Source: Candidatus Margulisiibacteriota bacterium (GTDB taxonomy: Bacteria > Margulisbacteria > Marinamargulisbacteria > JBFWNS01). From it: a stretch of DNA of 64,000 nucleotides. The stretch spans positions 320,001 to 384,000 of the forward strand of contig JBFWNS010000001.1 in assembly GCA_050250935.1 (NCBI GenBank). Reading direction: 5' to 3'. The notes below the pieces were generated by a model. That model did no database searches. It saw only the letters and a list, made by a program, of their open reading frames with translations, and had not been told where the DNA came from. A program made the position numbers and the translations under genes. Position 1 is the first letter of the stretch. The number at the start of each line of letters is the position of its first letter. Positions 1 to 64,000 of this stretch are shown piece by piece.

Positions 1-129
1 CCCAATTCAACCTTGTCTAGCTTGGTGAATGCCCTTAACGAAATTGGGGCTTCACCCAAAGACCTTATCTCGATTTTGCAAGCACTCAAAGAATCTGGTT
101 CCCTTATCGGAGACCTTGAGGTCCTCTGA
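1..129 (+). CDS. flgI: Flagellar P-ring protein FlgI, C-terminal fragment (5' truncated by window)
   Basis: Frame 1 reads [42 protein letters not shown], matching the FlgI C-terminal signature (LV.ALN.lGatP.DLi.ILQAlk.aGaL.a.le.i); stop overlaps next ATG (TGATG). Confidence 0.9.
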
Positions 130-527
130 TGCAGCAGTGGATTTTCTGGGCCTTTCTTTTGTCTTTACTTCCCTCGGTTCTTATCGCACAAGATTTCTCT
201 AGCATGATGCCCATGGATCCCATGGCGATTCAACACCAGAAGTTGAGCCGAAAAGAAAAAAAAGACATCCTGGTTACCTTCGAAGCCCAGATTATCAAAG
301 AAATGTTTTTAAAACAGTGTATGATCCAAAATATCAGCTTCTTGGACGAAGAAGAAAAGGCCGAAGATGCCGCATTGTTGCAGCAATTCGATATGCAAAA
401 CGACTACTTCACCGATGCCATGGCCTTAAAACTGGCCAAGCAGGATATTTTTAAGCTCAAAGCCTACTTTAAACGCCGAGGAATCAACCCTGAACAAGCA
501 CAAAAACAATCAACAGCAAGAAATTAA
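129..527 (+). CDS. flgJ: FlgJ-like rod-binding (rod cap) protein, no muramidase domain, with predicted signal peptide
   Basis: Follows flgI; FEAQIIKEMFLK resembles the FlgJ rod-binding motif FE..f...mlK; N-terminus [22 protein letters not shown] looks like a Sec signal. Confidence 0.65.
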   Translation: MQQWIFWAFLLSLLPSVLIAQDFSSMMPMDPMAIQHQKLSRKEKKDILVTFEAQIIKEMFLKQCMIQNISFLDEEEKAEDAALLQQFDMQNDYFTDAMALKLAKQDIFKLKAYFKRRGINPEQAQKQSTARN

Positions 528-588
528 TATTTCGAAGCTGCAACACCAGGAAATTCATCAAACCCGAACCGTTATTACAGACGAGTTT

Positions 589-1266
589 GTGGCAGAGCAC
601 ATGTCCATAGTCGAGGCCATTGCCTCCAACATTGCTGGCAGTGGGCGAATTCCCCCTTGCATTGGATTTGACGACTTGGTCAGCTGGGGCATCGAAGGGC
701 TGATCAAGGCCCACCGCAACTACAAGTCGGACAAAGGGTCTCAGTTCAAAACCTATGCGTTTTACCGCATTCGGGGCGAGATTTTGGACCGAATTCGAAG
801 CGAATGGCAATACCGAAACCCCCACGAGTACACCGATTACCGCAAAAAACTTCAGGATCGTATTGCCGAAATTGCCGAAGAAGCCTTGGAAGATCCTGCT
901 CTGGCCGAAAATTCGGCAGCAGCCTACGAGGAAGCGGTTCAAAGCATTGTGGCCAACTCGGCCATTTCTTGCCTGATTTCTTCCGATTCCATCGATATCG
1001 AATCCCATATGGCCGGCACCCGAAACCCTGAAACCGAGTTTTTCGAGGAAGAAGAAGCCTCTTACCGGTTGTTATGGAGCGAAATTAATACCCTAGATGC
1101 CGAAGAAAAAGAATTGGTGGAATTGTTTTATGTTAAAGGGCTCAAACAAAAAGAAATTGCAGCCAAGCTTAATTTTTCCAACAGCAAGGTGTGCCGTTTG
1201 CACATGAAGATTTTGGACAAACTGCGTCGCCGCATGTCCAAAAAAATGACGGAGCCCCAAGCATGA
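589..1266 (+). CDS. fliA: FliA/WhiG-family (sigma-28) RNA polymerase sigma factor
   Basis: DDLVSWGIEGLIKA...FKTYAFYRIRGEILDRIR (region 2) and LKQKEIAAKLNFSNSKVCRLH (region 4); true start may be upstream (CTG at 490). Confidence 0.9.
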   Translation: MAEHMSIVEAIASNIAGSGRIPPCIGFDDLVSWGIEGLIKAHRNYKSDKGSQFKTYAFYRIRGEILDRIRSEWQYRNPHEYTDYRKKLQDRIAEIAEEALEDPALAENSAAAYEEAVQSIVANSAISCLISSDSIDIESHMAGTRNPETEFFEEEEASYRLLWSEINTLDAEEKELVELFYVKGLKQKEIAAKLNFSNSKVCRLHMKILDKLRRRMSKKMTEPQA

Positions 1267-1640
1267 AAGTCGTTTTGATGGGCTTATTAATGGCCTTGTT
1301 ATGTCTCGAACCCCTTCAAGCCAAAGCCATCGACCGTGTTTTGTTTGACGATGTTCACGACCATTTGGCAACGGCCATTAATGGCGCAGCCGAAAAACAA
1401 AGCATGTTTTCGTACAACATCGCCAACGCTTCGACCCCTGGGTTTCGACCCGTTTTGAGCCCCGAAGACAGTCTCGAATTTCGAAACCTTGTTCCCGCCA
1501 ATCACCAAGATTCGGACATTATGATTGAATATTTTATGGCCAAATTAACCGAAAACAGGTCTCATCAAAGTGCCTACATTAAACTGTTTACAACAAAAAT
1601 GGGTATTTTGCGCCAGGTTGCGACCTTGGGTAAACGCTAA
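1263..1640 (+). CDS. flgB: FlgB-like proximal rod protein with N-terminal signal peptide
   Basis: NIANASTPGFRP motif and C-terminal helix EYFMAKLTENRSHQSAYIKLFTTKMGILRQV; ATG overlaps the fliA stop (ATGA). Confidence 0.8.
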   Translation: MKVVLMGLLMALLCLEPLQAKAIDRVLFDDVHDHLATAINGAAEKQSMFSYNIANASTPGFRPVLSPEDSLEFRNLVPANHQDSDIMIEYFMAKLTENRSHQSAYIKLFTTKMGILRQVATLGKR

Positions 1641-2083
1641 TGAAAAAGGCCGTCGTTCTTTTTTTACTGCTGACACTTGCTTCTCCACTTCTAGCCCAGG
1701 GCTTGGATGATGCGTTTAAAATCAGCATGTCTGGCATTGCGGTTCAAAAATTTCGCCTGCGCCTGATTGCGGAAAATATCGCCAACGTCGCGACGTTGAA
1801 AACCGAAACCGGCCTGCCCTATCAGAAACAGTATGCTGTTTTGCAGCAGCATAAATTTGGGGTTCGGGTTTTGCGGGTTGAAAAAAGCAACGAACCCTTC
1901 CCCATGTACCCCGACGGCGCGGTGATTCAAGCCGACGACGGAGGTTTTGTCCATTGGCCCAACGTTAACCTTCCCGACGAGTACGTGGATTTGGCCTTTA
2001 CAGAAGCCATGTTCGAAGCCAACGTTACGGCTTATAAATCGGCCAAGGCTATGTATCAACAAACCTTGGAAATCTTGAAATAA
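1640..2083 (+). CDS. flgC: FlgC-like proximal rod protein with N-terminal signal peptide
   Basis: ISMSGIAVQKFRLRLIAENIANVAT...PY and ADDGGFVHWPNVN...FEANVTAYKSAKAMYQQTLEI are FlgC signatures; TAATG coupling to flgB. Confidence 0.9.
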   Translation: MKKAVVLFLLLTLASPLLAQGLDDAFKISMSGIAVQKFRLRLIAENIANVATLKTETGLPYQKQYAVLQQHKFGVRVLRVEKSNEPFPMYPDGAVIQADDGGFVHWPNVNLPDEYVDLAFTEAMFEANVTAYKSAKAMYQQTLEILK

Positions 2084-2096
2084 AGGAGGCTCTTTT

Positions 2097-2738
2097 ATGA
2101 TTGGAAACGTTTCAACAGCTGCAGCATCCGCTTCTTCTGGCCCAGCCATACCAAAACCCTCGCTGGCCGATCTGGATGGCCCTTCTTTTCAAGAAGTTTT
2201 GGACGAAAAAACAGCCAAACAACCCGACCATTCCAACACACAAAATCCGATTCAACACCTGACAAAAGCCGTAGCCGGACCTTCTGCAATTGCCCAATCC
2301 AATTTGGTTGCCCAGGCATTATCCGACGAAATTACCAAGCCTCAACGCAAGTTTCAGGCCGCCAAAAAAGACATCAACGACAACACCCTTTTGGCCCAAG
2401 CCCCAGACAACAACTACGAAAACTGGCAGGCTCAACTTTTTGACAACGCCCCAGCTGCCGTTACCCCTAAAAACGTCGTTAATGAAGCCCAAAAAAGTAA
2501 TAAATTGGATGTGACGCCCTTCCAATTGTTCATGGACAAAGCGGTTGATGCCCTCGAAAATATCAGCCAGATGGAATTTAAGGTAAACGACTTGATCGAC
2601 GGCTATATTCAGGGTAAGGTTTCTATTGATGAAGTGACCATCGCCGCTTCAAAATTAAGCCTCGCTGTTTCCTTTATTACAACTGCCGTCACCACGGCCA
2701 CCCAAACCTTAAAAGAACTTCAACAAATGCAAATTTAA
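2097..2738 (+). CDS. fliE: FliE-like hook-basal body protein with long N-terminal extension
   Basis: Position between flgC and fliF; C-terminal ~75 aa (VSIDEVTIAASKLSLAV...LKELQQMQI) match FliE; SD AAGGAGG upstream. Confidence 0.75.
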   Translation: MIGNVSTAAASASSGPAIPKPSLADLDGPSFQEVLDEKTAKQPDHSNTQNPIQHLTKAVAGPSAIAQSNLVAQALSDEITKPQRKFQAAKKDINDNTLLAQAPDNNYENWQAQLFDNAPAAVTPKNVVNEAQKSNKLDVTPFQLFMDKAVDALENISQMEFKVNDLIDGYIQGKVSIDEVTIAASKLSLAVSFITTAVTTATQTLKELQQMQI

Positions 2739-2762
2739 CCCTTTCACAGATAAGGACACCCT

Positions 2763-4385
2763 ATGGCCGAAATGGACTTTGACAACGAAAACGATCTTGA
2801 TATTGGCGAACCCCCAAAACCTGCTTCTGGGTTCTCGTTTCGTCGTATTTTTACAACCTTGGCCGTTGTCGCAGGTGTGGTTGCTTTGGGGGCCACGGTT
2901 TACAATTATGTGATTAAAGACGACAGCATTAGCGCCATCAAAGCCAAGGCCCCAGCCACTGCTGAAGCCCCTGAAAAAAAGGAAAAATCTGGTGGTTTTT
3001 TCAGCTCTTCAGATAAAAAGAAAAAAGTAAAATATACCGTTTTATACACACAGTTGTCTCCCGACATCACCACCAGTGCTTTGCGGGAACTCAGCTTTTC
3101 AGACATTCCTTTCGAAACCAAACAAAACGGGAAAAACTTCGATTTGTTAATCGATGAAGACCGCATTGACGAAGCCAAAAACCTGCTGGCCCTCAAGGGA
3201 ATTCCGGGTGGTGAAATTAAAGGCTATCAATTGTTGGACGATTCCCAAACCCTTGGGGTAACGGAATTCGACAAACGGGTTCGGTTTGTAAGGGCCCTTT
3301 CTGGGGAATTGGAAAAAGCCATTACCAAGCTCGATATGGTTGAAGATGCCAAGGTTCAAATTGTATTGCCCGAACAGCGTTTGTTTGCCGTTACCCAACC
3401 CCCCGTCACGGCCTCGGTTTTGATTCGCAAAACCCAGGATGGGGTTCTAACCGACGATGTGGTGTTTAGCATCATTCAAATGGTGGCCAACTCTGTGGAA
3501 AACCTTCAACAAGAAAACATTACGGTTGTGGACACCGAAGGACACGTGTTGTCCGAGGGTATCTTCGAACGCATGGCAGCCAGACGAGCTGGACGCATTG
3601 TACCCAAGCGCCCAACAGCAGCTGTCGAAGAAGCCGTTTCCCCCACCGAAAATGTGGCTCCATCGGCCAATACAGGCCCAACTTTTGCCTCGATTTCCGA
3701 TCTGAATAAATGGTATGCACTTAAAGAACAGTACGAAAAAGACCTGGCCAAGCGGGCCATGCGCCAGTTGGTGGGCATTTTACCGATGGGCAGCTACAAA
3801 GTGGTGATTGCTGCTGATATTTCGCCTGTTATTAAAGACGGCCAAATCGAAGTCCGCCGTCTGACCACCAGCATTGTCGTAGACAGTAGCCGAAACGACA
3901 TTTATTTGGATATTTTAACCAAAAAACAAATCTTCAATACCATTGCAGGTGCCATTGGCTATGTGAAGGGCCGGGACACGATTCAGCTGAACAAGGCCGA
4001 CTTTAGCCTTCTTTCGGCTGCGGAACGCCAACAGATTATGGACGTTTTCATCGACAAAAATTGGAAATATTATTTAAAACTCTATGGCAAATACTGGCCG
4101 TTTGTGGCCGTTCCTGTTGGGGTGTTTGTGGTATACAGCCTTCTGGCAAGCTTGGTGCGCCGGATTCGAGAACGCTTTAAACGCAATGCCGAGGAACTCG
4201 AGGATGATGACGATAACGAAGACCCCGAAGAAGGGGAACCTGACTTTGCCGAACTTCATCAAGAAGTGAATCCTGCCAGGTACACCGAACAAATTAAAAC
4301 CACAGCTGAAAGCAACCCCCAAGTCATCGCCCAATTAATGGAAGAATGGCTTGAAAACGACCAAGAAGAAGAGGTGCCTGCCTAA
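2763..4385 (+). CDS. fliF: FliF-like MS-ring protein (beta-collar absent)
   Basis: TM1, RBM1, GYQLLD..LGVTEF..RALSGEL, RBM2 ending ITVVDTEGHVLS, RBM3, TM2, and C-terminal NPQVIAQLMEEWL FliG-binding motif. Confidence 0.92.
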   Translation: MAEMDFDNENDLDIGEPPKPASGFSFRRIFTTLAVVAGVVALGATVYNYVIKDDSISAIKAKAPATAEAPEKKEKSGGFFSSSDKKKKVKYTVLYTQLSPDITTSALRELSFSDIPFETKQNGKNFDLLIDEDRIDEAKNLLALKGIPGGEIKGYQLLDDSQTLGVTEFDKRVRFVRALSGELEKAITKLDMVEDAKVQIVLPEQRLFAVTQPPVTASVLIRKTQDGVLTDDVVFSIIQMVANSVENLQQENITVVDTEGHVLSEGIFERMAARRAGRIVPKRPTAAVEEAVSPTENVAPSANTGPTFASISDLNKWYALKEQYEKDLAKRAMRQLVGILPMGSYKVVIAADISPVIKDGQIEVRRLTTSIVVDSSRNDIYLDILTKKQIFNTIAGAIGYVKGRDTIQLNKADFSLLSAAERQQIMDVFIDKNWKYYLKLYGKYWPFVAVPVGVFVVYSLLASLVRRIRERFKRNAEELEDDDDNEDPEEGEPDFAELHQEVNPARYTEQIKTTAESNPQVIAQLMEEWLENDQEEEVPA

Positions 4386-5032
4386 TGTTGACTGGAAAAC
4401 AAAAAGCCCAAATTCTGTTGTCCCTTTTGGGTTCAAAAGCCCAAGACGTTCTAAGCTTATTGTCCCCCGAAAAAGCCCAACTGTTGACCACCATTATTGA
4501 GGACGCCCCAGAACCCAGTGCCAAAGAATTAAGCGCTTTGTCCGACGAAATTACCCAACGGGTTGGTGGAAACAAAAAGCCCATGCTTACGGGCGACTTG
4601 TCCAGCTCGTCATCTTCTCTTTTTTCTGGAGAAAGTTCGTTTGGGGCCTTTGATGCCGCACCCGAAGCCGAAGAACCAGAATCCCCTGTGGAATCCGGTC
4701 CCAAATTGCGCCCACTACCCGAAGTGGCTGCCCTGCTTTCCAAAGAAAAACCCCAGTTGATTGCCTTTATTTTGGGCAAAGTTGAAGAGCCCATCAAAGA
4801 GGAATTGCTCTCGTATTTACCCGACTATGTGTTGGCCGAAGTGCAAGCTCGCTCTGTGGATTCTTTCCCGCTTTCAGATGCGGTGTTTAAACAATTGTAC
4901 GACGCTATTTTTTATGCCCCAGAGATCCCCGAAGGCGAAGAGGCGCCAGCCGCAGAATCCAGTTCTACGGACTCGCCTTTTGCGTCCTCCTCGTCTTCGT
5001 CTATGTTTGATAGCGCACCGCTATTTAGCTAG
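4385..5032 (+). CDS. fliG: Truncated FliG-like protein (N and middle domains only)
   Basis: MLTGKQKAQILLSLLG (FliG-N), EKPQLIAFIL (EHPQ-like middle domain); ends at 215 aa in a Ser/acidic tail; TAATG coupling to fliF. Confidence 0.85.
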   Translation: MLTGKQKAQILLSLLGSKAQDVLSLLSPEKAQLLTTIIEDAPEPSAKELSALSDEITQRVGGNKKPMLTGDLSSSSSSLFSGESSFGAFDAAPEAEEPESPVESGPKLRPLPEVAALLSKEKPQLIAFILGKVEEPIKEELLSYLPDYVLAEVQARSVDSFPLSDAVFKQLYDAIFYAPEIPEGEEAPAAESSSTDSPFASSSSSSMFDSAPLFS

Positions 5033-5071
5033 GACTTTTCAGGGCCTCATTTTTAGAGAAGGAGTTTGATG

Positions 5072-6001
5072 ATGGAAAACGTTATTATTATCGGGTCTGG
5101 ACCCGCTGGGCACACTGCGGGCATTTATGCTGGGCGTGCCAACCTGAATCCCCTGATGTTTGAAGGGGAAATGGCCGGAGGTGTTGCCGCCGGCGGGCAA
5201 TTAACCACCACCACTGAAATTGAAAATTTCCCAGGCTATACCCACATTGGTGGATTGGAATTGATGCTGAAATTGCGGGAACAATCCGAAGCTTGTGGAA
5301 CCCGAATTGTCACCAAAACTGTCGACGAAGTGGATTTGTCTTCCCAGCCATTCAAGGTTCGGGTAGGCGACGAGATCCTCGAGACCAAAAGCCTGATTAT
5401 CGCAACCGGGGCCACGGCCAAACGCATGGGCATTCCCGGCGAAGATCTCCTTTGGCAAAAAGGGATTTCGGCTTGTGCGGTCTGCGATGGGGGCTTACCC
5501 ATTTTTCGAAATAAACCCTTGGTTGTGGTTGGCGGAGGCGACACCGCTTGCGAAGAAGCCACCTATTTGACCAAATTTGCCAGCGAGGTTTATTTGTTGG
5601 TGAGATCTGACAAAATGCGGGCCTCTAAAGTGATGCAAGACCGAACATTGGCCAACCCCAAAATTAAAATCTTGTGGCACACCATTGCACTAGAAGCCAT
5701 CGGCGAAGGGGTTCTGACCCACCTCAAAATCAAAAATACCCAGACCGGCGAAGAATCAACCTTGGCTGCCAATGGGTTGTTTTATGCCATTGGCCATACG
5801 CCCAACACCTGGTTTTTAAAAGATCAGCTGGATGTGGATGATGCCGGCTATATCCGTACAGTTCCGGGAACCACCCAAACCAGTGTGCCCGGTGTGTTTG
5901 CTGCAGGGGATGTTCAAGACCGGGTTTATCGCCAGGCCATTACCTCGGCAGGGACCGGTTGTATGGCGGCTTTGGAAGCCGAACGGTTTTTGGCGCACTA
6001 G
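5072..6001 (+). CDS. trxB: Thioredoxin-disulfide reductase
   Basis: IIGSGPAG, CAVC active site, GGGDTACEEA, FAAGDVQD; SD AAGGAG at 5059-5064. Confidence 0.97.
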   Translation: MENVIIIGSGPAGHTAGIYAGRANLNPLMFEGEMAGGVAAGGQLTTTTEIENFPGYTHIGGLELMLKLREQSEACGTRIVTKTVDEVDLSSQPFKVRVGDEILETKSLIIATGATAKRMGIPGEDLLWQKGISACAVCDGGLPIFRNKPLVVVGGGDTACEEATYLTKFASEVYLLVRSDKMRASKVMQDRTLANPKIKILWHTIALEAIGEGVLTHLKIKNTQTGEESTLAANGLFYAIGHTPNTWFLKDQLDVDDAGYIRTVPGTTQTSVPGVFAAGDVQDRVYRQAITSAGTGCMAALEAERFLAH

Positions 6002-7356
<1,355 letters not shown>

Positions 7357-7357
<1 letters not shown>

Positions 7358-8289
7358 TGTCGACTCAGATTTTTATCACAGGGGCGACGGGTTGCATTGG
7401 GCATTATGTCCTGGATCTGCTTAAGGACGACCCTAGCCTGACCCTACATTTGCTGTTGCGAGATCCGAAACGGTTGCGGTTTAATCCGGCCGACTACCCC
7501 AACATTCATCTGCATGTTGGCAATCTGGAAACCATCGAGAACCACGAAGCCATTTTAAAATCCGTGGATTATCTGATTCATATTGGCACCGATTGGAGCA
7601 ATTCCGACTATGCCATTAAGCTGAATGTCGAAAAAACCCATCAACTGTTTTCCTATTGTCACGAGGGGGTTTGTCAACGCATGGTGTATTTCTCAACGGC
7701 CAGCATTTTGGGCAAAAACAACCGCCCCATCCCCGAAGCCGAACGCTTTGGAACCGGCTATGTTAAATCGAAATACCTGGGCTACCAACACCTGCAAACC
7801 GCCCCCTACAAAGACAAGGTCGTCACCGTTTTTCCAACCTTGGTGTTTGGGGGAGACGCCCAACATCCATATTCGCACATCAGTTCTGGGGTGGTGCCCA
7901 ATGTACACTATTTGAACCTGTTGCGCTTTATTTATATGGACGCCCGCTTCCATTTTTCACATGCCAAAGACATCGCCGCTGTGGCCAAACATGTGCTCCT
8001 GAACCCCACCCCCAAACACGATTATGTGCTGGGCAATCCGGTGTTAACCGGCAAAAAAGCCATTGAAATTTTATGCAAAACCTTTGGGTATCGGATTTGG
8101 TTCCGCATTAAAATCAGTTTGGTTTTTGTGTTGAAACTGGCCCAATGGTTCCGAATCGAAGTGGGGCCTTGGGATCGGTTTTGTTTGGAAAACCCCTATT
8201 TTGAATACGAGACCGTTACCCCAGCCAGCTTTGGGCTTACCACGGCTTTTCCAACCTTGGAATCCGTGTTGGCCGACCTGAAGGCATGA
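7357..8289 (+). CDS. NAD-dependent epimerase/dehydratase (extended SDR)
   Basis: TGATGCIG Rossmann motif, FSTAS, YVKSK catalytic motif. Confidence 0.85.
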
Positions 8290-9647
8290 GGGACTGGCAA
8301 AGCCGCCTCCTCCACGTGCTGGGCCCCTGTGTCCACTTTGACGAAAAGACCTGCCTTCGCTATGCCACCGATAAAAGTCCTGGGCTTTCGTATCGCCCGG
8401 AAGCGGTCGCTCTTCCTCAAACCCCTCTTCAGGTTCAACAGCTGCTGGACTTTGCCAACGCCGAAAATATGCCCTTGATTCCCCGGGGTGCCGGAACCGG
8501 AACCACCGGTGGTGCCTTGGCTGCCCACGGTGGCATTGTGGTGTCGATGGAAGCGATGAATCGGATTGTGGAAATTGATCCGATTAACCGTGTGGGGGTG
8601 GTAGAACCCGGGGTGATTACCGGCAATTTTCAGGCTGCTGTGGAAGCCCAAGGGTTGTTTTACCCCCCCGATCCGGCCAGTTTGGCCAAGTGCAGTTTGG
8701 GGGGCAATGTGGCCGAAAATGCTGGAGGACCACGGGCCGTTAAATATGGGGTTACCGGACAGTTTGTGTTGGGCCTGGCTGGTTTTTTTGGAGACGGTAC
8801 CCCCTTTCGTTTGGGCGGGAAACGCCTCAAGGATGTGGCCGGTTACGATATGATGCGCCTGTTGATTGGCAGCGAAGGAACCTTGGCCATTTTAACCGAA
8901 ATCACCTTTAAACTGCTGCCTTTCCCACCTTTTCGTCGGGTTTTCTTGGCAGGGTTTGAGGCCTATTCCGATGCCCTTTCGGCCCTGGCTTTGCTTCAAA
9001 AAACCGTTCAACCCTCGGCCATCGAACTGACAGACCAGCGGTGCCTTAGGGCTGTCGAAACCCAGATGGGACGACCCCTGCCCGGCTCTCAAACCCGGGT
9101 TCAATTGTTGATCGAGGTTGATGGATTTGATGAAAATCAAGTTCAAACCCATCTGACTACGGCTCTGGATTTAGCCAAAGCGTCCAATGCCACCGTGTTG
9201 GAACCCGCCCATTCCGAGGCCGATACCCAAGCCTTTTGGGCCCTAAGACGGGGGATTTCGGAGGCGCTTAAACAGCTTTGTCCGGCTAAGATTTCCCACG
9301 ACATTACCGTGCCCATTTCTGAAATTGAAGCCACCATGGCCTATTTGGAAACCCTCGAAACCCGCTTTGGGATTCCAGTGTTGGGCTATGGGCATTTGGG
9401 GGATGGCAATTTACACATTAATATTTTGCCCCAAAACCCCGAAACCGATCCGGTATATGCTGTTGTCGAGGCCTTGTTTGCCCATGTGGTGAAGGTGGGT
9501 GGAACCTTGTCTGGAGAACACGGCATCGGCTTATCCAAAAAGGCGTTTATGCCCTTGATGTTTTCCACAGAGATCTTGCAAAAAATGCAGGCTCTAAAAA
9601 CGGTTTTTGACCCAAAAAACATTTTAAATCCGGGCAAACTATTATAG
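8286..9647 (+). CDS. FAD-linked D-2-hydroxyacid oxidase/dehydrogenase, GlcD-like
   Basis: PRGAGTG, YPPDPAS, GGNVAENAGG, GSEGTL, GHLGDGNLH, SGEHGIG, NPGK. Confidence 0.92.
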   Translation: MRDWQSRLLHVLGPCVHFDEKTCLRYATDKSPGLSYRPEAVALPQTPLQVQQLLDFANAENMPLIPRGAGTGTTGGALAAHGGIVVSMEAMNRIVEIDPINRVGVVEPGVITGNFQAAVEAQGLFYPPDPASLAKCSLGGNVAENAGGPRAVKYGVTGQFVLGLAGFFGDGTPFRLGGKRLKDVAGYDMMRLLIGSEGTLAILTEITFKLLPFPPFRRVFLAGFEAYSDALSALALLQKTVQPSAIELTDQRCLRAVETQMGRPLPGSQTRVQLLIEVDGFDENQVQTHLTTALDLAKASNATVLEPAHSEADTQAFWALRRGISEALKQLCPAKISHDITVPISEIEATMAYLETLETRFGIPVLGYGHLGDGNLHINILPQNPETDPVYAVVEALFAHVVKVGGTLSGEHGIGLSKKAFMPLMFSTEILQKMQALKTVFDPKNILNPGKLL

Positions 9648-9734
9648 ACTAAAGCGGTTCCCGACCGACATCCTTTTCAGACCAACCCGGACCCACCCAA
9701 GCCCAGCTGTTGGGCATCGTCCAGGCTCCCACAC

Positions 9735-12700
9735 ATGAAGTCAAAAGCAAAACAAACCCTCTCTTTTCTTGCCAAATATTCCACTTGGCTTATTTTGTCG
9801 CTGCTCTTTGCAACCCTAACTTTTGGGGCGTTTGTGTATCAAACTCAGATTCCCCAAGAAACCATTCGAAAATTGGTTCAAAAAGAGCTTAGTCGACAAT
9901 TCAAACGCGAAGTCACCATCGACCGTGTGTCTGGCAATTTGCTGTTCTCGGCAACATTAAAGGGCATTCGTTTTGCAGACAAAGACCGGGTCAAAAACGG
10001 TGTGGGTCTCGAAATTGGTGAATTAACGGCTCACTATAATTTGATTTCGGCGGTTCAACACAACGGCGATTTTGCAGCGGCCTCTTCGAAAGTAATGGTC
10101 AAAAATGTGATTTTGTTTGTCCACAGACAAGCCAATGACGACTGGAACGTGTTTCATTTTTTCCCTCCTCCAGAACCCCACATGCCACCGGGCGTCCCCA
10201 CTTTTACAGGGATTTTATTTGTGAACAATCTGGCCTTTAAATTTCAAGACGACAAAGGTTGGGGGGAAACCCAGCTTCAGAAACCCTTTACCGAAACCTT
10301 TGGCCGGTTCAAAGGGAGTTTTAATTTTTCTCATTTAAAACGGGTTCAACTTTCTTTAACCGGCGAAACGGCCAGCAACGAAGCCCCCATGACCCTTCAA
10401 GGGGTCTTTAATGCCTTTAATGGGCAATACGATTTAATGTTTAGCTTAACGCCAAAACTCGACCGATGGGCACCTTACGTGTTGCCCTATTCTGGGTTTT
10501 CGATTACCCAAGAAAGTCCGTTTATTGTGGGCCATGTTAAATCCAAAGAATTGGCAGATCCCGCCGAAATTCCATTTTGGTACGATTTGACGGTTCATTT
10601 GGACAACAACACCCTTAAACTCGCCGCAGTCCCCTTACCCATTACCCAACTTAAAGCCGATGTTCATTTGTATAACAACCAATTGGATCCCTTGGATTTG
10701 AATGCCGTGGTTTCCGCCGAGGAGGCAACGTCGCTGATCTCTCGGTTAAAGGCCTTAAGGGTTTTAAACCAAGATGGCCGGCTGCTGCGCTACAAACTGG
10801 CCGAATTAAAAGACCTTCCGCTTTGGAAAAGCCTTCTGTCTTCTGAACAACAAAAAGCCATTGTTCACCGTCTGGTTTTCAGTAAAGGTCATATTGATAT
10901 CCAATCGGCATCGGGAAAAGTGGATGCCATTCCGCTTCAGGCCCAGGGGAGTTTATATGCCGAAAGCCAATCCATTAGTCTGAATATTAAGGCCAAGGCC
11001 TTTGATCTGGAGGCCCTTAAGCGGGTTTTCCCGGCTTTGAATCGCTATACCTTTTCGGGCCGAGGGGAAAGCCAATTTCGCTTGAACGGCCGTTTGGATG
11101 ACCCCAAAATCAGTGGCGCGTTGGATCTGTATACAGCCGAGATTTATACAGTGAGTGTTCCGTCTGCCAAGGTTCATTTCGAGTTTGGGTCCTCCCTATT
11201 TCAATTCAAAACAGACCCCGTTGCCTGTCTTTCGGGGCAAGCAAAAATTGAAGGGCGCTTTTATACAACTGGGGCCAATAACATGAGTCTGACGGCCACT
11301 GGGCAACACCTGTCTGTTGCTGATCTTGGGCTGCGCCAGATTCCCATTTCTGGGTTTGCCGATGTGAACCTGACCCTGACCCAGGGCCAAGAAGGGTACA
11401 CGGTTGCCTTCAAAACCACCTTACCCGATGTCCGGCTTTATCAACAAAATCTGCAACACCTGTCTGGAACGCTTCTGCTGAGACCCGATGATAGTCTGAT
11501 TATTTCTGGACTGGATCTGGGCCTAAACGACACCGGGGTTTTGCACCTGTCTGGCTCGCTTCAACCCAACAACGCTTTTACCCTTCAGTTTCAGGGTCAG
11601 GGCATCCCCCTTAAGGATGTAGATCCCACACACGAGCACAACAAATCAGGGCTGCTAACCCTTAAGGGGCAACTTTCTGGGGTTTTAAATCAGGCCTTCT
11701 GGGCGAATCCCTGGGAAAACCTTCAGGGAAGTGTTCAATCCAACCTGACGGATTACCGGTTCTTTGAACAACCCATCGATACCCTGGATTTGGATCTGTC
11801 TTTTGCCAACCACAGCATCGTTGTCCGAGAGTTTAGGGCCAAACACGGTCCAGAACTTTTGGCCATTACCGGAGACTTCGAAGGTCTAGAACCCAGGTCC
11901 ATTTCGGTGGTGGTTCAATCGTTGAATTTGAATCGATCCAAATGGATTCAACGGCAGCTGCCAGACGTGATCAAACCCTTTGGTGGCGACATCAGTGCCA
12001 AACTGTCCATTACCAAAAAATCCAGGCCCGGAACCGCTGTAGCCAATTGGCATTGGATGGGGCGCTATGCCATTCAAGGTCAGGCCTCTTTAACCCATAC
12101 CCTGTTCCAAAGCCAACCGCTTTCAACCCTGAACGCCACCTTGAACTGGGATGGCAATGCCTTGACCCTTTCGGATGCGATGCTTAAACACGGGAAATCC
12201 ACCATTTTGTTGGCTGGCCGAATCCAAGCTGATCAACGTTTGGATTTAACCCTTCGCCCTGGCTCTGTGGTTGTGTTGGATGATTTTCCAGTGCTGACCT
12301 CGAGTTTTGGGTATTTTTCTGGGCAAGTGGCCGTAGACGGTCGTCTCTCTGGCACCTGGCGCGATCCTGATGTTGAACTTAATATTGTTGGAAAACAGCT
12401 TCACACCAATCACATTGTCCTTGACGAGGCCGTGGGCAAAATTGTGTACAACCGCCACAAATTGTCTTCGCCACAGTTCACCCTTAAGCGAGGGGATAAC
12501 GACTATGGATTTAGCGGTTATATCGACCTGAGTCCCCTTCTGTTTGGCCGTAACTTGGGCCCTCAAGCTTGGGACTACAAATTGTCTGTTGGGGTCAACA
12601 AAGCCGATTTGGGAATCTTGTCCGAACTGATCGAATCGATTTACAAAGAGGTTAAAAGCCACCGAGAAGCCCCAGCCATAGCCACCGAGGCCATTCCCAA

Positions 12701-14969
12701 TGCCAACACCACCCCGGCTACTGGAATGGTCATCACCTCGCCGTTGCAAAAAGATCCCTTAACGCCATTGTACAGCTTGGTGAATACGGGAGCCGTTTCG
12801 GCTTACTATCAGGCTTTGGCCAACAAAAAAACGTCCGAAGACAACCCCGAAGAATTGGGACTCAAAAACCTGATCCGTGGCAGCCTAAGCGGGACTTTTG
12901 TGATGGAGTCTCATCAACAACTCACCCCCACTTTGACGGCCGACCTGTCCTTAACCGACGCCTCGATTTCATTTTTATCGGCTCAAAAACTCGAGCTCAC
13001 CATTCACAGCGATGGGTCGGGCACCCAATGGACCTTGGGGATGGACAACGGCCGTATTGGGGCCAAAGATTTCCAGAATTTTTCGGGCAATGGCACCTTT
13101 GATCAGAACGGGGTTCTGTTTATTCAAAAAGGCAGCATCACGGCCGACCAACGGCCAAACCCCCGGTTTCTTCAGGGTCGAATCCCCTTGGCCGGACTTT
13201 GGGACAAAACCAGAGCCGAGGATCTGATGTCGGTTGAAGTGGTCTTAGAGGGGAATAACATCAGTGTTTTGACCTTGTTTAACGACACCGTTAAAGACAT
13301 TACCAACGACGGACGTGTGGTGTTGGATATTGGGGGGAGTTTGGCCAAACCCCTGATTAGCGCCCGGGAAATCACCCTAAAAAATGCCGCCATCACCTTT
13401 AGCGAGGATACCTATATGCGATCGCCATTGCGCATCGCTCAGGCCTCTTTAACCCTGGTGAACAACCACCTGATGATTCCAGCCACCACCATCGAGTGGC
13501 GTGGGATCGATACCAAATTTTTCCTGACTGCCCAAGAACGGCTAAACACCTTTGTGGTTTCTGGGGCCGTGGATTTTAACGATTTAACCTTAATTGATCC
13601 CGAACAACTTCGAATTGGCCTGGACTTGGCGCTTCAAGATACGTTTATTACCTTGAACTTTCCAAAGGTGTATAACGGCGATGTGAAATTGTCGAACATT
13701 CGGGTTAAAGGCATTTATACCGTCGGCATTTCAGACACGGCCAAGCTGGCTTTGCGCAAACAGCTGCAAACCGAAAGGGAATCGGGACCTGTGATCTCTG
13801 GCTATATTGAGCTTAGTACCGGCGAAGTCATTTTGCCTTCTGTGGGCAGCAAGACCCTGAAACCGCCCTTTATGTTGGATTTAACCTGTATGGTTCGAAG
13901 CAGTATTTATGTGGGGGGCAGCTTGTTGGGAGAAGGCTTTTTTGAAGGGGTCGCCAATTCGTTTAATCTGGCCCTTAACGAAACTTCGGATCCCCTTTTG
14001 GTTGGCGGAACCATTAATGCCCCACGAATTCGCAATAAAATCACCTTTAGCGATGGGGGGGTTAATTTGTTTAACCGAGGCTTCGATTTGTTAACCACGG
14101 ACCGCCAACGCCTGTTTTATTCCGAGCAATACCGCATTCATCCCAATACCCTGTCTTTTGTAACCCGTACCGAGAAAAACTCGGAAAAACTGGAACTGAT
14201 TCCGATGTTGGATATTGTGGCGATCTCTGTGATTCCGCCCTATCAAAAATCCAGCACGGTCTCGGACAACACCCAAGTCGGTCCCAAACCTGCCGACACC
14301 TATAAGGCCGTCTTGGTCTCGTTTAATGGGTCGGTGTACAACCTAGACACCATTGCCTTTGAAGAATACAACATGACGGCAGAAGACCCCTTTCAGGGAT
14401 CGCCCAAATACCAAAATACCTATACCATCAGCGGCTCGTCTGGAGCCTCCAAAGACCTGTCTTCTGTGGTTCGACTTTTGTTTCCCAATCTGGTTCAAAG
14501 CAGTACCGATAGCCAAGAGGCCGAAGGGGATCAAAAAACCAAACGCATCATCAACGAAGTGGGCGAAAATCAAATTAACACCCTGGTGCGGCGGCAATTT
14601 TTACGCCCCATAGAAAAACAAATCGCCAAAAATGTGGGACTCTACGACTTGCGGGTCGACTATAATGTTGGGGGCGCCCTGCTTAAACAGGTGTCAAATG
14701 TCTCGGGGTATTCGGGCTTGGGATCAGACCAAAACAACGTGGCCGTGAACATGATTAGCCAGCTGTCTGAACCCTTGTTTTTGCGGGTTCGCACCGACTT
14801 CGATTCTTCGGCCGATAACCGTGTGGCCAAAAATGCCCTTCGTGTTTCAGAGGTTGAATTGACCTATTATTTGCTTCGAAATCTGACCGTGAACTATGCC
14901 AATATTCAGGACCCCGTGGACCTTACCATTCGACCCAAGGTTTCGGTAAAATACAGCTATGAATTTTAA
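9735..14969 (+). CDS. tamB: TamB/AsmA-like translocation-assembly protein (1744 aa)
   Basis: N-terminal membrane anchor, long amphipathic beta-rich repeats (G.l..P.i.G motifs), C-terminal YSYEF; overlaps the downstream Omp85 gene. Confidence 0.8.
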   Translation: MKSKAKQTLSFLAKYSTWLILSLLFATLTFGAFVYQTQIPQETIRKLVQKELSRQFKREVTIDRVSGNLLFSATLKGIRFADKDRVKNGVGLEIGELTAHYNLISAVQHNGDFAAASSKVMVKNVILFVHRQANDDWNVFHFFPPPEPHMPPGVPTFTGILFVNNLAFKFQDDKGWGETQLQKPFTETFGRFKGSFNFSHLKRVQLSLTGETASNEAPMTLQGVFNAFNGQYDLMFSLTPKLDRWAPYVLPYSGFSITQESPFIVGHVKSKELADPAEIPFWYDLTVHLDNNTLKLAAVPLPITQLKADVHLYNNQLDPLDLNAVVSAEEATSLISRLKALRVLNQDGRLLRYKLAELKDLPLWKSLLSSEQQKAIVHRLVFSKGHIDIQSASGKVDAIPLQAQGSLYAESQSISLNIKAKAFDLEALKRVFPALNRYTFSGRGESQFRLNGRLDDPKISGALDLYTAEIYTVSVPSAKVHFEFGSSLFQFKTDPVACLSGQAKIEGRFYTTGANNMSLTATGQHLSVADLGLRQIPISGFADVNLTLTQGQEGYTVAFKTTLPDVRLYQQNLQHLSGTLLLRPDDSLIISGLDLGLNDTGVLHLSGSLQPNNAFTLQFQGQGIPLKDVDPTHEHNKSGLLTLKGQLSGVLNQAFWANPWENLQGSVQSNLTDYRFFEQPIDTLDLDLSFANHSIVVREFRAKHGPELLAITGDFEGLEPRSISVVVQSLNLNRSKWIQRQLPDVIKPFGGDISAKLSITKKSRPGTAVANWHWMGRYAIQGQASLTHTLFQSQPLSTLNATLNWDGNALTLSDAMLKHGKSTILLAGRIQADQRLDLTLRPGSVVVLDDFPVLTSSFGYFSGQVAVDGRLSGTWRDPDVELNIVGKQLHTNHIVLDEAVGKIVYNRHKLSSPQFTLKRGDNDYGFSGYIDLSPLLFGRNLGPQAWDYKLSVGVNKADLGILSELIESIYKEVKSHREAPAIATEAIPNANTTPATGMVITSPLQKDPLTPLYSLVNTGAVSAYYQALANKKTSEDNPEELGLKNLIRGSLSGTFVMESHQQLTPTLTADLSLTDASISFLSAQKLELTIHSDGSGTQWTLGMDNGRIGAKDFQNFSGNGTFDQNGVLFIQKGSITADQRPNPRFLQGRIPLAGLWDKTRAEDLMSVEVVLEGNNISVLTLFNDTVKDITNDGRVVLDIGGSLAKPLISAREITLKNAAITFSEDTYMRSPLRIAQASLTLVNNHLMIPATTIEWRGIDTKFFLTAQERLNTFVVSGAVDFNDLTLIDPEQLRIGLDLALQDTFITLNFPKVYNGDVKLSNIRVKGIYTVGISDTAKLALRKQLQTERESGPVISGYIELSTGEVILPSVGSKTLKPPFMLDLTCMVRSSIYVGGSLLGEGFFEGVANSFNLALNETSDPLLVGGTINAPRIRNKITFSDGGVNLFNRGFDLLTTDRQRLFYSEQYRIHPNTLSFVTRTEKNSEKLELIPMLDIVAISVIPPYQKSSTVSDNTQVGPKPADTYKAVLVSFNGSVYNLDTIAFEEYNMTAEDPFQGSPKYQNTYTISGSSGASKDLSSVVRLLFPNLVQSSTDSQEAEGDQKTKRIINEVGENQINTLVRRQFLRPIEKQIAKNVGLYDLRVDYNVGGALLKQVSNVSGYSGLGSDQNNVAVNMISQLSEPLFLRVRTDFDSSADNRVAKNALRVSEVELTYYLLRNLTVNYANIQDPVDLTIRPKVSVKYSYEF

Positions 14970-16680
14970 ACACCGCTTCTTTTTTATGCTTGGTTTTGTT
15001 CTTTGGGTCATGGTCATCGACCCTGTGGCTGTCCTGGCCCAAACCGATTTTAATCACCCCGTATTTGCCATTCGACTGCCTGGGCTTACCGCTGTTTCAG
15101 AAAATGCCCTTATCCCCTCTTTAAGCACCAAAGTAGGCCGAAAAACCAATGCCTTTAACCTAAAACGGGATATTGAAACCTTGTTTTTAACAGGATTATT
15201 TCGCCAAGTTGAAGCCAACCCTGTGGTGTCTAACAATGTTCTGACCCTCGATTTTGTGGTGAATGAAAACCCTACCGTATCGGCCATTGTGTTTGAGGGA
15301 AACACGGTTTTTTCAAGTGAGACTTTACGGCCGCTGATCCAAAACCGTCCCGGCATGGTTTTGAATATTCGCTCGATTGAAACCGATAAGACGGCTCTGG
15401 AAACCTGGTACCGTGACCACGGCTACGACCTGTTTGTTGTGGTAGATATCAGTTTGGATGCCGATCGGGTGTTGCATTATCATCTGCAAGAAGGCCGTAT
15501 TGGAAAAATTTTGTTTGTGGGCATCGATCAAGTCCGGGCCTTTGTGTTGGATCGGGAATTGGTCACCCAACCCGATACTGTATTTAATTCCAAAACCTTG
15601 CGGGAAGACCGAGACCGCTTGCTGCGTTTGGGCTATTTTTCGGATGTTTCCCCGCCCATTTTGCAAGAAAGTTTGGATAAAACCAAACCCAATATTGTGT
15701 TTAAAGTCCAAGAAAAAAAGCTCAATTTGATGGATTTTGGGATAGAACAAGAGCGGGACATCGTGGTTGCCTTTGCAAAATTGGACCTTCAACAACGCCT
15801 GATTCCCAGCGATTTTACCCGGCTTAAAGTTCAGTCCGACTATCAATATGGCCGTGTCGGCATTCGAAGCTATTCCTTAAGTTATCTGCAACCTTGGTTT
15901 TTGAATTGGATCCCCGTTAGCTTTGCCACCGATGCTTGGAACGAACTTAAACAAGAATATTTGGTTGATAAATCCACCAATACACGAAGCTTGAAGGACA
16001 ACAAACGCACGGGCTACGACGTGATCTTGGGTGTACCCCTGATTCGAGACCGCATGACCCTGAGCTCCAAGTTCAAAAGTGAGTCTGTTTCTATTATTCA
16101 AAGCGATGGCTCCTATGCCCCCTACTACGATATTCGAACCTTGGGCTTGGCCTTAAGCTATCGTCAATTGGACGACAAAAACAACCCTAAATCGGGACTT
16201 GCTTGGAGCCTCGAAGGCGAAAAAGGCGGCTACATTGCTGGGCTCAATTTGGGGGGACTCACCTTTACCCGGACCAGTGCCGAAACCATTTTGTTTTTGA
16301 AACAGTCCGATGTGGATACCTTGGGATTTCATTTGGCCGGGGGCATGATTTTTGGAGCTTCCTCGATCAGCACTTTCGAAACCGATAGTTTCGAGCTGGG
16401 GGGTGCCGCATCGTTACGGGGCTATAAAGAAACCAATCCCTTTACAGGTAGCCGAAAGATTTTGGCCAATATCGAATACCGCCACGATTTTAACCCCGTT
16501 ATTCAAGGGGTTCTGTTTTATGATGTGGGGCAGGCCTTTTCGACAGGGGCTGTTCCGTATCCCCTACACCAAGGCTATGGGTTTGGCACCCGGTTTTTTA
16601 CCCCCATTGGCGCCTTAAGATTCGATCTGGCTTGGGGTGAGGCCTTTATGATCCATTTTGGATTGGGCCAAGTTTTCTAG
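14959..16680 (+). CDS. Omp85 family (BamA/TamA-like) outer membrane protein
   Basis: Signal peptide, about three POTRA domains (FEGNTVFS, LLRLGYFSDV), LGGAASLRGY loop-6 motif, TPIGALRFD, terminal FGLGQVF. Confidence 0.92.
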   Translation: MNFKHRFFFMLGFVLWVMVIDPVAVLAQTDFNHPVFAIRLPGLTAVSENALIPSLSTKVGRKTNAFNLKRDIETLFLTGLFRQVEANPVVSNNVLTLDFVVNENPTVSAIVFEGNTVFSSETLRPLIQNRPGMVLNIRSIETDKTALETWYRDHGYDLFVVVDISLDADRVLHYHLQEGRIGKILFVGIDQVRAFVLDRELVTQPDTVFNSKTLREDRDRLLRLGYFSDVSPPILQESLDKTKPNIVFKVQEKKLNLMDFGIEQERDIVVAFAKLDLQQRLIPSDFTRLKVQSDYQYGRVGIRSYSLSYLQPWFLNWIPVSFATDAWNELKQEYLVDKSTNTRSLKDNKRTGYDVILGVPLIRDRMTLSSKFKSESVSIIQSDGSYAPYYDIRTLGLALSYRQLDDKNNPKSGLAWSLEGEKGGYIAGLNLGGLTFTRTSAETILFLKQSDVDTLGFHLAGGMIFGASSISTFETDSFELGGAASLRGYKETNPFTGSRKILANIEYRHDFNPVIQGVLFYDVGQAFSTGAVPYPLHQGYGFGTRFFTPIGALRFDLAWGEAFMIHFGLGQVF

Positions 16681-18239
16681 GTTTGTGCTGAAACCGTTTC
16701 GATAATCGACAAACAGGTGTTGATGTCTTCTGGAGCGCTGTAGATGAGGGCTTTTCTAAACAGGCTTAAGGCCTCGGGCTTGGACCGGTTTAAAACCACC
16801 ATGCCCAAAGACAAATACCCCACCGAAAGTGTTGGACACACCATGATAACCGTTTGAAAACACTGACTGGCCATCGACAGTTCATTTTGTTTTTGATACA
16901 CCCAGCCGGCTATCAAAAAGCCCCAGACTGCACATTCTTTATAGACATCCAGCAATTGTTCGGCCACCGCCAAAGCTTGGTCTAAATACCCAGCCTGAAA
17001 CAAGGTTACCCCCAAATTTTTCAGAAAAAAGTGATCTTGCCGATCGTGTTGAGACAAGGGTTCGCAAAGCTGATCGATCTTATCCAAATACCCAGGGTCT
17101 TCGGGGGACAAGGCATTTAATTCGTCCAGGGCATCGCCAATGCGATCCGAAATGGGGTCGGTGGAAAGCTCGAACAGTGGCGATACAGCCTCGATACTGG
17201 CCTGGTCTTTGGCCATGAGCCACTCTTGGGTGGTTCCCGGTTTTCGAAGGGTGTGCCAACACTGTCCCCCCCATTCCAAAACCCTATCCGTTGCCAACTG
17301 AAATTGAACCCCGTGGAATTGGGCCATGCCATAGGTAGTCATTAACTGTTTAACAGGACAGGGAGCGACAGACACCCAACCAAAATCGCTGACACAATAC
17401 ACCCCTTTGGGATGTAACCCTGCCCAAACCGACGCCAAATGGGTGTCCAATTCTGGAATCACATTCACGGTGCATCCCTCCCACTCGGGATGGCTGGCCA
17501 AACTGTTTTTTAGGCTATCGCGTTGCTGTTGGGTCCAGTGGCTGGCCGTTTCGACCGGCACTTCGGTATAGGTTTCTTGAATAACGGCTGCCAACTGTGG
17601 GGCCAGCAGTTGGGTTTTGGGGTTGGAAAAATCGGCCAAAAGGGCCACCAGCTCGTCCATGGGAATGGGCTTGGGTTCTGGGCGACTGACATCGACCACC
17701 ACGGGCTCGGCTATCCATTCGGTTTGGACCACGATTTCAAAGAAACGTCCTTGGCGAACCACAACATGTCGGGTGGGCAGGGCATCCCACAAATAGCTGC
17801 TTAAACAAAACAAAGCCGGCTCTGGAAGCTGCCAGTCGGGATCCATCACATTGGCGATTTCAAAGCGCAGTTTTTCCCGGTGATCTGCAAACTGCGGGGA
17901 CTGGGCCCATTGATCCACCATGGCCTGAGACCCTTCCACCAAATGCCAAACCAGTTTGGCATAGACACCGGGGTAATCCTTGGCCAGAGCATCCAAGGCA
18001 AAACGACTGAGCAACCCCATTCCCGCACCCAAATCGTAGACATGGTACTGGGCATCTTCGACTTGGGCGGCCACCGCTGCAATGGCCTTGGCTATTTTTT
18101 CGGCAAAAGCCGGCCCATTACGGCCAGCAAAGGGGATTTTCTGGGTAAAAAAAGCATCGGTCCCTTTTTTCCACGTCAACTGGGCCAAGTGGGCACGCAC
18201 ACTCTCGGGCCGGGGAACGAACGATTGAACCAGGGACAT
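16677..18239 (-). CDS. SAM-dependent methyltransferase (MidA/NDUFAF7-like) with C-terminal TPR repeats
   Basis: YDLGAGMG, LVEGS, SYLWDALP, DFG motifs; helical TPR-like C-terminal ~130 aa. Confidence 0.7.
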   Translation of the reverse strand: MSLVQSFVPRPESVRAHLAQLTWKKGTDAFFTQKIPFAGRNGPAFAEKIAKAIAAVAAQVEDAQYHVYDLGAGMGLLSRFALDALAKDYPGVYAKLVWHLVEGSQAMVDQWAQSPQFADHREKLRFEIANVMDPDWQLPEPALFCLSSYLWDALPTRHVVVRQGRFFEIVVQTEWIAEPVVVDVSRPEPKPIPMDELVALLADFSNPKTQLLAPQLAAVIQETYTEVPVETASHWTQQQRDSLKNSLASHPEWEGCTVNVIPELDTHLASVWAGLHPKGVYCVSDFGWVSVAPCPVKQLMTTYGMAQFHGVQFQLATDRVLEWGGQCWHTLRKPGTTQEWLMAKDQASIEAVSPLFELSTDPISDRIGDALDELNALSPEDPGYLDKIDQLCEPLSQHDRQDHFFLKNLGVTLFQAGYLDQALAVAEQLLDVYKECAVWGFLIAGWVYQKQNELSMASQCFQTVIMVCPTLSVGYLSLGMVVLNRSKPEALSLFRKALIYSAPEDINTCLSIIETVSAQT

Positions 18240-18251
18240 GCAGCTTTTCCT

Positions 18252-19364
18252 TTAGCGGTTTTTCAAGTTTCGAATATACTCGGCACGTTTCTCGAGGTAT
18301 TCTTGGCGTTCGGCCTGACTGGGTGGACTAACCGAAATGGTGGTCGGTGCCACATAGTCTCTGGGATTGTAATGGTGATATCGGGGTCTTGGCCAGTAGA
18401 CGGGCGGGGGCGGCGAATAGGCAGCAGGGGTAATGTAGGTGGTTTCTTGGATCACAGTGGTTGAGCCCGAGGGCGCGGGTTCTGAAAAACCAGTTTCGTT
18501 TTGTTGTTTTTGCTGCAAAAAGGTTAACTCGGTTTGGGCTTCGGCGATTTTTTTGTCGAGCTCTTTGATTTTTTTCTCGTAGTAGACGGTTCTGCGAAAG
18601 TCTTTTGCAAATTCGGAATTGGTCTCGATGTTCGCTGTGGCCAAGGATTCGCCCTGTTCATAAAACGCATCCACTTTGGCCTCGAGCTGGGCCCGCTTTT
18701 CTTTCATTTCATACATTTCAGATTGCAGCTGTTGAATTTGAAGGGCAGTGGCATCGATTTTAGGTCGGGTGGCTTGGGCTGGTTTGGGCTCTTTAATGGG
18801 AATGGTAAAGCCCATGCCAATGGTTAAACCCGAGGTGTTGGTGTTGGTTGCATTACTAAAGAAAATGGGGGGAACAAAGGCCTTGGTGTATTCCAGATTC
18901 AGATAGAAATGTTCCAAAAAATTAAATTTTACACCGCCCAAAGCATGGAAACCAAATTTGGTCCCGGTCTCGAGAACCCCATAGGTGTTGTTTTGAAATC
19001 CATAAAAATAGGCCCCTGCCCCTGCCCCAAAATAGGGCTGAATCAAATTCGTGGCAGGACCCACATGATAGAGCAACGAAACGGTTAAAGGCGTCAATTC
19101 GAATCGAAAATCCTTCCCAATGTCCAAGGGATTGTGGCTGATGTCCGAATAGCGGCCCAAATTGCCCCGAATTTCAAAGCCTGTTTTTTCGTCCAAAAGC
19201 CCCAAACTGCCTTGAAAAATGGTGTTTTTTCCAAAGGATTCCTGAAATTTGGGATCACTGTCGATAGTCATGCCACCCAATCCCAGACTCAAATCCACCG
19301 ACGCGGCTTGTGCGGTGCTGGTCACCATTAGGGCGATAACAACCCAGATCCATGTGCTTTTCAT
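18252..19364 (-). CDS. Secreted outer-membrane beta-barrel protein with C-terminal coiled coil and Pro/Tyr-rich tail
   Basis: SD GAGGT then MKSTWIWVVIALMVTSTAQA signal; QPYFGAGAG, FGFHALGGVKF, LNLEY typical of 8-stranded OmpW/OmpA-like barrels; heptad-rich segment follows. Confidence 0.7.
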   Translation of the reverse strand: MKSTWIWVVIALMVTSTAQAASVDLSLGLGGMTIDSDPKFQESFGKNTIFQGSLGLLDEKTGFEIRGNLGRYSDISHNPLDIGKDFRFELTPLTVSLLYHVGPATNLIQPYFGAGAGAYFYGFQNNTYGVLETGTKFGFHALGGVKFNFLEHFYLNLEYTKAFVPPIFFSNATNTNTSGLTIGMGFTIPIKEPKPAQATRPKIDATALQIQQLQSEMYEMKEKRAQLEAKVDAFYEQGESLATANIETNSEFAKDFRRTVYYEKKIKELDKKIAEAQTELTFLQQKQQNETGFSEPAPSGSTTVIQETTYITPAAYSPPPPVYWPRPRYHHYNPRDYVAPTTISVSPPSQAERQEYLEKRAEYIRNLKNR

Positions 19365-19418
19365 GTGTTTTACCTCGTCTTTTAGACGTTCCACAGATCC
19401 AAAAAGTTCCAGACTCGG

Positions 19419-19494
19419 TGGTGCGCCCGGAGGGAGTCGAACCCCCAACCTTCTGATCCGTAGTCAGATGCTCTATCCATTAAGCTACGGGCGC
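19419..19494 (-). tRNA. tRNA-Arg(ACG)
   Basis: GCGCCCGTAGCTTAATGGATAGAGCATCTGACTACGGATCAGAAGGTTGGGGGTTCGACTCCCTCCGGGCGCACCA; cloverleaf, encoded CCA. Confidence 0.98.
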
Positions 19495-19512
19495 GGTTAA
19501 AAAAGTCTAGAA

Positions 19513-19541
19513 ACTGTACCACGATTCAAGGCTTTTTCCAA
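19513..19541 (-). promoter_or_regulatory. sigma70-type promoter proximal to tRNA-Arg
   Basis: TTGGAA-17 nt-TACAGT with TGn extension. Confidence 0.6.
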
Positions 19542-19659
19542 TTGCACGCCATGATCTTGATCATCACAGCGGCTTTGCTACTCCTGACCTCTTCAGCTCT
19601 CCAGTAGAGGGGTAGGTTTTTGGACAGGTTTGTGGCTTTTCCTGTCTACAAGTGGTTCT

Positions 19660-19688
19660 ATTATAAGCAATTCTTGTGGGTTTTTCAA
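19660..19688 (-). promoter_or_regulatory. sigma70-type promoter ~165 nt upstream of tRNA-Arg
   Basis: TTGAAA-17 nt-TATAAT. Confidence 0.7.
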
Positions 19689-19701
19689 ACTTTTGGAAAA
19701 A

Positions 19702-20214
19702 CTAAAGCATCCCCTGGGTTTCGCGAATTTTTTGAACGAGGCTTGTGGTCGAGCAGCCTGGGTGGAAGGGTAAAATCACCACTTTTCCCCCGTAGGCTTT
19801 CACGATGGGGTATTCGGGCAGGGTTTCTTTGACATAGTCCCCGCCTTTGACGTGGATGTCCGGCTTTAAGGCTTCGATTAAGTCCACTGGGGTTTTATCT
19901 TCAAACAGAATCACATGGTCTATCATCGATAACCCCGACAACACAGCGATGCGGTTGTTTTGGGTCATGAGGGGTCGGGTTGGACCTTTGTTTTCTTGGA
20001 CCGAGCGATCGGAATTGATGCCCAGTACCAGAATATGCCCCAACTGTTTGGCCGCATACAAATAGTGAACATGACCGGCATGAATGAGGTCGAAACAGCC
20101 ATTGGTAAACACCACTTTTTGACCGGCTGTTTTATAGGCCTTTCGCTTTTTAAGCAAGGCTTCTAGCCCGATTTCTTTTGAAAACGGGATATCGTCGTAC
20201 GCCGACCTATCCAT
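19702..20214 (-). CDS. hldC: D-glycero-beta-D-manno-heptose 1-phosphate adenylyltransferase (RfaE domain II)
   Basis: VFTNGCFDLIHAGHV, GINSDRSV..KGPTRP, VKGGDY, STTSLV. Confidence 0.95.
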   Translation of the reverse strand: MDRSAYDDIPFSKEIGLEALLKKRKAYKTAGQKVVFTNGCFDLIHAGHVHYLYAAKQLGHILVLGINSDRSVQENKGPTRPLMTQNNRIAVLSGLSMIDHVILFEDKTPVDLIEALKPDIHVKGGDYVKETLPEYPIVKAYGGKVVILPFHPGCSTTSLVQKIRETQGML

Positions 20215-21190
20215 GGGCAATATCGTGCCGAATTTCGTCGAAGGTGGCCGTAGCAGTACCCATTTTGCCCACCACAATTCCAGCAGCATGGTTGGCAATG
20301 GCTGCGGCAACTTCCATGGATTTGCCAGCGGCCAAGGCCACGCTAAAGGTGGCAATGACGGTATCTCCAGCGCCTGTGATGTCGAAGACCTCTTTGGCTT
20401 GGGTGGGGATGTCGATTTTGGTACCGTTTTCCAAGACCAAAGACATGCCTTTTTCGGAACGGGTAATCAGAAGAGCCGGCAAGTTAAGCTTTTTAATCAG
20501 TTTAACGGCTTCGGTGCAAATCTCGTCTTCGTTTTGTGTTTTTTTGCGGATCGCGGTTTCGAATTCCCCAAAATTGGGGGTCAAAATGGTGGCCCCTTTG
20601 TATTTGCTGTAGTCGTCGCCTTTGGGATCGACGATAACGGGAATACCCTGTTTTCGCGCTTTGGTGATGACGGCCCGAATGAGGCCCGGGGACAGGGTTC
20701 CTTTTAAATAATCCGACAAAATAATGGCTTTAACCTGACCCAAAACCCCATCTACTTTTTTGAGAATTTCGGCTTGAACGGTTTTGGGCAATTCCCCCCC
20801 GTCTTCTCGGTCCAAACGAACCACATGTTGATGATGGGCAATGATTCGGGATTTTAAAATGGTGGGCCTTTCAGGGGTTTGAACCAAGGACTGGGTCGGA
20901 ATATGGGCTTTTCCCAGTTCTTTTTTAAGTTTTTCACCGGTGCTATCCGTCCCCAACACCCCCACTAAAATCGGGGTATTGCCCAAGGTTACCACGTTGG
21001 CTGCAACGTTGGCGGCACCCCCAGGAACCAAGGTTGTTTTTAAGACCTTGCAAATCGGCACAGGGGCTTCTGGGGAAATGCGCTTAACCTCGCACCAATG
21101 GTATTCATCGAGCATGATGTCCCCAATGATGAGAATGGATTCGGGCTTGCAGGTGGCCAAGGCATCCAAGAGTTCTAGCGAGCTAATCAT
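20207..21190 (-). CDS. hldA: D-glycero-beta-D-manno-heptose 7-phosphate kinase (RfaE domain I)
   Basis: IGDIMLDEY, RISPEAPVP, GGAANVA, SDYLKG, VDPKG, DITGAGDTV; alternative start at 21199. Confidence 0.95.
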   Translation of the reverse strand: MISSLELLDALATCKPESILIIGDIMLDEYHWCEVKRISPEAPVPICKVLKTTLVPGGAANVAANVVTLGNTPILVGVLGTDSTGEKLKKELGKAHIPTQSLVQTPERPTILKSRIIAHHQHVVRLDREDGGELPKTVQAEILKKVDGVLGQVKAIILSDYLKGTLSPGLIRAVITKARKQGIPVIVDPKGDDYSKYKGATILTPNFGEFETAIRKKTQNEDEICTEAVKLIKKLNLPALLITRSEKGMSLVLENGTKIDIPTQAKEVFDITGAGDTVIATFSVALAAGKSMEVAAAIANHAAGIVVGKMGTATATFDEIRHDIAHG

Positions 21191-21203
21191 GGACGTCATA
21201 GTA

Positions 21204-22676
21204 TCAATAAAAGCGGCGTTTTTGAAACAGGACCAGCGCAGCCATACAAAGCCAGACAATCCAATCCCCCAAGAGGACATAGGGGGTGGTGGGCTGGGCA
21301 GCATAAACGGTGGCAAACAAAATAGCCCGGGTATCGAGTTGGGCCTCTCGCAAAATGCGGCCTCGGGGATGGACCACCACCGAGATTCCCGTATTGGCGG
21401 CTTGGATCAGATAGCGGTTGGTTTCGACAGCCCGAACGACCGACAGTTGTTTGTGTTCATAAGCGGCCGAGGACTCGAAAAACCAGGCATTGTTCACCAA
21501 AACCGCCAAAACATCGGCATGGTCTTTGGCCAGGGTTCGATAAAAATCGGGGTAAATCGACTCCAAACACACCCCAACCCCCAAACGGTAATCGTCCAGA
21601 GGCAGGCAAGCCAAGGTGGTGGCCGGGGAAAAATCTTGGGGCGGCAGTTGGGCTTGGACCCATTGGGGCAGAAGGGGTCTGAAGGGAATGTATTCGCCAA
21701 AGGGCATCAGGCGGTTTTTACGATAGACTTCGGGCAAAACTCCCCGAGAACCGGCAACCGCCACCCCATTATAAAAAACCTGATTGTCCCGAACTGGGGT
21801 GCCAAACACGACCTTGGTGTTCCCGTCACGACAAAGGGTTGTCAGCATGCGTAAAAAATTCGGTTTCTCCAAATTAAAGGAGGGGGTAATGGTTTCTGGC
21901 CAAAACACCCAATTGGGTTTGTTGATGGCCACTTGCTCGGTCAACCGCAAATAGTCGAGGCGAATTTGGGCCCAAAACAAGGGATCGAATTTATCGCTTT
22001 GTGGGTGATTTCCTTGAATAACCGCCACACGAATAGGGTCCGTTTTTAAAACAGGACTCCAAAGCCGATAGCCACCATAGAGCGCCACACAGGCCCACAG
22101 TCCAAAAAGCAAGGTTGCATTAAACCGAATGGTCGTGGTGCCCCAAGGCTTTTTCGGCTGAGGCCATTGTTTAAAAAACCGCATCAGCAGTCGGTAGAGC
22201 AGGACATTGGACAATACACAAACCAGGGTAATCCCATAGACCCCAGCCAAAGAGGCCACCTGCAAGGCCAGCAGATTGGGGGTTTGGGAATAGCCAAGGG
22301 CCCCAGCTGGATTTCCAAAAGGCCCACAGCCTTTTAGCCATTCCAACACCACCCACACCGCCGGAATGCCCACAAGCAACCCCACCCGATGCCGAAGTGC
22401 CCCATAAAGGGCCAATCCTCCCCCATAAAATACACCCAACAAGGCCGCGTAGGCTGCCCAAAGCAGGACCAACCAATACCAAGGCACCCAGGCCCGAAGT
22501 TCGAGAATCCAGAGGTGGAAATAGCCCATAAACAAGGCGCCATACACCCAGCCTTTTTTAAAATATTGCTTGGCCCTGGCCTGCCAAGACAGGTGGGCAC
22601 TGTGCTCGATATCCCACAACAAGGGAATTAAGGCCACAAAAGCCAAAGGCCATACCCCAATTTTGGGAAAGGCCAA
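21204..22676 (-). CDS. lnt: Apolipoprotein N-acyltransferase
   Basis: Multiple TMs, LGYSQ, QGN, WPET, K..LMPFGEYIP, VCLESIYP, RAVE, AANTGIS. Confidence 0.95.
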   Translation of the reverse strand: MAFPKIGVWPLAFVALIPLLWDIEHSAHLSWQARAKQYFKKGWVYGALFMGYFHLWILELRAWVPWYWLVLLWAAYAALLGVFYGGGLALYGALRHRVGLLVGIPAVWVVLEWLKGCGPFGNPAGALGYSQTPNLLALQVASLAGVYGITLVCVLSNVLLYRLLMRFFKQWPQPKKPWGTTTIRFNATLLFGLWACVALYGGYRLWSPVLKTDPIRVAVIQGNHPQSDKFDPLFWAQIRLDYLRLTEQVAINKPNWVFWPETITPSFNLEKPNFLRMLTTLCRDGNTKVVFGTPVRDNQVFYNGVAVAGSRGVLPEVYRKNRLMPFGEYIPFRPLLPQWVQAQLPPQDFSPATTLACLPLDDYRLGVGVCLESIYPDFYRTLAKDHADVLAVLVNNAWFFESSAAYEHKQLSVVRAVETNRYLIQAANTGISVVVHPRGRILREAQLDTRAILFATVYAAQPTTPYVLLGDWIVWLCMAALVLFQKRRFY

Positions 22677-22702
22677 AGCCGTTAAAAAAGCAGAAAATAA
22701 AA

Positions 22703-23449
22703 CTAAAATACCTCGGCCTCCACACTTAAAATATCCGCTTGTGCATCCAGGTCTGTGTCTTGGACATCTTGTTTTAGCCCTGGCCGGGACCTGGCCACCG
22801 CATCGATGGCGTAGTTTTGATCCAACACGTCTTGGAGCACCCCGGTCTGAGAGCCCACAGGCTCGTCATTGCTGCGTTTGGCCGTTGCCACTGTAAAATA
22901 GATTTTGGGCTTGGTATTGGACATGACATCCAAGGGAAAGGTGATGATGATTTTATTGCCCACAATGGTTAGATCCTGTTGCAAGGGATACACGGTGCTG
23001 TATTGTTCGTTTACGGTGGTGGTGGCCTCGAAATTGAGGGCATCGGATTTGAAAAACTGAACGGTGTTGGTCGATCCTAGCAAAACCGCATAATCGGTCC
23101 AAGACGAGAAAAAATTTCGGTAATAGTAGTTGATCCCAATGTTATCGGATGGGGTTTGATGGGAAGCCACTTCCAAATTGCCCACATTAAAGGGAAACCC
23201 AGGGGTTGGAAAATAAGGGTGGGTTTGGGCATCGGGCATTAAAATAGGGTCGGACAATTGGGTGGCGTCTTTGCGGTTAAACACCAAATAGTACCGATAC
23301 AAACTGGGTTGTGGGGTTCCGCGTAGGGTTAGGGTCACCCGCATTCGCAAGACCACATCTTTGGAGCTGGCCACCCGGGCGCAACCGGTGCAGACTGTCA
23401 GTGCCAGGATCAAGGCCATCACCGCGAGGTGTTTGGAGATCGGCGTCAT
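22703..23449 (-). CDS. Putative lipoprotein of unknown function
   Basis: MTPISKHLAVMALILALTVCTG-C lipobox-like signal; beta-rich mature part; starts 1 nt after lptD stop. Confidence 0.7.
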   Translation of the reverse strand: MTPISKHLAVMALILALTVCTGCARVASSKDVVLRMRVTLTLRGTPQPSLYRYYLVFNRKDATQLSDPILMPDAQTHPYFPTPGFPFNVGNLEVASHQTPSDNIGINYYYRNFFSSWTDYAVLLGSTNTVQFFKSDALNFEATTTVNEQYSTVYPLQQDLTIVGNKIIITFPLDVMSNTKPKIYFTVATAKRSNDEPVGSQTGVLQDVLDQNYAIDAVARSRPGLKQDVQDTDLDAQADILSVEAEVF

Positions 23450-23450
23450 G

Positions 23451-25835
23451 CTAGAACCGCTCCTGAGACGATTCGTCCAACACGCCTTCAAGCTTGTAAA
23501 ATTCTTTGCTCTTAACAAAGCCAATGGGGTTTTTGGGAAAAGCATCGATGGTGTATTGAAACCGAAATTCATCATTCGTCTTATTGTAGCTGATGGTGAT
23601 GCGCCTGCAATGCTCATTTTTGGTGAGGCTGTAGGTTTGAAGCTCGTAACGGTGGGTCTCCCAGGTTCGGGTTGGGCCGGTTTGAACGTTGTAAATGAAC
23701 ACCCCTTCCGCTTCCCATTGATAGTCTTGGTCCTGCCCAAACACCCATTTTAGCCTCAGATTACTGTTTTGAATCACCCCTAAATTCAAGTTATTGGCCA
23801 TGTCCACCCGAACCGACATGGACGAAGTTGGGGACACAATAAAAACCGATTGCAGGTTATCCCAAACCCCCGCATACAGATCGCGACCTGTAACGGCGTT
23901 GTATTCCACCACAGGTGTCGGTTTAATCAGGATGCTGGTCGAATATTTTTTCCAGCGATCGATGGCCCAATCGTAGCCAAAGGAATGGCTCCAGCGGTAT
24001 TGCTTTTCGTCTTGATAGCTCAGCGATAGGGTTTGGTTTAATTCGTTGGTTCTGCCCGTTAGTTCTTGGTCGAATTGGTTAAACGGGGTATTGGACTCTG
24101 CGGGGACATTGGCCCAATTGTATTGGGTAGAACTGGACAACCAACCATTTACTTTCCAATCGTATTGGGGGGAAAAATAGAGTTTGTACAAGGCATCGCC
24201 TTCGAACAGGTTTCGTCCCGGGGTCTGAAACACAAATTGGTTGTACCCACCCTGAAGATTAAAGGTGCCGTCCAAAGGCATGCCCGTAAACGTTCGGCTG
24301 GCATTTTGTTTAAAAATATAGGTGTTGGGCGCCAGTCCAAAATCTTCGTTGGGCGGTGCAATTCGGGTTTTTAGCTTGGTATTGTCGTAGCGGTTTTCTT
24401 GGTATCGGGCAATGATGGTGTCGTGGGTTAACTTAAACGAAGCCACATCGGGTTGTTCCAAATGCAGGTTAAATTCCGGTAATTTGTAAAAATAGTCATA
24501 GTCGTTCGAAGTGATGGCCGTTTTTTGGTTTCGGATATCAAAAATACTGCTGAGTTGGATTTGCCAAAAATTCGCTCCTCCCAAGGATTTTCTAAGGGTT
24601 GGGCTCCATTTGACCCATTCGATATCGGGATCGTTGCCGAATCGGTTGTAAAAGCCAACATCATTGGTTAGTGCAAAATCGTCGGGAAGACGATTAACCG
24701 TTCTGAGGGTACTACGTTTGGTGATTTCATTCAGATAGAAGTTTTCGTCTTGGGCAAAGGTAAAGGTGATGATGTCTTGGCCGTTGAAGGTTCTTCGGAC
24801 GTTCAGCCGGCCTTGTTTAAGGTTGGATTGATAGATTTGATTTTCTCGGGTGGATAAATCGTAGCGGTCCCCCAAATTGTCATAGGCGTAGATGAGGGAT
24901 TTTTGTTCTTCTCTTTGGCGACCCGAACTGTTTAAGCGCTCGGCATCCACACTGCTGTAGTTGACGCTGACCCGGCTTTCTGGCGACAGGGTAAAGCCTT
25001 GGTCAATGCTGCGTTTTTCGTTCAAACGACCGGTATCGGCCTCTTCCAAACGATAATAATAGACAGAGCCTGGCTGGCCTTCGATGTCATAGGCATGTCG
25101 AACACCCATCCCAATGCCTTTGTTTTGATAATAGTCTCCATAAACCGTGGTTTCCTTGCCATCGTCGTGTATATAGTCCACCGCATTTTGAACAAACCAT
25201 CCCCAACCAGGGGTTTCTTTTCGGCCAATCACTGGCATATTCCAAATGATTTTCCGCTTCCCCAATTCATAAAAATACACGGGGGTAAAAAACCCAAACG
25301 GAATAAAAAAAATGGGGGTATACACAAAGGTTCCATACCCTATCAGACGCTTTTCGGGCTGATATTCAAACTGAGCCGACCAAATAAAATAGTGGGGATC
25401 GGCCAGGGTACAACTGGTCATAAACCCCCCGTGACCATATTTAATCCCATTCTGACTGACAAAATCGTCGGCATAAAACTGCATAATCTTGGCACTGTCT
25501 GGGGATTTCATGGCAAAATGAAGCTTTTTTAAGGTTAGGGTATCGTCGTCCAAATCGAGCTTTACCGCGTCGGCTGTCATTTGTTCGGCCCCTTGCTCGA
25601 TGCGAATGTTGGCCGTTCCCGAAACGACATTTGCACTGGTGTCATACACCAACTTGTCGGCTTTAATGCTGCCCCCAGCGTGGGTTAAGACCACATTCGA
25701 TGTGGCCACGATGGTGTTGGTGGCTTCGTTGCTGACCAGCCCATCAGCCTTGATGGTGACCGTTTCTTGGGCCGCTACCGGCAGCCCGAACACAATGGCA
25801 GCGATCAGTCCGACTGCCCAACCCCTTTGTTTCAT
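23451..25835 (-). CDS. lptD: LPS-assembly protein LptD-like
   Basis: Signal peptide, OstA-like jellyroll (IKADKLVYD), FMTSC..DPHY motif, large aromatic-rich beta-barrel. Confidence 0.8.
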   Translation of the reverse strand: MKQRGWAVGLIAAIVFGLPVAAQETVTIKADGLVSNEATNTIVATSNVVLTHAGGSIKADKLVYDTSANVVSGTANIRIEQGAEQMTADAVKLDLDDDTLTLKKLHFAMKSPDSAKIMQFYADDFVSQNGIKYGHGGFMTSCTLADPHYFIWSAQFEYQPEKRLIGYGTFVYTPIFFIPFGFFTPVYFYELGKRKIIWNMPVIGRKETPGWGWFVQNAVDYIHDDGKETTVYGDYYQNKGIGMGVRHAYDIEGQPGSVYYYRLEEADTGRLNEKRSIDQGFTLSPESRVSVNYSSVDAERLNSSGRQREEQKSLIYAYDNLGDRYDLSTRENQIYQSNLKQGRLNVRRTFNGQDIITFTFAQDENFYLNEITKRSTLRTVNRLPDDFALTNDVGFYNRFGNDPDIEWVKWSPTLRKSLGGANFWQIQLSSIFDIRNQKTAITSNDYDYFYKLPEFNLHLEQPDVASFKLTHDTIIARYQENRYDNTKLKTRIAPPNEDFGLAPNTYIFKQNASRTFTGMPLDGTFNLQGGYNQFVFQTPGRNLFEGDALYKLYFSPQYDWKVNGWLSSSTQYNWANVPAESNTPFNQFDQELTGRTNELNQTLSLSYQDEKQYRWSHSFGYDWAIDRWKKYSTSILIKPTPVVEYNAVTGRDLYAGVWDNLQSVFIVSPTSSMSVRVDMANNLNLGVIQNSNLRLKWVFGQDQDYQWEAEGVFIYNVQTGPTRTWETHRYELQTYSLTKNEHCRRITISYNKTNDEFRFQYTIDAFPKNPIGFVKSKEFYKLEGVLDESSQERF

Positions 25836-28244
25836 TTACTTCTCGACCAGGGCTTCTAGGGCTTCAAACAAGGGGGCTGGCAAGGGGGTTTCTTGAACCC
25901 AAAACCACCGATCCAAATCGACATCGGCACTTAAATAGGCCACCCTCTGGGTCAGCAAATGCCGCAACACGCCTTGCTGTTGGCACATAAACCAATGGGT
26001 GTAGGCCGTTCTACACATGCGTTTTTGGATGTACAAATCCCCCATCAAGACCTGACAAAGCAAATGGTGGGGGTTAATGGCCAACACGTGTTGCAAATGG
26101 GTTAAGGCTTCGTCCACCAGATTCTTTTTACAAGCAAACACCGCTTTCAAAAAATGGGTATGATCCATCTTGGCATCCAATCCCCCAGCTTCGGATAGCG
26201 CTTCATAGGCCTTGTCGGTTTTTCCCATTCCCAAATACATCAGGGCCCGATTGGCCTTGGCCACATAAAAATCGGGGTCCAATTGCAAAGCCAACTGAAA
26301 CTCGTCCAAGGCGGCCGCCCATTGGTGTTTCAGGGCCAGATCCACCCCTTGGTTGTTTTGAACATAGGCGAAGCTGAGTTTTTGGGTATCACCATCTTGA
26401 TTCTGGGTATGACCAAAAACGGCCAGCTGCATGGGTGAAGCTTCGTCTTCTTCCCAACTCCCGAAAGCCAACAACTTGCCCTTGGTTTCGGAGGCCGGCC
26501 TTTTTTTAAAATGATCGTAAATAGGCTGGACACCCAAAAACCGCATGTCGGTCTGCAAAATGGTGTCGAAGCTTTGCAAGGCATCGCTGATACAGCCCAA
26601 TTGTAATTGGGCAACGCCCATCCAATACCGGACCTGATTCTGCTGTTCTTTGCTCGTCATGGCTGACACGCTGCGATTGAACTGTAACAAAGCCAAATCG
26701 CTGCGCCCCGATTCCAAAAAACAACGCCCAATCAACACCTGAGACACCGCATAATCGGCAGCATCTGCCCCGATTTTTTGGAAGGCTTCGATGGCGGACT
26801 GCCATTTGCCCAAATCCATCCAAGCCAGCCCTTGGTTCAATAAGGTATTTTCGCCATCGATTTGGGCTGCCACAACGGCCTGTCGTTGCTTTTGGAAAAA
26901 CGTCTGAAGCGCATCGTGTAGTTTCCACTGCAAGGGATGGTGAACCAAGGCCTGAAGCAAACAGGCATAGCCCGAGGCCAAAGAGTCGGTTCGGCGGATC
27001 AGCTCGGCTTCGACGATCCAGGCATCGGTATTCAATTCGGTGTATTTTAAGCGCTCGCAAGTCGCCTTGGCTTTGTCCGAAAGACCAAAGGCCACATACA
27101 CCTTGGCCAACACCAAGATCAATCGGTCTGTCCATTCTGGGGACAACTGGGTCAAGGTTTGAATCAAGGCTTCGAGTCGCGCTTCTTGACCCGGAACGGG
27201 TGGTGTTTCTGATTCATTTTGAAGCAAGGCATCGGCCCAACGTTGCACCATTAAAATGGCTCTTGAAGGGCTTTGGATATAGATAAAACTGTTCATCAAC
27301 AACTCGGCTGCGGCCACTTGCCAAGGCACCTCTGCAATGACACTTTCCAACACCGGAATAAAGGTTTCGCATAAATCGGGCATGGCCTCGTAAACCCGGG
27401 TCAGACAATCCACCCCTTCTGCATATTGCCCGGCCTGAACCAAGAGCCGTCCCAATGCAGACAGCACCTCGATATTGTCCGGGTACAACCCCAAACTGTC
27501 TTTGCAAATTTTAATGTGGGTTTCCACTTCCCCAGGCTCGAGGGCCGCCAGAGCCACCAAATGCAGGGCCGATTTTTCGGGGCTGAACGACTTCATATGC
27601 AGGGACACCAGCAAGTGGTGAATAAAAATAGACTCGGGCATCAGGGAGCTTAACCGTTCACAACGGCGGGCGATGTTGCCTACCGTAGCTGGCGATAGCT
27701 GGGCAACCCCTTCGTACAAGCGCGCCGCATCCTCGTAGCGTCCGGCCCGGGTATACAGTTCGGCCAAGGTATAGTGATAGTGCAAAATGTCCGGCTGAAC
27801 CTCGATGAGGCGTTGATAAAACGCAATACTTTTGTCGATGGCCTGCTCTTCCAAATAAAGCTTGGGCAGTAAATCGATAATGGCAGAATCAAAAATATCT
27901 TGCTCGAAGGCTTGTTCAAAAATGCGTTTAATGTGCCGGTTGTTTCTGGCCTTGGCATAAATTTTGCCCAATAACGCATAGGTCTGGGTACAGGTTGGGT
28001 CCTGCTCCACAATGTCGGTTAACTCGTCCAAGGCTTCGTTATAGGCCTTGGCAGACACCAATACCTCGGCCACCAAGAGTCGAAGGTTTAGGGCCTCTTT
28101 TCGGGCCAAGCGTTTGTACAGGGGAATCAGAACATCGGCCAACCATGCGGGTTCTTCGGCCAACAACAACTTGAACTTTTCAAGGGCATCCACCAACAAC
28201 CCTTTTCGAACCAACAAAAACCCTTGCCGGTACAAATGGCTCAT
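25836..28244 (-). CDS. Tetratricopeptide repeat protein (802 aa)
   Basis: Many TPR-like helix pairs (LGKIY, LAELY..GRYEDA, QGV.LA...AAL.EFQ.AL.LDP); no signal peptide. Confidence 0.85.
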   Translation of the reverse strand: MSHLYRQGFLLVRKGLLVDALEKFKLLLAEEPAWLADVLIPLYKRLARKEALNLRLLVAEVLVSAKAYNEALDELTDIVEQDPTCTQTYALLGKIYAKARNNRHIKRIFEQAFEQDIFDSAIIDLLPKLYLEEQAIDKSIAFYQRLIEVQPDILHYHYTLAELYTRAGRYEDAARLYEGVAQLSPATVGNIARRCERLSSLMPESIFIHHLLVSLHMKSFSPEKSALHLVALAALEPGEVETHIKICKDSLGLYPDNIEVLSALGRLLVQAGQYAEGVDCLTRVYEAMPDLCETFIPVLESVIAEVPWQVAAAELLMNSFIYIQSPSRAILMVQRWADALLQNESETPPVPGQEARLEALIQTLTQLSPEWTDRLILVLAKVYVAFGLSDKAKATCERLKYTELNTDAWIVEAELIRRTDSLASGYACLLQALVHHPLQWKLHDALQTFFQKQRQAVVAAQIDGENTLLNQGLAWMDLGKWQSAIEAFQKIGADAADYAVSQVLIGRCFLESGRSDLALLQFNRSVSAMTSKEQQNQVRYWMGVAQLQLGCISDALQSFDTILQTDMRFLGVQPIYDHFKKRPASETKGKLLAFGSWEEDEASPMQLAVFGHTQNQDGDTQKLSFAYVQNNQGVDLALKHQWAAALDEFQLALQLDPDFYVAKANRALMYLGMGKTDKAYEALSEAGGLDAKMDHTHFLKAVFACKKNLVDEALTHLQHVLAINPHHLLCQVLMGDLYIQKRMCRTAYTHWFMCQQQGVLRHLLTQRVAYLSADVDLDRWFWVQETPLPAPLFEALEALVEK

Positions 28245-29359
28245 TTACGCCATCCTTGATAGACCAGAACCCCAGACGCAGCCCCCAAATAGACAAGATT
28301 GGGCATCCAAACCGCCAACCAGGGCGAGAGAGCCCCTTCTTTTCCCCAAGCCCGAAACAAGGCCACCATAAAAAAATAAAATCCAACCGTTAAAACCGCC
28401 AAACAAATGGCAATCACAACCCCCCACAAATCTTTGGTCGATTTTACAAACACCATGCAAAACGCCACCCCCACCACCCCAAACACAAAACAGGCCAGGG
28501 GGATACTCCATTTCATTTGGTACTCGACTTGAAGGTCTTTGGGATTAATGCCGCCGTCTTTGAAGGTTTTAATTTTCGCCTTCAGTTCTTGGGTATTCAT
28601 TTGGGAGGGGACTTTGTCGGTATTTAAAAAGGCCCCCAGGGGTTGATCCACATGGATGGTCATGGTGTCGAAGGTGCTGGCATATTGCAAATCGCCGGTG
28701 TCTTCGATGTCGTAAATGCGACCCCCTTTGAGGGTCCAAGACAGGTTTTTCCAGGTGGCCGTTTTGGCCGTTAAAATTCGGGGGAAGGCTGTTCCGGGTT
28801 CAAACACCAAAATGTCTTGCATTATGGCCGTACCAGGCTGCACATATTTGACATAGAAATAGCGATTGTCGCCATCTTTGAAAACCACATTTTCAATGAT
28901 GCTTGGCGGCGGCTTTTTTTCAATTTGCTGGCGCATGATGGTGTCAAACCCCAAATTGGCCCAGGGCACCACCCGTTCGTTAATCCAAAACGACAACAGT
29001 GTTGTGCCAAACGTCACCACCAATAGGGGCAGAAACAGGCGCCAAAGCGGCACACCCGAACTGCGCAACACGGTAATTTCGTTGTCTTTGGCCATGCGTA
29101 CCAACAGGAGCATGACCGAAAACAAGACGGCCATCGGAAAAAAAATGACCGTAACCCCTGGCAGCTTGTAAAGCAACATCTGCACGATGGTGCCCACAGC
29201 CACGTGGGAAAGAACACTTAACTCTACCAAATAAAACAACACGTCCACCACACCAATAATAGCGAATCCGGCCACTCCCAAAACGAAGGGGCCCAAGAAT
29301 TCGCTGATGATGTATCGATCTAGAACAGATAAAACAGCGGCATTGATCCTATAGGTCAT
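28241..29359 (-). CDS. LptF/LptG (YjgP/YjgQ) family permease
   Basis: LDRYIISEFLGPF, RMAKDNEITVLRSSGV, periplasmic jellyroll, C-terminal P.LAVWMPN. Confidence 0.93.
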   Translation of the reverse strand: MTYRINAAVLSVLDRYIISEFLGPFVLGVAGFAIIGVVDVLFYLVELSVLSHVAVGTIVQMLLYKLPGVTVIFFPMAVLFSVMLLLVRMAKDNEITVLRSSGVPLWRLFLPLLVVTFGTTLLSFWINERVVPWANLGFDTIMRQQIEKKPPPSIIENVVFKDGDNRYFYVKYVQPGTAIMQDILVFEPGTAFPRILTAKTATWKNLSWTLKGGRIYDIEDTGDLQYASTFDTMTIHVDQPLGAFLNTDKVPSQMNTQELKAKIKTFKDGGINPKDLQVEYQMKWSIPLACFVFGVVGVAFCMVFVKSTKDLWGVVIAICLAVLTVGFYFFMVALFRAWGKEGALSPWLAVWMPNLVYLGAASGVLVYQGWRK

Positions 29360-29546
29360 CCGCTTGTTGCTGGATTCGGGTCCGGCGTTTGGCTGCTTTT
29401 GCCTTGCGCTTTTTCAAGTCGGAAGGTTTTTCATAAAACTCACGTTTGCGAAGCTCTTGCAAAATCCCCTCGTTTTTAATTTTACGCTTGAACTTTCGAA
29501 GTACCGAATCGATAGACTCTCCGGGTTTCTTTTCTTGAACTGCCAT
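29349..29546 (-). CDS. rpsU: 30S ribosomal protein bS21
   Basis: ESIDSVLRKFKRK...GILQELRKREFYEKPS; SD GGAGG. Confidence 0.96.
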   Translation of the reverse strand: MAVQEKKPGESIDSVLRKFKRKIKNEGILQELRKREFYEKPSDLKKRKAKAAKRRTRIQQQADDL

Positions 29547-29583
29547 AAACAACCTCCTAAAAAATCATAAGAAAACAGCGGCC

Positions 29584-29925
29584 CTATCCGGGCGGCCAGG
29601 TCAAAGAACGTCGTCCCAAAACATGAAAATGGACATGGTCTACAGTCTGCCCGCCATCAGGTCCGGTGTTGGTTACAACCCGAAACCCAGACTCGGCAAC
29701 ACCCGTTTGTCGGGCCACAGTTTGAATGGCCTGCATCAGGTCGCCGAACAGTGTAGCATCATTTTGACCAAAGTCTAACAGGGAGGCCCTGTGTTGTTTG
29801 GGAATCACAAGAACGTGGACGGGGGCTTGGGGGTTCACATCTTCGAAAGCAAGGATGGAGTCTGTTTCCAAAACGACCTTAGCAGGAATGGTTTTGGATG
29901 CAATTTGGCAAAAAATACAACTCAA
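29584..29925 (-). CDS. hinT: HIT family nucleotide-binding protein
   Basis: CIFC, PQAPVHVLVIPK, GQTVDHVHFHVLG, WPPG. Confidence 0.95.
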   Translation of the reverse strand: MSCIFCQIASKTIPAKVVLETDSILAFEDVNPQAPVHVLVIPKQHRASLLDFGQNDATLFGDLMQAIQTVARQTGVAESGFRVVTNTGPDGGQTVDHVHFHVLGRRSLTWPPG

Positions 29926-29980
29926 GTTTCACCTCCGGGTGCTAACCTCATTGCCAGATATCACAAGCAGATCGATGTGG

Positions 29981-30829
29981 CTACAAGCCGATAAACAATT
30001 GCTCCAAATGAAGCCGCAAATTGAGATTATACGTCATTTGCGAAATATTTTCGATGATTAAATCCATGTTCCGTGTTTGGGTGCGGTTCATCCCCTGAAG
30101 ATGCTTAAAGTCATAGAGCCATAACATCAAAAACAGGGTGGCTTTTTGCTTGTCGGTGGCCAGTTGTCCCGCCAATTCGAGGCGCTGATTCAACGACCAG
30201 GTCAAAAATTCGGCGTAAGGCACAGCAGGAAAATCGGGCTCTGTGTTGGTTTCCAACAAATAGGCAATCAGTTCGGTGGCGTTGGGATGGGATTCGTAAA
30301 ACCCCTGCAAAACAGGGACTGTTCCCAAAACGGGCAACCAATCTTCAGCATGGGCAGGATTCAGGACCACTTCTTGAACACGGGACCTGATGGTGGGCAA
30401 CAGAGAAAACCGCTGGTGGGTTAACAACATAAAACAAACCCCTTGAGGCGGTTCTTCCAGGGTTTTCAAAAAGGCATTGGCCGCTTCGGTGGTCATTTGG
30501 TCGGCATCGTGGATGATGCACAACAGGTGTTTGGCATAGGTGGGGCCAAAGCGAACCCGTTCTTGGATGTTTCGAACGGTTGCAATGGCAATTTTCCCCT
30601 CGGGTTGAACCCGAAAAAAATCGGGATTGGTCTCTTTGGCAATCGACAAACAGCCATGGCAAAGGCCACAAGGTTTTTCGGTTTCGTGTTGGCAGAACAC
30701 CCTTTGGGCCACGTGGGTCGCCGCATCTGCCAAAAAAGACCCCCAAGGCCCCGACAACACATAGGCATGGGAGAGCTCTCCGGCAAAAAGACCGTCCAAT
30801 AAGCTTTTATTGCGCTGGGACAGAACCAT
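29981..30829 (-). CDS. holB: DNA polymerase III subunit delta'
   Basis: HAYVLSG, C..PCGLCHGC zinc module, ADQMTTEAANAFLKTLEEPP, LPTIRSR. Confidence 0.9.
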   Translation of the reverse strand: MVLSQRNKSLLDGLFAGELSHAYVLSGPWGSFLADAATHVAQRVFCQHETEKPCGLCHGCLSIAKETNPDFFRVQPEGKIAIATVRNIQERVRFGPTYAKHLLCIIHDADQMTTEAANAFLKTLEEPPQGVCFMLLTHQRFSLLPTIRSRVQEVVLNPAHAEDWLPVLGTVPVLQGFYESHPNATELIAYLLETNTEPDFPAVPYAEFLTWSLNQRLELAGQLATDKQKATLFLMLWLYDFKHLQGMNRTQTRNMDLIIENISQMTYNLNLRLHLEQLFIGL

Positions 30830-31371
30830 TAGTGAATAATAATACCCATCGTTCCCGCCACGGCAATGGCCAACCACATGTACCAGTGTTGGGATTCATT
30901 GTCTTTTTTGAGAGCGGCAACGGTTTCGGTTAGGCTGGCATTTTGAGAGGCCAGTTGCTGATTGGATTCTTTAAGTTGTGCATAGCCTGCCAACAACGCT
31001 TTTTGATCGCCATCCAAGACATTCACATTGTTTTTGAGGCGATTTTGACTGACTTCGGAATCGGCCAAATATTGTTTAAAGGTCTTGGCCAACCAGGTTA
31101 AATCTTCGATTTGAGCGGCGGTTAGCAAGGGATTTTGGGTTTCCAAAGTTGTATTCAATTTATCCAAAGCCAAGGCCAATTCTTTGCGGCTTACGGCTTG
31201 GTTGGACTGAAAACTATTGTCGCCATACAAAGACAAATACCCTTCGTCCACCGATCTTTTAACAGCCCCATAGGCTGCATCGGTTTTGGGAACATCGCGA
31301 ATCACCGTTTCGGCCTGAAGACCACTCCCACAACAGACCAGCACCACCAAACCCACTAAAATTCTTTTCAT
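30829..31371 (-). CDS. SLH-domain protein with coiled coil and C-terminal membrane anchor
   Basis: Signal peptide; DVPKTDAAYGAV...GY...YGDNSFQSNQAVSRKELA is an SLH motif; heptad region; terminal WYMWLAIAVAGTMGIIIH. Confidence 0.75.
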   Translation of the reverse strand: MKRILVGLVVLVCCGSGLQAETVIRDVPKTDAAYGAVKRSVDEGYLSLYGDNSFQSNQAVSRKELALALDKLNTTLETQNPLLTAAQIEDLTWLAKTFKQYLADSEVSQNRLKNNVNVLDGDQKALLAGYAQLKESNQQLASQNASLTETVAALKKDNESQHWYMWLAIAVAGTMGIIIH

Positions 31372-31375
31372 GTGA

Positions 31376-33295
31376 TTACTCCTTAACCTTATTTTCTGTT
31401 ACAGATTGCCGAAGTGGGTTGAGTTCCCATTCGGCGATAACACGGCTCTCTGCATCTTTAAGCACCACTGTGGTGGATTGTTGATCCATGGGTTTGAAGG
31501 CCCATTGAGCCACCCGGTATTTGCCCGGTTGAAGGGGACTTGAGCTCCATTGAATCGAATCGGTCTTGGCCCCGCGAATTTGTTGGACAGGCAGGGCATC
31601 ACCTGGCAAAAAGACGATGGATTCCAAGGACGCATTGCGCCATTCCAATCGAAAAGGGCCAACCCGTTGAGGTTTGTCCACTTTAACCGACCAAAACCCA
31701 ACCCAATAACCTTTTTCAAAAAACCACTCCAGTCTCTGGGCAGGCTGTTGGGCCACCACAGACAAGGGCGTAACCACCGGATCGGCCTTGGCACCAGGGG
31801 CTTTGGTTGTCACCACCAGGTTAGCCGATGAATTTTCTGCAACGGTTTTCAAGGTCCAATTGATGTTTATAAAATCTCCACGTTGCAAGACGGGAATCAC
31901 CTTGGTTTTGGGCTCGAAAAACGGCAACTCAAGTCCAGAAGGCGGCTCCAGCGTGATACTGACTGGGCTGACTGTAAAATTAGAGGGATTCAACACCGAA
32001 ACATTGACCGTTACATACCCCGTTTCCAGGCCAATGGTCGTTGGCAACGTAACCACTGTTTTTAATGTTGGGGGCCCCACCACTTCGAAAGGTCGTTTTA
32101 AGCTGTTGGGATCCAAGGTGGTCGAGGTTACGGTAAAGCCAATGGTGTATTTTCCGGCTTCGGGATTGTTAGGGGCTATCCGCAAGGGAATCTGCCGGGT
32201 TTGACCTGCTTTAAGGGTGCCCAACGATTGTCGAAGACTGCCGCTGACGACTTTGAATCCTTTGGGGATATCGAAGGTTACGACGGTGTTTTGCGAATCA
32301 AACCCACCACTGTTGTAGACATAGCCCACAATCAAAAACGAGTCGGTTGCCGACACATAGGTTTCGGCCGGAGAGGTTAATCCCAAGCTTAGCGGGCCAG
32401 CCGTCAGGCTTAATCCGCCCAATCCATAGAGGGTGCGAACGGTTCTTTTTCCGCTGGGGGCCACGGTAACAGGGTCCCAATACAGGGCCAATGCCGTATC
32501 GTTTTCGGTTTCACCCGCACGTTGGAAAGACCGACCGGGCACCACATCAAATTCCCAGGGTTCGTCGGCCAGGGTTCCCCAGTTTACCAAAAAAACATGG
32601 TCGGGGGGGCTGACCCCTTCAGAGGGTTGGCTGAGGGTCCCTTGGGCAATGATGGTGGGGTTGGCCAGACTGTCGAAGGTCTGCCAATACTCCACCAACT
32701 GATTTTTTTCGAAGGCGGTCTCGGAGTCGCAAGCCAGCTCGCCAATGCGGAACGGCGCTGCATCGTTGCTGCCCAATTTGGTGTCCAGCATAATGCGAAC
32801 ACCCAAGGTGTGGGGCTTGTCATCGTTGTTGATCATTTCGTAGGAAATCAAGGCCGTGTCTTTAACCTGGGTGGCGGGGTTACGGCTAAAGGTCAATTTT
32901 TGAATCACGGTCACAGCCCCAAATTTGCAGGTGGTCAAAATTGCATCATCGGTTTGAACCTGGGAAATCACGTCGCCGAACAATACTTTTCGGCCTGCCC
33001 GTTTGGCCAGTTTGGTATTGATGCCCCCAAACACATAGGGCTGTCCATCGACCACCACCGTGGTATAGGAGGTCCAAGGAACTGGTCGGCCAAAGATTAA
33101 AGATTGGTTGTCATCAGCAGGGTTTTCGGGATCTCCACCCGTGGTTTCAACCGCAAAACGTCCTTTGTCTTGGACCCCATCATTCACCACAATTTTAATA
33201 AATTCATTACCAACAGTTTGAACCGAGGCGGCCTTCACCTTGCCCGCCAACATCACCATCAACACCAGAAGTCCTAGGGCTAGCTTTTTTTTCAT
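31376..33295 (-). CDS. Secreted beta-rich protein with Ig-like (NEW3/CARDB-like) repeats
   Basis: MKKK...VKA signal peptide; repeats such as V.NSGG...VTFDIPKGF...LGTLKAGQT and VLNPS...TLEPPSGL...IPVLQRGD. Confidence 0.6.
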   Translation of the reverse strand: MKKKLALGLLVLMVMLAGKVKAASVQTVGNEFIKIVVNDGVQDKGRFAVETTGGDPENPADDNQSLIFGRPVPWTSYTTVVVDGQPYVFGGINTKLAKRAGRKVLFGDVISQVQTDDAILTTCKFGAVTVIQKLTFSRNPATQVKDTALISYEMINNDDKPHTLGVRIMLDTKLGSNDAAPFRIGELACDSETAFEKNQLVEYWQTFDSLANPTIIAQGTLSQPSEGVSPPDHVFLVNWGTLADEPWEFDVVPGRSFQRAGETENDTALALYWDPVTVAPSGKRTVRTLYGLGGLSLTAGPLSLGLTSPAETYVSATDSFLIVGYVYNSGGFDSQNTVVTFDIPKGFKVVSGSLRQSLGTLKAGQTRQIPLRIAPNNPEAGKYTIGFTVTSTTLDPNSLKRPFEVVGPPTLKTVVTLPTTIGLETGYVTVNVSVLNPSNFTVSPVSITLEPPSGLELPFFEPKTKVIPVLQRGDFININWTLKTVAENSSANLVVTTKAPGAKADPVVTPLSVVAQQPAQRLEWFFEKGYWVGFWSVKVDKPQRVGPFRLEWRNASLESIVFLPGDALPVQQIRGAKTDSIQWSSSPLQPGKYRVAQWAFKPMDQQSTTVVLKDAESRVIAEWELNPLRQSVTENKVKE

Positions 33296-33297
33296 GG

Positions 33298-33915
33298 TTA
33301 ATCCAATGCAAACGTATAACTGAGTCGCAGCGATGATGGCAAATCGACTCCCATCACCCGTTTGGGCTTAAATCGGTATTTTTCTTTCACGATACGGGCA
33401 AAGGCATTGTCCAAGACGGGATGACCCGAAGACCGAACCACAGTCACCGATTCGGGAACGCCGTCTTTATTAATTTGAATGTCGACCACAACCGTCCCTG
33501 TCCATTCGTTATTCAAGGCCTCTTTGGGATAAATTGGGGCTCCAGATCCTGAGACTTCGGCAACGCCACGGTCGCCTGGCAACCCATCGCCCTGCCCTTT
33601 TCCTTCGGCTTTCGGGGCCGTGGGCTGTGGTTTTTCTTGAACTTGTGGCAAGGGTTTTCCAACCCAAGGAATGGCCTTAGGCAGCTCAACTTCCTGGCCG
33701 CCTTTGTCTTCGTTGTGATGGGTTTCTTCTTTGGGCTCGGCAGCCACCTGAGGCTCTTCTTCAACCCAAACATGAATAGGCGAGTACTGAACATCCCCAG
33801 GTTTTTGGGTTATGTGAAGGGTTCTAAACGGAAACAAAAGCAGCAAAATCAGCAGGTGGACTGCAATGGTTAACGCCCAAGCACTGCCATCTACTATCCA
33901 ATCATTTTTCGTCAT
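33298..33915 (-). CDS. tonB: Energy transducer TonB
   Basis: TM with T..VH, Pro/Glu/Lys linker, PIYPKEA...GTVVV...VVRSSGHPVLD...RFKP. Confidence 0.9.
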   Translation of the reverse strand: MTKNDWIVDGSAWALTIAVHLLILLLLFPFRTLHITQKPGDVQYSPIHVWVEEEPQVAAEPKEETHHNEDKGGQEVELPKAIPWVGKPLPQVQEKPQPTAPKAEGKGQGDGLPGDRGVAEVSGSGAPIYPKEALNNEWTGTVVVDIQINKDGVPESVTVVRSSGHPVLDNAFARIVKEKYRFKPKRVMGVDLPSSLRLSYTFALD

Positions 33916-34324
33916 GAGGTGTTTTTTTGTCTGCTTTAAGTACAATGTTGTAACAGCCGCCTTGGCGAACGGCATCCAGCACGTTCATGACGGTGCCATA
34001 GGGCATGGTTTTGTCTGCATTCACCAAAATTTGGATGGACCGATCGGGCTGGGTTTGAACAGAAATGGTTTTTTGAAGATCTTCGACTGATACCGGTGTA
34101 TCGTTCAACAGCACTTCTTTGTCGTTCAAAATGGTCAGAACCAATCCTTGTTTTTCCTGGGTCACAGAAGCAGCATGGGGCAAATTCAACTTCATACCCT
34201 TGGCGTGAATCGAAATCGCCGTGTACATAATGAAAAAAATCAGCAAGGTAAACATCACATCAATAATGGGGATGATTTCCAGGCGGATGTGATGGGTTTT
34301 CCGCATTTTTCGGCGGTGGAACAA
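33902..34324 (-). CDS. exbD: Biopolymer transport protein ExbD/TolR
   Basis: IIPIIDVMFTLLIFF, LPHA, ADKTMPYGTVMNVLD. Confidence 0.93.
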   Translation of the reverse strand: MFHRRKMRKTHHIRLEIIPIIDVMFTLLIFFIMYTAISIHAKGMKLNLPHAASVTQEKQGLVLTILNDKEVLLNDTPVSVEDLQKTISVQTQPDRSIQILVNADKTMPYGTVMNVLDAVRQGGCYNIVLKADKKTPHDEK

Positions 34325-34329
34325 CGCAG

Positions 34330-34968
34330 CTATGGCTTTACTCCTTGTTCATGACAAAAGGTCACGATCTCGTGCACGGCCCGTTCCATATCGGTTACCA
34401 ACAACTCGACTTCTTGGGTTAAATAATGGTGGAAAAACACACAAGGAATGGCAATGCTTAATCCGGCAACGGTGTTGATCAAGGCCACGGAAATCCCGGC
34501 ATACATGGCGTTCACTTCTGCGGCATTCACCTGGGCCAGGGCTCTAAAAATTTCAATCAGACCAAAAACGGTTCCCAACAACCCCAACATGGGAGCCACC
34601 GTAATCATGCTGGATAGAATACCAATGTTTTTTTCAATACGGGGCAAATCGTAGTGGGTGATATTTTTTAAACCGGCTTCAAGATCTGTTCCTTTGCCAT
34701 CGGCCCGGAGGGCGTCGGCCACTGCCCGGGAAATGATGCCCCGTTCTCTGCCCAGGGTTTGAATGGTCGAATCCCGACCTTCCGTTAGCAACATCGTTTT
34801 TACCCGCTCGGTAAACCGAACATAGTTCACTTTGTGCAATTTCAAATAGATAAGTTTTTGAAAAAAGATGTAAACCGCGACCACGGAACACAACAACATC
34901 ACAATCATCATCGGGCCACCTTTTGCAAAGATGACAGCGGCGTGATTTAAGGAGGCTAAAAACGTCAT
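34330..34968 (-). CDS. exbB: MotA/TolQ/ExbB proton channel protein
   Basis: GGPMM, APMLGLLGTVFGLI, GISVALINTVAGL. Confidence 0.93.
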   Translation of the reverse strand: MTFLASLNHAAVIFAKGGPMMIVMLLCSVVAVYIFFQKLIYLKLHKVNYVRFTERVKTMLLTEGRDSTIQTLGRERGIISRAVADALRADGKGTDLEAGLKNITHYDLPRIEKNIGILSSMITVAPMLGLLGTVFGLIEIFRALAQVNAAEVNAMYAGISVALINTVAGLSIAIPCVFFHHYLTQEVELLVTDMERAVHEIVTFCHEQGVKP

Positions 34969-35009
34969 AAATCAATTCCTTCTATCTGTGGGGATTCAAC
35001 CAACCTTTT

Positions 35010-35037
35010 ATTATACTCGGCTTTAAGCAATTGACAA
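35010..35037 (-). promoter_or_regulatory. sigma70-type promoter of exbB operon
   Basis: TTGTCA-16 nt-TATAAT. Confidence 0.6.
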
Positions 35038-35057
35038 TCAGACAATATAAAAGGTTC

Positions 35058-36083
35058 CTAGTCGAGTTGATTAAGCAGCTTTACCAACGCCATCAGGTGT
35101 CCGTAGCTTTTTTGATGGAAGCGAAACACCAGCCGGGTTTTGTCGGGGAAATCTTCGGCATCGGCCACCAGCTCTTCGGGCAGGGCATCAGCGCTCATTT
35201 GGGAAAACCCTTCTTTGGTGAGCAACCGAAACGCAGAGTCCAAGTAGCCCAGAGATTCTTGGGACAGTGGCTTTTCCATACGAATCACCACGGTGTCTTT
35301 AAAATACCGAATCGAGTGGAAGCGGACATAAAATCGACGAATTTCCTCGGCAGCTTCTTCGGCCGAATTGGCAATGGTGTAAAGTTCGGTGTCTTCTGGA
35401 GAAATGAGTTCGTTTTTCAACAGCTCGGTGCGAATAAAATCATCCCATTTTTCCCAATAGGGATTGCCTGGCGAGGCCATAAAAATGATGGGCCTTGGCC
35501 GACCTCGCCCAGTTTGCAACAGGGTTAGGGCTTCGAAGGCTTCGTCGTGGGTTCCAAAACCGCCTGGAAAAACAACCGAGGCATCGGATTCTTTAAAAAA
35601 CGTTAATTTGCGATTAAAAAAATATTTAAACGATACCAATTTTTTTGATCCGGCAATAAAGGGATTGGGGTCTTGTTCAAAGGGCAAGCGGATATTCACC
35701 CCGAAACTACTGCCTTGGGCAGCCCCTTCGTTTCCAGCAGCCATAATACCGCCGCCGGCGCCGGTAATCACCATAAACCCATCTTGGGTAATGCGCTCGG
35801 AAAACGCTTTGGCCAACAGATAGTCGGGATGGTCTTCTGGGGTTCTGGCCGATCCAAAGACACAGACTTTTCGTTGACTGCGGTAAGGCGCAAACACTTT
35901 AAAGGCGTAGCGCAATTCTTTGAGGGTGCTACGGATAATTTTAAGGTCGTGAGCATCCGAGGTTTCTGTGGCAAGTTTTGCAACAACGGTTAACATGTCT
36001 TCGATAATCGGGCTGGTTTCGGTGATATTAAGTTCCGTCAGCAAGTCTTGTATTTTGTCGTTGACGGCTTTTGAAAGTTCCAT
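35058..36083 (-). CDS. LOG family (TIGR00730-like) Rossmann-fold nucleotide-binding protein
   Basis: [37 protein letters not shown]. Confidence 0.92.
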
Positions 36084-36109
36084 TCACCGTATGGTACACT
36101 CTTTCGGCT

Positions 36110-37903
36110 ATGAAGAACATCCGCAACTTTTGTATTATTGCCCACATCGACCACGGGAAATCGACCTTGGCCGACCGGTTTATCGAAATCACCAACACTG
36201 TCTCTAGCCGGGAGATGAAGCATCAGTTGCTGGATTCGATGGAATTGGAACGGGAACGGGGCATTACCATTAAGATGCAAGCCGTTCGCTTAGAATACAA
36301 AGCCAAAAATGGCGAGACCTATACGTTGAATCTAATCGACACCCCCGGCCATGTGGACTTTAGCTACGAGGTGTCTCGGTCTTTGGCCGCTTGTGATGGG
36401 GCCTTGTTGCTGGTTGACGCTACGCAAGGCATTGAAGCCCAAACCATGGCCAATTTTTATTTGGCTTTGGATCATGGCCTGGAAATTATTCCGGTCATCA
36501 ACAAAATCGATTTACCCTCGGCCGACCCCGACAAAGTGGCCGCCGAAGTCGAGCAGGTGTTTGATTTACCCGCCGAAAACTGTGTGTACTGCAGCGCCAA
36601 AACAGGCCTTGGGGTTGCCGACATTTTAGAAGCCGTTGTAAAGCTTGTTCCCCCACCCAAAGAAGACCCAGAACCGGCCCTGCGCGCCTTAATTTTTGAT
36701 GCTCATTTTGATGCTTATCGTGGGGTGATTACCTATGTTCGGCTTTTTTCTGGCTCGCTAAAACGGGGCCAAAAAATCACCCTGATGTCGAATGGGAAAC
36801 AGTTCGAAGTCTTGGATGTCGGGTTTTTCAAGCCCAAAATGACAGCTGCCAACGAGATTAAAGCCGGCGAAGTCGGATACGTGATTTCCAACATCAAAAA
36901 CGTTGCCGATGCCCGCATTGGCGATACCGTAACCGATGCCAAAAAGCCTGCCGCAACCCCCCTGGCCGACTACAAAGAAGCCAAACCCATGGTGTTTTGC
37001 GGGTTTTATCCCGTGGACACCGAACAATATGTCGAGCTCAAAGACGCCCTAGACAAGCTCAAGTTGAACGATGCGTCTTTGCATTACGAAGTCGAATCGT
37101 CCCAAGCGCTTGGCTTTGGGTTTCGCTGCGGGTTTTTGGGTTTGCTGCACATGGAAATTATTATGGAACGCATCGAGCGGGAATTTAACATCGACATCGT
37201 GGCCACGGCCCCGAACGTAACCTACCGCATCACCAAAACCGATGGCGAGATCATGACGATGGAAAACCCCAGCGACTTTCCCTCTCCCCAACAAATTGCC
37301 GTGATGGAAGAACCGTTTATGGGCTTGTCGGTGATTACCCCCAATTCCCATGTCGGGACCGTCATCGAGCTGGCCCAAGAGCACCGCGCCTATTACAAAA
37401 AAGCCGAATTTATTGATGCCGAACGCCAAATGTTGACCTTTGATATTCCCTTAAACGAGCTGATTACCAACTTTTTTGACAAACTCAAATCCCGCACCCG
37501 AGGCTATGCCAGCATGGACTATTGGTTCGACAATTACCGGGCCTCCAAATTGGTTAAAGTGGATATTTTGATTAACAGCGATCCCGTGGATGCTCTTTCC
37601 TTTATTTCCCACGACAGCAAAGCCGCTCCCACCGCCCGGAAAATGGCCGAAAAGCTCAAAGAATTGATCCCCAAGCAGCTCTATGAAGTGGTCATTCAAG
37701 GAGCCATTGGGGCCAAAATCATTTGCAGGGAAACCATTTCGGCCATGCGTAAAAACGTAACGGCCAAATGTTATGGTGGGGATATTTCCCGAAAACGGAA
37801 ACTCTTGGAAAAACAAAAAGAAGGCAAAAAGAAAATGAAAAGCATTGGGTCGATTCAAGTGCCCAAAGAAGCCTTCATGTCGGTTCTTAAACTCGACGAC
37901 TAG
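36110..37903 (+). CDS. lepA: Elongation factor 4 (LepA)
   Basis: [67 protein letters not shown]. Confidence 0.99.
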
Positions 37904-37905
37904 CC

Positions 37906-39252
37906 GTGTTTTATACCGAAACCCTCTCCCAAACCCTGCCCGAGCTTTTTTTACATTTTGGGCAAGTTCCGGGCACCGTGTGGCTGGACAGCGCCAAGGC
38001 CAACCCCCATACCCCACAATTTTCTTATTTGGCCTTTGATCCCGACTGGGTTTTAACCGCTTCGGGCAATCAGGGGCTTTTAACCACTTCGGGTACCACC
38101 ACGTCCATTGCGAACGTGGTCGAGTGGTTGTCGGAATCTTTGATCTTCGACAACAGCCTGAAAGCCCCTTTTCCGTTTTCTGGCGGCTATTTGGCTGTTG
38201 TGGGCTACGAGGCTGGGGCGTGGTTTTCGGCTAACCCCGTGCCGGTCTGTGCCAAACCCGGTCCCTTGCCAGAACTGATTCTGGGATACTACACCCACGT
38301 GGTGGTGTGGAATCATCACCTAAACCAAGGGACATATGTGCATCAATCAAGCTCAAAAAAAGACTCGAAACCGGTCTCTTTTGATTCAATCTTGAGCCGA
38401 TATCCCAAACAAAATCTGGGGACTTTTCAGGCCAGCCATCCCGACTTTGAAACCACCCAAGCAGGCTACGAAACCGATATTGATCGGGTATTGGCGGCCA
38501 TTGCCGAAGGGACGGTGTATCAGGTGAATTTGTCTCATCGACTATCAGCGTCGTACAAAGGGGATGTACGTCGGTTTTATACCCAGCTTCGGCAGCGGTC
38601 GGCCTCGCCTTTTGGGGCATTTATGTCCCTTCCCGATTCAGGCTTTATTGCCAGCGCTTCGCCCGAACAGTTTTTTAGCCTTCACCACAATACCCTGGTT
38701 TCTCGGCCCATTAAGGGAACCATAGCCCGGGGCAAAACCCCAGCCGAAGACCAGGCCAATGCCCAGACCCTTCTGAATCACCCCAAAGAAAATGCCGAAC
38801 TGACCATGATTACCGATTTGATCCGCAACGATCTGGGCCAGGTTTGTGCCTATGGAACGGTTGAAGTGACAACCCTTAAAACCCTGGAAACCTATGAGCA
38901 GGTTTTTCATTTGGTTTCCACGGTTCAAGGCCAGGTCTCGCCCGAATTTTCGGCCTTGGATGTTTTACGGCATCTGTTTCCGGGAGGATCGGTTACAGGC
39001 ACGCCCAAGTCTTCGGCCACCCAATTGATTGCCGAGCTTGAGCCCAGTCCACGATCGGTATACACCGGGGCCATCGGGTTTTTGTCGAGTACGGGTGATG
39101 CCCACTTTAATGTGGCCATTCGAACGGCCTATGGGTCTGAGAACCAGCTGTATTTTCATGCCGGCGGGGGCATCGTTGCGGACTCAGTACCTGCAGCAGA
39201 ATGGCAAGAGACTTTGGACAAAGCCCAAGGTGTTGTACTCTCTTTGGTATGA
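37906..39252 (+). CDS. pabB: Aminodeoxychorismate synthase component I (chorismate-binding)
   Basis: YQVNLS, SASPE, RPIKGTIARG, KENAELTMITDLIRNDL, FPGGSVTGTPK, NVAIRT. Confidence 0.88.
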   Translation: MFYTETLSQTLPELFLHFGQVPGTVWLDSAKANPHTPQFSYLAFDPDWVLTASGNQGLLTTSGTTTSIANVVEWLSESLIFDNSLKAPFPFSGGYLAVVGYEAGAWFSANPVPVCAKPGPLPELILGYYTHVVVWNHHLNQGTYVHQSSSKKDSKPVSFDSILSRYPKQNLGTFQASHPDFETTQAGYETDIDRVLAAIAEGTVYQVNLSHRLSASYKGDVRRFYTQLRQRSASPFGAFMSLPDSGFIASASPEQFFSLHHNTLVSRPIKGTIARGKTPAEDQANAQTLLNHPKENAELTMITDLIRNDLGQVCAYGTVEVTTLKTLETYEQVFHLVSTVQGQVSPEFSALDVLRHLFPGGSVTGTPKSSATQLIAELEPSPRSVYTGAIGFLSSTGDAHFNVAIRTAYGSENQLYFHAGGGIVADSVPAAEWQETLDKAQGVVLSLV

Positions 39253-40025
39253 ACACCATAGAACCCCGCATTTGGATCGATCACTTTAAGCATTTGTGCG
39301 ATCAAACAGATCCCATTGCCCGCCGCTATTTCGAGCAGGGTCTTGGGATTCACGAGCAAAAATCCGATGAAAGCCCCGTGACGCTTGCCGATTTGGAAAT
39401 CGAAACCTGTATTCGCAACTTCATGCAGCAAACCCATCCCGCCGTGGGCATTCTGGGCGAGGAATTCCCCCCTACCCAAGACCAAGCCCCCACCCGTTTG
39501 GTGATTGATCCCATTGATGGGACCCGCAACTTCGTGGCCGGTATTCCCTTTTTTGCCACCTTGCTGGCGCTAGAAACCCAAGGCGAGGTGGTGGCCGCCA
39601 TGGTCTCGGCGCCCCAAACCCGGGAAAGGTGGTGGGCCATCAAGAATCAAGGGGCGTTCTACAACGGGGTGCCCATACGCGTCTCTTCGGTTTCGGATTT
39701 ATCCAAAGCCCAGGCGTTTCATGGCAGTTTGTTTGGCAACGAAGCCCAAAAAACGCCGCCAGCACTTTTGGAAGTCCTATCAAAAACCGCCAGACAACGG
39801 GGCTTTGGCGACTATTACCCCCACATGTTGGTGGCCATGGGTTGCGGAGAACTGGCCCTGGATTTCGGCCTTAAACACTGGGATGTCGCACCTTTGAAGT
39901 TGATTGTCGAAGAAGCCGGTGGAAAGGCCACAGCCCCAGACGGCGGATCTGTGTATTCTGCTGGGGCCATTGTCTCGACCAATGGACACCTTCACGACAG
40001 GGTTCTCGGCTTTTTTAAGCCCTAG
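39249..40025 (+). CDS. hisN: Inositol monophosphatase family, probable histidinol-phosphatase
   Basis: SPVTLAD, GEE, IDPIDGTRNF, RGFGDY, WDVAP..IVEEAGG. Confidence 0.8.
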   Translation: MNTIEPRIWIDHFKHLCDQTDPIARRYFEQGLGIHEQKSDESPVTLADLEIETCIRNFMQQTHPAVGILGEEFPPTQDQAPTRLVIDPIDGTRNFVAGIPFFATLLALETQGEVVAAMVSAPQTRERWWAIKNQGAFYNGVPIRVSSVSDLSKAQAFHGSLFGNEAQKTPPALLEVLSKTARQRGFGDYYPHMLVAMGCGELALDFGLKHWDVAPLKLIVEEAGGKATAPDGGSVYSAGAIVSTNGHLHDRVLGFFKP

Positions 40026-40773
40026 CCACCACGTGATGAATGTCGAAGGTTACCCGAACTTCACCAAATTTCTCGTTAAAAACACTGTCCAACTGTTCTA
40101 GAAAACGGGGGGTCCACAACCCCATGCTGACGGTTTCTTTGGCGCCCAACATACGAATATAGACCAACAACTCTCGGGTAGAACCAAAGGTCTTGGTAAA
40201 GGTTTGGGTGCTACATTCTGCCGATGTCCAGTTTTTCAACAACCCACTCAGGGTTTTCTGGGTGGGGAAGCGACTGGCCGAAATCCAACTGGCAGGAATA
40301 CCTTGTTGTTCTAAAACGGCTCCCCATTCGTGGAAAGTTCTGGGACCAAACAAACTGGCCGCCAAAACCCCACCCGGTTTCAACACCGCCTCTTGAAGCC
40401 AATCGATGGTTTTTTCCAGATCTTCAACCCATTGCAAAACGGCATTGGAAAAGACCCCATCGTGGGTCTGAAAGCTCATCCAATAGGGCGCCACCCCCAG
40501 TTGATAGGTCACCCGATCGTGGGCATGGTGGTCTTGGGCATAGGTGATCATGTTGGGCGAGGCGTCCACGCCCAAGACTTTGGCCTTGGGAAAATGGTTG
40601 GCCAAGGACACCGTATGTCGCCCAGTGCCACAGCCCAAATCCACCAGCGCTGTGGCTGTTTGGGGCACCTCTTCGATAAAACGGCCCAACAAGGCTTCTG
40701 CCGATTGTTGTTGAATAAAATCCACCGCTTCGTAGGTCGCTGCTGCATTATCGAAAGCTTGTTTGGAAGGCAT
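40015..40773 (-). CDS. bioC: BioC-like SAM-dependent methyltransferase
   Basis: AFDNAAATYE...QQ, DLGCGTG, SNAVLQW, LKPGG..FGPRTFHE. Confidence 0.7.
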   Translation of the reverse strand: MPSKQAFDNAAATYEAVDFIQQQSAEALLGRFIEEVPQTATALVDLGCGTGRHTVSLANHFPKAKVLGVDASPNMITYAQDHHAHDRVTYQLGVAPYWMSFQTHDGVFSNAVLQWVEDLEKTIDWLQEAVLKPGGVLAASLFGPRTFHEWGAVLEQQGIPASWISASRFPTQKTLSGLLKNWTSAECSTQTFTKTFGSTRELLVYIRMLGAKETVSMGLWTPRFLEQLDSVFNEKFGEVRVTFDIHHVVARA

Positions 40774-40830
40774 GGCTTTATTTTACCCCAGTTTTATGAT
40801 ATTCTGCAGCTCTCGTTTTTTCCCCATCGG

Positions 40831-40907
40831 GGGCGGTTAGCTCAGCTGGTTAGAGCACCTGCCTTACAAGCAGGGGGTCTGGGGTTCGAATCCCTAACCG
40901 CCCACCA
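40831..40907 (+). tRNA. tRNA-Val(TAC)
   Basis: GGGCGGTTAGCTCAGCTGGTTAGAGCACCTGCCTTACAAGCAGGGGGTCTGGGGTTCGAATCCCTAACCGCCCACCA. Confidence 0.98.
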
Positions 40908-40962
40908 CTTTTAGCACCTTAAAGTGCTTCGGCTGGCTAGCCCGTTATAATTTATCTGAGAC

Positions 40963-42534
40963 CTAATGCGCATCCACCTTCGCATCCAAGCGGCGTTGCA
41001 TTTTCATGGCAAACACGGGAATGACCATGAGAACGACCAAGATGATGACGCACCAGGACAATTGATTAAAGCTCATCATGAAGGTTTGTTCCATGACGCG
41101 GCCATAGAGGGCTTTGGTGGCAAAGGTTGTGGGAGAACCGAACCCAATGTTCTGGGTCATGGCGTGGGGGATGGTGGCTTTGGATAGGGAGACAAAATCG
41201 TGATACCCAGAAGGGCTTAACAACGACACATTTCCCCGTAAATCCTCGTAGTTTTGTTTGCTAAAACGGGTCAACAACAGGGACAGAGACGCAATGCCAA
41301 TACTGCCGCCAATCTGCCTAAAAAAGTTCATAAGCCCATTCACTTGGGCCAGTTCTTCGCCTCTAAACTGACTGGTTACGGTACTTAGAATGGGCAAAAA
41401 CAAACACCCAGCCCCGATTCCTCGTAGAATCAGTGGCAAAAACAGGGCCTGTGCACCGGTGCTGGTGCTAAAGCCTGTCATCAGCAAGACCGAGGAAGCC
41501 GCAATGGTGATGCCGGCCAAAATGATGGCACGTGGATGCACATGTTTGGCAATGCGACTGACCACCATCATGGTCATGGCCGTGGCCACGGAACCCGGAA
41601 TAAACAACAGCCCGGTTTGGGTAGCGGTTAAATGCATGACTTTATCGCTTAAAATGGGAACCACGAAGGTGAGGGTATACAAAATCACGCCCAGAGCCAT
41701 CATCAATAAAGAGCCGGCGTTAACGGCGTTGGTTTTAAATAACCTTAAATTCATGATGGGGTTTTTGACTTTTAACTCCCACACGATAAACGAGATCAAA
41801 CTGACAAGGGCACAGACCAAACACACCCGAATCGAGGTCGCATCGAACCACCCTTCGGCCTGACCGCGTTCCAAAATAAATTGAAAACAACCGACTCCCG
41901 AAAACAACAGGGCAAAGCCAATCCAATCCACCGATTTTTTGGAAGCCCCAGGATCGGGCTGAACCTGATCGATATACACATACGAACAAATGGCCGCCAC
42001 AATGCCAATGGGAATATTGACATTAAAAATGGCCCGCCACCCAAAATTATCGGTCAGATAGCCGCCAAGAACAGGGCCCAGGGCCGGACCGATCATGATG
42101 CTCATGCCGAAAATGGCCATGGCCAAGGTGACTTTTTCTTTGGGAAACTGCTCTTGGATCAGGGTTTGGGCGGTTGGCAACAAGGCCCCGCCAGACAAGC
42201 CCTGCAAAATTCGAAAAAACACCAAGACGAGTAAATTGGGGGAAATCCCACACATAAACGAGGCCAAGGTAAACAGTAAAATGGCCCCTGTAAAATAGTT
42301 CCGACGTCCCAGGCGGGTTCCAAACCAAGCCGCGATGGGCAAAATGATGGAATTGGCGATCATATAGCCAGTAGACACCCAGCTGATGTCGTCCAAGGTA
42401 ACCCCCAAATTGCCCATCATGGTGGGGATGGACACGTTCACAATCGAAGCATCCAAAATTTCCAACAGGGCTGCCATCACCGCTGTAATGATAATGATGA
42501 TCGATTTTCGACTCATGGTTCCGGTTTCGCTCAT
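40963..42534 (-). CDS. emrB: DHA2 family MFS efflux permease (EmrB-like)
   Basis: LDASIVNVSIP, WVSTGYMIA, FRILQG, GPALGPVLGGYLTD..GWR.IFNVNIPIG; ~14 TMs. Confidence 0.92.
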   Translation of the reverse strand: MSETGTMSRKSIIIIITAVMAALLEILDASIVNVSIPTMMGNLGVTLDDISWVSTGYMIANSIILPIAAWFGTRLGRRNYFTGAILLFTLASFMCGISPNLLVLVFFRILQGLSGGALLPTAQTLIQEQFPKEKVTLAMAIFGMSIMIGPALGPVLGGYLTDNFGWRAIFNVNIPIGIVAAICSYVYIDQVQPDPGASKKSVDWIGFALLFSGVGCFQFILERGQAEGWFDATSIRVCLVCALVSLISFIVWELKVKNPIMNLRLFKTNAVNAGSLLMMALGVILYTLTFVVPILSDKVMHLTATQTGLLFIPGSVATAMTMMVVSRIAKHVHPRAIILAGITIAASSVLLMTGFSTSTGAQALFLPLILRGIGAGCLFLPILSTVTSQFRGEELAQVNGLMNFFRQIGGSIGIASLSLLLTRFSKQNYEDLRGNVSLLSPSGYHDFVSLSKATIPHAMTQNIGFGSPTTFATKALYGRVMEQTFMMSFNQLSWCVIILVVLMVIPVFAMKMQRRLDAKVDAH

Positions 42535-42543
42535 GGTTGGTTT

Positions 42544-43389
42544 TTAACGGCGTTTTACCGACACTTCGGCAGACAATCCAGCCTGAAGCAACACCACATC
42601 GGCCTTGGACAAATGGGTTAACCGAATTTTGACCGGCACCCGTTGCACCACCTTGGTGAAATTACCCACGGCATTGTCTGGGGGTAGCAAACTGAAGGCT
42701 GCTCCGGTACTGGGACTGATGCTTTCAACCTCGCCTTCGAAGGTTCGGTGGGCAATGGCATCTATCACCACTTTGGCGGGTTTTCCAGGGACAATTCCGG
42801 CCAATTCTGTTTCTTTAAAGTTGGCCACCACCCATCGGTCATCGCCGATGACGAATCCCATCAACGGCTGGCCAGGCACCACAGCCATGCCCACTTCGAA
42901 GGATTTTTTCGCCACCCGCCCATCGGCTGGGGCTTTGATTTCGGTGTGCGAGAAATTTTCTTCGGATTGTTTAACTTGGGCATCGGCTGCCTTGAGTTTT
43001 TCGGTGAGGGCGTTAAAAGCAGCCTGTGTTGCATCCACCCGTTCTTTGGTTTCGGCACCCACTTTATACAAGGCCAAACTGCGCTTGTAGTTGGTTTGGG
43101 CATTCCGTTGTTGAACCGCCAAAGACGCATAGTCCGCTTTAGACAAATTCAAGGCATTTTGATAGTTCACCGTTCGCAAAGTGGCCAAAACTTGACCCGC
43201 TTTAACCCGTTGGTTTTCCTCAACATTAACCGTTTCGATGGTCCCTGCCACTTCGGCCGAAAGGAGGGTGGTCTTGGCTTCGACCGAGGCATTGTCCGTT
43301 GTGACATACCGATAGGCCCGATACCCCAGGGTTCCCGCACCCGCAACCAACCCACAGAGCACAACCCCAATCACCCATTTCTTATTCAT
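42544..43389 (-). CDS. emrA: HlyD/EmrA family periplasmic adaptor
   Basis: TDNA, WVVANFKET, FSLLPPDNAVGNFTKVVQRVPVKI. Confidence 0.93.
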   Translation of the reverse strand: MNKKWVIGVVLCGLVAGAGTLGYRAYRYVTTDNASVEAKTTLLSAEVAGTIETVNVEENQRVKAGQVLATLRTVNYQNALNLSKADYASLAVQQRNAQTNYKRSLALYKVGAETKERVDATQAAFNALTEKLKAADAQVKQSEENFSHTEIKAPADGRVAKKSFEVGMAVVPGQPLMGFVIGDDRWVVANFKETELAGIVPGKPAKVVIDAIAHRTFEGEVESISPSTGAAFSLLPPDNAVGNFTKVVQRVPVKIRLTHLSKADVVLLQAGLSAEVSVKRR

Positions 43390-43394
43390 ACGCT

Positions 43395-44693
43395 TTACAA
43401 TCTCCTTCCCAAAATCATTTCAAGGTTAATTAAGGCTTCGACGGCATTCATTTGGGCCTTTAATTTGCCAGCATCAGACAAAAACAAATCCAATCTAGCA
43501 TCCAGAACCTCAGTTTGGGTTCGGGTTCCAGCAAGAGCTTCCAACTTTACCAATCTCACACTTTCTTGGGACCGTTTTGCATCCAGTGTCTTCACCTGAA
43601 ACCGCAGCACATTGCTTTTGAAAGTCTTTTTCCAACGGTCAAAGTCCGCATAGGCTGCGAGTTTGGCCGCCTGAATTTCGCTATCGAGTTCGATTTCTTG
43701 GGCCTTTAATGCCTGGACTTTGGCCAAGCCAACCTGGCCATCGAACAAGGTCCAATGGGCCACAAGGGCCGTTTGATAGGCTGTTCTAAACCCGTCTCCG
43801 AATACAGCGCTGTTTCGGTTGTTGTAGGCGTCATAAGAGCCCACGGCTGAAAGCTCTGGCAGGTACCAAGGCTTTTGGGTTCCTTCTGCTTTTTCAAGGG
43901 CCTGCTTTCGGGCAGCGAGGGCGTTAAGATCGGACCTGGCTCTGAGTGTCGGATCAAAAACCAGAGCATCCACCATTTTTATATCTGGGGTTGGCAAGGC
44001 CCCCACCAAGGTCCGATCGTCGGTGGTTTTGCCCAACAGTTGGGTCACGGTTTGCCTGGCCGTGGCTACCGCATCTTTGGCATCGGCCGCCTCCAGAGTT
44101 GCTTCGCTGAGCTTAACTTGTACTCGCAAAACATCGTAGTCCGTTGCACGACCGCCCCGTTTTTGATTCTGAACTTGTTTGAATTGCTCTTGAAGGGCCT
44201 CCACATGGTGGGTCGTTACGGCTTGCATGTCGTGTGCGGTAAGGGCTTTATAGAACGCGAGCCGAACCGATTCTTCCACCCTAAACCGAACATGGTCCAC
44301 CGCTTGCTGGGCAGCCACAACGGTTTGTTCGGCAGCCTCGACTGCGGCCCCATTGGCAAATCCATCAAACAAAGGCAGGCTGGCTTTTAGCCCATACACG
44401 GTGGTGGGATAGATGGACGGAAAGGAAACGGTTTCGCCACCAAATGGTACGTCCAAAACCTCGTATTCATGACCCAAAACATGCCCAGCATTGGCCGACA
44501 ATTTGGGCAAATAAGCCTGGCCCCACTGGACCTCTTTTTGCCATTTGGCTTGGGCCAATGTGGCTTCAGCCTTTTGAAGGATCGGCGACTGAATTTTGGC
44601 CTCTGCAATGGCCTGATCCACCGTCAATTCATGGGCCATCACGCAAGCAGGAATCGCTATTACAGCCAGACAAACACCCACAAAACCTCGCAT
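43395..44693 (-). CDS. TolC family outer membrane efflux protein
   Basis: Signal peptide, duplicated YLP.LS...LPLFDG / LPELS...WTLFDG repeats, GTRTQTEVLDA. Confidence 0.9.
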   Translation of the reverse strand: MRGFVGVCLAVIAIPACVMAHELTVDQAIAEAKIQSPILQKAEATLAQAKWQKEVQWGQAYLPKLSANAGHVLGHEYEVLDVPFGGETVSFPSIYPTTVYGLKASLPLFDGFANGAAVEAAEQTVVAAQQAVDHVRFRVEESVRLAFYKALTAHDMQAVTTHHVEALQEQFKQVQNQKRGGRATDYDVLRVQVKLSEATLEAADAKDAVATARQTVTQLLGKTTDDRTLVGALPTPDIKMVDALVFDPTLRARSDLNALAARKQALEKAEGTQKPWYLPELSAVGSYDAYNNRNSAVFGDGFRTAYQTALVAHWTLFDGQVGLAKVQALKAQEIELDSEIQAAKLAAYADFDRWKKTFKSNVLRFQVKTLDAKRSQESVRLVKLEALAGTRTQTEVLDARLDLFLSDAGKLKAQMNAVEALINLEMILGRRL

Positions 44694-44801
44694 AAAAACC
44701 TCGTTATTGTTTTTTTGGTACAAAAGCGCAGTCTAATTCAGATTGACATTGTTTGCAAGTAATCATTTACATACTTATAGCCCCTGTGTTAGGGTTTTTT
44801 C

Positions 44802-45413
44802 ATGGGACCAGAATCCATCAAAAAAAGAGACAAAGAAGCCAGCATTCAAAAGCTTCTGGCCGCTGGGGTAAAGGTTTTTTCGACCTATGGCTACGACGCG
44901 GCAACCACCAAGCGTATTGCCCAAGAAGCCGGCATGAACGAATCGCTCATCAGCCGCTATTTCGATGGCAAAGCGGGGCTATTGGTGGAAATTATTCGTA
45001 GTTTTATAGAAAAAGAATGCGACCATGGCACCCTGAAAAACTACCCTGAAGGGGATACGCTAGAAGCTGAAATGCTTCATTTTTTTAGCTCGAAACTCAA
45101 ACATTATTTGGCTGTAAAACCCTTCTTAAAAGTGGTTTTTTCCAGGGCAATTATCGACCCAAAGGTGGCCAAAGAAGTTCAAATTAGAACGGCAAAAGGC
45201 AGCGCTTCCAAGCTTTTAGAACGATTAAGAGCCCTTCAAACCCGGGGTCAAATTCGGGCAGATGTGGATGTCGAAAAAACCTGCTTCACCATTAACAACA
45301 CCTGTTTTTCCATGGGATTTTTTGGACACACGGTTATGGGGTTGGACAAAGACTATATTTGGGGGGCTTTGACCGATTTCGCCAGGGATTTTTCAAAAGG
45401 ACTGTCCACCTAG
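44802..45413 (+). CDS. TetR/AcrR family regulator, divergent from efflux operon
   Basis: FSTYGYDAATTKRIAQEAGMNESLISRYFDGKAGL HTH. Confidence 0.95.
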   Translation: MGPESIKKRDKEASIQKLLAAGVKVFSTYGYDAATTKRIAQEAGMNESLISRYFDGKAGLLVEIIRSFIEKECDHGTLKNYPEGDTLEAEMLHFFSSKLKHYLAVKPFLKVVFSRAIIDPKVAKEVQIRTAKGSASKLLERLRALQTRGQIRADVDVEKTCFTINNTCFSMGFFGHTVMGLDKDYIWGALTDFARDFSKGLST

Positions 45414-45419
45414 TCGTTC

Positions 45420-46265
45420 TTAGTCTTTAACCATGTGTACCACCCGTTGTGGGAAGGGGATTTCGATGCCTTCTTTGTCGAAAGCAATTTTTAGGCGCAT
45501 GCGCAATTCCCCGGCTACTTCCCATTGTTTAAGGGGCTTGGTTTCTCCCAAAATTTTGATGGTAACCGAGGAATCGGCAAAGTCGTCCACCCGCAAAAAA
45601 TGGGGTGGCAGGGTAATTTCGTCTCGCCAAGCCGGGTCTTCGGACAAGGTTTTTCCCACTTCGTTGACGACGCGAATCACTTTTTCCAAGGAGACGCTGT
45701 AAGACACCCCAATATTTAAGTTCACCCTTGAGAACTCTTTGGAAAAATTGGCCACCTTGGTTACCGCGCCGTGGGGAATGTGATGCACCACCCCATCCAA
45801 GTCTCGCAACGTGGTCATGCGCAAGGTAATGTCTTCGACCAACCCACTGTCCTGGTCGATGCACACCACATCGCCAATGCGGTATTGGTTTTCCAGAATA
45901 ATAAACAAACCGGTGATCAAATCTCGAATTAAATATTGGCCCCCAAAACCCAGTGCCAAACCCGCAACACCCGCTGCGGCCAACAAGGGGCCAATGGCAA
46001 TGCCCACCTCTTGCAAAATCATCAACAAGACAATAATTAACACCACCACTTTGGCTGATGTTGAAAAAATACGAAGCAGGGTTTCTTCCCGTCGTTGCGC
46101 CTCTTCAGGGCTTAATTGTTTGGCGTTGACCAACCGGTGAATAAACCGATTCAGGGAATATTGTACAAATTTGTGGGCAACAAAGCCTCCCACAGCAATC
46201 ACCATCACCTTAATGCCGTGATGCATCATCCAAGGGACATTATCCTGGAACCTAAAATACTTCAT
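45420..46265 (-). CDS. Small-conductance mechanosensitive channel (MscS/YbiO-like)
   Basis: LLAAAGVAGLALGFGGQ..D..TG.FI.LENQY.IGD, LR.T.LRD.DG..H.IP, GIEIPFPQR. Confidence 0.95.
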   Translation of the reverse strand: MKYFRFQDNVPWMMHHGIKVMVIAVGGFVAHKFVQYSLNRFIHRLVNAKQLSPEEAQRREETLLRIFSTSAKVVVLIIVLLMILQEVGIAIGPLLAAAGVAGLALGFGGQYLIRDLITGLFIILENQYRIGDVVCIDQDSGLVEDITLRMTTLRDLDGVVHHIPHGAVTKVANFSKEFSRVNLNIGVSYSVSLEKVIRVVNEVGKTLSEDPAWRDEITLPPHFLRVDDFADSSVTIKILGETKPLKQWEVAGELRMRLKIAFDKEGIEIPFPQRVVHMVKD

Positions 46266-46269
46266 GTGC

Positions 46270-46707
46270 TTAATTCTCCCTTCCGATTAAATCGTCTAAA
46301 TAGTGCCTCAACCGCTCGATTTCCTGGGTCATCAGGTGGACGTCTTTGAAGACGGGGTTGTACAACGCTTCGGCCTTTTCCAGCGCTTCTTTGCCGGGTT
46401 TGGACAAGGCCAACATTTTTCGCCGTTCGTCCTGAGGATCGTTACAACTGATGATATAGGCCCGACGCTGGAGTCGCTCGAGGGTTTGGCTTAGGGTTCC
46501 TGGCGTTACCTTAAGGGCTTTGGCCAAGGCCAATGGACTGGCTGTTGGGCGATCGGCCAGGGTGGTCATAAACAACCATTGCACCAAGCTTAGCCCACTT
46601 TTACCCTCTAAAACTTTATTGAGCTGTTGAAACAACAGATTGACGGCCATCAGTTGTTTAAGGGTCTTGGGATCGTATTCGAAGGGGGAATCCATGTTAT
46701 GTATCAT
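46270..46707 (-). CDS. MarR family transcriptional regulator
   Basis: GLSLVQW, LAKALKV..GTLSQTLERL, DPQDERRK..LS..G. Confidence 0.88.
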   Translation of the reverse strand: MIHNMDSPFEYDPKTLKQLMAVNLLFQQLNKVLEGKSGLSLVQWLFMTTLADRPTASPLALAKALKVTPGTLSQTLERLQRRAYIISCNDPQDERRKMLALSKPGKEALEKAEALYNPVFKDVHLMTQEIERLRHYLDDLIGREN

Positions 46708-47482
46708 CTCCTTTCACTGGACTTTGGGATGGGGTGTAAAAAGAAGCCAACACGGTGAGTAGGCGGGTTATTTCTCCCTGGTTTTTAATGTAAAACCGGG
46801 CTTTAGACTGCTTTTTTTGTCCCACCCTAACGGTTAGCAAACAGAGGTCTTGGGACAACCCAAAGACGTCTTCATCTGTATCATCATCGCCGATATAAAA
46901 TCCCGCTTTTGCGCCAGAGTCTCGCATCAACGATAAAAAAGCGGTGCCTTTGTTAAAACCAGATTCGGGAACCAAATTGATCACACATTTACCCAAGACC
47001 ACCCTGGGTGTCGGGTTTAGGGTTTCGACCAGAGCCAAAATCGCCGCTTTAACCTGTTTTTTATGCCGAGATTTTCGATAGTGAACGGCCAAAGAAACCC
47101 CTTTGTCTTCAATTTCAATCCCATATCCTTTGGGCAATTGGATGCGAAACGCCGTTTCCAATTGCTGTTTCCACGCCACCGCTTCTTGCGAAATTTCGTG
47201 CTGCTCGCCAACACCCTCCAAGCCATGATTCCCCACAAAAAAATGGGGTTCCCCACTAAACTTCGAGCGTAAATCGTCCAAGCCACGACCCGAAATAATG
47301 GCCACATCCGCCACTTCTCCCAACTGGCGCAACAACACCTGACGGGGCAAGGTAATGGCGGCCTTGGGCGGATCCAAGACAATTTTGGACAAGGTGCCAT
47401 CAAAATCAAACGCATATAGGGTTTGGGTATAGCTTAGGGATTCCAAAAACTGGCGCCCGATTTTAGAGAATAAATAGATCAT
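46697..47482 (-). CDS. otsB: Trehalose-6-phosphate phosphatase
   Basis: DFDGTL, ISGR, GNHGLE, EDKG..LAVHYR, NKG, IGDDDTDEDVF. Confidence 0.95.
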   Translation of the reverse strand: MIYLFSKIGRQFLESLSYTQTLYAFDFDGTLSKIVLDPPKAAITLPRQVLLRQLGEVADVAIISGRGLDDLRSKFSGEPHFFVGNHGLEGVGEQHEISQEAVAWKQQLETAFRIQLPKGYGIEIEDKGVSLAVHYRKSRHKKQVKAAILALVETLNPTPRVVLGKCVINLVPESGFNKGTAFLSLMRDSGAKAGFYIGDDDTDEDVFGLSQDLCLLTVRVGQKKQSKARFYIKNQGEITRLLTVLASFYTPSQSPVKGDDT

Positions 47483-49719
47483 TGTTGTGCGGCCCTCAAA
47501 CTTTCTTTGGTACTTCCAAATGTTCCGACAAATCGGTTGTGTTGGCGAATTCGGGCAGCATCTATCAACATCTTTCCAGCCCAGCGATACACATTAAATT
47601 CTTGAATCAGGCCGCGCATGGTGCGCATGCGATCTCGTTGTTCGTTTTCAGACATGTCCAAAGACACCTTCAGGGCAGCTGCACATTGGTCGATGTTGTA
47701 GGGATTCACAATAAGCGCCTGGGGCAATTCCCGAGACGCCCCAGCAAACTGACTTAAAATTAAGACCCCCTGATTGTCGTCCCTGGCAGCCACAAATTCT
47801 TTGGCCACCAAATTCATCCCATCATGCAAACTGCTTACCACACAGACATCAGACCCCCTAAAATAGGTGGTAATTTGTTCTTGGCTATGGTGTTCAATCT
47901 TCAAACAAATGGGCACATACCCTGGTAAGGAAAAGCGGTGGTTAATTTTACGGGCCAAATCCCGTACCTGGGATTCCAGGTGCTGATACTGCTCGATGGT
48001 CGAGCGACTGGGGGCTGCAATTTGAACAAAGGTAAACCGCCCAATCCATTCTGGATAGACCTCTAAAAACCGCTCCACGGCCATAAAACGTTCCAAAATA
48101 CCCTTGGTATAGTCCAACCGCTCCACCCCAATGCCCAGCCGTCTGTCGGCCGGAAATCCATTATGAACCCGAATGGCCTGTCGACACCCTTCGATGGACA
48201 AGGTCTTGCCCTGGGCTTTGGGCGGCCATTCGATGGAAATGGGATAGTGATTGATCGCCGTTAACTCACCACCAAACGAAATGGTCGAGGTTTCTTGGTC
48301 GATACGACACTCCACAAACCGATCCACGGTATCGATAAAATTGTTGCAATGAAACCGGGTGTGAAACCCGATGATGCTGCTGCCCAACAATCCTTCCAAA
48401 ATTTCGTTTCGCCAGGGACAAATCCCAAACGATTCGGGATTGGGCCAGGGAATATGCCAAAACGTAATGATGGTTGCTTTGGGCAATTTGGCTTTAATCA
48501 TCCGGGGCAACAAGGCCAAATGGTAGTCTTGAACCAACACAACGGGGTCCTTGGTTTTGGCTTCTTCAAAGACAGCATCGGCAAATTTCTGATTCACCGA
48601 CACATAATGATCCCAGTCCTGGGCCCGAAAAATGGGGCGGGTATGGGCCATATGACACAGGGGCCAGAGACCTTCGTTGGAAAAGCCATAGTAGTATCCT
48701 TGCTCTTCTTCTTTGGACAGCCACACCCGACGAATCTGATAACTGGGGTTTTCTGGTGGGACTTGCACATGGTCATATTGGTCCACAGTTTCGCGGTCCG
48801 CATCTCCGCCGCCGTGGGCAATCCAAGTTCCCGAACAGGCCCGCATGACTGGCTCTAGCGCCGTCACCAAACCACTGGCCGGCAGCTTGACCGCTATTTC
48901 GCCTTCTTCCCAGGTATGAATGTAAGGCTCTCGGTTAGAGACGATCAAAATTTCGTCCCCAGCAAACTCGGAATGCAAGATTTCCTTTAAAGCCCCTGGA
49001 CTCCAGGTAATTTGAGCCTCGTCTCTGGCCTTTCGATCGGCATCGATGTTGCGAATCAGGGTTCGAATGTCTTTGACGATAGGACTCAGTTCCACAGAGG
49101 GTCGTTCTCCCCAGGGCTTCACCAGCCCTTTTCCTTTGATCAGGGTTCGTATGCCCTTCACCCAACCCCGCCAACTCAGCTGGGCCACCACCACTGTCAC
49201 CAGCGAAATAATGCAGCCCAACAACAGAAACAAATAAAAGATATAGCGTTTGGTTTCAACACTGCGTTTTTGGACAAAACTCATGTCGTGAACCAAAACC
49301 AAATACCCCTTCAACCGCCCTTCACTGACCAAAGGTTGATAAGACACATGCAACAGCCCTTGGGGATAGTCGACCAATCCGGCATTCCCTTGGTTAAGGA
49401 TAGACCCCTTCAACCTTGGGACATCGGGAAAGGTCTTGGTTTTATACAATAACCGTTTATCCGGCCCATAAAACCCAATGGCATAAAGCCGCTCGTCTTG
49501 AATCATTCGGTCGAACAACCGGTTAATTTTGGACCCAGACCCCTCGTCTAAAAAGGTGCTTAACGTATCTTGGACACTGCTTCCTATCAGATGGGTTCGG
49601 CTGGTCAAATCCCGAGAAACCCATTTGAGGGTCAGGTTATCCACCAAGGGTACCACCGCATAGGCCATGGCCACCAACACCAGCAGTAAGGGCAATACAA
49701 AACGCACTGATAATCGCAT
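47479..49719 (-). CDS. otsA: Trehalose-6-phosphate synthase with N-terminal two-TM extracytoplasmic module
   Basis: VSNREP, SGLVTAL, YYGFSNEGLWPLCH, QDYHL, FWHIPWP, ERLDYTKG, DGMNLVAKEF; ~240 aa N-terminal extension with two TMs. Confidence 0.93.
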   Translation of the reverse strand: MRLSVRFVLPLLLVLVAMAYAVVPLVDNLTLKWVSRDLTSRTHLIGSSVQDTLSTFLDEGSGSKINRLFDRMIQDERLYAIGFYGPDKRLLYKTKTFPDVPRLKGSILNQGNAGLVDYPQGLLHVSYQPLVSEGRLKGYLVLVHDMSFVQKRSVETKRYIFYLFLLLGCIISLVTVVVAQLSWRGWVKGIRTLIKGKGLVKPWGERPSVELSPIVKDIRTLIRNIDADRKARDEAQITWSPGALKEILHSEFAGDEILIVSNREPYIHTWEEGEIAVKLPASGLVTALEPVMRACSGTWIAHGGGDADRETVDQYDHVQVPPENPSYQIRRVWLSKEEEQGYYYGFSNEGLWPLCHMAHTRPIFRAQDWDHYVSVNQKFADAVFEEAKTKDPVVLVQDYHLALLPRMIKAKLPKATIITFWHIPWPNPESFGICPWRNEILEGLLGSSIIGFHTRFHCNNFIDTVDRFVECRIDQETSTISFGGELTAINHYPISIEWPPKAQGKTLSIEGCRQAIRVHNGFPADRRLGIGVERLDYTKGILERFMAVERFLEVYPEWIGRFTFVQIAAPSRSTIEQYQHLESQVRDLARKINHRFSLPGYVPICLKIEHHSQEQITTYFRGSDVCVVSSLHDGMNLVAKEFVAARDDNQGVLILSQFAGASRELPQALIVNPYNIDQCAAALKVSLDMSENEQRDRMRTMRGLIQEFNVYRWAGKMLIDAARIRQHNRFVGTFGSTKESLRAAQQ

Positions 49720-49770
49720 GACACCAGTTTACACAAAAATTACTTTGATATCAAATTAAAATATGATTTA

Positions 49771-49799
49771 TTGATTCCATTCCCCAGCTCGGTTATACT
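49771..49799 (+). promoter_or_regulatory. sigma70-type promoter, probably giving a leaderless mRNA
   Basis: TTGATT-17 nt-TATACT, 7 nt before ATG 49807. Confidence 0.65.
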
Positions 49800-49806
49800 C
49801 TTTTCC

Positions 49807-50130
49807 ATGTTAAAACGATGGTTCGTCTGGGGCTTTACCGTATTGACCTTGCTTCTTGGCGGCGCAGAGCTCCCTTGCCAACCCATGCCCTCTTGCTGCG
49901 AAACGACCCCTCAGGGACACCGATGCCCTTGCCCACCCCCTAGCCTAACCCTTGCCTCCCCAGAATCAAGTCTGCAAGCTGTCGCCGAAAAAAGACCTTC
50001 TTTTCTGCCCTCTCCCCTTCAACCCCGCCAGCACGATACCTATGGTTTTCAGCGTGCTTGGCTCTACCAAGACCACCATCCCCATTCTGTTTGGGATTTC
50101 CACAATCGATTCATCAAACTCCAGTGTTAG
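49807..50130 (+). CDS. Small exported Cys/His/Pro-rich protein (107 aa)
   Basis: Signal-like N-terminus, C..PSCC...HRCPCPPP, C-terminal DHHPH..DFHNRFIKLQC; canonical promoter directly upstream. Confidence 0.6.
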   Translation: MLKRWFVWGFTVLTLLLGGAELPCQPMPSCCETTPQGHRCPCPPPSLTLASPESSLQAVAEKRPSFLPSPLQPRQHDTYGFQRAWLYQDHHPHSVWDFHNRFIKLQC

Positions 50131-50177
50131 ACCCTAGGTTTTTTGTAGCACATTAACCTAATTTAAGGAGTTTTTTT

Positions 50178-50357
50178 ATGAAAAAGTCAGCGCTTTTTGG
50201 CTTGTTTGTTGTGGCGTTTGTTTGGCTCGGTGGAATCTTGATGGCCGCTCCTGTTTGTGCCAATTCCTGCAAAGAGGACACGTGTCAAACCGACTGCTCC
50301 CGCTGTTGTACAGACAAAACCGCTTGCTGCTCGGACGCTTCGTCCTGCTGCCAATAG
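50178..50357 (+). CDS. Secreted Cys-rich metallothionein-like peptide (59 aa; absent from ORF track)
   Basis: SD AAGGAG 50165-50170; MKKSALFGLFVVAFVWLGGILMAAPVCA-NSCKEDTCQTDCSRCCTDKTACCSDASSCCQ*. Confidence 0.75.
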   Translation: MKKSALFGLFVVAFVWLGGILMAAPVCANSCKEDTCQTDCSRCCTDKTACCSDASSCCQ

Positions 50358-50380
50358 ACAGCACCCTCGAGGCCGGCTTT

Positions 50381-51127
50381 TTAGCCGGCCTCCCCAACCC
50401 GGGACAACCCCTTGGCCTGGAGATATCCCTTAATCGCGGCATAAAACGCAATTAGCGTGGGCAGTAAAAATCCCAAGTAGTGGATGTGTAAAAACAAAAT
50501 AGCCGCCACCACCGACCCCAAACAAAACGAGAGAAGACTGCCAATCCTCAGTTTATTCGCCCGTTGTTCTTTGGTTTTGCTTTGTTTGGCCGTATAAGGG
50601 TACAGCACATGGGTGACGCTAATTCCCAAGTCTGTGATCATTCCGGTTAGGTGGGTGGTTCGCAACGTGGCACCAGACGCTGTGCTGATGGCCGCGTTTT
50701 GAAGACCGCTGGCAAAGGACAATAAAATTAACAAGACATACTCTTCATTGATGGTTCCACTGTGTCCAAACACCACAAAAAAATTAAAATAACCCATCAC
50801 CGTCACCAGCAATAAGCTGAAGCCAGCAAGAGCCATCACCAGGCTATAATTTTTTGGGTTTTTGTGAAAACGGCGATCCACCAAAAAAGCCGATAGCATC
50901 ACCCCCGACAGGAAAAATAAGGGCACCGATAGCAACCCAAGTCCACTTACCCATTGGTGTTTGGCCATGCCAATACCAAACAAGGTCGCAAACCCCGTCA
51001 CGTGGGAGACAAACCTCCCACAGGCCAAATAGCCCCCCGCATTAATACTCCCCGCCAAAAAGCTCAAGAGCAGCCAATCCAAATAGACAGAGGGCGCAAC
51101 GGCCTCATCGATACGGTGCTTAAACAT
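50381..51127 (-). CDS. YoaK/DUF1275 family membrane protein
   Basis: LSFLAGSINA, FVSHVTG, GLQNA, RTTHLTG..TDLG. Confidence 0.9.
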   Translation of the reverse strand: MFKHRIDEAVAPSVYLDWLLLSFLAGSINAGGYLACGRFVSHVTGFATLFGIGMAKHQWVSGLGLLSVPLFFLSGVMLSAFLVDRRFHKNPKNYSLVMALAGFSLLLVTVMGYFNFFVVFGHSGTINEEYVLLILLSFASGLQNAAISTASGATLRTTHLTGMITDLGISVTHVLYPYTAKQSKTKEQRANKLRIGSLLSFCLGSVVAAILFLHIHYLGFLLPTLIAFYAAIKGYLQAKGLSRVGEAG

Positions 51128-51557
51128 TGGCCTCGAAGCGCATCAAAGCCTCAATTAACCGCCTCGGCACCCGAGTAGGCTTCCATTTTTCTTCGTTCAG
51201 CGCGGCCAAGACCACTTCCGCTTCGGCCATGGTTGTGTCGTTTTTTAAAAACCGGGTTTTCACGGTAAAGGTGGATTGGGTCAAGGCAACCATTTTGGTT
51301 TCAACACTAAAATAGTCCCCAAACACCAAGGGTTTAAAATAGCGAACATGGACATCGATAGGCACAAAGCCCATTTTTTCTGCCTGAAAATCGGTGTAGG
51401 GGCAACCCAACGCTTCCAAATATTCAATGCGCCCCGCCTCCATCCAATGGACATAGCGGGCATGGTACACCACCTGGGCGGCATCCGTGTCTCCAAAATA
51501 CACCCGGTGATGCCAAAACGTTGCCTTTCCAATGGGGTTATACGCGGCTGTTGTCAT
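51120..51557 (-). CDS. YbgC/FadM family acyl-CoA thioesterase
   Basis: RVYFGDTDAAQVVYHARYVHWMEAGR. Confidence 0.92.
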   Translation of the reverse strand: MTTAAYNPIGKATFWHHRVYFGDTDAAQVVYHARYVHWMEAGRIEYLEALGCPYTDFQAEKMGFVPIDVHVRYFKPLVFGDYFSVETKMVALTQSTFTVKTRFLKNDTTMAEAEVVLAALNEEKWKPTRVPRRLIEALMRFEANV

Positions 51558-52678
51558 GCGAATAACGCGTTGTATTCTTTCAGGGCAAACACATCGGTCA
51601 TGCCCGCAACATAATCGGCGACAACCCGGGCAATGGGATAGTCGGCACTGATTTTAGACCGGTAATTTTCGGACAACAATTTGGGGTCTTCAGTAAAGGC
51701 TTCGTACAGGGCTCGAATAATCTGCTGCCCTTTCTTATTCATGCGATACACGCTGTAATGCGAATAAAAGGTATGAAACAAATAGTGTCTCAGGGCCTTG
51801 TTTTTTTCTTTCATCTCGGGGCTAAATTGAACCACCACCTGATGCACCTTTTGTAACTCTTCGAAGGTGTGGATACCCTTGTCGGCAATGGCCGCCCTCG
51901 TGGTATGCACTACATCATCAATTTGCCAGGAAATTAGGTAGCTGTTGATGAGATATTTAAGATCGGCATCGGAAAGATTGCTATAGGTTTTCTGGATCGC
52001 TTTTTTGGCTTCTTTCCACAGCACCACTTGGCTTTCAAGTTCAGCGTGGGTCAAAATGGTCGAGGTTAAACCATCGTCGAGGTCGTGATTGTTATAGGCA
52101 ATTTCGTCGGCCAAATTCACCAATTGGGCTTCGATGGTCGATACGGCATGAACCCTGTCCGGTTGGTCCCAAGGCGTTGTGTGTTTCATCAACCCCATCC
52201 GCACCTCGTGGGATAAATTCAGGCCAGGGAATTGGGGATATTTGGTTTCCAATCGATCAACAATGCGCAAACTGTGGGCATTGTGCTCGAACCCCCCATC
52301 GTCTTTAAGCAAGCGGCTTAATTCTCGTTCGCCGGAATGCCCAAACGGGGTATGTCCCAAATCGTGGGCCAAGGCAATACATTCAGACAAATCTTCGTTA
52401 ACCCGCAATAGTCGGGACAGATGCCTCGAAATTTGGGCTACTTCCAGGGTATGGGTCAGACGAGAGCGATAATGGTCTGATTCGTTGGCAATAAAAACCT
52501 GGGTTTTGTGCTTCAGCCGACGAAAGGCCTTGGCATGAATAATGCGATCACGGTCGCGTTGAAAACAGGTGCGGTTTTGCGAGGGCTCTTCTGGAAAAAT
52601 CCGCCCTTGAGAGCATTTCGCCAAGACCGCGTAAGGGGCAAGAATCTGTTCTTCAACAGCTTCAAATTGCGTCCTCAC
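51554..52678 (-). CDS. dgt: Deoxyguanosinetriphosphate triphosphohydrolase
   Basis: FQRDRDRI, RRLKHKTQVF, RLTHTLEVAQ, HDLGHTPFGHSGE, DYVAGMTD. Confidence 0.96.
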   Translation of the reverse strand: MRTQFEAVEEQILAPYAVLAKCSQGRIFPEEPSQNRTCFQRDRDRIIHAKAFRRLKHKTQVFIANESDHYRSRLTHTLEVAQISRHLSRLLRVNEDLSECIALAHDLGHTPFGHSGERELSRLLKDDGGFEHNAHSLRIVDRLETKYPQFPGLNLSHEVRMGLMKHTTPWDQPDRVHAVSTIEAQLVNLADEIAYNNHDLDDGLTSTILTHAELESQVVLWKEAKKAIQKTYSNLSDADLKYLINSYLISWQIDDVVHTTRAAIADKGIHTFEELQKVHQVVVQFSPEMKEKNKALRHYLFHTFYSHYSVYRMNKKGQQIIRALYEAFTEDPKLLSENYRSKISADYPIARVVADYVAGMTDVFALKEYNALFA

Positions 52679-52693
52679 GCGGCGTTCCCTGGC

Positions 52694-53500
52694 CTATACC
52701 AACGAATAGCGGCTGAATCGAACCACAGCCGCAGCACCCAATACTTCTTTAACCGATTTGGAAGGATCTTTGATGAACTCTTGTTCCACCAAACAAATTT
52801 CTTTGTAGAATTTTTGAAGACGCCCTTCGATAACTTTGTCCAAAAAGTTGGGGTTTTTGCCTTCGTTCACCGCTTTGTTGCGGATGATTTCTTTTTCTTT
52901 TTCCAACTCTTCTGCAGGTACTTGAGAGGCCTGAACCACCATGGGATTGCTGGCTGCCACTTGCATGGCCACGTCTTTGCCCAAATCTTCGGCTACGGCT
53001 TGGTCAAAATCGACCAAAACTCCGATTTTGCCATTGGAATGAACATAGTGCCCCAAAGCGCCTTGGCTTTCGAAGCGCTCAAAGCGTTTAACACCAATGT
53101 TTTCACCCAACTTCAAAACAGCTTCAGACAACACGGCTTGAAGGTCTTTGCCATCCACCGACAACCCCGACAACTGATCTACTGTTGTTTGCCCGCCAGC
53201 CAAAACGGCATTGGCAATGGTTGTCCCAAGGGCAATAAAGGTTTCGTTTCCGGCCACGAAATCGGTTTCGCAGTTCAGCTCTAAAATCACACCGTTTTTC
53301 CCTGAAACGGCTGTAAAAATACGCCCTTCTGAGGTTTCTCGGTCTGCTTTTTTAGAGGCTGTTGCCAACCCTTTTTCGCGCAGGTATTTCACTGCGGCTT
53401 CAAAATCGCCTTGGGTTTCGGTAAGGGCTTTTTTGCAGTCCATCATCCCGACACCGGTTTTTTCTCTTAACTCACGAACCAAAGATGCTGAAATTTCCAT
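52694..53500 (-). CDS. tsf: Elongation factor Ts
   Basis: LREKTGVGMMDCKKAL, ELNCETDFVA. Confidence 0.98.
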   Translation of the reverse strand: MEISASLVRELREKTGVGMMDCKKALTETQGDFEAAVKYLREKGLATASKKADRETSEGRIFTAVSGKNGVILELNCETDFVAGNETFIALGTTIANAVLAGGQTTVDQLSGLSVDGKDLQAVLSEAVLKLGENIGVKRFERFESQGALGHYVHSNGKIGVLVDFDQAVAEDLGKDVAMQVAASNPMVVQASQVPAEELEKEKEIIRNKAVNEGKNPNFLDKVIEGRLQKFYKEICLVEQEFIKDPSKSVKEVLGAAAVVRFSRYSLV

Positions 53501-53516
53501 AACTACTCTCTCCAAA

Positions 53517-54401
53517 TTAGTCGGCTATTTTTTTCTTGGGGCTGGTGGCTACTTCTTTGGCCACTGCAGCAGGATCGGTTGCGCCAACAGAGGCGGCTTC
53601 TTCAACCCATTTTTCGTCTTCATCTTGCCAGGTTTCTTCGTCGAAGGCTTCCAAATCGGCCATGACAAATTGTTCGCCATTTTCGCCGGCTTCTTCGCCA
53701 GTTAATTCGGTAGAAACACCTTCAGCATGACCATCCATAACGGCTTTGGCCATGATCGAACAGATCAGTTTGATGGCCCGGATGGCATCGTCGTTGGCAG
53801 GGATGGGATATTGAATACCTGTGGGATCGGCGTTGGTATCGACAACACCAATGATGGGAACACCCAAACGCAAGGCTTCTTTGATGGCCAATTGCTCTTT
53901 GGTGGTATCCACAATAAACAGGGCAGAAGGCAATCCGTGCATGTCTTTAATGCCATCCAAATGGTATTTCAATTTGGCCAGGGCTTTTTTCTTTCTGGAC
54001 GCTTCTTTGTTGGACAATTGATCAAAAACACCGGTGGCAAGCTGCTTTTCGTAGTTTTTCAATTTCAAAATACTACGACGCAGGGTGATGTTGTTGGTTA
54101 AAGTCCCACCCAACCAGCGGTGGTTAACATAGGGCATTTTGCAGCCTTCAGCTTCAGACTGAACCGCATCCTGAGCTTGTTTTTTGGTTCCAACAAACAG
54201 GACGGTTCCGCCGTTTTTAACCGTATCTTTAACAAATTGATACGATTTTTTGATGAGCTTCAAGGATTGTTGAAGATCGATGACGTGGATACCATTACGA
54301 GCCGTGAAAATATAACGGTTCATTTTGGGATGGCGGCGCTTGGTTTGGTGACCAAAATGCACACCGGATTCAAGGAGCTGACGCATGGTTACGACTTCCA
54401 T
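53517..54401 (-). CDS. rpsB: 30S ribosomal protein uS2 with acidic C-terminal tail
   Basis: LLESGVHFGH, FVGTKKQA, RWLGGTLTN, DTNADP, PANDDAIRAI. Confidence 0.99.
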   Translation of the reverse strand: MEVVTMRQLLESGVHFGHQTKRRHPKMNRYIFTARNGIHVIDLQQSLKLIKKSYQFVKDTVKNGGTVLFVGTKKQAQDAVQSEAEGCKMPYVNHRWLGGTLTNNITLRRSILKLKNYEKQLATGVFDQLSNKEASRKKKALAKLKYHLDGIKDMHGLPSALFIVDTTKEQLAIKEALRLGVPIIGVVDTNADPTGIQYPIPANDDAIRAIKLICSIMAKAVMDGHAEGVSTELTGEEAGENGEQFVMADLEAFDEETWQDEDEKWVEEAASVGATDPAAVAKEVATSPKKKIAD

Positions 54402-54521
54402 GATAAATACCTACCTTTAAAACAGCCGAAGCTGGGATGTTGCCCAAAAAATGGACAGGGTGGTGATGGTATCACTGTGCAAGTAAAAAGTCGACTCTTT
54501 ATTCAAGATGTACGGAATAAT

Positions 54522-54550
54522 TTGACAAATAACCCGGAGCTAAGTACAGT
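54522..54550 (+). promoter_or_regulatory. sigma70-type promoter of rpmF-plsX-fab operon
   Basis: TTGACA-17 nt-TACAGT. Confidence 0.7.
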
Positions 54551-54581
54551 TTACTCCACCATAATTTAAGGATTAATTACC

Positions 54582-54779
54582 ATGCCAGTTCCAAAAAGAA
54601 GACGATCCAAGTCAAAATCTCGTATTAAAACCGCCCATTGGAAACTCGATATGCCCCAGTTGCGGCCCTGCCCCAGCTGCGGTGCCTTGTCAGTTCCTCA
54701 CCGTGCTTGCCAAGCCTGCGGCACCTACAAAGGTCGCCAGGTCATCCCAGCCAAACAGAAAAAAACCAAGGAATCCTAG
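54582..54779 (+). CDS. rpmF: 50S ribosomal protein bL32 (zinc-ribbon type)
   Basis: MPVPKRRRSKS, CPSCG...PHRACQACGTYKGR. Confidence 0.97.
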   Translation: MPVPKRRRSKSKSRIKTAHWKLDMPQLRPCPSCGALSVPHRACQACGTYKGRQVIPAKQKKTKES

Positions 54780-55769
54780 GTGAAAATCGCCCTAGATGTC
54801 ATGGGAGGGGACCATGCTCCGGGTGAAATTATTAAGGGCGCTTATTTGGCCCTTAACACCTTTGATGCCCACCTGATTTTGGTAGGCCCATCTGCGCTAC
54901 TCGAGCAAGAATTACCCAAATATGGGACTTTTCCCCATCCCCGCCTTTCCATTCACCATGCCCCAGAGTCTGTGGATATGGGAGAATCTCCCGCCGAGTC
55001 GTTTCGCAAAAAGAAACAATCGTCTATTCGTGTGGGCCTGGAACTGGTTAAAGAGGGGCAAGCCGATGCCTTTGTTTCGGCAGGCAACACCGGAGCCGTT
55101 ATGGCCACTTCTACCCTGGTTTTGGGACGGATTCCCAACATCGAACGGCCCGCTATTGCAGCCACCCTGCCGTCTGAAAAAGGACCTTTTGTAATGCTAG
55201 ACATGGGGTCTAGCGTTGATTGCAAACCCGAACATTTGGCCCAATTTGCCTTGATGGGGCACTATTTTTCGTCGCTAGTTCTAGACCGAGAGACGCCCAG
55301 GGTTGGGCTTTTAAACATTGGCGAGGAACCTGGCAAAGGCAACCTTGCTTGCCAAGAAGCCCATGCCTTGATTCAAGCCATGCCCTTGAATTTTATTGGA
55401 AACGTAGAAGGCAAAGACATATTAAAGGGCGATGCCGACGTTATTGTTTGTGACGGGTTTGTGGGAAACAACCTGCTTAAATTTGGCGAAGGGGTTTCCA
55501 CTTTGTTTTATGATTTCTTTAAAAAAGAAGCCAAACAATCGGTGCTATCGTTGATGGCGCTGTTGCTTCTCAAGCCGGCTCTGAAGCGGTTTAGAAAACA
55601 ATTTGATTATCAAGAATATGGTGGTGCGCCGCTTTTGGGCGTTAATGGGGTTTCGATTATTGCCCATGGCAAATCGTCGGCCAAAGCCATCGAAAGCGCC
55701 ATTGGCAACGCCATTCATGCCGTGGAACAACGCATGGTCGAAAAGATTACCAAGGCCGTTTCCCAGTGA
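54780..55769 (+). CDS. plsX: Phosphate acyltransferase
   Basis: IALDVMGGDHAP, SAGNTGA, LLNIGEE..KG, CDGFVGN, YGGAPLLG. Confidence 0.98.
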   Translation: MKIALDVMGGDHAPGEIIKGAYLALNTFDAHLILVGPSALLEQELPKYGTFPHPRLSIHHAPESVDMGESPAESFRKKKQSSIRVGLELVKEGQADAFVSAGNTGAVMATSTLVLGRIPNIERPAIAATLPSEKGPFVMLDMGSSVDCKPEHLAQFALMGHYFSSLVLDRETPRVGLLNIGEEPGKGNLACQEAHALIQAMPLNFIGNVEGKDILKGDADVIVCDGFVGNNLLKFGEGVSTLFYDFFKKEAKQSVLSLMALLLLKPALKRFRKQFDYQEYGGAPLLGVNGVSIIAHGKSSAKAIESAIGNAIHAVEQRMVEKITKAVSQ

Positions 55770-56761
55770 CATTGCCGGCTGTTGGCCTTTTGGGCGTGGG
55801 CAAATTCTTACCCCCAAAGGTAGTGGCCAACGACGACTTTGTGGCCATGGGCTTGGACACTTCTGACGCTTGGATTACCGAAAGAACCGGCATTAAAGAG
55901 CGTCGAATCGCCGATGCCGATATGGCCACCTCCGACCTGGCTTTTGAGGCTGCCAAAGCGGCGCTGGCCCACGCGGGAAAAACCGCTCAGGATATCGATT
56001 TAATCGTCGTGGCCACCAGCACCCCGGACCATCCTTTGTTTCCTTCTGTGGCCTGCCAATTGCAAGATCGCCTTGGTGCCCGTTCGGTCGGGGCTTTTGA
56101 TGTTTCTGCGGCCTGCTCTGGATTTAATTTTGCCCTTTCGGTGGGCACTCAAGCCATTCAAACGGGCAACGCCAACACGGTTTTGGTGGTCAGTGCCGAC
56201 TGCTTAAGCCGATTTTTGAATTGGAAAGACCGGGGCACCTGCATTTTGTTTGGCGACGGCGCCGGGGCTGTTGTTTTGGGCAAGGTTCAAGCAGGCTATG
56301 GGATTTTGGCCACCGAACTGCGTTCCGAAGGGCAATACGGGTCCATTTTAAATGTCCCTGCTGGTGGCAGTAAAAAACGACTTCCCGACCAGGAAGACGA
56401 AAGCTTTATTTATATGGATGGCAAAGCCGTCTTTAAAGTTGCGGTTCACACCGTTGTGGACACCGTTCATTCGATCTTAAAAACGGCGGGCCTGTCCCCG
56501 GATCAGATTCAGCTATTGGTTCCCCACCAGGCCAATGTGCGCATTATCGAGAAGATCCGGGAAACCCTGCATCTGTCCCCAGAACAGGTCATGGTCAACA
56601 TTGCCCAATATGGCAACACCTCGGCCTCTTCGATTCCGATTGCCCTGACCGAAGCCGTTGAAGCCAACCGCATTCAGGATGGCGATCTTGTTTTAACCAT
56701 TGGCTTTGGCGCAGGGTTCACCTGTGCGGCCAGCATCATTCGTTGGGGAGGTTTTCTATGA
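55766..56761 (+). CDS. fabH: Beta-ketoacyl-ACP synthase III
   Basis: DTSDAWITERTGI, AACSGF, LFGDGAGA, PHQAN.RI, GNTSASSIP. Confidence 0.98.
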   Translation: MTLPAVGLLGVGKFLPPKVVANDDFVAMGLDTSDAWITERTGIKERRIADADMATSDLAFEAAKAALAHAGKTAQDIDLIVVATSTPDHPLFPSVACQLQDRLGARSVGAFDVSAACSGFNFALSVGTQAIQTGNANTVLVVSADCLSRFLNWKDRGTCILFGDGAGAVVLGKVQAGYGILATELRSEGQYGSILNVPAGGSKKRLPDQEDESFIYMDGKAVFKVAVHTVVDTVHSILKTAGLSPDQIQLLVPHQANVRIIEKIRETLHLSPEQVMVNIAQYGNTSASSIPIALTEAVEANRIQDGDLVLTIGFGAGFTCAASIIRWGGFL

Positions 56762-57684
56762 AGCGATACGCTGTAGTTTTTCCGGGACAAGGCTCCCAAT
56801 CCGTGGGCATGGGCCAAACCATTTTAGAGGCCTATCCCGACACAAACCGGTTTTTTGAAGAAGCTGAAGCGGTTCTGAAAACCCCACTTAAAGCTATCTG
56901 TTTGGAAGGCCCAGCCGAAACCCTCACCCAAACCGCCAATGCACAACCTGGGATTTTTACGGTTTCCATGGCCTTGTTTTCCCTTTTAAAAGCGGCCGGT
57001 TTAACGCCAGCCTATGTGGCCGGTCACAGCTTGGGCGAAATTACCGCCTATGTGGCCGCCGATGTTTTATCGCTTAAAGACGGGCTGACTGTGATTGCCG
57101 CAAGAGGGGCAGCCATGGCAGCCGCCCATCCCAGCGATCGGTCCGCGATGGCTGCAGTAATGGGCATGGATTTCGACGCCCTGGCTTCGATTCTAGCACC
57201 CTTTCAAGCCGAACCCGTGGTAATGGCCAACATCAACAGCCCCGGACAAATTGTTATTTCTGGTGAAAAAGACGGGGTTACCCGGGCCATCGACGCCATC
57301 AAAGCCCAGGGTGCCAAAGTGATCCCCTTAAACGTGAGTGGGGCCTTTCATTCTCCGCTAATGAAACCCGCTTCCGAAGCGTTGGAATCGGCCATTGCAC
57401 CCCTGGATTTTCACAACGCTGCTTTTCCCATTGTGTTGAATCGCAGCGCCCAGCCCGAAACCGAAGCCGAGGCCCTGAAGGCCAATTTACCCCTTCAAGT
57501 GATTTCGTCAGTGGACTGGGTAGGCACCCTCAAAACCCTGGCAGACAAGGTCGATGCATTTATTGAATGCGGCCCAGGAAAAGTGCTCACCGGCCTGATC
57601 AAAAAAACAGTGCCCGACAAACCCGTTGTGACGGTTTCAGACAAAGACAGCCTAGATGCCTTTTTGGCATCGGATTGGAGATAA
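56758..57684 (+). CDS. fabD: Malonyl-CoA-ACP transacylase
   Basis: FPGQGSQ, GHSLGE, NINSPGQIVISG, VSGAFHSPLM, ECGPGKVL. Confidence 0.98.
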   Translation: MKRYAVVFPGQGSQSVGMGQTILEAYPDTNRFFEEAEAVLKTPLKAICLEGPAETLTQTANAQPGIFTVSMALFSLLKAAGLTPAYVAGHSLGEITAYVAADVLSLKDGLTVIAARGAAMAAAHPSDRSAMAAVMGMDFDALASILAPFQAEPVVMANINSPGQIVISGEKDGVTRAIDAIKAQGAKVIPLNVSGAFHSPLMKPASEALESAIAPLDFHNAAFPIVLNRSAQPETEAEALKANLPLQVISSVDWVGTLKTLADKVDAFIECGPGKVLTGLIKKTVPDKPVVTVSDKDSLDAFLASDWR

Positions 57685-57686
57685 GA

Positions 57687-58427
57687 ATGGTTCAAGATAA
57701 AGTTGCTGTTGTCACCGGCAGTTCCCGAGGCATTGGATTTACCATTGCCGATACCCTCGCCGCCAGTGGCGCCAAACTGGTGGTTTCAGCCACCACCCAA
57801 GAAGGGGCTCAAAAAGCCGCCGACAAACTTAAAGCTGCCCATGGCGTCGAGGTTTTGGCCGTCAAAGCCGATGTCAGCAAAGCCGAAGATGCCCAGGCCC
57901 TCATTAAGGCGGCCATGGATACTTTTGGTCGTGTGGACATTTTGGTTAACAATGCCGGCATTACCCGAGACAATTTGCTCTTGCGCATGAGCGACCAAGA
58001 TTGGGACGATGTTATTCGGGTCAACCTAGGTTCGGTTTTCCACACCGTAAAAGCGGTGTCTCGGCCGATGTTAAAACAGCGGTTCGGACGCATCATCAAT
58101 ATTACCTCGGTGGTTGGGGTCATGGGCAATCCAGGCCAAGCCAACTATGCCGCAGCCAAAGCTGGCATGATCGGATTCACCAAAACCGTGGCCAAAGAAT
58201 TTGGGGCAAAAGGCATCACCTGCAACGCGGTTGCGCCCGGTTTTATCGAAACCGACATGATTGAATCTTTACCGAAGGAATATCTTGATACTATAATGGC
58301 CCTCGTTCCGGTTAAGCGGTTGGGAACTTCCCAAGAAGTAGCACAGCTTGTACTATTTCTCGCTTCGGAAACATCGTCGTATATCACCGGCCAGGTGATT
58401 AACATCGACGGCGGCCTTCACATGTAA
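57687..58427 (+). CDS. fabG: 3-oxoacyl-ACP reductase
   Basis: TGSSRGIG, NNAGITRD, GNPGQANYAAAKAG, APGFIETDM. Confidence 0.98.
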   Translation: MVQDKVAVVTGSSRGIGFTIADTLAASGAKLVVSATTQEGAQKAADKLKAAHGVEVLAVKADVSKAEDAQALIKAAMDTFGRVDILVNNAGITRDNLLLRMSDQDWDDVIRVNLGSVFHTVKAVSRPMLKQRFGRIINITSVVGVMGNPGQANYAAAKAGMIGFTKTVAKEFGAKGITCNAVAPGFIETDMIESLPKEYLDTIMALVPVKRLGTSQEVAQLVLFLASETSSYITGQVINIDGGLHM

Positions 58428-58457
58428 GTTAAACACCAATTTTTAGGAGGATTTTTC

Positions 58458-58706
58458 ATGGCTCTATCTCAGGACGAAGTATTTTCAAAGGTAAAATCAG
58501 TCATTGTTGAACAATTGGGGGTTTCTGAAGACGAAGTTACCACCGAAGCTTCTTTTACGGACGACTTGGGAGCAGACTCTTTGGACACTGTGGAATTGGT
58601 CATGGCTCTTGAAGAAGAATTCGGAACCGAAATCGCAGACGAAGATGCCGAAAAATTAACAACCGTTGGCAAAACTGTAGAGTATATCCTTAAAAACGTT
58701 AAATAA
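58458..58706 (+). CDS. acpP: Acyl carrier protein
   Basis: [28 protein letters not shown]. Confidence 0.99.
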
Positions 58707-58735
58707 CTTGTTTTTTCATTCAAACAAGTCCCTTT

Positions 58736-58776
58736 AAAACAAATCGTAACGCCTCGGTGTTACGATTTGTTTTTTT
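58736..58776 (+). terminator. Intrinsic terminator after acpP
   Basis: AAAACAAATCGTAACGC-CTCG-GTGTTACGATTTGTTTTTTT hairpin with U tract. Confidence 0.85.
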
Positions 58777-58812
58777 AGGGTCTCGCTGTACGCTATCATT
58801 GGAGGAACACTT

Positions 58813-60051
58813 ATGGATAAAAAACGAGTCGTCATCACAGGGTTTGGAGCCCTGACCCCTATTGCAAACAACGCCACAGATTTTTGGACAGCACTAAAAG
58901 CCGGAAAATCGGGGATTACCCGCATCGATCGATTCGATACAACCGGTTTTTCGACTCAAATCGCGGGGATGGTCAAAGGCTTTGAACCCGAAAATTTTGT
59001 TGATAAAAAAGAAGCCCGTCGTACCTCTCGGTTTATTTTGTACGGTTTGGCTGCCGCGATGGAAGCCGTTGCCCATTCGGGTTTAGACATTTCTAAAATT
59101 GCCAATCAGGTTGGCGTTGAAGTGGGATCTGGCATCGGCGGCATTGAAGTTTTGGAAGAAACCATCAACACCCTTCGAGAAAAAGGCCCTGCCAGAGTCA
59201 GCCCCTTTACCGTTCCCATGATGATTGTTGACATGGCCGCAGGGATGATCGCCATGAAACTAGGCGCTAAAGGGCCCAACTCTTGTGCGGTAACCGCCTG
59301 CGCCTCTTCCGCCCATTCCATGGCCAATGCCTTCCAGCTGATCGAACGCGGCGAAGCCCTTGCCATGATTACAGGTGGAGCCGAAGCCGCCATCACCCCA
59401 GCCGGGTTGGCCAGCTTTTGTGCCGCCAGATCCTTGTCTGAACGCAATGATGAACCCGAAAAGGCCTCCAGACCCTTCGACAAAGACCGAGACGGATTTG
59501 TCATGGGAGAAGGGGCCGGCATTTTGGTTTTTGAAGAACTCGAACATGCCAAAGCCCGTGGCGCCACGATTTATGCCGAAGTCATCGGATTTGGTAGCAC
59601 CGGCGATGCATATCACATCACAGCTCCGGCCCCAGAAGGGGAAGGTGCAAACCGAGCCATGAGAATGGGCCTCAGAATGGCGAAACTCAAACCCACCGAT
59701 GTGGCATACATTAACGCCCATGGAACCTCGACCCACCTGAACGACCAAAACGAAACCATGGCCATTAAAGACGTGTTTGGCGAGCATGCCCCTAGCTTGA
59801 ACATCAGCTCCATCAAGTCGATGACTGGCCATTTGTTGGGAGCTGCTGGGGCCATCGAAGCCATTTCAACGGCCCTTACCCTCAAAGACGGTATTATTCC
59901 TCCTACCATCAACTGGGAAAATGGCGACGATGTTTGCACCTTGAATTACACCCCTAAAACTGCTGTAAAACGGGATGTGAATTATGCCATTTCCAATTCC
60001 TTTGGGTTTGGCGGCCACAATGCTGTGTTGGTTTTCAAAAAATACCACTAA
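58813..60051 (+). CDS. fabF: Beta-ketoacyl-ACP synthase II
   Basis: VTACAS, SRPFDKDRDGFVMGEGAG, INAHGTST, KSMTGHLLGAAG, SNSFGFGGHN. Confidence 0.98.
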   Translation: MDKKRVVITGFGALTPIANNATDFWTALKAGKSGITRIDRFDTTGFSTQIAGMVKGFEPENFVDKKEARRTSRFILYGLAAAMEAVAHSGLDISKIANQVGVEVGSGIGGIEVLEETINTLREKGPARVSPFTVPMMIVDMAAGMIAMKLGAKGPNSCAVTACASSAHSMANAFQLIERGEALAMITGGAEAAITPAGLASFCAARSLSERNDEPEKASRPFDKDRDGFVMGEGAGILVFEELEHAKARGATIYAEVIGFGSTGDAYHITAPAPEGEGANRAMRMGLRMAKLKPTDVAYINAHGTSTHLNDQNETMAIKDVFGEHAPSLNISSIKSMTGHLLGAAGAIEAISTALTLKDGIIPPTINWENGDDVCTLNYTPKTAVKRDVNYAISNSFGFGGHNAVLVFKKYH

Positions 60052-60140
60052 CGCTTGAGGCTTTTTTTGAAACCTAAGCCGCGCAGCGGGAGGCCGGTTG
60101 GATGGGGTCCAATCGGCCGACCCACACCTGCTGTGCAGGT

Positions 60141-60716
60141 GTGATAACCATTGGCGTAGACGAGGCTGGTCGCGGGGCTTTGGCTGGGCCCGTGGTTGCT
60201 GCAGCCGTTTCTCTTTCGGAAGCAGGTTTGCAATTGCCCCTCATGGATTCCAAGAAGCTTTCCGCAGTAGATCGTGACGCCTTGTTTGAAGCCCTGCATC
60301 GGTCGGGCTCTCGCATTCATGCTGCCTGTTTAAGTGCGCGCTACATCGACAAGACCAATATTCTTAAAGCTACCCTTGTGGCCATGAAACGGGCTGTTGA
60401 TGGACTGCATCTGCGCACGGAACCTTTTTTGGAAATCTTGGTCGATGGCAACAAAGTACCACCCCTTGGCTATGGGCACGTTCAAGCCATTGTCAAAGGC
60501 GATACCTTAATTCCCGCCATTTCAGCAGCCTCGATAATCGCCAAAGTCACCCGAGATCGCATCATGATGGCCTTACATCCTAAGTTTCCTCGCTACCGTT
60601 TTGATCAGCACAAAGGCTATGGCACCGCCGAACACTATGACGCTATATTTGCTTACGGACCTTGCAACTCCCACCGATTGAGCTTTAATTTAACCCGCCA
60701 GGAATCTCTGTTTTGA
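60141..60716 (+). CDS. rnhB: Ribonuclease HII
   Basis: GVDEAGRGALAGPVVAAAV, DSKKL, KGD...ISAASIIAKVTRD, HKGYGT; GTG start chosen (ATG 60102 possible). Confidence 0.95.
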   Translation: MITIGVDEAGRGALAGPVVAAAVSLSEAGLQLPLMDSKKLSAVDRDALFEALHRSGSRIHAACLSARYIDKTNILKATLVAMKRAVDGLHLRTEPFLEILVDGNKVPPLGYGHVQAIVKGDTLIPAISAASIIAKVTRDRIMMALHPKFPRYRFDQHKGYGTAEHYDAIFAYGPCNSHRLSFNLTRQESLF

Positions 60717-61069
60717 GCCGGGAAAAAGGGGCTCTTGGCGAAGCCATTGCCAAAACCTATTTGGAAGGGCAAGGCTATCGAATTTTAGCCCAAAACGCGA
60801 CTTTTAAGGCCGGAGAGTTGGATCTAGTAGCCCAAAGCGACGAAGGCATCTTGGTTTTTGTAGAGGTAAAAGCCTATGGCCCGGGCAGTCTTTTACACCC
60901 CCTTCAGGCTTTAACGGCTAAAAAACGCGGACGCCTGCTCAAAGCGGCTTCGTTGTATTTGCTTCGACTTCGCCTTCAAGATATCCCGCTTCGGTTTGAT
61001 TTGATTTGTATCCAAGCTGGGGCAGTCTCTGAGCATTTTCAAAATGTCTTTGGGAAGGATGTGGTGTAG
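60713..61069 (+). CDS. yraN: YraN (UPF0102) family protein
   Basis: GALGEAIA..YL...GY.IL..N, GELDLVA, LVFVEVK, RFD; typical neighbour of rnhB. Confidence 0.9.
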   Translation: MSREKGALGEAIAKTYLEGQGYRILAQNATFKAGELDLVAQSDEGILVFVEVKAYGPGSLLHPLQALTAKKRGRLLKAASLYLLRLRLQDIPLRFDLICIQAGAVSEHFQNVFGKDVV

Positions 61070-61102
61070 ATTTTCAAAAATACTTTCAGATTTTGACCTT
61101 AA

Positions 61103-61131
61103 TTGACAGAAAAAAAAGCATGTACTATCCT
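61103..61131 (+). promoter_or_regulatory. sigma70-type promoter of trxA
   Basis: TTGACA-17 nt-TATCCT. Confidence 0.6.
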
Positions 61132-61160
61132 GAAAAAATGACTTTTTCGGGAGGATTTTT

Positions 61161-61490
61161 ATGGCAGTTTCTCATGTAAGTGATTCTACGTTTAAAGCAG
61201 AGGTTCTCGATGTTAAGGACACCCCTGTTTTGGTTGATTTTTGGGCGGAATGGTGTGGCCCTTGCCGCATGTTGGCCCCCGTTGTTGAATCCTTGTCCAA
61301 CAAATTTAGCGCTTCTCTGAAGGTTTGCAAATTGGATACGGATAGTAATCCAGAAACCGCGCAAGCGTTTCAAATTACCGGTATTCCTTGCTGTATTTTG
61401 TTCCAAAACGGCAAAGAAGTCACCCGACTGGTTGGGTATCGTTCCGAGTCTGCCTTTGAGGCCGAACTTAAAAACTTTGTGACGCTTTAG
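61161..61490 (+). CDS. trxA: Thioredoxin
   Basis: VLVDFWAEWCGPCRM; SD GGAGG. Confidence 0.97.
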   Translation: MAVSHVSDSTFKAEVLDVKDTPVLVDFWAEWCGPCRMLAPVVESLSNKFSASLKVCKLDTDSNPETAQAFQITGIPCCILFQNGKEVTRLVGYRSESAFEAELKNFVTL

Positions 61491-61556
61491 GCGTTTAAAC
61501 TTACGGAAAATATGCTACACTTTGTAGCCAATTTTTCCGTTAAAAAAGGAGTCCAA

Positions 61557-62669
61557 ATGGACAAGAAGCGCAAGCTATACAAAATTGGGGATTTGACCAA
61601 ACTGTTGGGCATGACCTCTCGAACCATTCGCTATTACCACCAAGTGGGTATTCTGCAACACATTAAACGTAGCGACGGCAAAATGCGGTTGTTTGATGAT
61701 GAAGATATTGCCATCATCAAAAAAGTTCGCAAATTGCAGGTTGAAGAAGGCCTTACTTTAGAAGTCATCAAAGAACGGCTCTTTGGCACGACCAACGACA
61801 AATCCGACACCGTCATCTTAACCGACAGCACGGCTGCCCTGCCCAAGGCCATGCGCGATCAGCTGAACGTTCAGGTGATTCCTATTCATATTCAAATTGG
61901 CGAGGAAGCCTTTTTGGACGGGATTGATATTGAACCCAAAGAATTTTGGGAAAAAAGCCGTAACCTTCAAATTCGGCCCCAAACCTCTCCTCCCACCGAA
62001 AAAGAATTTGTTCAAACCTATTTGGCTCTCAAAGAAAAAGGGTTTAAGCGCATCTATTCGATTCACTTGTCCTCTACCCTCTCCGAAACCTACAAAAATG
62101 CCCTAAACGCCTCTCACAAAGTGGCCCACGAAATCGAGGTTGTGGCCATCGATTCGAAATCCACTGGCGCAGGCTTGGGGTTGTTGGTTCATTTGATTGC
62201 AGACGCTGTCCACAAAGGCCAAAGCAAAGAACAAATCGACTTGCTGATTACCAAACAAATCCCTTTGATTTTCAAGCTTGTCGCGGTGAATACCTTGGAA
62301 TTTTTGGTTACCGGTGGGGTTATTGCTCCACTGTCGCATAACCAAAAAAACCTGCTTAAAAAATTGTTCGAGTTTAAGCCTGTCATTTCACTGCGCAATG
62401 GCACTGGCGACGTGGAAATTTTGGAATGTGCCAAAGACAGAAAAGACGCCACAGCCCACATGGTTGAATTTTTGGCCGAAGAAATCCGAAGCCGCGGCGG
62501 GTATGTTAAAGAAATCTGCGTGATTTATAACTACATGTACGGCGAGGCCTTGGCCTTGGTAAACCAAATCAAGGAACTTTACCCCCTAACCCCCATTTAT
62601 ATTGAAGAAGGTAGTGCGGTTTTGTCCGCCTATGTTGGCCCCGAAACCATCGGGATTGCCATTATCTAG
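61557..62669 (+). CDS. MerR-type HTH fused to DegV/FakB fatty-acid-binding domain
   Basis: YKIGDLTKLLGMTSRTIRYY..GIL...R.F (MerR HTH), then ILTDSTA, PQTSPP, IHLSSTLSETY, IDSKS, KPVI (DegV); SD AAGGAG. Confidence 0.88.
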   Translation: MDKKRKLYKIGDLTKLLGMTSRTIRYYHQVGILQHIKRSDGKMRLFDDEDIAIIKKVRKLQVEEGLTLEVIKERLFGTTNDKSDTVILTDSTAALPKAMRDQLNVQVIPIHIQIGEEAFLDGIDIEPKEFWEKSRNLQIRPQTSPPTEKEFVQTYLALKEKGFKRIYSIHLSSTLSETYKNALNASHKVAHEIEVVAIDSKSTGAGLGLLVHLIADAVHKGQSKEQIDLLITKQIPLIFKLVAVNTLEFLVTGGVIAPLSHNQKNLLKKLFEFKPVISLRNGTGDVEILECAKDRKDATAHMVEFLAEEIRSRGGYVKEICVIYNYMYGEALALVNQIKELYPLTPIYIEEGSAVLSAYVGPETIGIAII

Positions 62670-62677
62670 GAACACCT

Positions 62678-63175
62678 GTGACCAAAATTGAAAGCGCCAT
62701 TTTAGACATCTTGAAAGTCAATGCCCGACTTCCTTTTTCGGAAGTTGCGGCTTTGGCTGGGGTGGACGAAAAAACGGTCAAAGCCACGGTTAAAAAGCTC
62801 GAAAAACATAAAATCATCAGCCGCTATACCACGGTTATTAACGAGGACAATTTGCCTCAGAAAGACACCCTGGTTCGCGCGCTGATCGAGGTTCGTGTTC
62901 GCCCCGAACGCAAAACAGGCTTCGATGCCATCGCCAAACGCATTGCCCGCTACAAAAATGTTCAGGATCACTTTTTGATTTCGGGTACCTACGACTTTTT
63001 GGTGATCGTTGAAGGACAAACCCTTCAAGAGGTGTCCCGGTTTGTGTCGGACAAATTGGCTTCGATTGACAACGTCATTGGCACCTCCACCCATTTTATT
63101 ATGAAAAAATACAAAGAACATGGGTGTCTGATGGAAGATGATGTGGTTCAGGACCGTCTCGCCGTTAGCCCATGA
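62678..63175 (+). CDS. Lrp/AsnC family regulator (YugG-like)
   Basis: ILDILKVNAR, N-terminal HTH, ALIEVRVRP...GFDAIAKRI, ISGTYD, THFIMKKYK. Confidence 0.92.
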   Translation: MTKIESAILDILKVNARLPFSEVAALAGVDEKTVKATVKKLEKHKIISRYTTVINEDNLPQKDTLVRALIEVRVRPERKTGFDAIAKRIARYKNVQDHFLISGTYDFLVIVEGQTLQEVSRFVSDKLASIDNVIGTSTHFIMKKYKEHGCLMEDDVVQDRLAVSP

Positions 63176-64000
63176 GACAGGATTTTTCCAAAACACTCGA
63201 ACAAATTCCCCCCTCTGGCATTCGCCGTTTTTTTGACCTGGTTGTCGGCGCCAAAGATGTGATTTCGCTGGGCGTTGGGGAGCCCGATTTTATCACCCCT
63301 TGGTCGGTGCGCAGTGCCGCCATTGATGCCATTGAACAAGGGCGCACATCCTATACCTCTAACAATGGGCTTTTGGAGTTACGCCAAGCCATTGTGACCT
63401 ATTTACAGGCCCAGTTTCAGGTTCAGTACAACCCCGTTTCGGAAGTGATTGTCACCTTGGGTGTTTCTGAGGCTGTCGACATTGTGCTTCGAACCATTTT
63501 AAATCCCGGCGACGAGGTTTTGCTGCCAGAACCCGCCTATGTCTGCTATGACCCCTTAATTCGCTTGGCTGGTGGCCAAGTGGTGCATTTGGACACGTCT
63601 GCTACGGGATTTATTCCAGACCCAGCGGTTTTGGAAAAACACATCACCCCCAAAACCAAGGCCATTTTGCTGTGCTCGCCCAGTAATCCGACAGGCCGCA
63701 TTATTCCCAAAGAAACCCTAGAAGCCATTGGCCGATTGGCCATTAAACACGATTTTTGGATTATCGCGGACGAGGTCTATGCCGAGCTTCATTACGACCT
63801 GCCCTTTACCTCGGCAGCGGCTATTCCAGGCCTTCGGGAGCATGTCATTTTGTTGAATGGCTTTTCCAAAGGCTTTGCCATGACGGGCTGGCGTTTGGGG
63901 TTTCTGGCAGCTCCCGAACCCATGGTGTCCCGAGCCCTGAAAATTCACCAATACTGTATGCTGTGTGCACCGATTATGTCCCAATATGCGGCCATTGAAG
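63172..64000 (+). CDS. Class I/II PLP aminotransferase (YugH/AlaT-like), 3' truncated; absent from ORF track
   Basis: MRQDFSKTLEQIPPSGIRRFFDLV..DVISLGVGEPDF.TP, SPSNPTG, ADEVYAEL, NGFSKGFAMTGWRLG; ATGA overlap with the Lrp gene. Confidence 0.93.
   Translation, partial: MRQDFSKTLEQIPPSGIRRFFDLVVGAKDVISLGVGEPDFITPWSVRSAAIDAIEQGRTSYTSNNGLLELRQAIVTYLQAQFQVQYNPVSEVIVTLGVSEAVDIVLRTILNPGDEVLLPEPAYVCYDPLIRLAGGQVVHLDTSATGFIPDPAVLEKHITPKTKAILLCSPSNPTGRIIPKETLEAIGRLAIKHDFWIIADEVYAELHYDLPFTSAAAIPGLREHVILLNGFSKGFAMTGWRLGFLAAPEPMVSRALKIHQYCMLCAPIMSQYAAIE

Follow-up and report, generated by a model that had tools for sequence, protein, structure and literature searches.

A Short FliG, Probably a Static Adaptor, in the Second, Flagellum-Derived Type III Export System of Margulisbacteria

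Results

The Operon in the Window

The window analyzed here is a stretch of 64,000 nucleotides (C1:320001-384000) from the 1.95 Mb genome of a Candidatus Margulisiibacteriota bacterium, an assembly that is 95.85% complete. It opens with an operon of flagellar type:

129..527, + strand: small protein with a signal-like N-terminus, between a flgI-like gene and fliA, in a conserved position
589..1266, + strand: FliA/WhiG-family sigma factor (TIGR02479, E 7e-36)
1263..1640, + strand: FlgB-like rod protein with a signal-peptide-like N-terminus (PF00460, TIGR01396)
1640..2083, + strand: FlgC rod protein with a signal-peptide-like hydrophobic N-terminus (TIGR01395, E 4e-25, from residue 25)
2097..2738, + strand: FliE-like protein with a long N-terminal extension (PF02049 at E 0.0014, below the cut-off; operon position)
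2763..4385, + strand: FliF variant of 540 aa (RBM1-2 as PF01514, residues 88-264)
4385..5032, + strand: short FliG of 215 aa (FliG_N, disordered linker, FliG_M and an acidic Ser/Pro tail)

The small protein at 129..527 has no Pfam match and may be FlgJ-like, by position only. The FlgB-like gene probably starts at the ATG that overlaps the fliA stop. According to the open reading frames of the window, the ATG of the short fliG likewise overlaps the stop of fliF. In profile comparison, the RBM3 domain of the operon FliF lacks an insert of about 50 residues, read as the beta-collar, which is present in a fusion protein encoded elsewhere in this genome (see below). The longer insert of canonical FliF is visible at the canonical loci L088-L090.

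Signal-peptide-like N-termini occur in FlgB and FlgC (window 1263-2083) and in two FlgF-like proteins (L007:15238-16913), and FlgG has none. By a crude hydrophobicity cut, the hydrophobic extension of FlgC is found in 9 of 14 loci of the class, in 7 of the 8 loci that represent the second system in flagellated genomes, and in 2 of the 22 G070-G145 loci where FlgC was detected. Neither of the two rod proteins detected at canonical loci carries it. Sec export of the proximal rod would be unusual for flagella. Further downstream, window positions 9735-16680 encode a 1744-aa TamB/AsmA-like protein followed by a BamA/TamA-like one, as judged by sequence look only.

The Short FliG Lacks the Torque-Generating Domain

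A preliminary description of this DNA, made from its letters and open reading frames, had recognized in the last gene of the operon a FliG N-terminal and middle domain with EKPQ in place of EHPQ, a low-complexity tail and a stop at 215 aa. Pfam, TIGR00207 and the sequence itself bear out this reading. FliG_M (PF14841) matches residues 114-171 above its cut-off (E 3.3e-7), FliG_N matches residues 2-66 (E 5.8e-5) with 24.1 bits, narrowly missing a cut-off of 25, EKPQ lies at residues 121-124 and a tail rich in S, E and P forms the C-terminal end. The reported lack of an MFxF motif and of a torque helix also held: no MFxF-like motif is present in the sequence, the Pfam scan found no FliG_C in the 215-aa protein, and the TIGR00207 match spans model positions 9-166 of 338 only. 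There is no split remainder before trxB either, as had been noted, since the stop of the short fliG lies 36 nt from the first and 39 nt from the second possible trxB ATG. A remainder reached by frameshift or read-through was rejected, as none of the three frames past the stop gives FliG_C-like sequence.

An AlphaFold model built from an alignment of 55 sequences (mean pLDDT 80) shows three helices in the N domain, then a disordered stretch as linker, and an M domain of armadillo type. Its best structural matches are FliG: 3hjl (Z 10.0, rmsd 15.5, 134 residues aligned), the FliG_M structure 3soh (Z 8.5, rmsd 2.7, 70 aligned) and the FliG_N-FliF complex 5wuj (Z 6.6, rmsd 2.7, 66 aligned), with 5tdy also matched. 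Foldseek returned nothing at E<=0.001, and its top 15 rows were all flagellar motor or FliG entries. Pfam and structure together indicate that the FliG_N domain is present, and its co-folding with the FliF tail is predicted.

The Truncation Is Conserved Across the Phylum

We fetched 60 fliF loci from 57 genomes, out of 132 genomes with a FliF match. Three of the 60 are canonical, with a FliG of 333-338 aa; the other 57 belong to a second apparatus, here system 2. A short FliG (140-374 aa, median 183) lies directly 3′ of fliF in 55 of these 57 loci, the two exceptions being a contig that ends past fliF and a locus without a called ORF. Throughout the phylum the genes recur in the order fliA-flgB-flgC-fliE-fliF-short fliG, in most cases with fliH-fliI next, and flagellated genomes with a short FliG also carry a full FliG elsewhere. 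A single-sequence search with the short FliG retrieved three relatives only. The conservation alignment comprised 54 short FliGs and the window protein, leaving out one of 374 aa with a long acidic tail. Among these 55 proteins Pfam detected FliG_N in 46, FliG_M in 41 and FliG_C in two; because the latter two are only 163 and 171 aa long, their FliG_C matches are read as cross-matches between the related M and C folds. At the FliM-facing E/Q-x-P-Q position, the first residue is E in 41 and Q in 14 of the 55, P is found in 31 and the final Q in 37.

A low-complexity tail and a FliG_N score just below the Pfam cut-off are what a pseudogene remnant in a decaying flagellar operon might look like. 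The truncation is not decay, since the same one is found in 55 of 57 loci across the phylum. The frames are intact and translationally coupled, and the FlhA and FliI of system 2 are highly conserved, with short branches. The pseudogene explanation is refuted by this conservation and is scarcely credible.

The Rest of the Apparatus

Upstream (5′) of the window lie fliK-like and flhB-C-like genes, two flgF-like genes, flgG, flgA, flgH and the flgI-like gene, and fliH-fliI-fliJ are also on C1. Contig C5 carries fliM, fliN, fliO, fliP, fliR, flhB, flhA, a second sigma factor and a 287-aa flgE-like gene, so that the genome search for fliM and fliN suggested earlier found both. The genome as a whole thus encodes FlhA, FlhB, FliOPR, FliHIJ, FliM, FliN, FliE, the rods, a short FlgE, FlgA and FlgH, which means that the flagellar export gate, ATPase, MS ring, rod and L ring are all present. 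FlgI and FliQ were assigned by sequence look or position only.

Other flagellar parts were searched for and returned no match in this 95.85%-complete genome, namely flagellin_N (PF00669) and a chemoreceptor (MCP); the sole match to the FlgK model is the N-terminus of FlgG. In the alignment of system-2 FliM, no N-terminal CheY-binding motif was seen. The genome has one secretin (C5:102198-103250), which lies outside any type III cluster, and FlgH is present instead.

Three further features of C5 were observed near these genes. A ParA/MinD-family ATPase (C5:120336-121085) is encoded between fliM and fliN, and the second FliA-like sigma factor (C5:127897-128544) lies 3′ of flhA. Just upstream of the fliM-flhA cluster, C5:109480-116430 holds three long low-complexity ORFs of no obvious family, which are possible candidate substrates.

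A FliG_C Fusion and MotAB Are Encoded Elsewhere

The notion that this genome has no torque parts is ruled out by two loci unlinked to each other:

C6:12967-14445 (L001:364-1842): FliF-ring/FliG_MC fusion of 492 aa, behind a TPR/SPOR gene
C2:21674-23258 (L004:1162-2746): motA-motB

A separate FliG_C gene together with motAB was the very finding named in the preliminary description as incompatible with its proposal, and a genome scan with the fusion protein as query had found nothing at first. The fusion begins with a signal-like N-terminus and continues with a FliF-RBM3-like domain, a single membrane helix and then FliG_M and FliG_C, and its N-terminal part resembles RBM3 of the operon FliF (probability 97.4 in profile comparison). 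In 18 of 20 fusion loci motA and motB follow 3′ of the fusion, in two of them with a second FliG gene in between; this is not an unbiased rate, because most of the 20 loci were picked knowing that a MotB match lay near. Exceptions to the linkage are this genome (G000), G035 and one G069 locus.

Charges in the FliG torque helix, the Arg/Glu pair and Pro of MotA and the Asp of MotB all have known roles in the flagellar motor. The torque-helix consensus of the fusion is NLxxxAxxMVxQxLELK, compared with NMSERAAENLKEEM in canonical FliG, and lacks the canonical R..EE charges. The MotA of the module mostly lacks the rotor-facing Arg/Glu pair (in this genome Arg is replaced by His and Glu is kept), and its Pro is retained. 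The MotB Asp is kept in 26 of 27 aligned rows, the remaining one being masked. On these residues, the fusion and MotAB look like a working ion motor with an interface of its own. Other orphan motor modules occur in relatives (L031, L032, L035, L036, L040-L044, L046). In these, a ring-like gene and a FliG of ~350-420 aa precede either motAB or two other genes, one short and FliM-like, the other of outer-membrane type; no such module is found in this genome.

Matches in 146 genomes were as follows: FlhA 135, FliF 132, FliI 130, FliM 104, FliG_C 64, MotB 59 and flagellin_N 15. These counts are only descriptive, because the genomes are mostly incomplete MAGs and are related to each other. In 13 flagellated genomes (G057-G069) every part is present, with two fliF each, and a full flagellum coexists with the second apparatus. 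Among the 55 genomes of the class to which the window belongs, FliF was matched in 50, FliG_C in 45, MotB in 42 and flagellin_N in one, and FliG_C plus MotAB are encoded by 42 of the 55. The 76 genomes G070-G145, probably mostly WOR-1, gave FliF 68, FlhA 71, FliG_C 6, MotB 4 and flagellin 1, with no MotB match in the other 72. As many as 62 of these 76 have FliF with neither a FliG_C nor a MotB match, the near-complete, single-contig genomes G085 and G129 among them.

Because this genome encodes FliG_C and MotAB, with the MotB Asp intact, a rotor could be added in trans. The short FliG would then anchor FliM and FliN, the fusion would give the same basal body an outer torque ring, and MotAB would turn a short hook or needle in those lineages that kept the module. 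In favor of such a split rotor, each of the 59 genomes with MotB also has FliG_C, a nearly perfect co-occurrence, and the fusion supplies exactly what the operon is missing, the RBM3 insert and FliG_C; the MotB Asp and the retained rods, hook-like FlgE and FlgH fit as well. However, FliF persists without either part in those 62 genomes, and the fusion is unlinked to the short-FliG operon, brings its own signal peptide and FliG_M and sits beside a TPR/SPOR gene. FliG_C genes reach 7 copies per genome vs one system-2 operon, and neither the torque helix without R..EE nor a MotA mostly without the matching R/E pair speaks for a conventional interface. We regard the split rotor as unlikely, although it is the strongest competitor of a static ring, and the fusion with MotAB as likely a separate ion-driven machine.

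A Needle-Like Protein and Its Cluster

A conserved cluster on C5 may belong to the same apparatus:

C5:133123-139374 (L015:8123-14374): conserved cluster encoding proteins of 87, ~108, 862, 280 and 595 aa
C5:133123-133386: gene of the 87-aa protein, followed by the genes of the ~108-aa, 862-aa and 280-aa proteins

None of the cluster proteins has a family match. The top ESM-Atlas feature matches of the 87-aa protein are T3SS_needle_F (0.93, 205/256 features; 22 of 30 matches), in a tool by whose own account shuffled proteins reach 0.9 in 4-10 of 100 cases. Its model is a helical hairpin (pLDDT 67). No needle match reached significance with Pfam, NCBIfam, PDB profiles, Foldseek or VIA; needle structures appeared as weak Foldseek rows only (E 3-4) and not among the 50 VIA rows listed, and PF09392 matched nothing in the five other genomes tried. 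Homologues of the 87-aa protein occur in 27 of 146 genomes, all of the same class. We therefore treat it as a candidate needle subunit, a lead from one language-model search.

The 280-aa gene is found in 108 of 146 genomes. In 19 of 20 fetched loci a gene of ~100-130 aa lies upstream of it, replaced by one of 172 aa in G022; 17 of 20 have a large gene in between, and most have at least one further gene of 69-140 aa. With an E-value below 1e-4, the profile of the needle candidate matches only three small proteins of the 20 loci. No secreted substrate, translocon or gatekeeper emerged when the cluster proteins were scanned with Pfam and the atlas, and the 595-aa protein gave no usable atlas match. 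The cluster may be tied to the apparatus, by co-distribution and not by linkage.

Were the small proteins ordinary substrates, the machine could be a basal-body-only envelope device of the kind known from Buchnera, that is, a static export pore or scaffold without a filament, in which the short FliG would have the same static role. The absence of flagellin and FlgK matches in the genome would agree with this, as would the lack of significant profile or fold matches between the small proteins and needles. Yet the gene order of the cluster is kept in most of the 20 loci, with tandem repeats in some, and genes for a FliK-like ruler and an FlhB-C-like protein have been retained, which makes a device with no filament at all distinctly improbable.

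Phylogeny of the Export Proteins

System-2 FlhA groups in a single, tight clade (SH-aLRT 100) and system-2 FliI likewise in one clade (SH-aLRT 99), both separate from the flagellar copies of the same genomes. By these trees, system 2 is an old paralogous system. In every tree it falls outside the clades of SctV and SctN; these trees come from quick searches, have no bootstraps and include no named references from Chlamydiae, Myxococcales or spirochaetes. FlhA trees of 34 rows split system 2 plus SctV from flagellar FlhA (SH-aLRT 95 and 99), and in a tree of 99 rows, with 75 added representatives, the clade with all flagellar references excludes system 2 (SH-aLRT 93); a grouping of system 2 with the flagellar FlhA of its own phylum is not rejected (p-AU 0.067). 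The placement next to SctV finds no confirmation in FliI trees, which set system 2 with Gram-positive-type and own-phylum flagellar FliI at a weak support of 80-87, and topology tests on FliI reject neither origin (p-AU 0.23 for SctN, 0.54 for own flagellar).

Against 50%-identity representatives, system-2 FlhA has one full-length match at 64% and the next at 45%. The nearest representatives from outside Margulisbacteria (P0045, P0028 and P0061) likewise branch apart from the main flagellar clade, and P0045 is sister to system-2 FlhA on a long branch (SH-aLRT 96). They may mark related machines in other phyla.

Discussion

We propose, with a probability of roughly 0.65, that the short FliG serves as static adaptor in a second type III export apparatus, one that derives from a flagellum, has no flagellin and is conserved across Margulisbacteria; this apparatus would be non-rotating and needle-bearing. 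By analogy with solved complexes, its FliG_N would co-fold with the FliF tail and its FliG_M would hold FliM and FliN. Without FliG_C there would be neither a stator track nor ARM-C stacking on the neighboring subunit, so that the ring, or a set of pods, should be static. Ring or pods would position FliM/N, FliH and FliI under the export gate, which is the job of SctK in injectisomes. Proteins would then be exported through the rod and L/P-ring channel into a thin filament of the 87-aa needle-like protein. Binding to FliF and FliM, the lack of rotation and export into a thin filament are thus what we infer from comparison with known machines.

The earlier proposal of a static cytoplasmic platform is probably right, but for comparative reasons and not because torque parts are absent, as this genome has both FliG_C and motAB. 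Main support for a static role is that much of the phylum keeps the apparatus without a detectable stator or torque domain. The retained rods, hook-like gene and L ring count against it, as these are bearing parts in a rotating motor.

System 2 could even be a living intermediate between flagellum and injectisome, with an FlhA next to SctV, a FliG cut down to an SctK-like adaptor, a needle subunit in place of flagellin, and flagellar rods and L/P rings in place of a secretin, while the lost torque half would live on as an independent FliF-ring/FliG_MC/MotAB motor. This idea is tentative, and we would give it well under even odds. Whatever its origin, this type III machine is nearly universal in the phylum, and automatic annotation would take it for a broken flagellum. 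Should it be static and needle-bearing, it would represent either an independent conversion of a flagellum to secretion or an early branch of the injectisomes. Two questions become testable with it: whether SctK arose by truncation of FliG, and which structure spanned the outer membrane before secretins were recruited. It also offers a natural experiment on how much of FliG suffices to build a C ring and support export.

Margulisbacteria are related to Cyanobacteria, and host-associated members are known. For 'Ca. Ruthmannia eludens' in Trichoplax H2, PMC6784892 describes thin, fimbriae-like tubes that link the bacterium to the vacuole of its host. Literature searches turned up no description of the present system, and supplementary gene tables may list these genes; by term search, the main text of PMC6349859 contains none of 'flagell', 'secretion' and 'T3SS'.

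Comparison with Known Systems

The closest likeness is to the flagellar C ring (FliF-FliG-FliM-FliN), with the same FliG_N and FliG_M folds and, in relatives of this operon, the same gene order fliE-fliF-fliG-fliH-fliI. Export proteins score higher as flagellar than as injectisome proteins (FlhA 760 vs SctV 642 bits, FliI 652 vs SctN 597, FliP 246 vs 189, FliR 182 vs 124), except for the N-terminal part of FlhB, which scores higher for SctU (147 vs 127). Unlike flagella, system 2 has a short FliG without MFxF, ARM-C and torque helix, a FliF in which the collar insert is missing, a FlgC often with a signal-like N-terminus, and no match for flagellin, FlgK or MCP. Of a possible stator, motAB is present in this genome, unlinked to the operon of the short FliG. 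The hook-basal bodies of Buchnera aphidicola also combine a basal body and export gate with no filament or motility. They are, however, the reduced sole flagellum of an endosymbiont, whereas the old, paralogous system 2 stands beside a full flagellum in 13 genomes.

With injectisomes, system 2 shares an adaptor gene of ~200 aa between the ring gene and the FliH/SctL gene and, in FlhA trees, the position next to SctV; the candidate needle subunit may be a further likeness. A FliG-like role for SctK has been hypothesized (PMC4045390), and FliG has been structurally linked to SctK families, with a sctJKL gene order (10.1101/2025.03.14.643159). Unlike SctK, the short FliG is still recognizable as FliG by sequence; unlike injectisomes, system 2 keeps FliE, the rods, a hook-like FlgE, FlgA, FlgH and separate FliM and FliN, and has no dedicated secretin, the only one being unlinked. 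The intermediate type III systems of Myxococcales (PMC3459982) are likewise flagellum-derived, with no linked secretin, and are non-motile, as system 2 probably is. They are described as lacking FlgBCDEK, FliEG, FlgH, MotAB and SctF (Abby and Rocha, 2012; PMC3459982). In contrast, system 2 retains FlgB/C/E, FliE and FlgH together with one half of FliG, and has a needle candidate.

Follow-up and report, generated by a model that had tools for sequence, protein, structure and literature searches.

We propose, with moderate confidence and from comparative sequence analysis, that an HTH-DegV fusion protein encoded in the 64,000-nucleotide stretch of Margulisbacteria DNA analysed here (the window) is an autoregulated repressor of competence genes that binds the palindrome T[ATG]ACGT[ACT]A. 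The fusion is kept across much of the uncultured phylum Margulisbacteria, a sister lineage of Cyanobacteria, and the comparisons described below support its being a transcription factor whose DegV domain serves no kinase any more.

Domain architecture and spread of the fusion

The fusion gene and its two domains occupy the following positions of the window.

61557..62669, + strand: HTH-DegV fusion gene (MerR-type HTH), 370 aa; ORF, Pfam, NCBIfam, AlphaFold model
61578..61778, + strand: winged HTH, residues 8-74; Pfam MerR_1 and model secondary structure, closest solved HTH that of GlnR
61812..62663, + strand: DegV/FakB-fold domain, residues 86-369; alignment to PDB identifier 4x9x, Foldseek

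The ORF is free of internal stops. Pfam assigns residues 8-74 of its product to MerR_1 (E 5e-15) and residues 86-370 to DegV (E 2e-55), and NCBIfam TIGR00762 scores 209 bits against a cut-off of 99.7. The FakB1 equivalog of NCBIfam reaches 98 bits, below its cut-off of 350, and all NCBIfam MerR equivalogs score far below theirs. The AlphaFold model of the 370-residue protein has a mean pLDDT of 92.2 and a pTM of 0.90, and its best Foldseek matches are FakB1/DegV structures (TM 0.84-0.89 by target, E 2e-24). Pfam, NCBIfam and Foldseek thus agree with the preliminary description of a MerR HTH and a full DegV domain in one ORF. In the model the HTH ends in a short helix (residues 68-76), the first DegV strand begins at residue 85, and there is no long coiled-coil dimerisation helix between the two domains. 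A homodimer prediction scored 0.01 against a mark of 0.42, a value that we take as speaking neither for nor against a dimer.

An assembly artefact, raised earlier as a possible objection, can be ruled out because 66 full-length fused relatives, 32-57% identical to the window protein, are found among the 120 homologues listed. The names of the homologue records point to Candidatus Margulisiibacteriota and Marinamargulisbacteria, with a few records labelled otherwise. Counted from the match table, the fusion is present in about 65 of 146 Margulisbacteria genomes, namely in 47 of the 55 genomes of the window's class, in 17 genomes of families f30-f37 and, as a divergent copy of 300 aminoacids, in one further genome (G001); none was found in the 65 genomes of families f38-f50. 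A quick tree of DegV domains, with an untested root and with long branches meeting, splits 19 stand-alone DegV proteins from 55 fusions with a support of 97 and is compatible with a single origin.

A DegV domain without its kinase

The window protein was aligned with PDB identifier 4x9x, using FakB2 residue numbering. The carboxylate ligands Thr143 and Ser176 are kept, and Val255, Lys293 and Tyr359 stand in place of the catalytic Arg, the FakA-binding Arg and the His, respectively. The motifs read earlier from the letters are accordingly present in the translation: PQTSPP (residues 141-146) and SSTLSETY (residues 172-179) are retained, and GGV (62313-62321) and YVGP (62631-62642) lie exactly where they had been placed. 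In FakB1, the carboxylate is held by Thr62, Ser95 and His270, whereas Arg173 has the catalytic role and FakA and membranes are bound through Arg205 (PMC8892158). The columns equivalent to these residues differ between the fusions and stand-alone DegV proteins. The Arg173 column reads R in 4/54 fusions vs 18/19 stand-alone proteins, the Arg205 column R in 2/54 vs 16/19 and the His270 column H in 9/54 vs 18/19; for the carboxylate ligands, T is found in 26/54 fusions vs 17/19 and S in 42/54 vs 18/19. The low retention of the carboxylate Thr and the bad erosion of the DegV domain in marine lineages speak against lipid sensing. A lipid ligand is plausible for the window protein, in which most canonical DegV positions are kept, and less plausible for the marine copies.

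The window's genome (95.85% complete) yielded neither a DAK2 nor a YloV match, so no FakA was found there, and DAK2 occurs in only two of the 146 phylum genomes, in one of which it adjoins a stand-alone DegV of the ordinary type. With FakA absent and the catalytic Arg and the His lost in most fusions, the earlier suggestion of a former kinase carrier that is no longer coupled to a kinase holds. The comparison with FakB/DegV proteins (S. aureus FakB1 and FakB2, PDB identifiers 5uto and 4x9x; T. thermophilus, PDB identifier 2dt8) can be summed up as a shared fold at 22-29% identity with the carboxylate Thr and Ser in common, whereas the fusion differs in carrying an HTH, in lacking the catalytic Arg and the His, in having Lys for the FakA-binding Arg and in residing in a genome without FakA. 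Elsewhere in this genome, after ribH, lies a gene for a 552-residue protein without DAK2, whose N-terminal half is of low complexity and helical and whose C-terminal DegV domain is degenerate (L002, 493-2151, G000:C2). Similar frames of 500-590 aminoacids are present in about 25 genomes of the class, and the 552-residue protein could be a partner of the fusion.

Gene neighbourhood and the lipid genes

The neighbours of the fusion in the window are listed below, with counts from a neighbourhood set of 38 loci (37 relatives and the window, some of them close kin).

54582..61069, + strand: rpmF-plsX-fabH-fabD-fabG-acpP-fabF-rnhB-yraN block; neighbour here, with no perfect palindrome inside
61161..61490, + strand: trxA, thioredoxin; upstream neighbour of the fusion in 20/38 loci
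62678..63175, + strand: Lrp/AsnC regulator; downstream neighbour of the fusion in 20/38 loci
63172..64000, + strand: class I/II aminotransferase, running off the window; same cluster, in 22/38 loci

The fusion had been described as lying 1.5 kb past the fab cluster. Its start is indeed 1,506 bp from the stop codon of fabF; however, three genes (rnhB, yraN and trxA) intervene, and the sequence ahead of trxA reads like a separate promoter. Fab genes are near the fusion in only 2/38 loci, set against the usual neighbours trxA, Lrp and the aminotransferase; the fabF-rnhB-yraN block is conserved across the class but is followed by the fusion in no more than two genomes. The window also carries rpsB, tsf and a dGTPase gene (51120-54401) in inverted orientation with the fab block between, and in many relatives these genes precede trxA on the same strand; the inversion is a local rearrangement. 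The earlier statement that the window has no FapR/FabT/FadR-type gene needs qualification. TetR is the family of FabR and DesT and MarR that of FabT, and a TetR-family gene (44802-45410) and a MarR-family gene (46273-46707) are both present. The former is divergent from an MFS/HlyD/outer-membrane efflux operon and the latter lies behind trehalose synthesis genes, neighbours that point to efflux and trehalose rather than lipids.

The reading put forward at the outset for this gene, namely that its product senses fatty acids and governs the plsX-fab operon as a counterpart of FapR or FabT, has some arguments on its side. The DegV fold is kept, as judged by Foldseek, and in three genomes (G069, G071 and G028), as well as for the divergent copy of G001, the fusion immediately precedes yceD-rpmF-plsX in the same orientation, and therefore self-repression could read through into plsX; in a further genome (G070) it lies 5.5 kb ahead of these genes. 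In two of these genomes (G069 and G071), the fab operon contains an acyl-CoA dehydrogenase gene and etfBA, with a ferredoxin-fused EtfA, between fabH and fabD (L118, L119). However, fab genes are close to the fusion in about 7 of 65 genomes, leaving about 58 without a close fab gene, although short contigs may hide some. The palindrome is absent from all 59 rpmF upstream regions (that is, before rpmF-plsX) and from all 28 fabF upstream regions, and precedes acpP in 1/28, a result that covers this one candidate motif at the rpmF, fabF and acpP promoters. No lipid gene occurs among the 35 genes found behind promoter-embedded sites, and inspection by eye of the 59 rpmF upstream regions showed no shared motif apart from the -35/-10 boxes. 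FapR/FabT/FadR-type regulators have their operator at plsX/fab promoters, where the candidate motif of the fusion is absent (rpmF, fabF) or rare (acpP). The fab neighbourhood thus appears mostly incidental, control of the lipid genes is not borne out by these counts, and we consider a regulator of the plsX-fab operon very unlikely.

The palindrome at the promoters of the fusion genes

The palindrome T[ATG]ACGT[ACT]A is present upstream of the fusion in 14 of 43 regions, as compared to a mean of 1.4 and a maximum of 4 in 100 shuffles, with the reservation that the pattern was chosen after viewing the same regions and that 7 of the 14 positives belong to two related families. The 43 regions are what remains of 55 extracted ones after removal of 11 near-duplicates and one short region. 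Among 10 new metagenome loci, a perfect site is found in only two, one of which is a fragment at the end of a contig, with its DegV part out of view; several of these loci have the fusion directly behind trxA. In two relatives with the fusion close behind trxA, a perfect site lies at the trxA promoter. The candidate sites of the window, to which no strand is assigned, are the following.

61501..61508: site 1 of the putative auto-operator, TTACGGAA, differing from the palindrome at one position; immediately precedes an extended -10-like box
61535..61542: site 2 of the putative auto-operator, TTCCGTTA, likewise differing at one position; at a distance of 34 bp from the first
61094..61101: weak site with one mismatch, immediately ahead of the -35-like hexamer of trxA; possibly a chance match

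The extended -10-like box, TGcTACACT at 61513-61521, was read by eye from the sequence. Paired one-mismatch sites such as sites 1 and 2 occur in 6 of the 901 upstream regions of this genome; by best single site score, the fusion promoter ranks only 160th of 901, and the whole window holds 76 one-mismatch matches. Rfam gave no match on four loci, nor did a Pfam scan of a 25-residue piece. A redox regulon, for which tpx, ahpC and trxA among the first matches in the genome had spoken, was dropped, as tpx and the divergently oriented comM have one site in common and a trxA site of at least 9 bits is present in only 2/17 loci.

The palindrome at DNA-uptake and recombination genes

The phylum was searched for copies of the palindrome that coincide with a -35 box, and 63 loci were viewed, of which 30 were given by the tool, 20 were picked by eye as promoter-like, blind to the gene, and 13 came from five genomes. 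Genome-wide, the promoter-embedded palindrome shows no excess over a reversed control. The 35 genes behind promoter-embedded sites, classified by Pfam, include five SSB, five pilins, four ComM/YifB-type ATPases and one each of ComEC, RecQ and T2SSF; the others are three ORF6N-domain genes, six unrelated genes and nine of unknown type. The ORF6N-domain genes whose promoters carry the palindrome (L326, L332, L339) come from three genomes and two classes. In this genome, perfect sites also precede the gene of a 1685-residue RHS-repeat protein and an IS200-like transposase (L547, G000:C1 545000-559000; L549). A plain 10-mer scan of another genome (G069) gave 42 matches, most of the inspected ones inside genes, and was discarded as too unspecific. 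ComM is reported to process the transformation D-loop together with YraN (10.1101/2024.02.06.579203), and the roles of Ssb, ComEC and ComM have been described (PMC12378983).

For comM, genes were taken by family search (TIGR00368) and not by motif, a perfect site was sought within 200 nt, and close kin and four genomes already seen through the motif were excluded. The site is present in 26 of 47 fusion-bearing genomes from 15 of 23 families, as compared to a mean of 1.7 and a maximum of 7 in 200 shuffles; the 21 genomes without it include all five of family f28, and in f23 one of four has the site. Since comM follows yraN in the fusion-less families f38-f50, these were scanned to 1.5 kb, with 0/30 sites within 200 nt and 2/30 within the longer distance. 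Three genomes of the window's class in which no fusion was found (G010, G012, G022; 87-92% complete) have no site at comM, and among 13 genomes with either no confirmed fusion or a divergent one the site is found in two (G009, 55% complete, and G061, 77%). These counts, like those that follow, are not independent, as the genomes are related and the fusion-less ones belong mostly to one lineage.

Stand-alone ssb genes have the site in 15/20 cases (9/13 among those not seen earlier; the fusion of one genome, G064, is unconfirmed), vs 0/9 in f36-f37 and 0/8 in f38-f50, where 8 of 21 loci were judged by eye to be stand-alone. At the pilin gene a perfect site is seen in 4/22 and a near match in 11 more, vs 0/8 in fusion-less genomes. 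There is no conserved site at dprA (1/30, operon-internal) and none at the prepilin peptidase (0/30). Throughout the class, dprA lies directly behind a conserved gene of 385 aminoacids (L458-L487), presumably dxr as read from its N-terminus. Within this genome, comM ranks first, the pilin 25th and ssb 239th of 901 upstream regions; fabF ranks 43rd through a near match that falls within the final codons of acpP, and no site precedes comF (rank 409), recA (735) or comEC (833).

Most sites overlap the -35 box, the spacer or the region just after the -10 box of promoters with normal 17-bp spacing, and some lie about 30 bp upstream of the -35 box. The commonest distance between adjoining sites is 30-33 bp, seen in 18 of 37 spacings. 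That the fusion, when bound to the palindrome, is an activator, or works in both directions as TnrA does, is in our judgement distinctly unlikely. TnrA, which has a related HTH, is mainly an activator (PMC4335299), and the sites about 30 bp upstream of the -35 box would suit an activator, but the majority position at the -35 box, spacer or start region and the 17-bp spacing are unlike the long spacers of MerR activators. Another reading is that the protein has no specific regulon and is a DNA-membrane tether or nucleoid protein whose DegV surface touches membranes. RacA is an example of a MerR-like HTH protein that anchors chromosomes. FakB docks on anionic membranes (PMC8892158), but the membrane- and FakA-binding Arg is retained in only 2/54 fusions and the palindrome lies in promoters of functionally linked genes without being enriched genome-wide, and such a tether is extremely improbable.

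In the fusion-less genomes, a sigma-54-like TGGCA-N6-TTGC element precedes yraN-comM in 15/30 cases (L356-L385), and in f37 it precedes comM. The upstream regions of stand-alone ssb (L489-L537), also of f37 and G001, formed part of the same survey of sigma-54-like promoters. RpoN was found in G069, G075 and G085 and not in the window's genome or G057. This pattern suggests sigma-54 control of competence genes in the fusion-less lineages, in f37 and in G001.

The likely reader of the palindrome

The residues of the fusion that are expected to read bases are located as follows.

61620..61634, + strand: recognition-helix R22, R25 and Y26, corresponding to TnrA Arg28, Arg31 and Tyr32 by an inferred mapping through the GlnR alignment

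The nearest solved HTH to that of the fusion is that of GlnR, and the HTH is 54% identical to the window protein vs 31% for the DegV domain. R22, R25 and Y26 are invariant in 67/67 fusions, and in a wider set R22 is kept in 53/54 and R25 in 54/54. TnrA Arg28, Arg31 and Tyr32 read Gua4, Thy5, Thy7' and Thy3 (PMC4335299), and the palindrome T[ATG]ACGT[ACT]A consists of two abutting GTNA half-sites. The fusion protein is the likely binder of the palindrome because the latter sits at the fusion's own promoters, because R22, R25 and Y26 match the TnrA readers of GTNA, the palindrome half-site, and because the site tracks the protein, being absent from f38-f50, from the three genomes of the class in which no fusion was found and from f37, where the helix is altered. 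The geometry of the palindrome, which is not that of the TnrA site, counts against this assignment. In f37, three fusions have a recognition helix changed at T23 or R22, and no palindrome is seen at the comM and ssb promoters tested in these genomes.

The poor fit of the LexA and Lrp distributions also argues for the fusion. LexA has its own boxes at lexA promoters and was not found in two site-bearing genomes (G019 and G066, each 95% complete). In f12, none of the eight genomes has the Lrp neighbour and the comM site is present in 5/5; f36-f37, in turn, have the neighbour and lack the site. The LexA-box-like palindromes at lexA promoters vary within the phylum between GTAAAC-N4-GTTTAC, GTAC-N4-GTAC and GAAC-N4-GTTC (L446-L457, L557, L558, G000:C4 near 93480). 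We regard it as unlikely that the palindrome is read by another factor, be it a transcription factor or an alternative sigma factor, with the fusion gene a mere member of the regulon. Many sites coincide with the -35 hexamer (TTGACG occurs 14 times at comM promoters vs 2 at rpmF promoters), the regulators of these genomes were only partly covered by the comparison, and the f28 fusions keep the HTH without a comM site (0/5), all of which would agree with such a factor. Against it stand the ill-fitting LexA and Lrp and the occurrence of sites also in the spacer and after the -10 box, repeated at about 30 bp, unlike a sigma element.

Proposed mechanism and relation to known regulators

We hypothesize that the fusion protein binds the palindrome at its own gene and at comM, the stand-alone ssb and the major type IV pilin, and sometimes at comEC, recQ and pilC, and that, when bound, it would repress its own gene together with a small set of DNA-uptake and recombination genes. 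Repression is suggested because the sites lie on the -35 box, in the spacer or after the -10 box, often as copies about 30 bp apart. The DegV domain would plausibly act as a switch, in that a fatty acid or a related lipid, bound in the former FakB pocket, would weaken the hold on DNA and so start competence. Granted the rest of this reading, a lipid of this kind releasing the DNA is the most likely signal, although we rate it as possible and somewhat short of probable; ligand-free dimerisation or partner binding is an alternative role for the DegV domain. A bolder version, which we consider doubtful, would make the fusion a master competence repressor whose DegV pocket is filled by free fatty acids that stem from cell lysis or from a host, with release of the comM, ssb and pilin promoters, and would have the fusion-less sister lineages move the same genes under sigma-54.

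FapR, CarH/LitR and DhaQ-DhaS are precedents in which a domain derived from an enzyme or carrier is reused as the sensing part of a regulator, as proposed for the fusion. The DhaQ structure (PDB identifier 2iu4) is among the Foldseek matches of the fusion model, with part of the fold shared; the HTH or ligand domains and the targets of these systems differ from those of the fusion. Classical MerR activators (MerR, CueR, ZntR) have in common with the fusion the winged HTH of Pfam MerR/MerR_1, but they possess a long dimerisation helix, which the model of the fusion lacks, and their operator lies inside a 19-20 bp -35/-10 spacer, whereas the candidate sites of the fusion lie in promoters read with 17-bp spacing. 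TnrA and GlnR come closer. They share with the fusion system a MerR-like winged HTH without a coiled coil, Arg/Arg/Tyr base readers, the GTNA half-site and normally spaced promoters (PMC4335299). They differ in a short disordered C-terminal tail that binds glutamine synthetase, in place of which the fusion has a folded DegV domain of 285 aminoacids, and in an extra N-terminal dimer helix, whereas residues 1-7 of the fusion are non-helical in the model. The TnrA site spans 17 bp with half-sites spaced 7 bp, whereas the candidate site of the fusion is a contiguous palindrome of 8-10 bp in which the half-sites abut, and the putative targets of the fusion are DNA-uptake genes.

ComX, Sxy/TfoX-CRP, QstR and RocC are regulators of competence. 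So are ComK, Rok and RocR (PMC12378983). The target set of the known competence regulators (comM, ssbB, pilins, comEC) overlaps that behind the palindrome, but none of them is an HTH-DegV fusion, and the fusion would act by direct repression at sigma-70 promoters. In the part of the literature on DegV, MerR, Margulisbacteria, fatty acids and competence that was searched, no HTH-DegV regulator or regulon of one was found, and a lipid-triggered competence switch would be of a kind not found in that literature.

The control of competence is understood in only a few model genera and varies among them, and a named protein, a site and target promoters can now be proposed for an uncultured phylum next to Cyanobacteria. 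The fusion appears to represent the reuse of a fatty-acid-carrier fold in a transcription factor without its kinase, and control of the same genes would have changed, at the level of lineages, between sigma-70 promoters under a repressor and sigma-54-like promoters. Should the ligand be a lipid, membrane debris or contact with a host may be linked to horizontal gene transfer in these bacteria.
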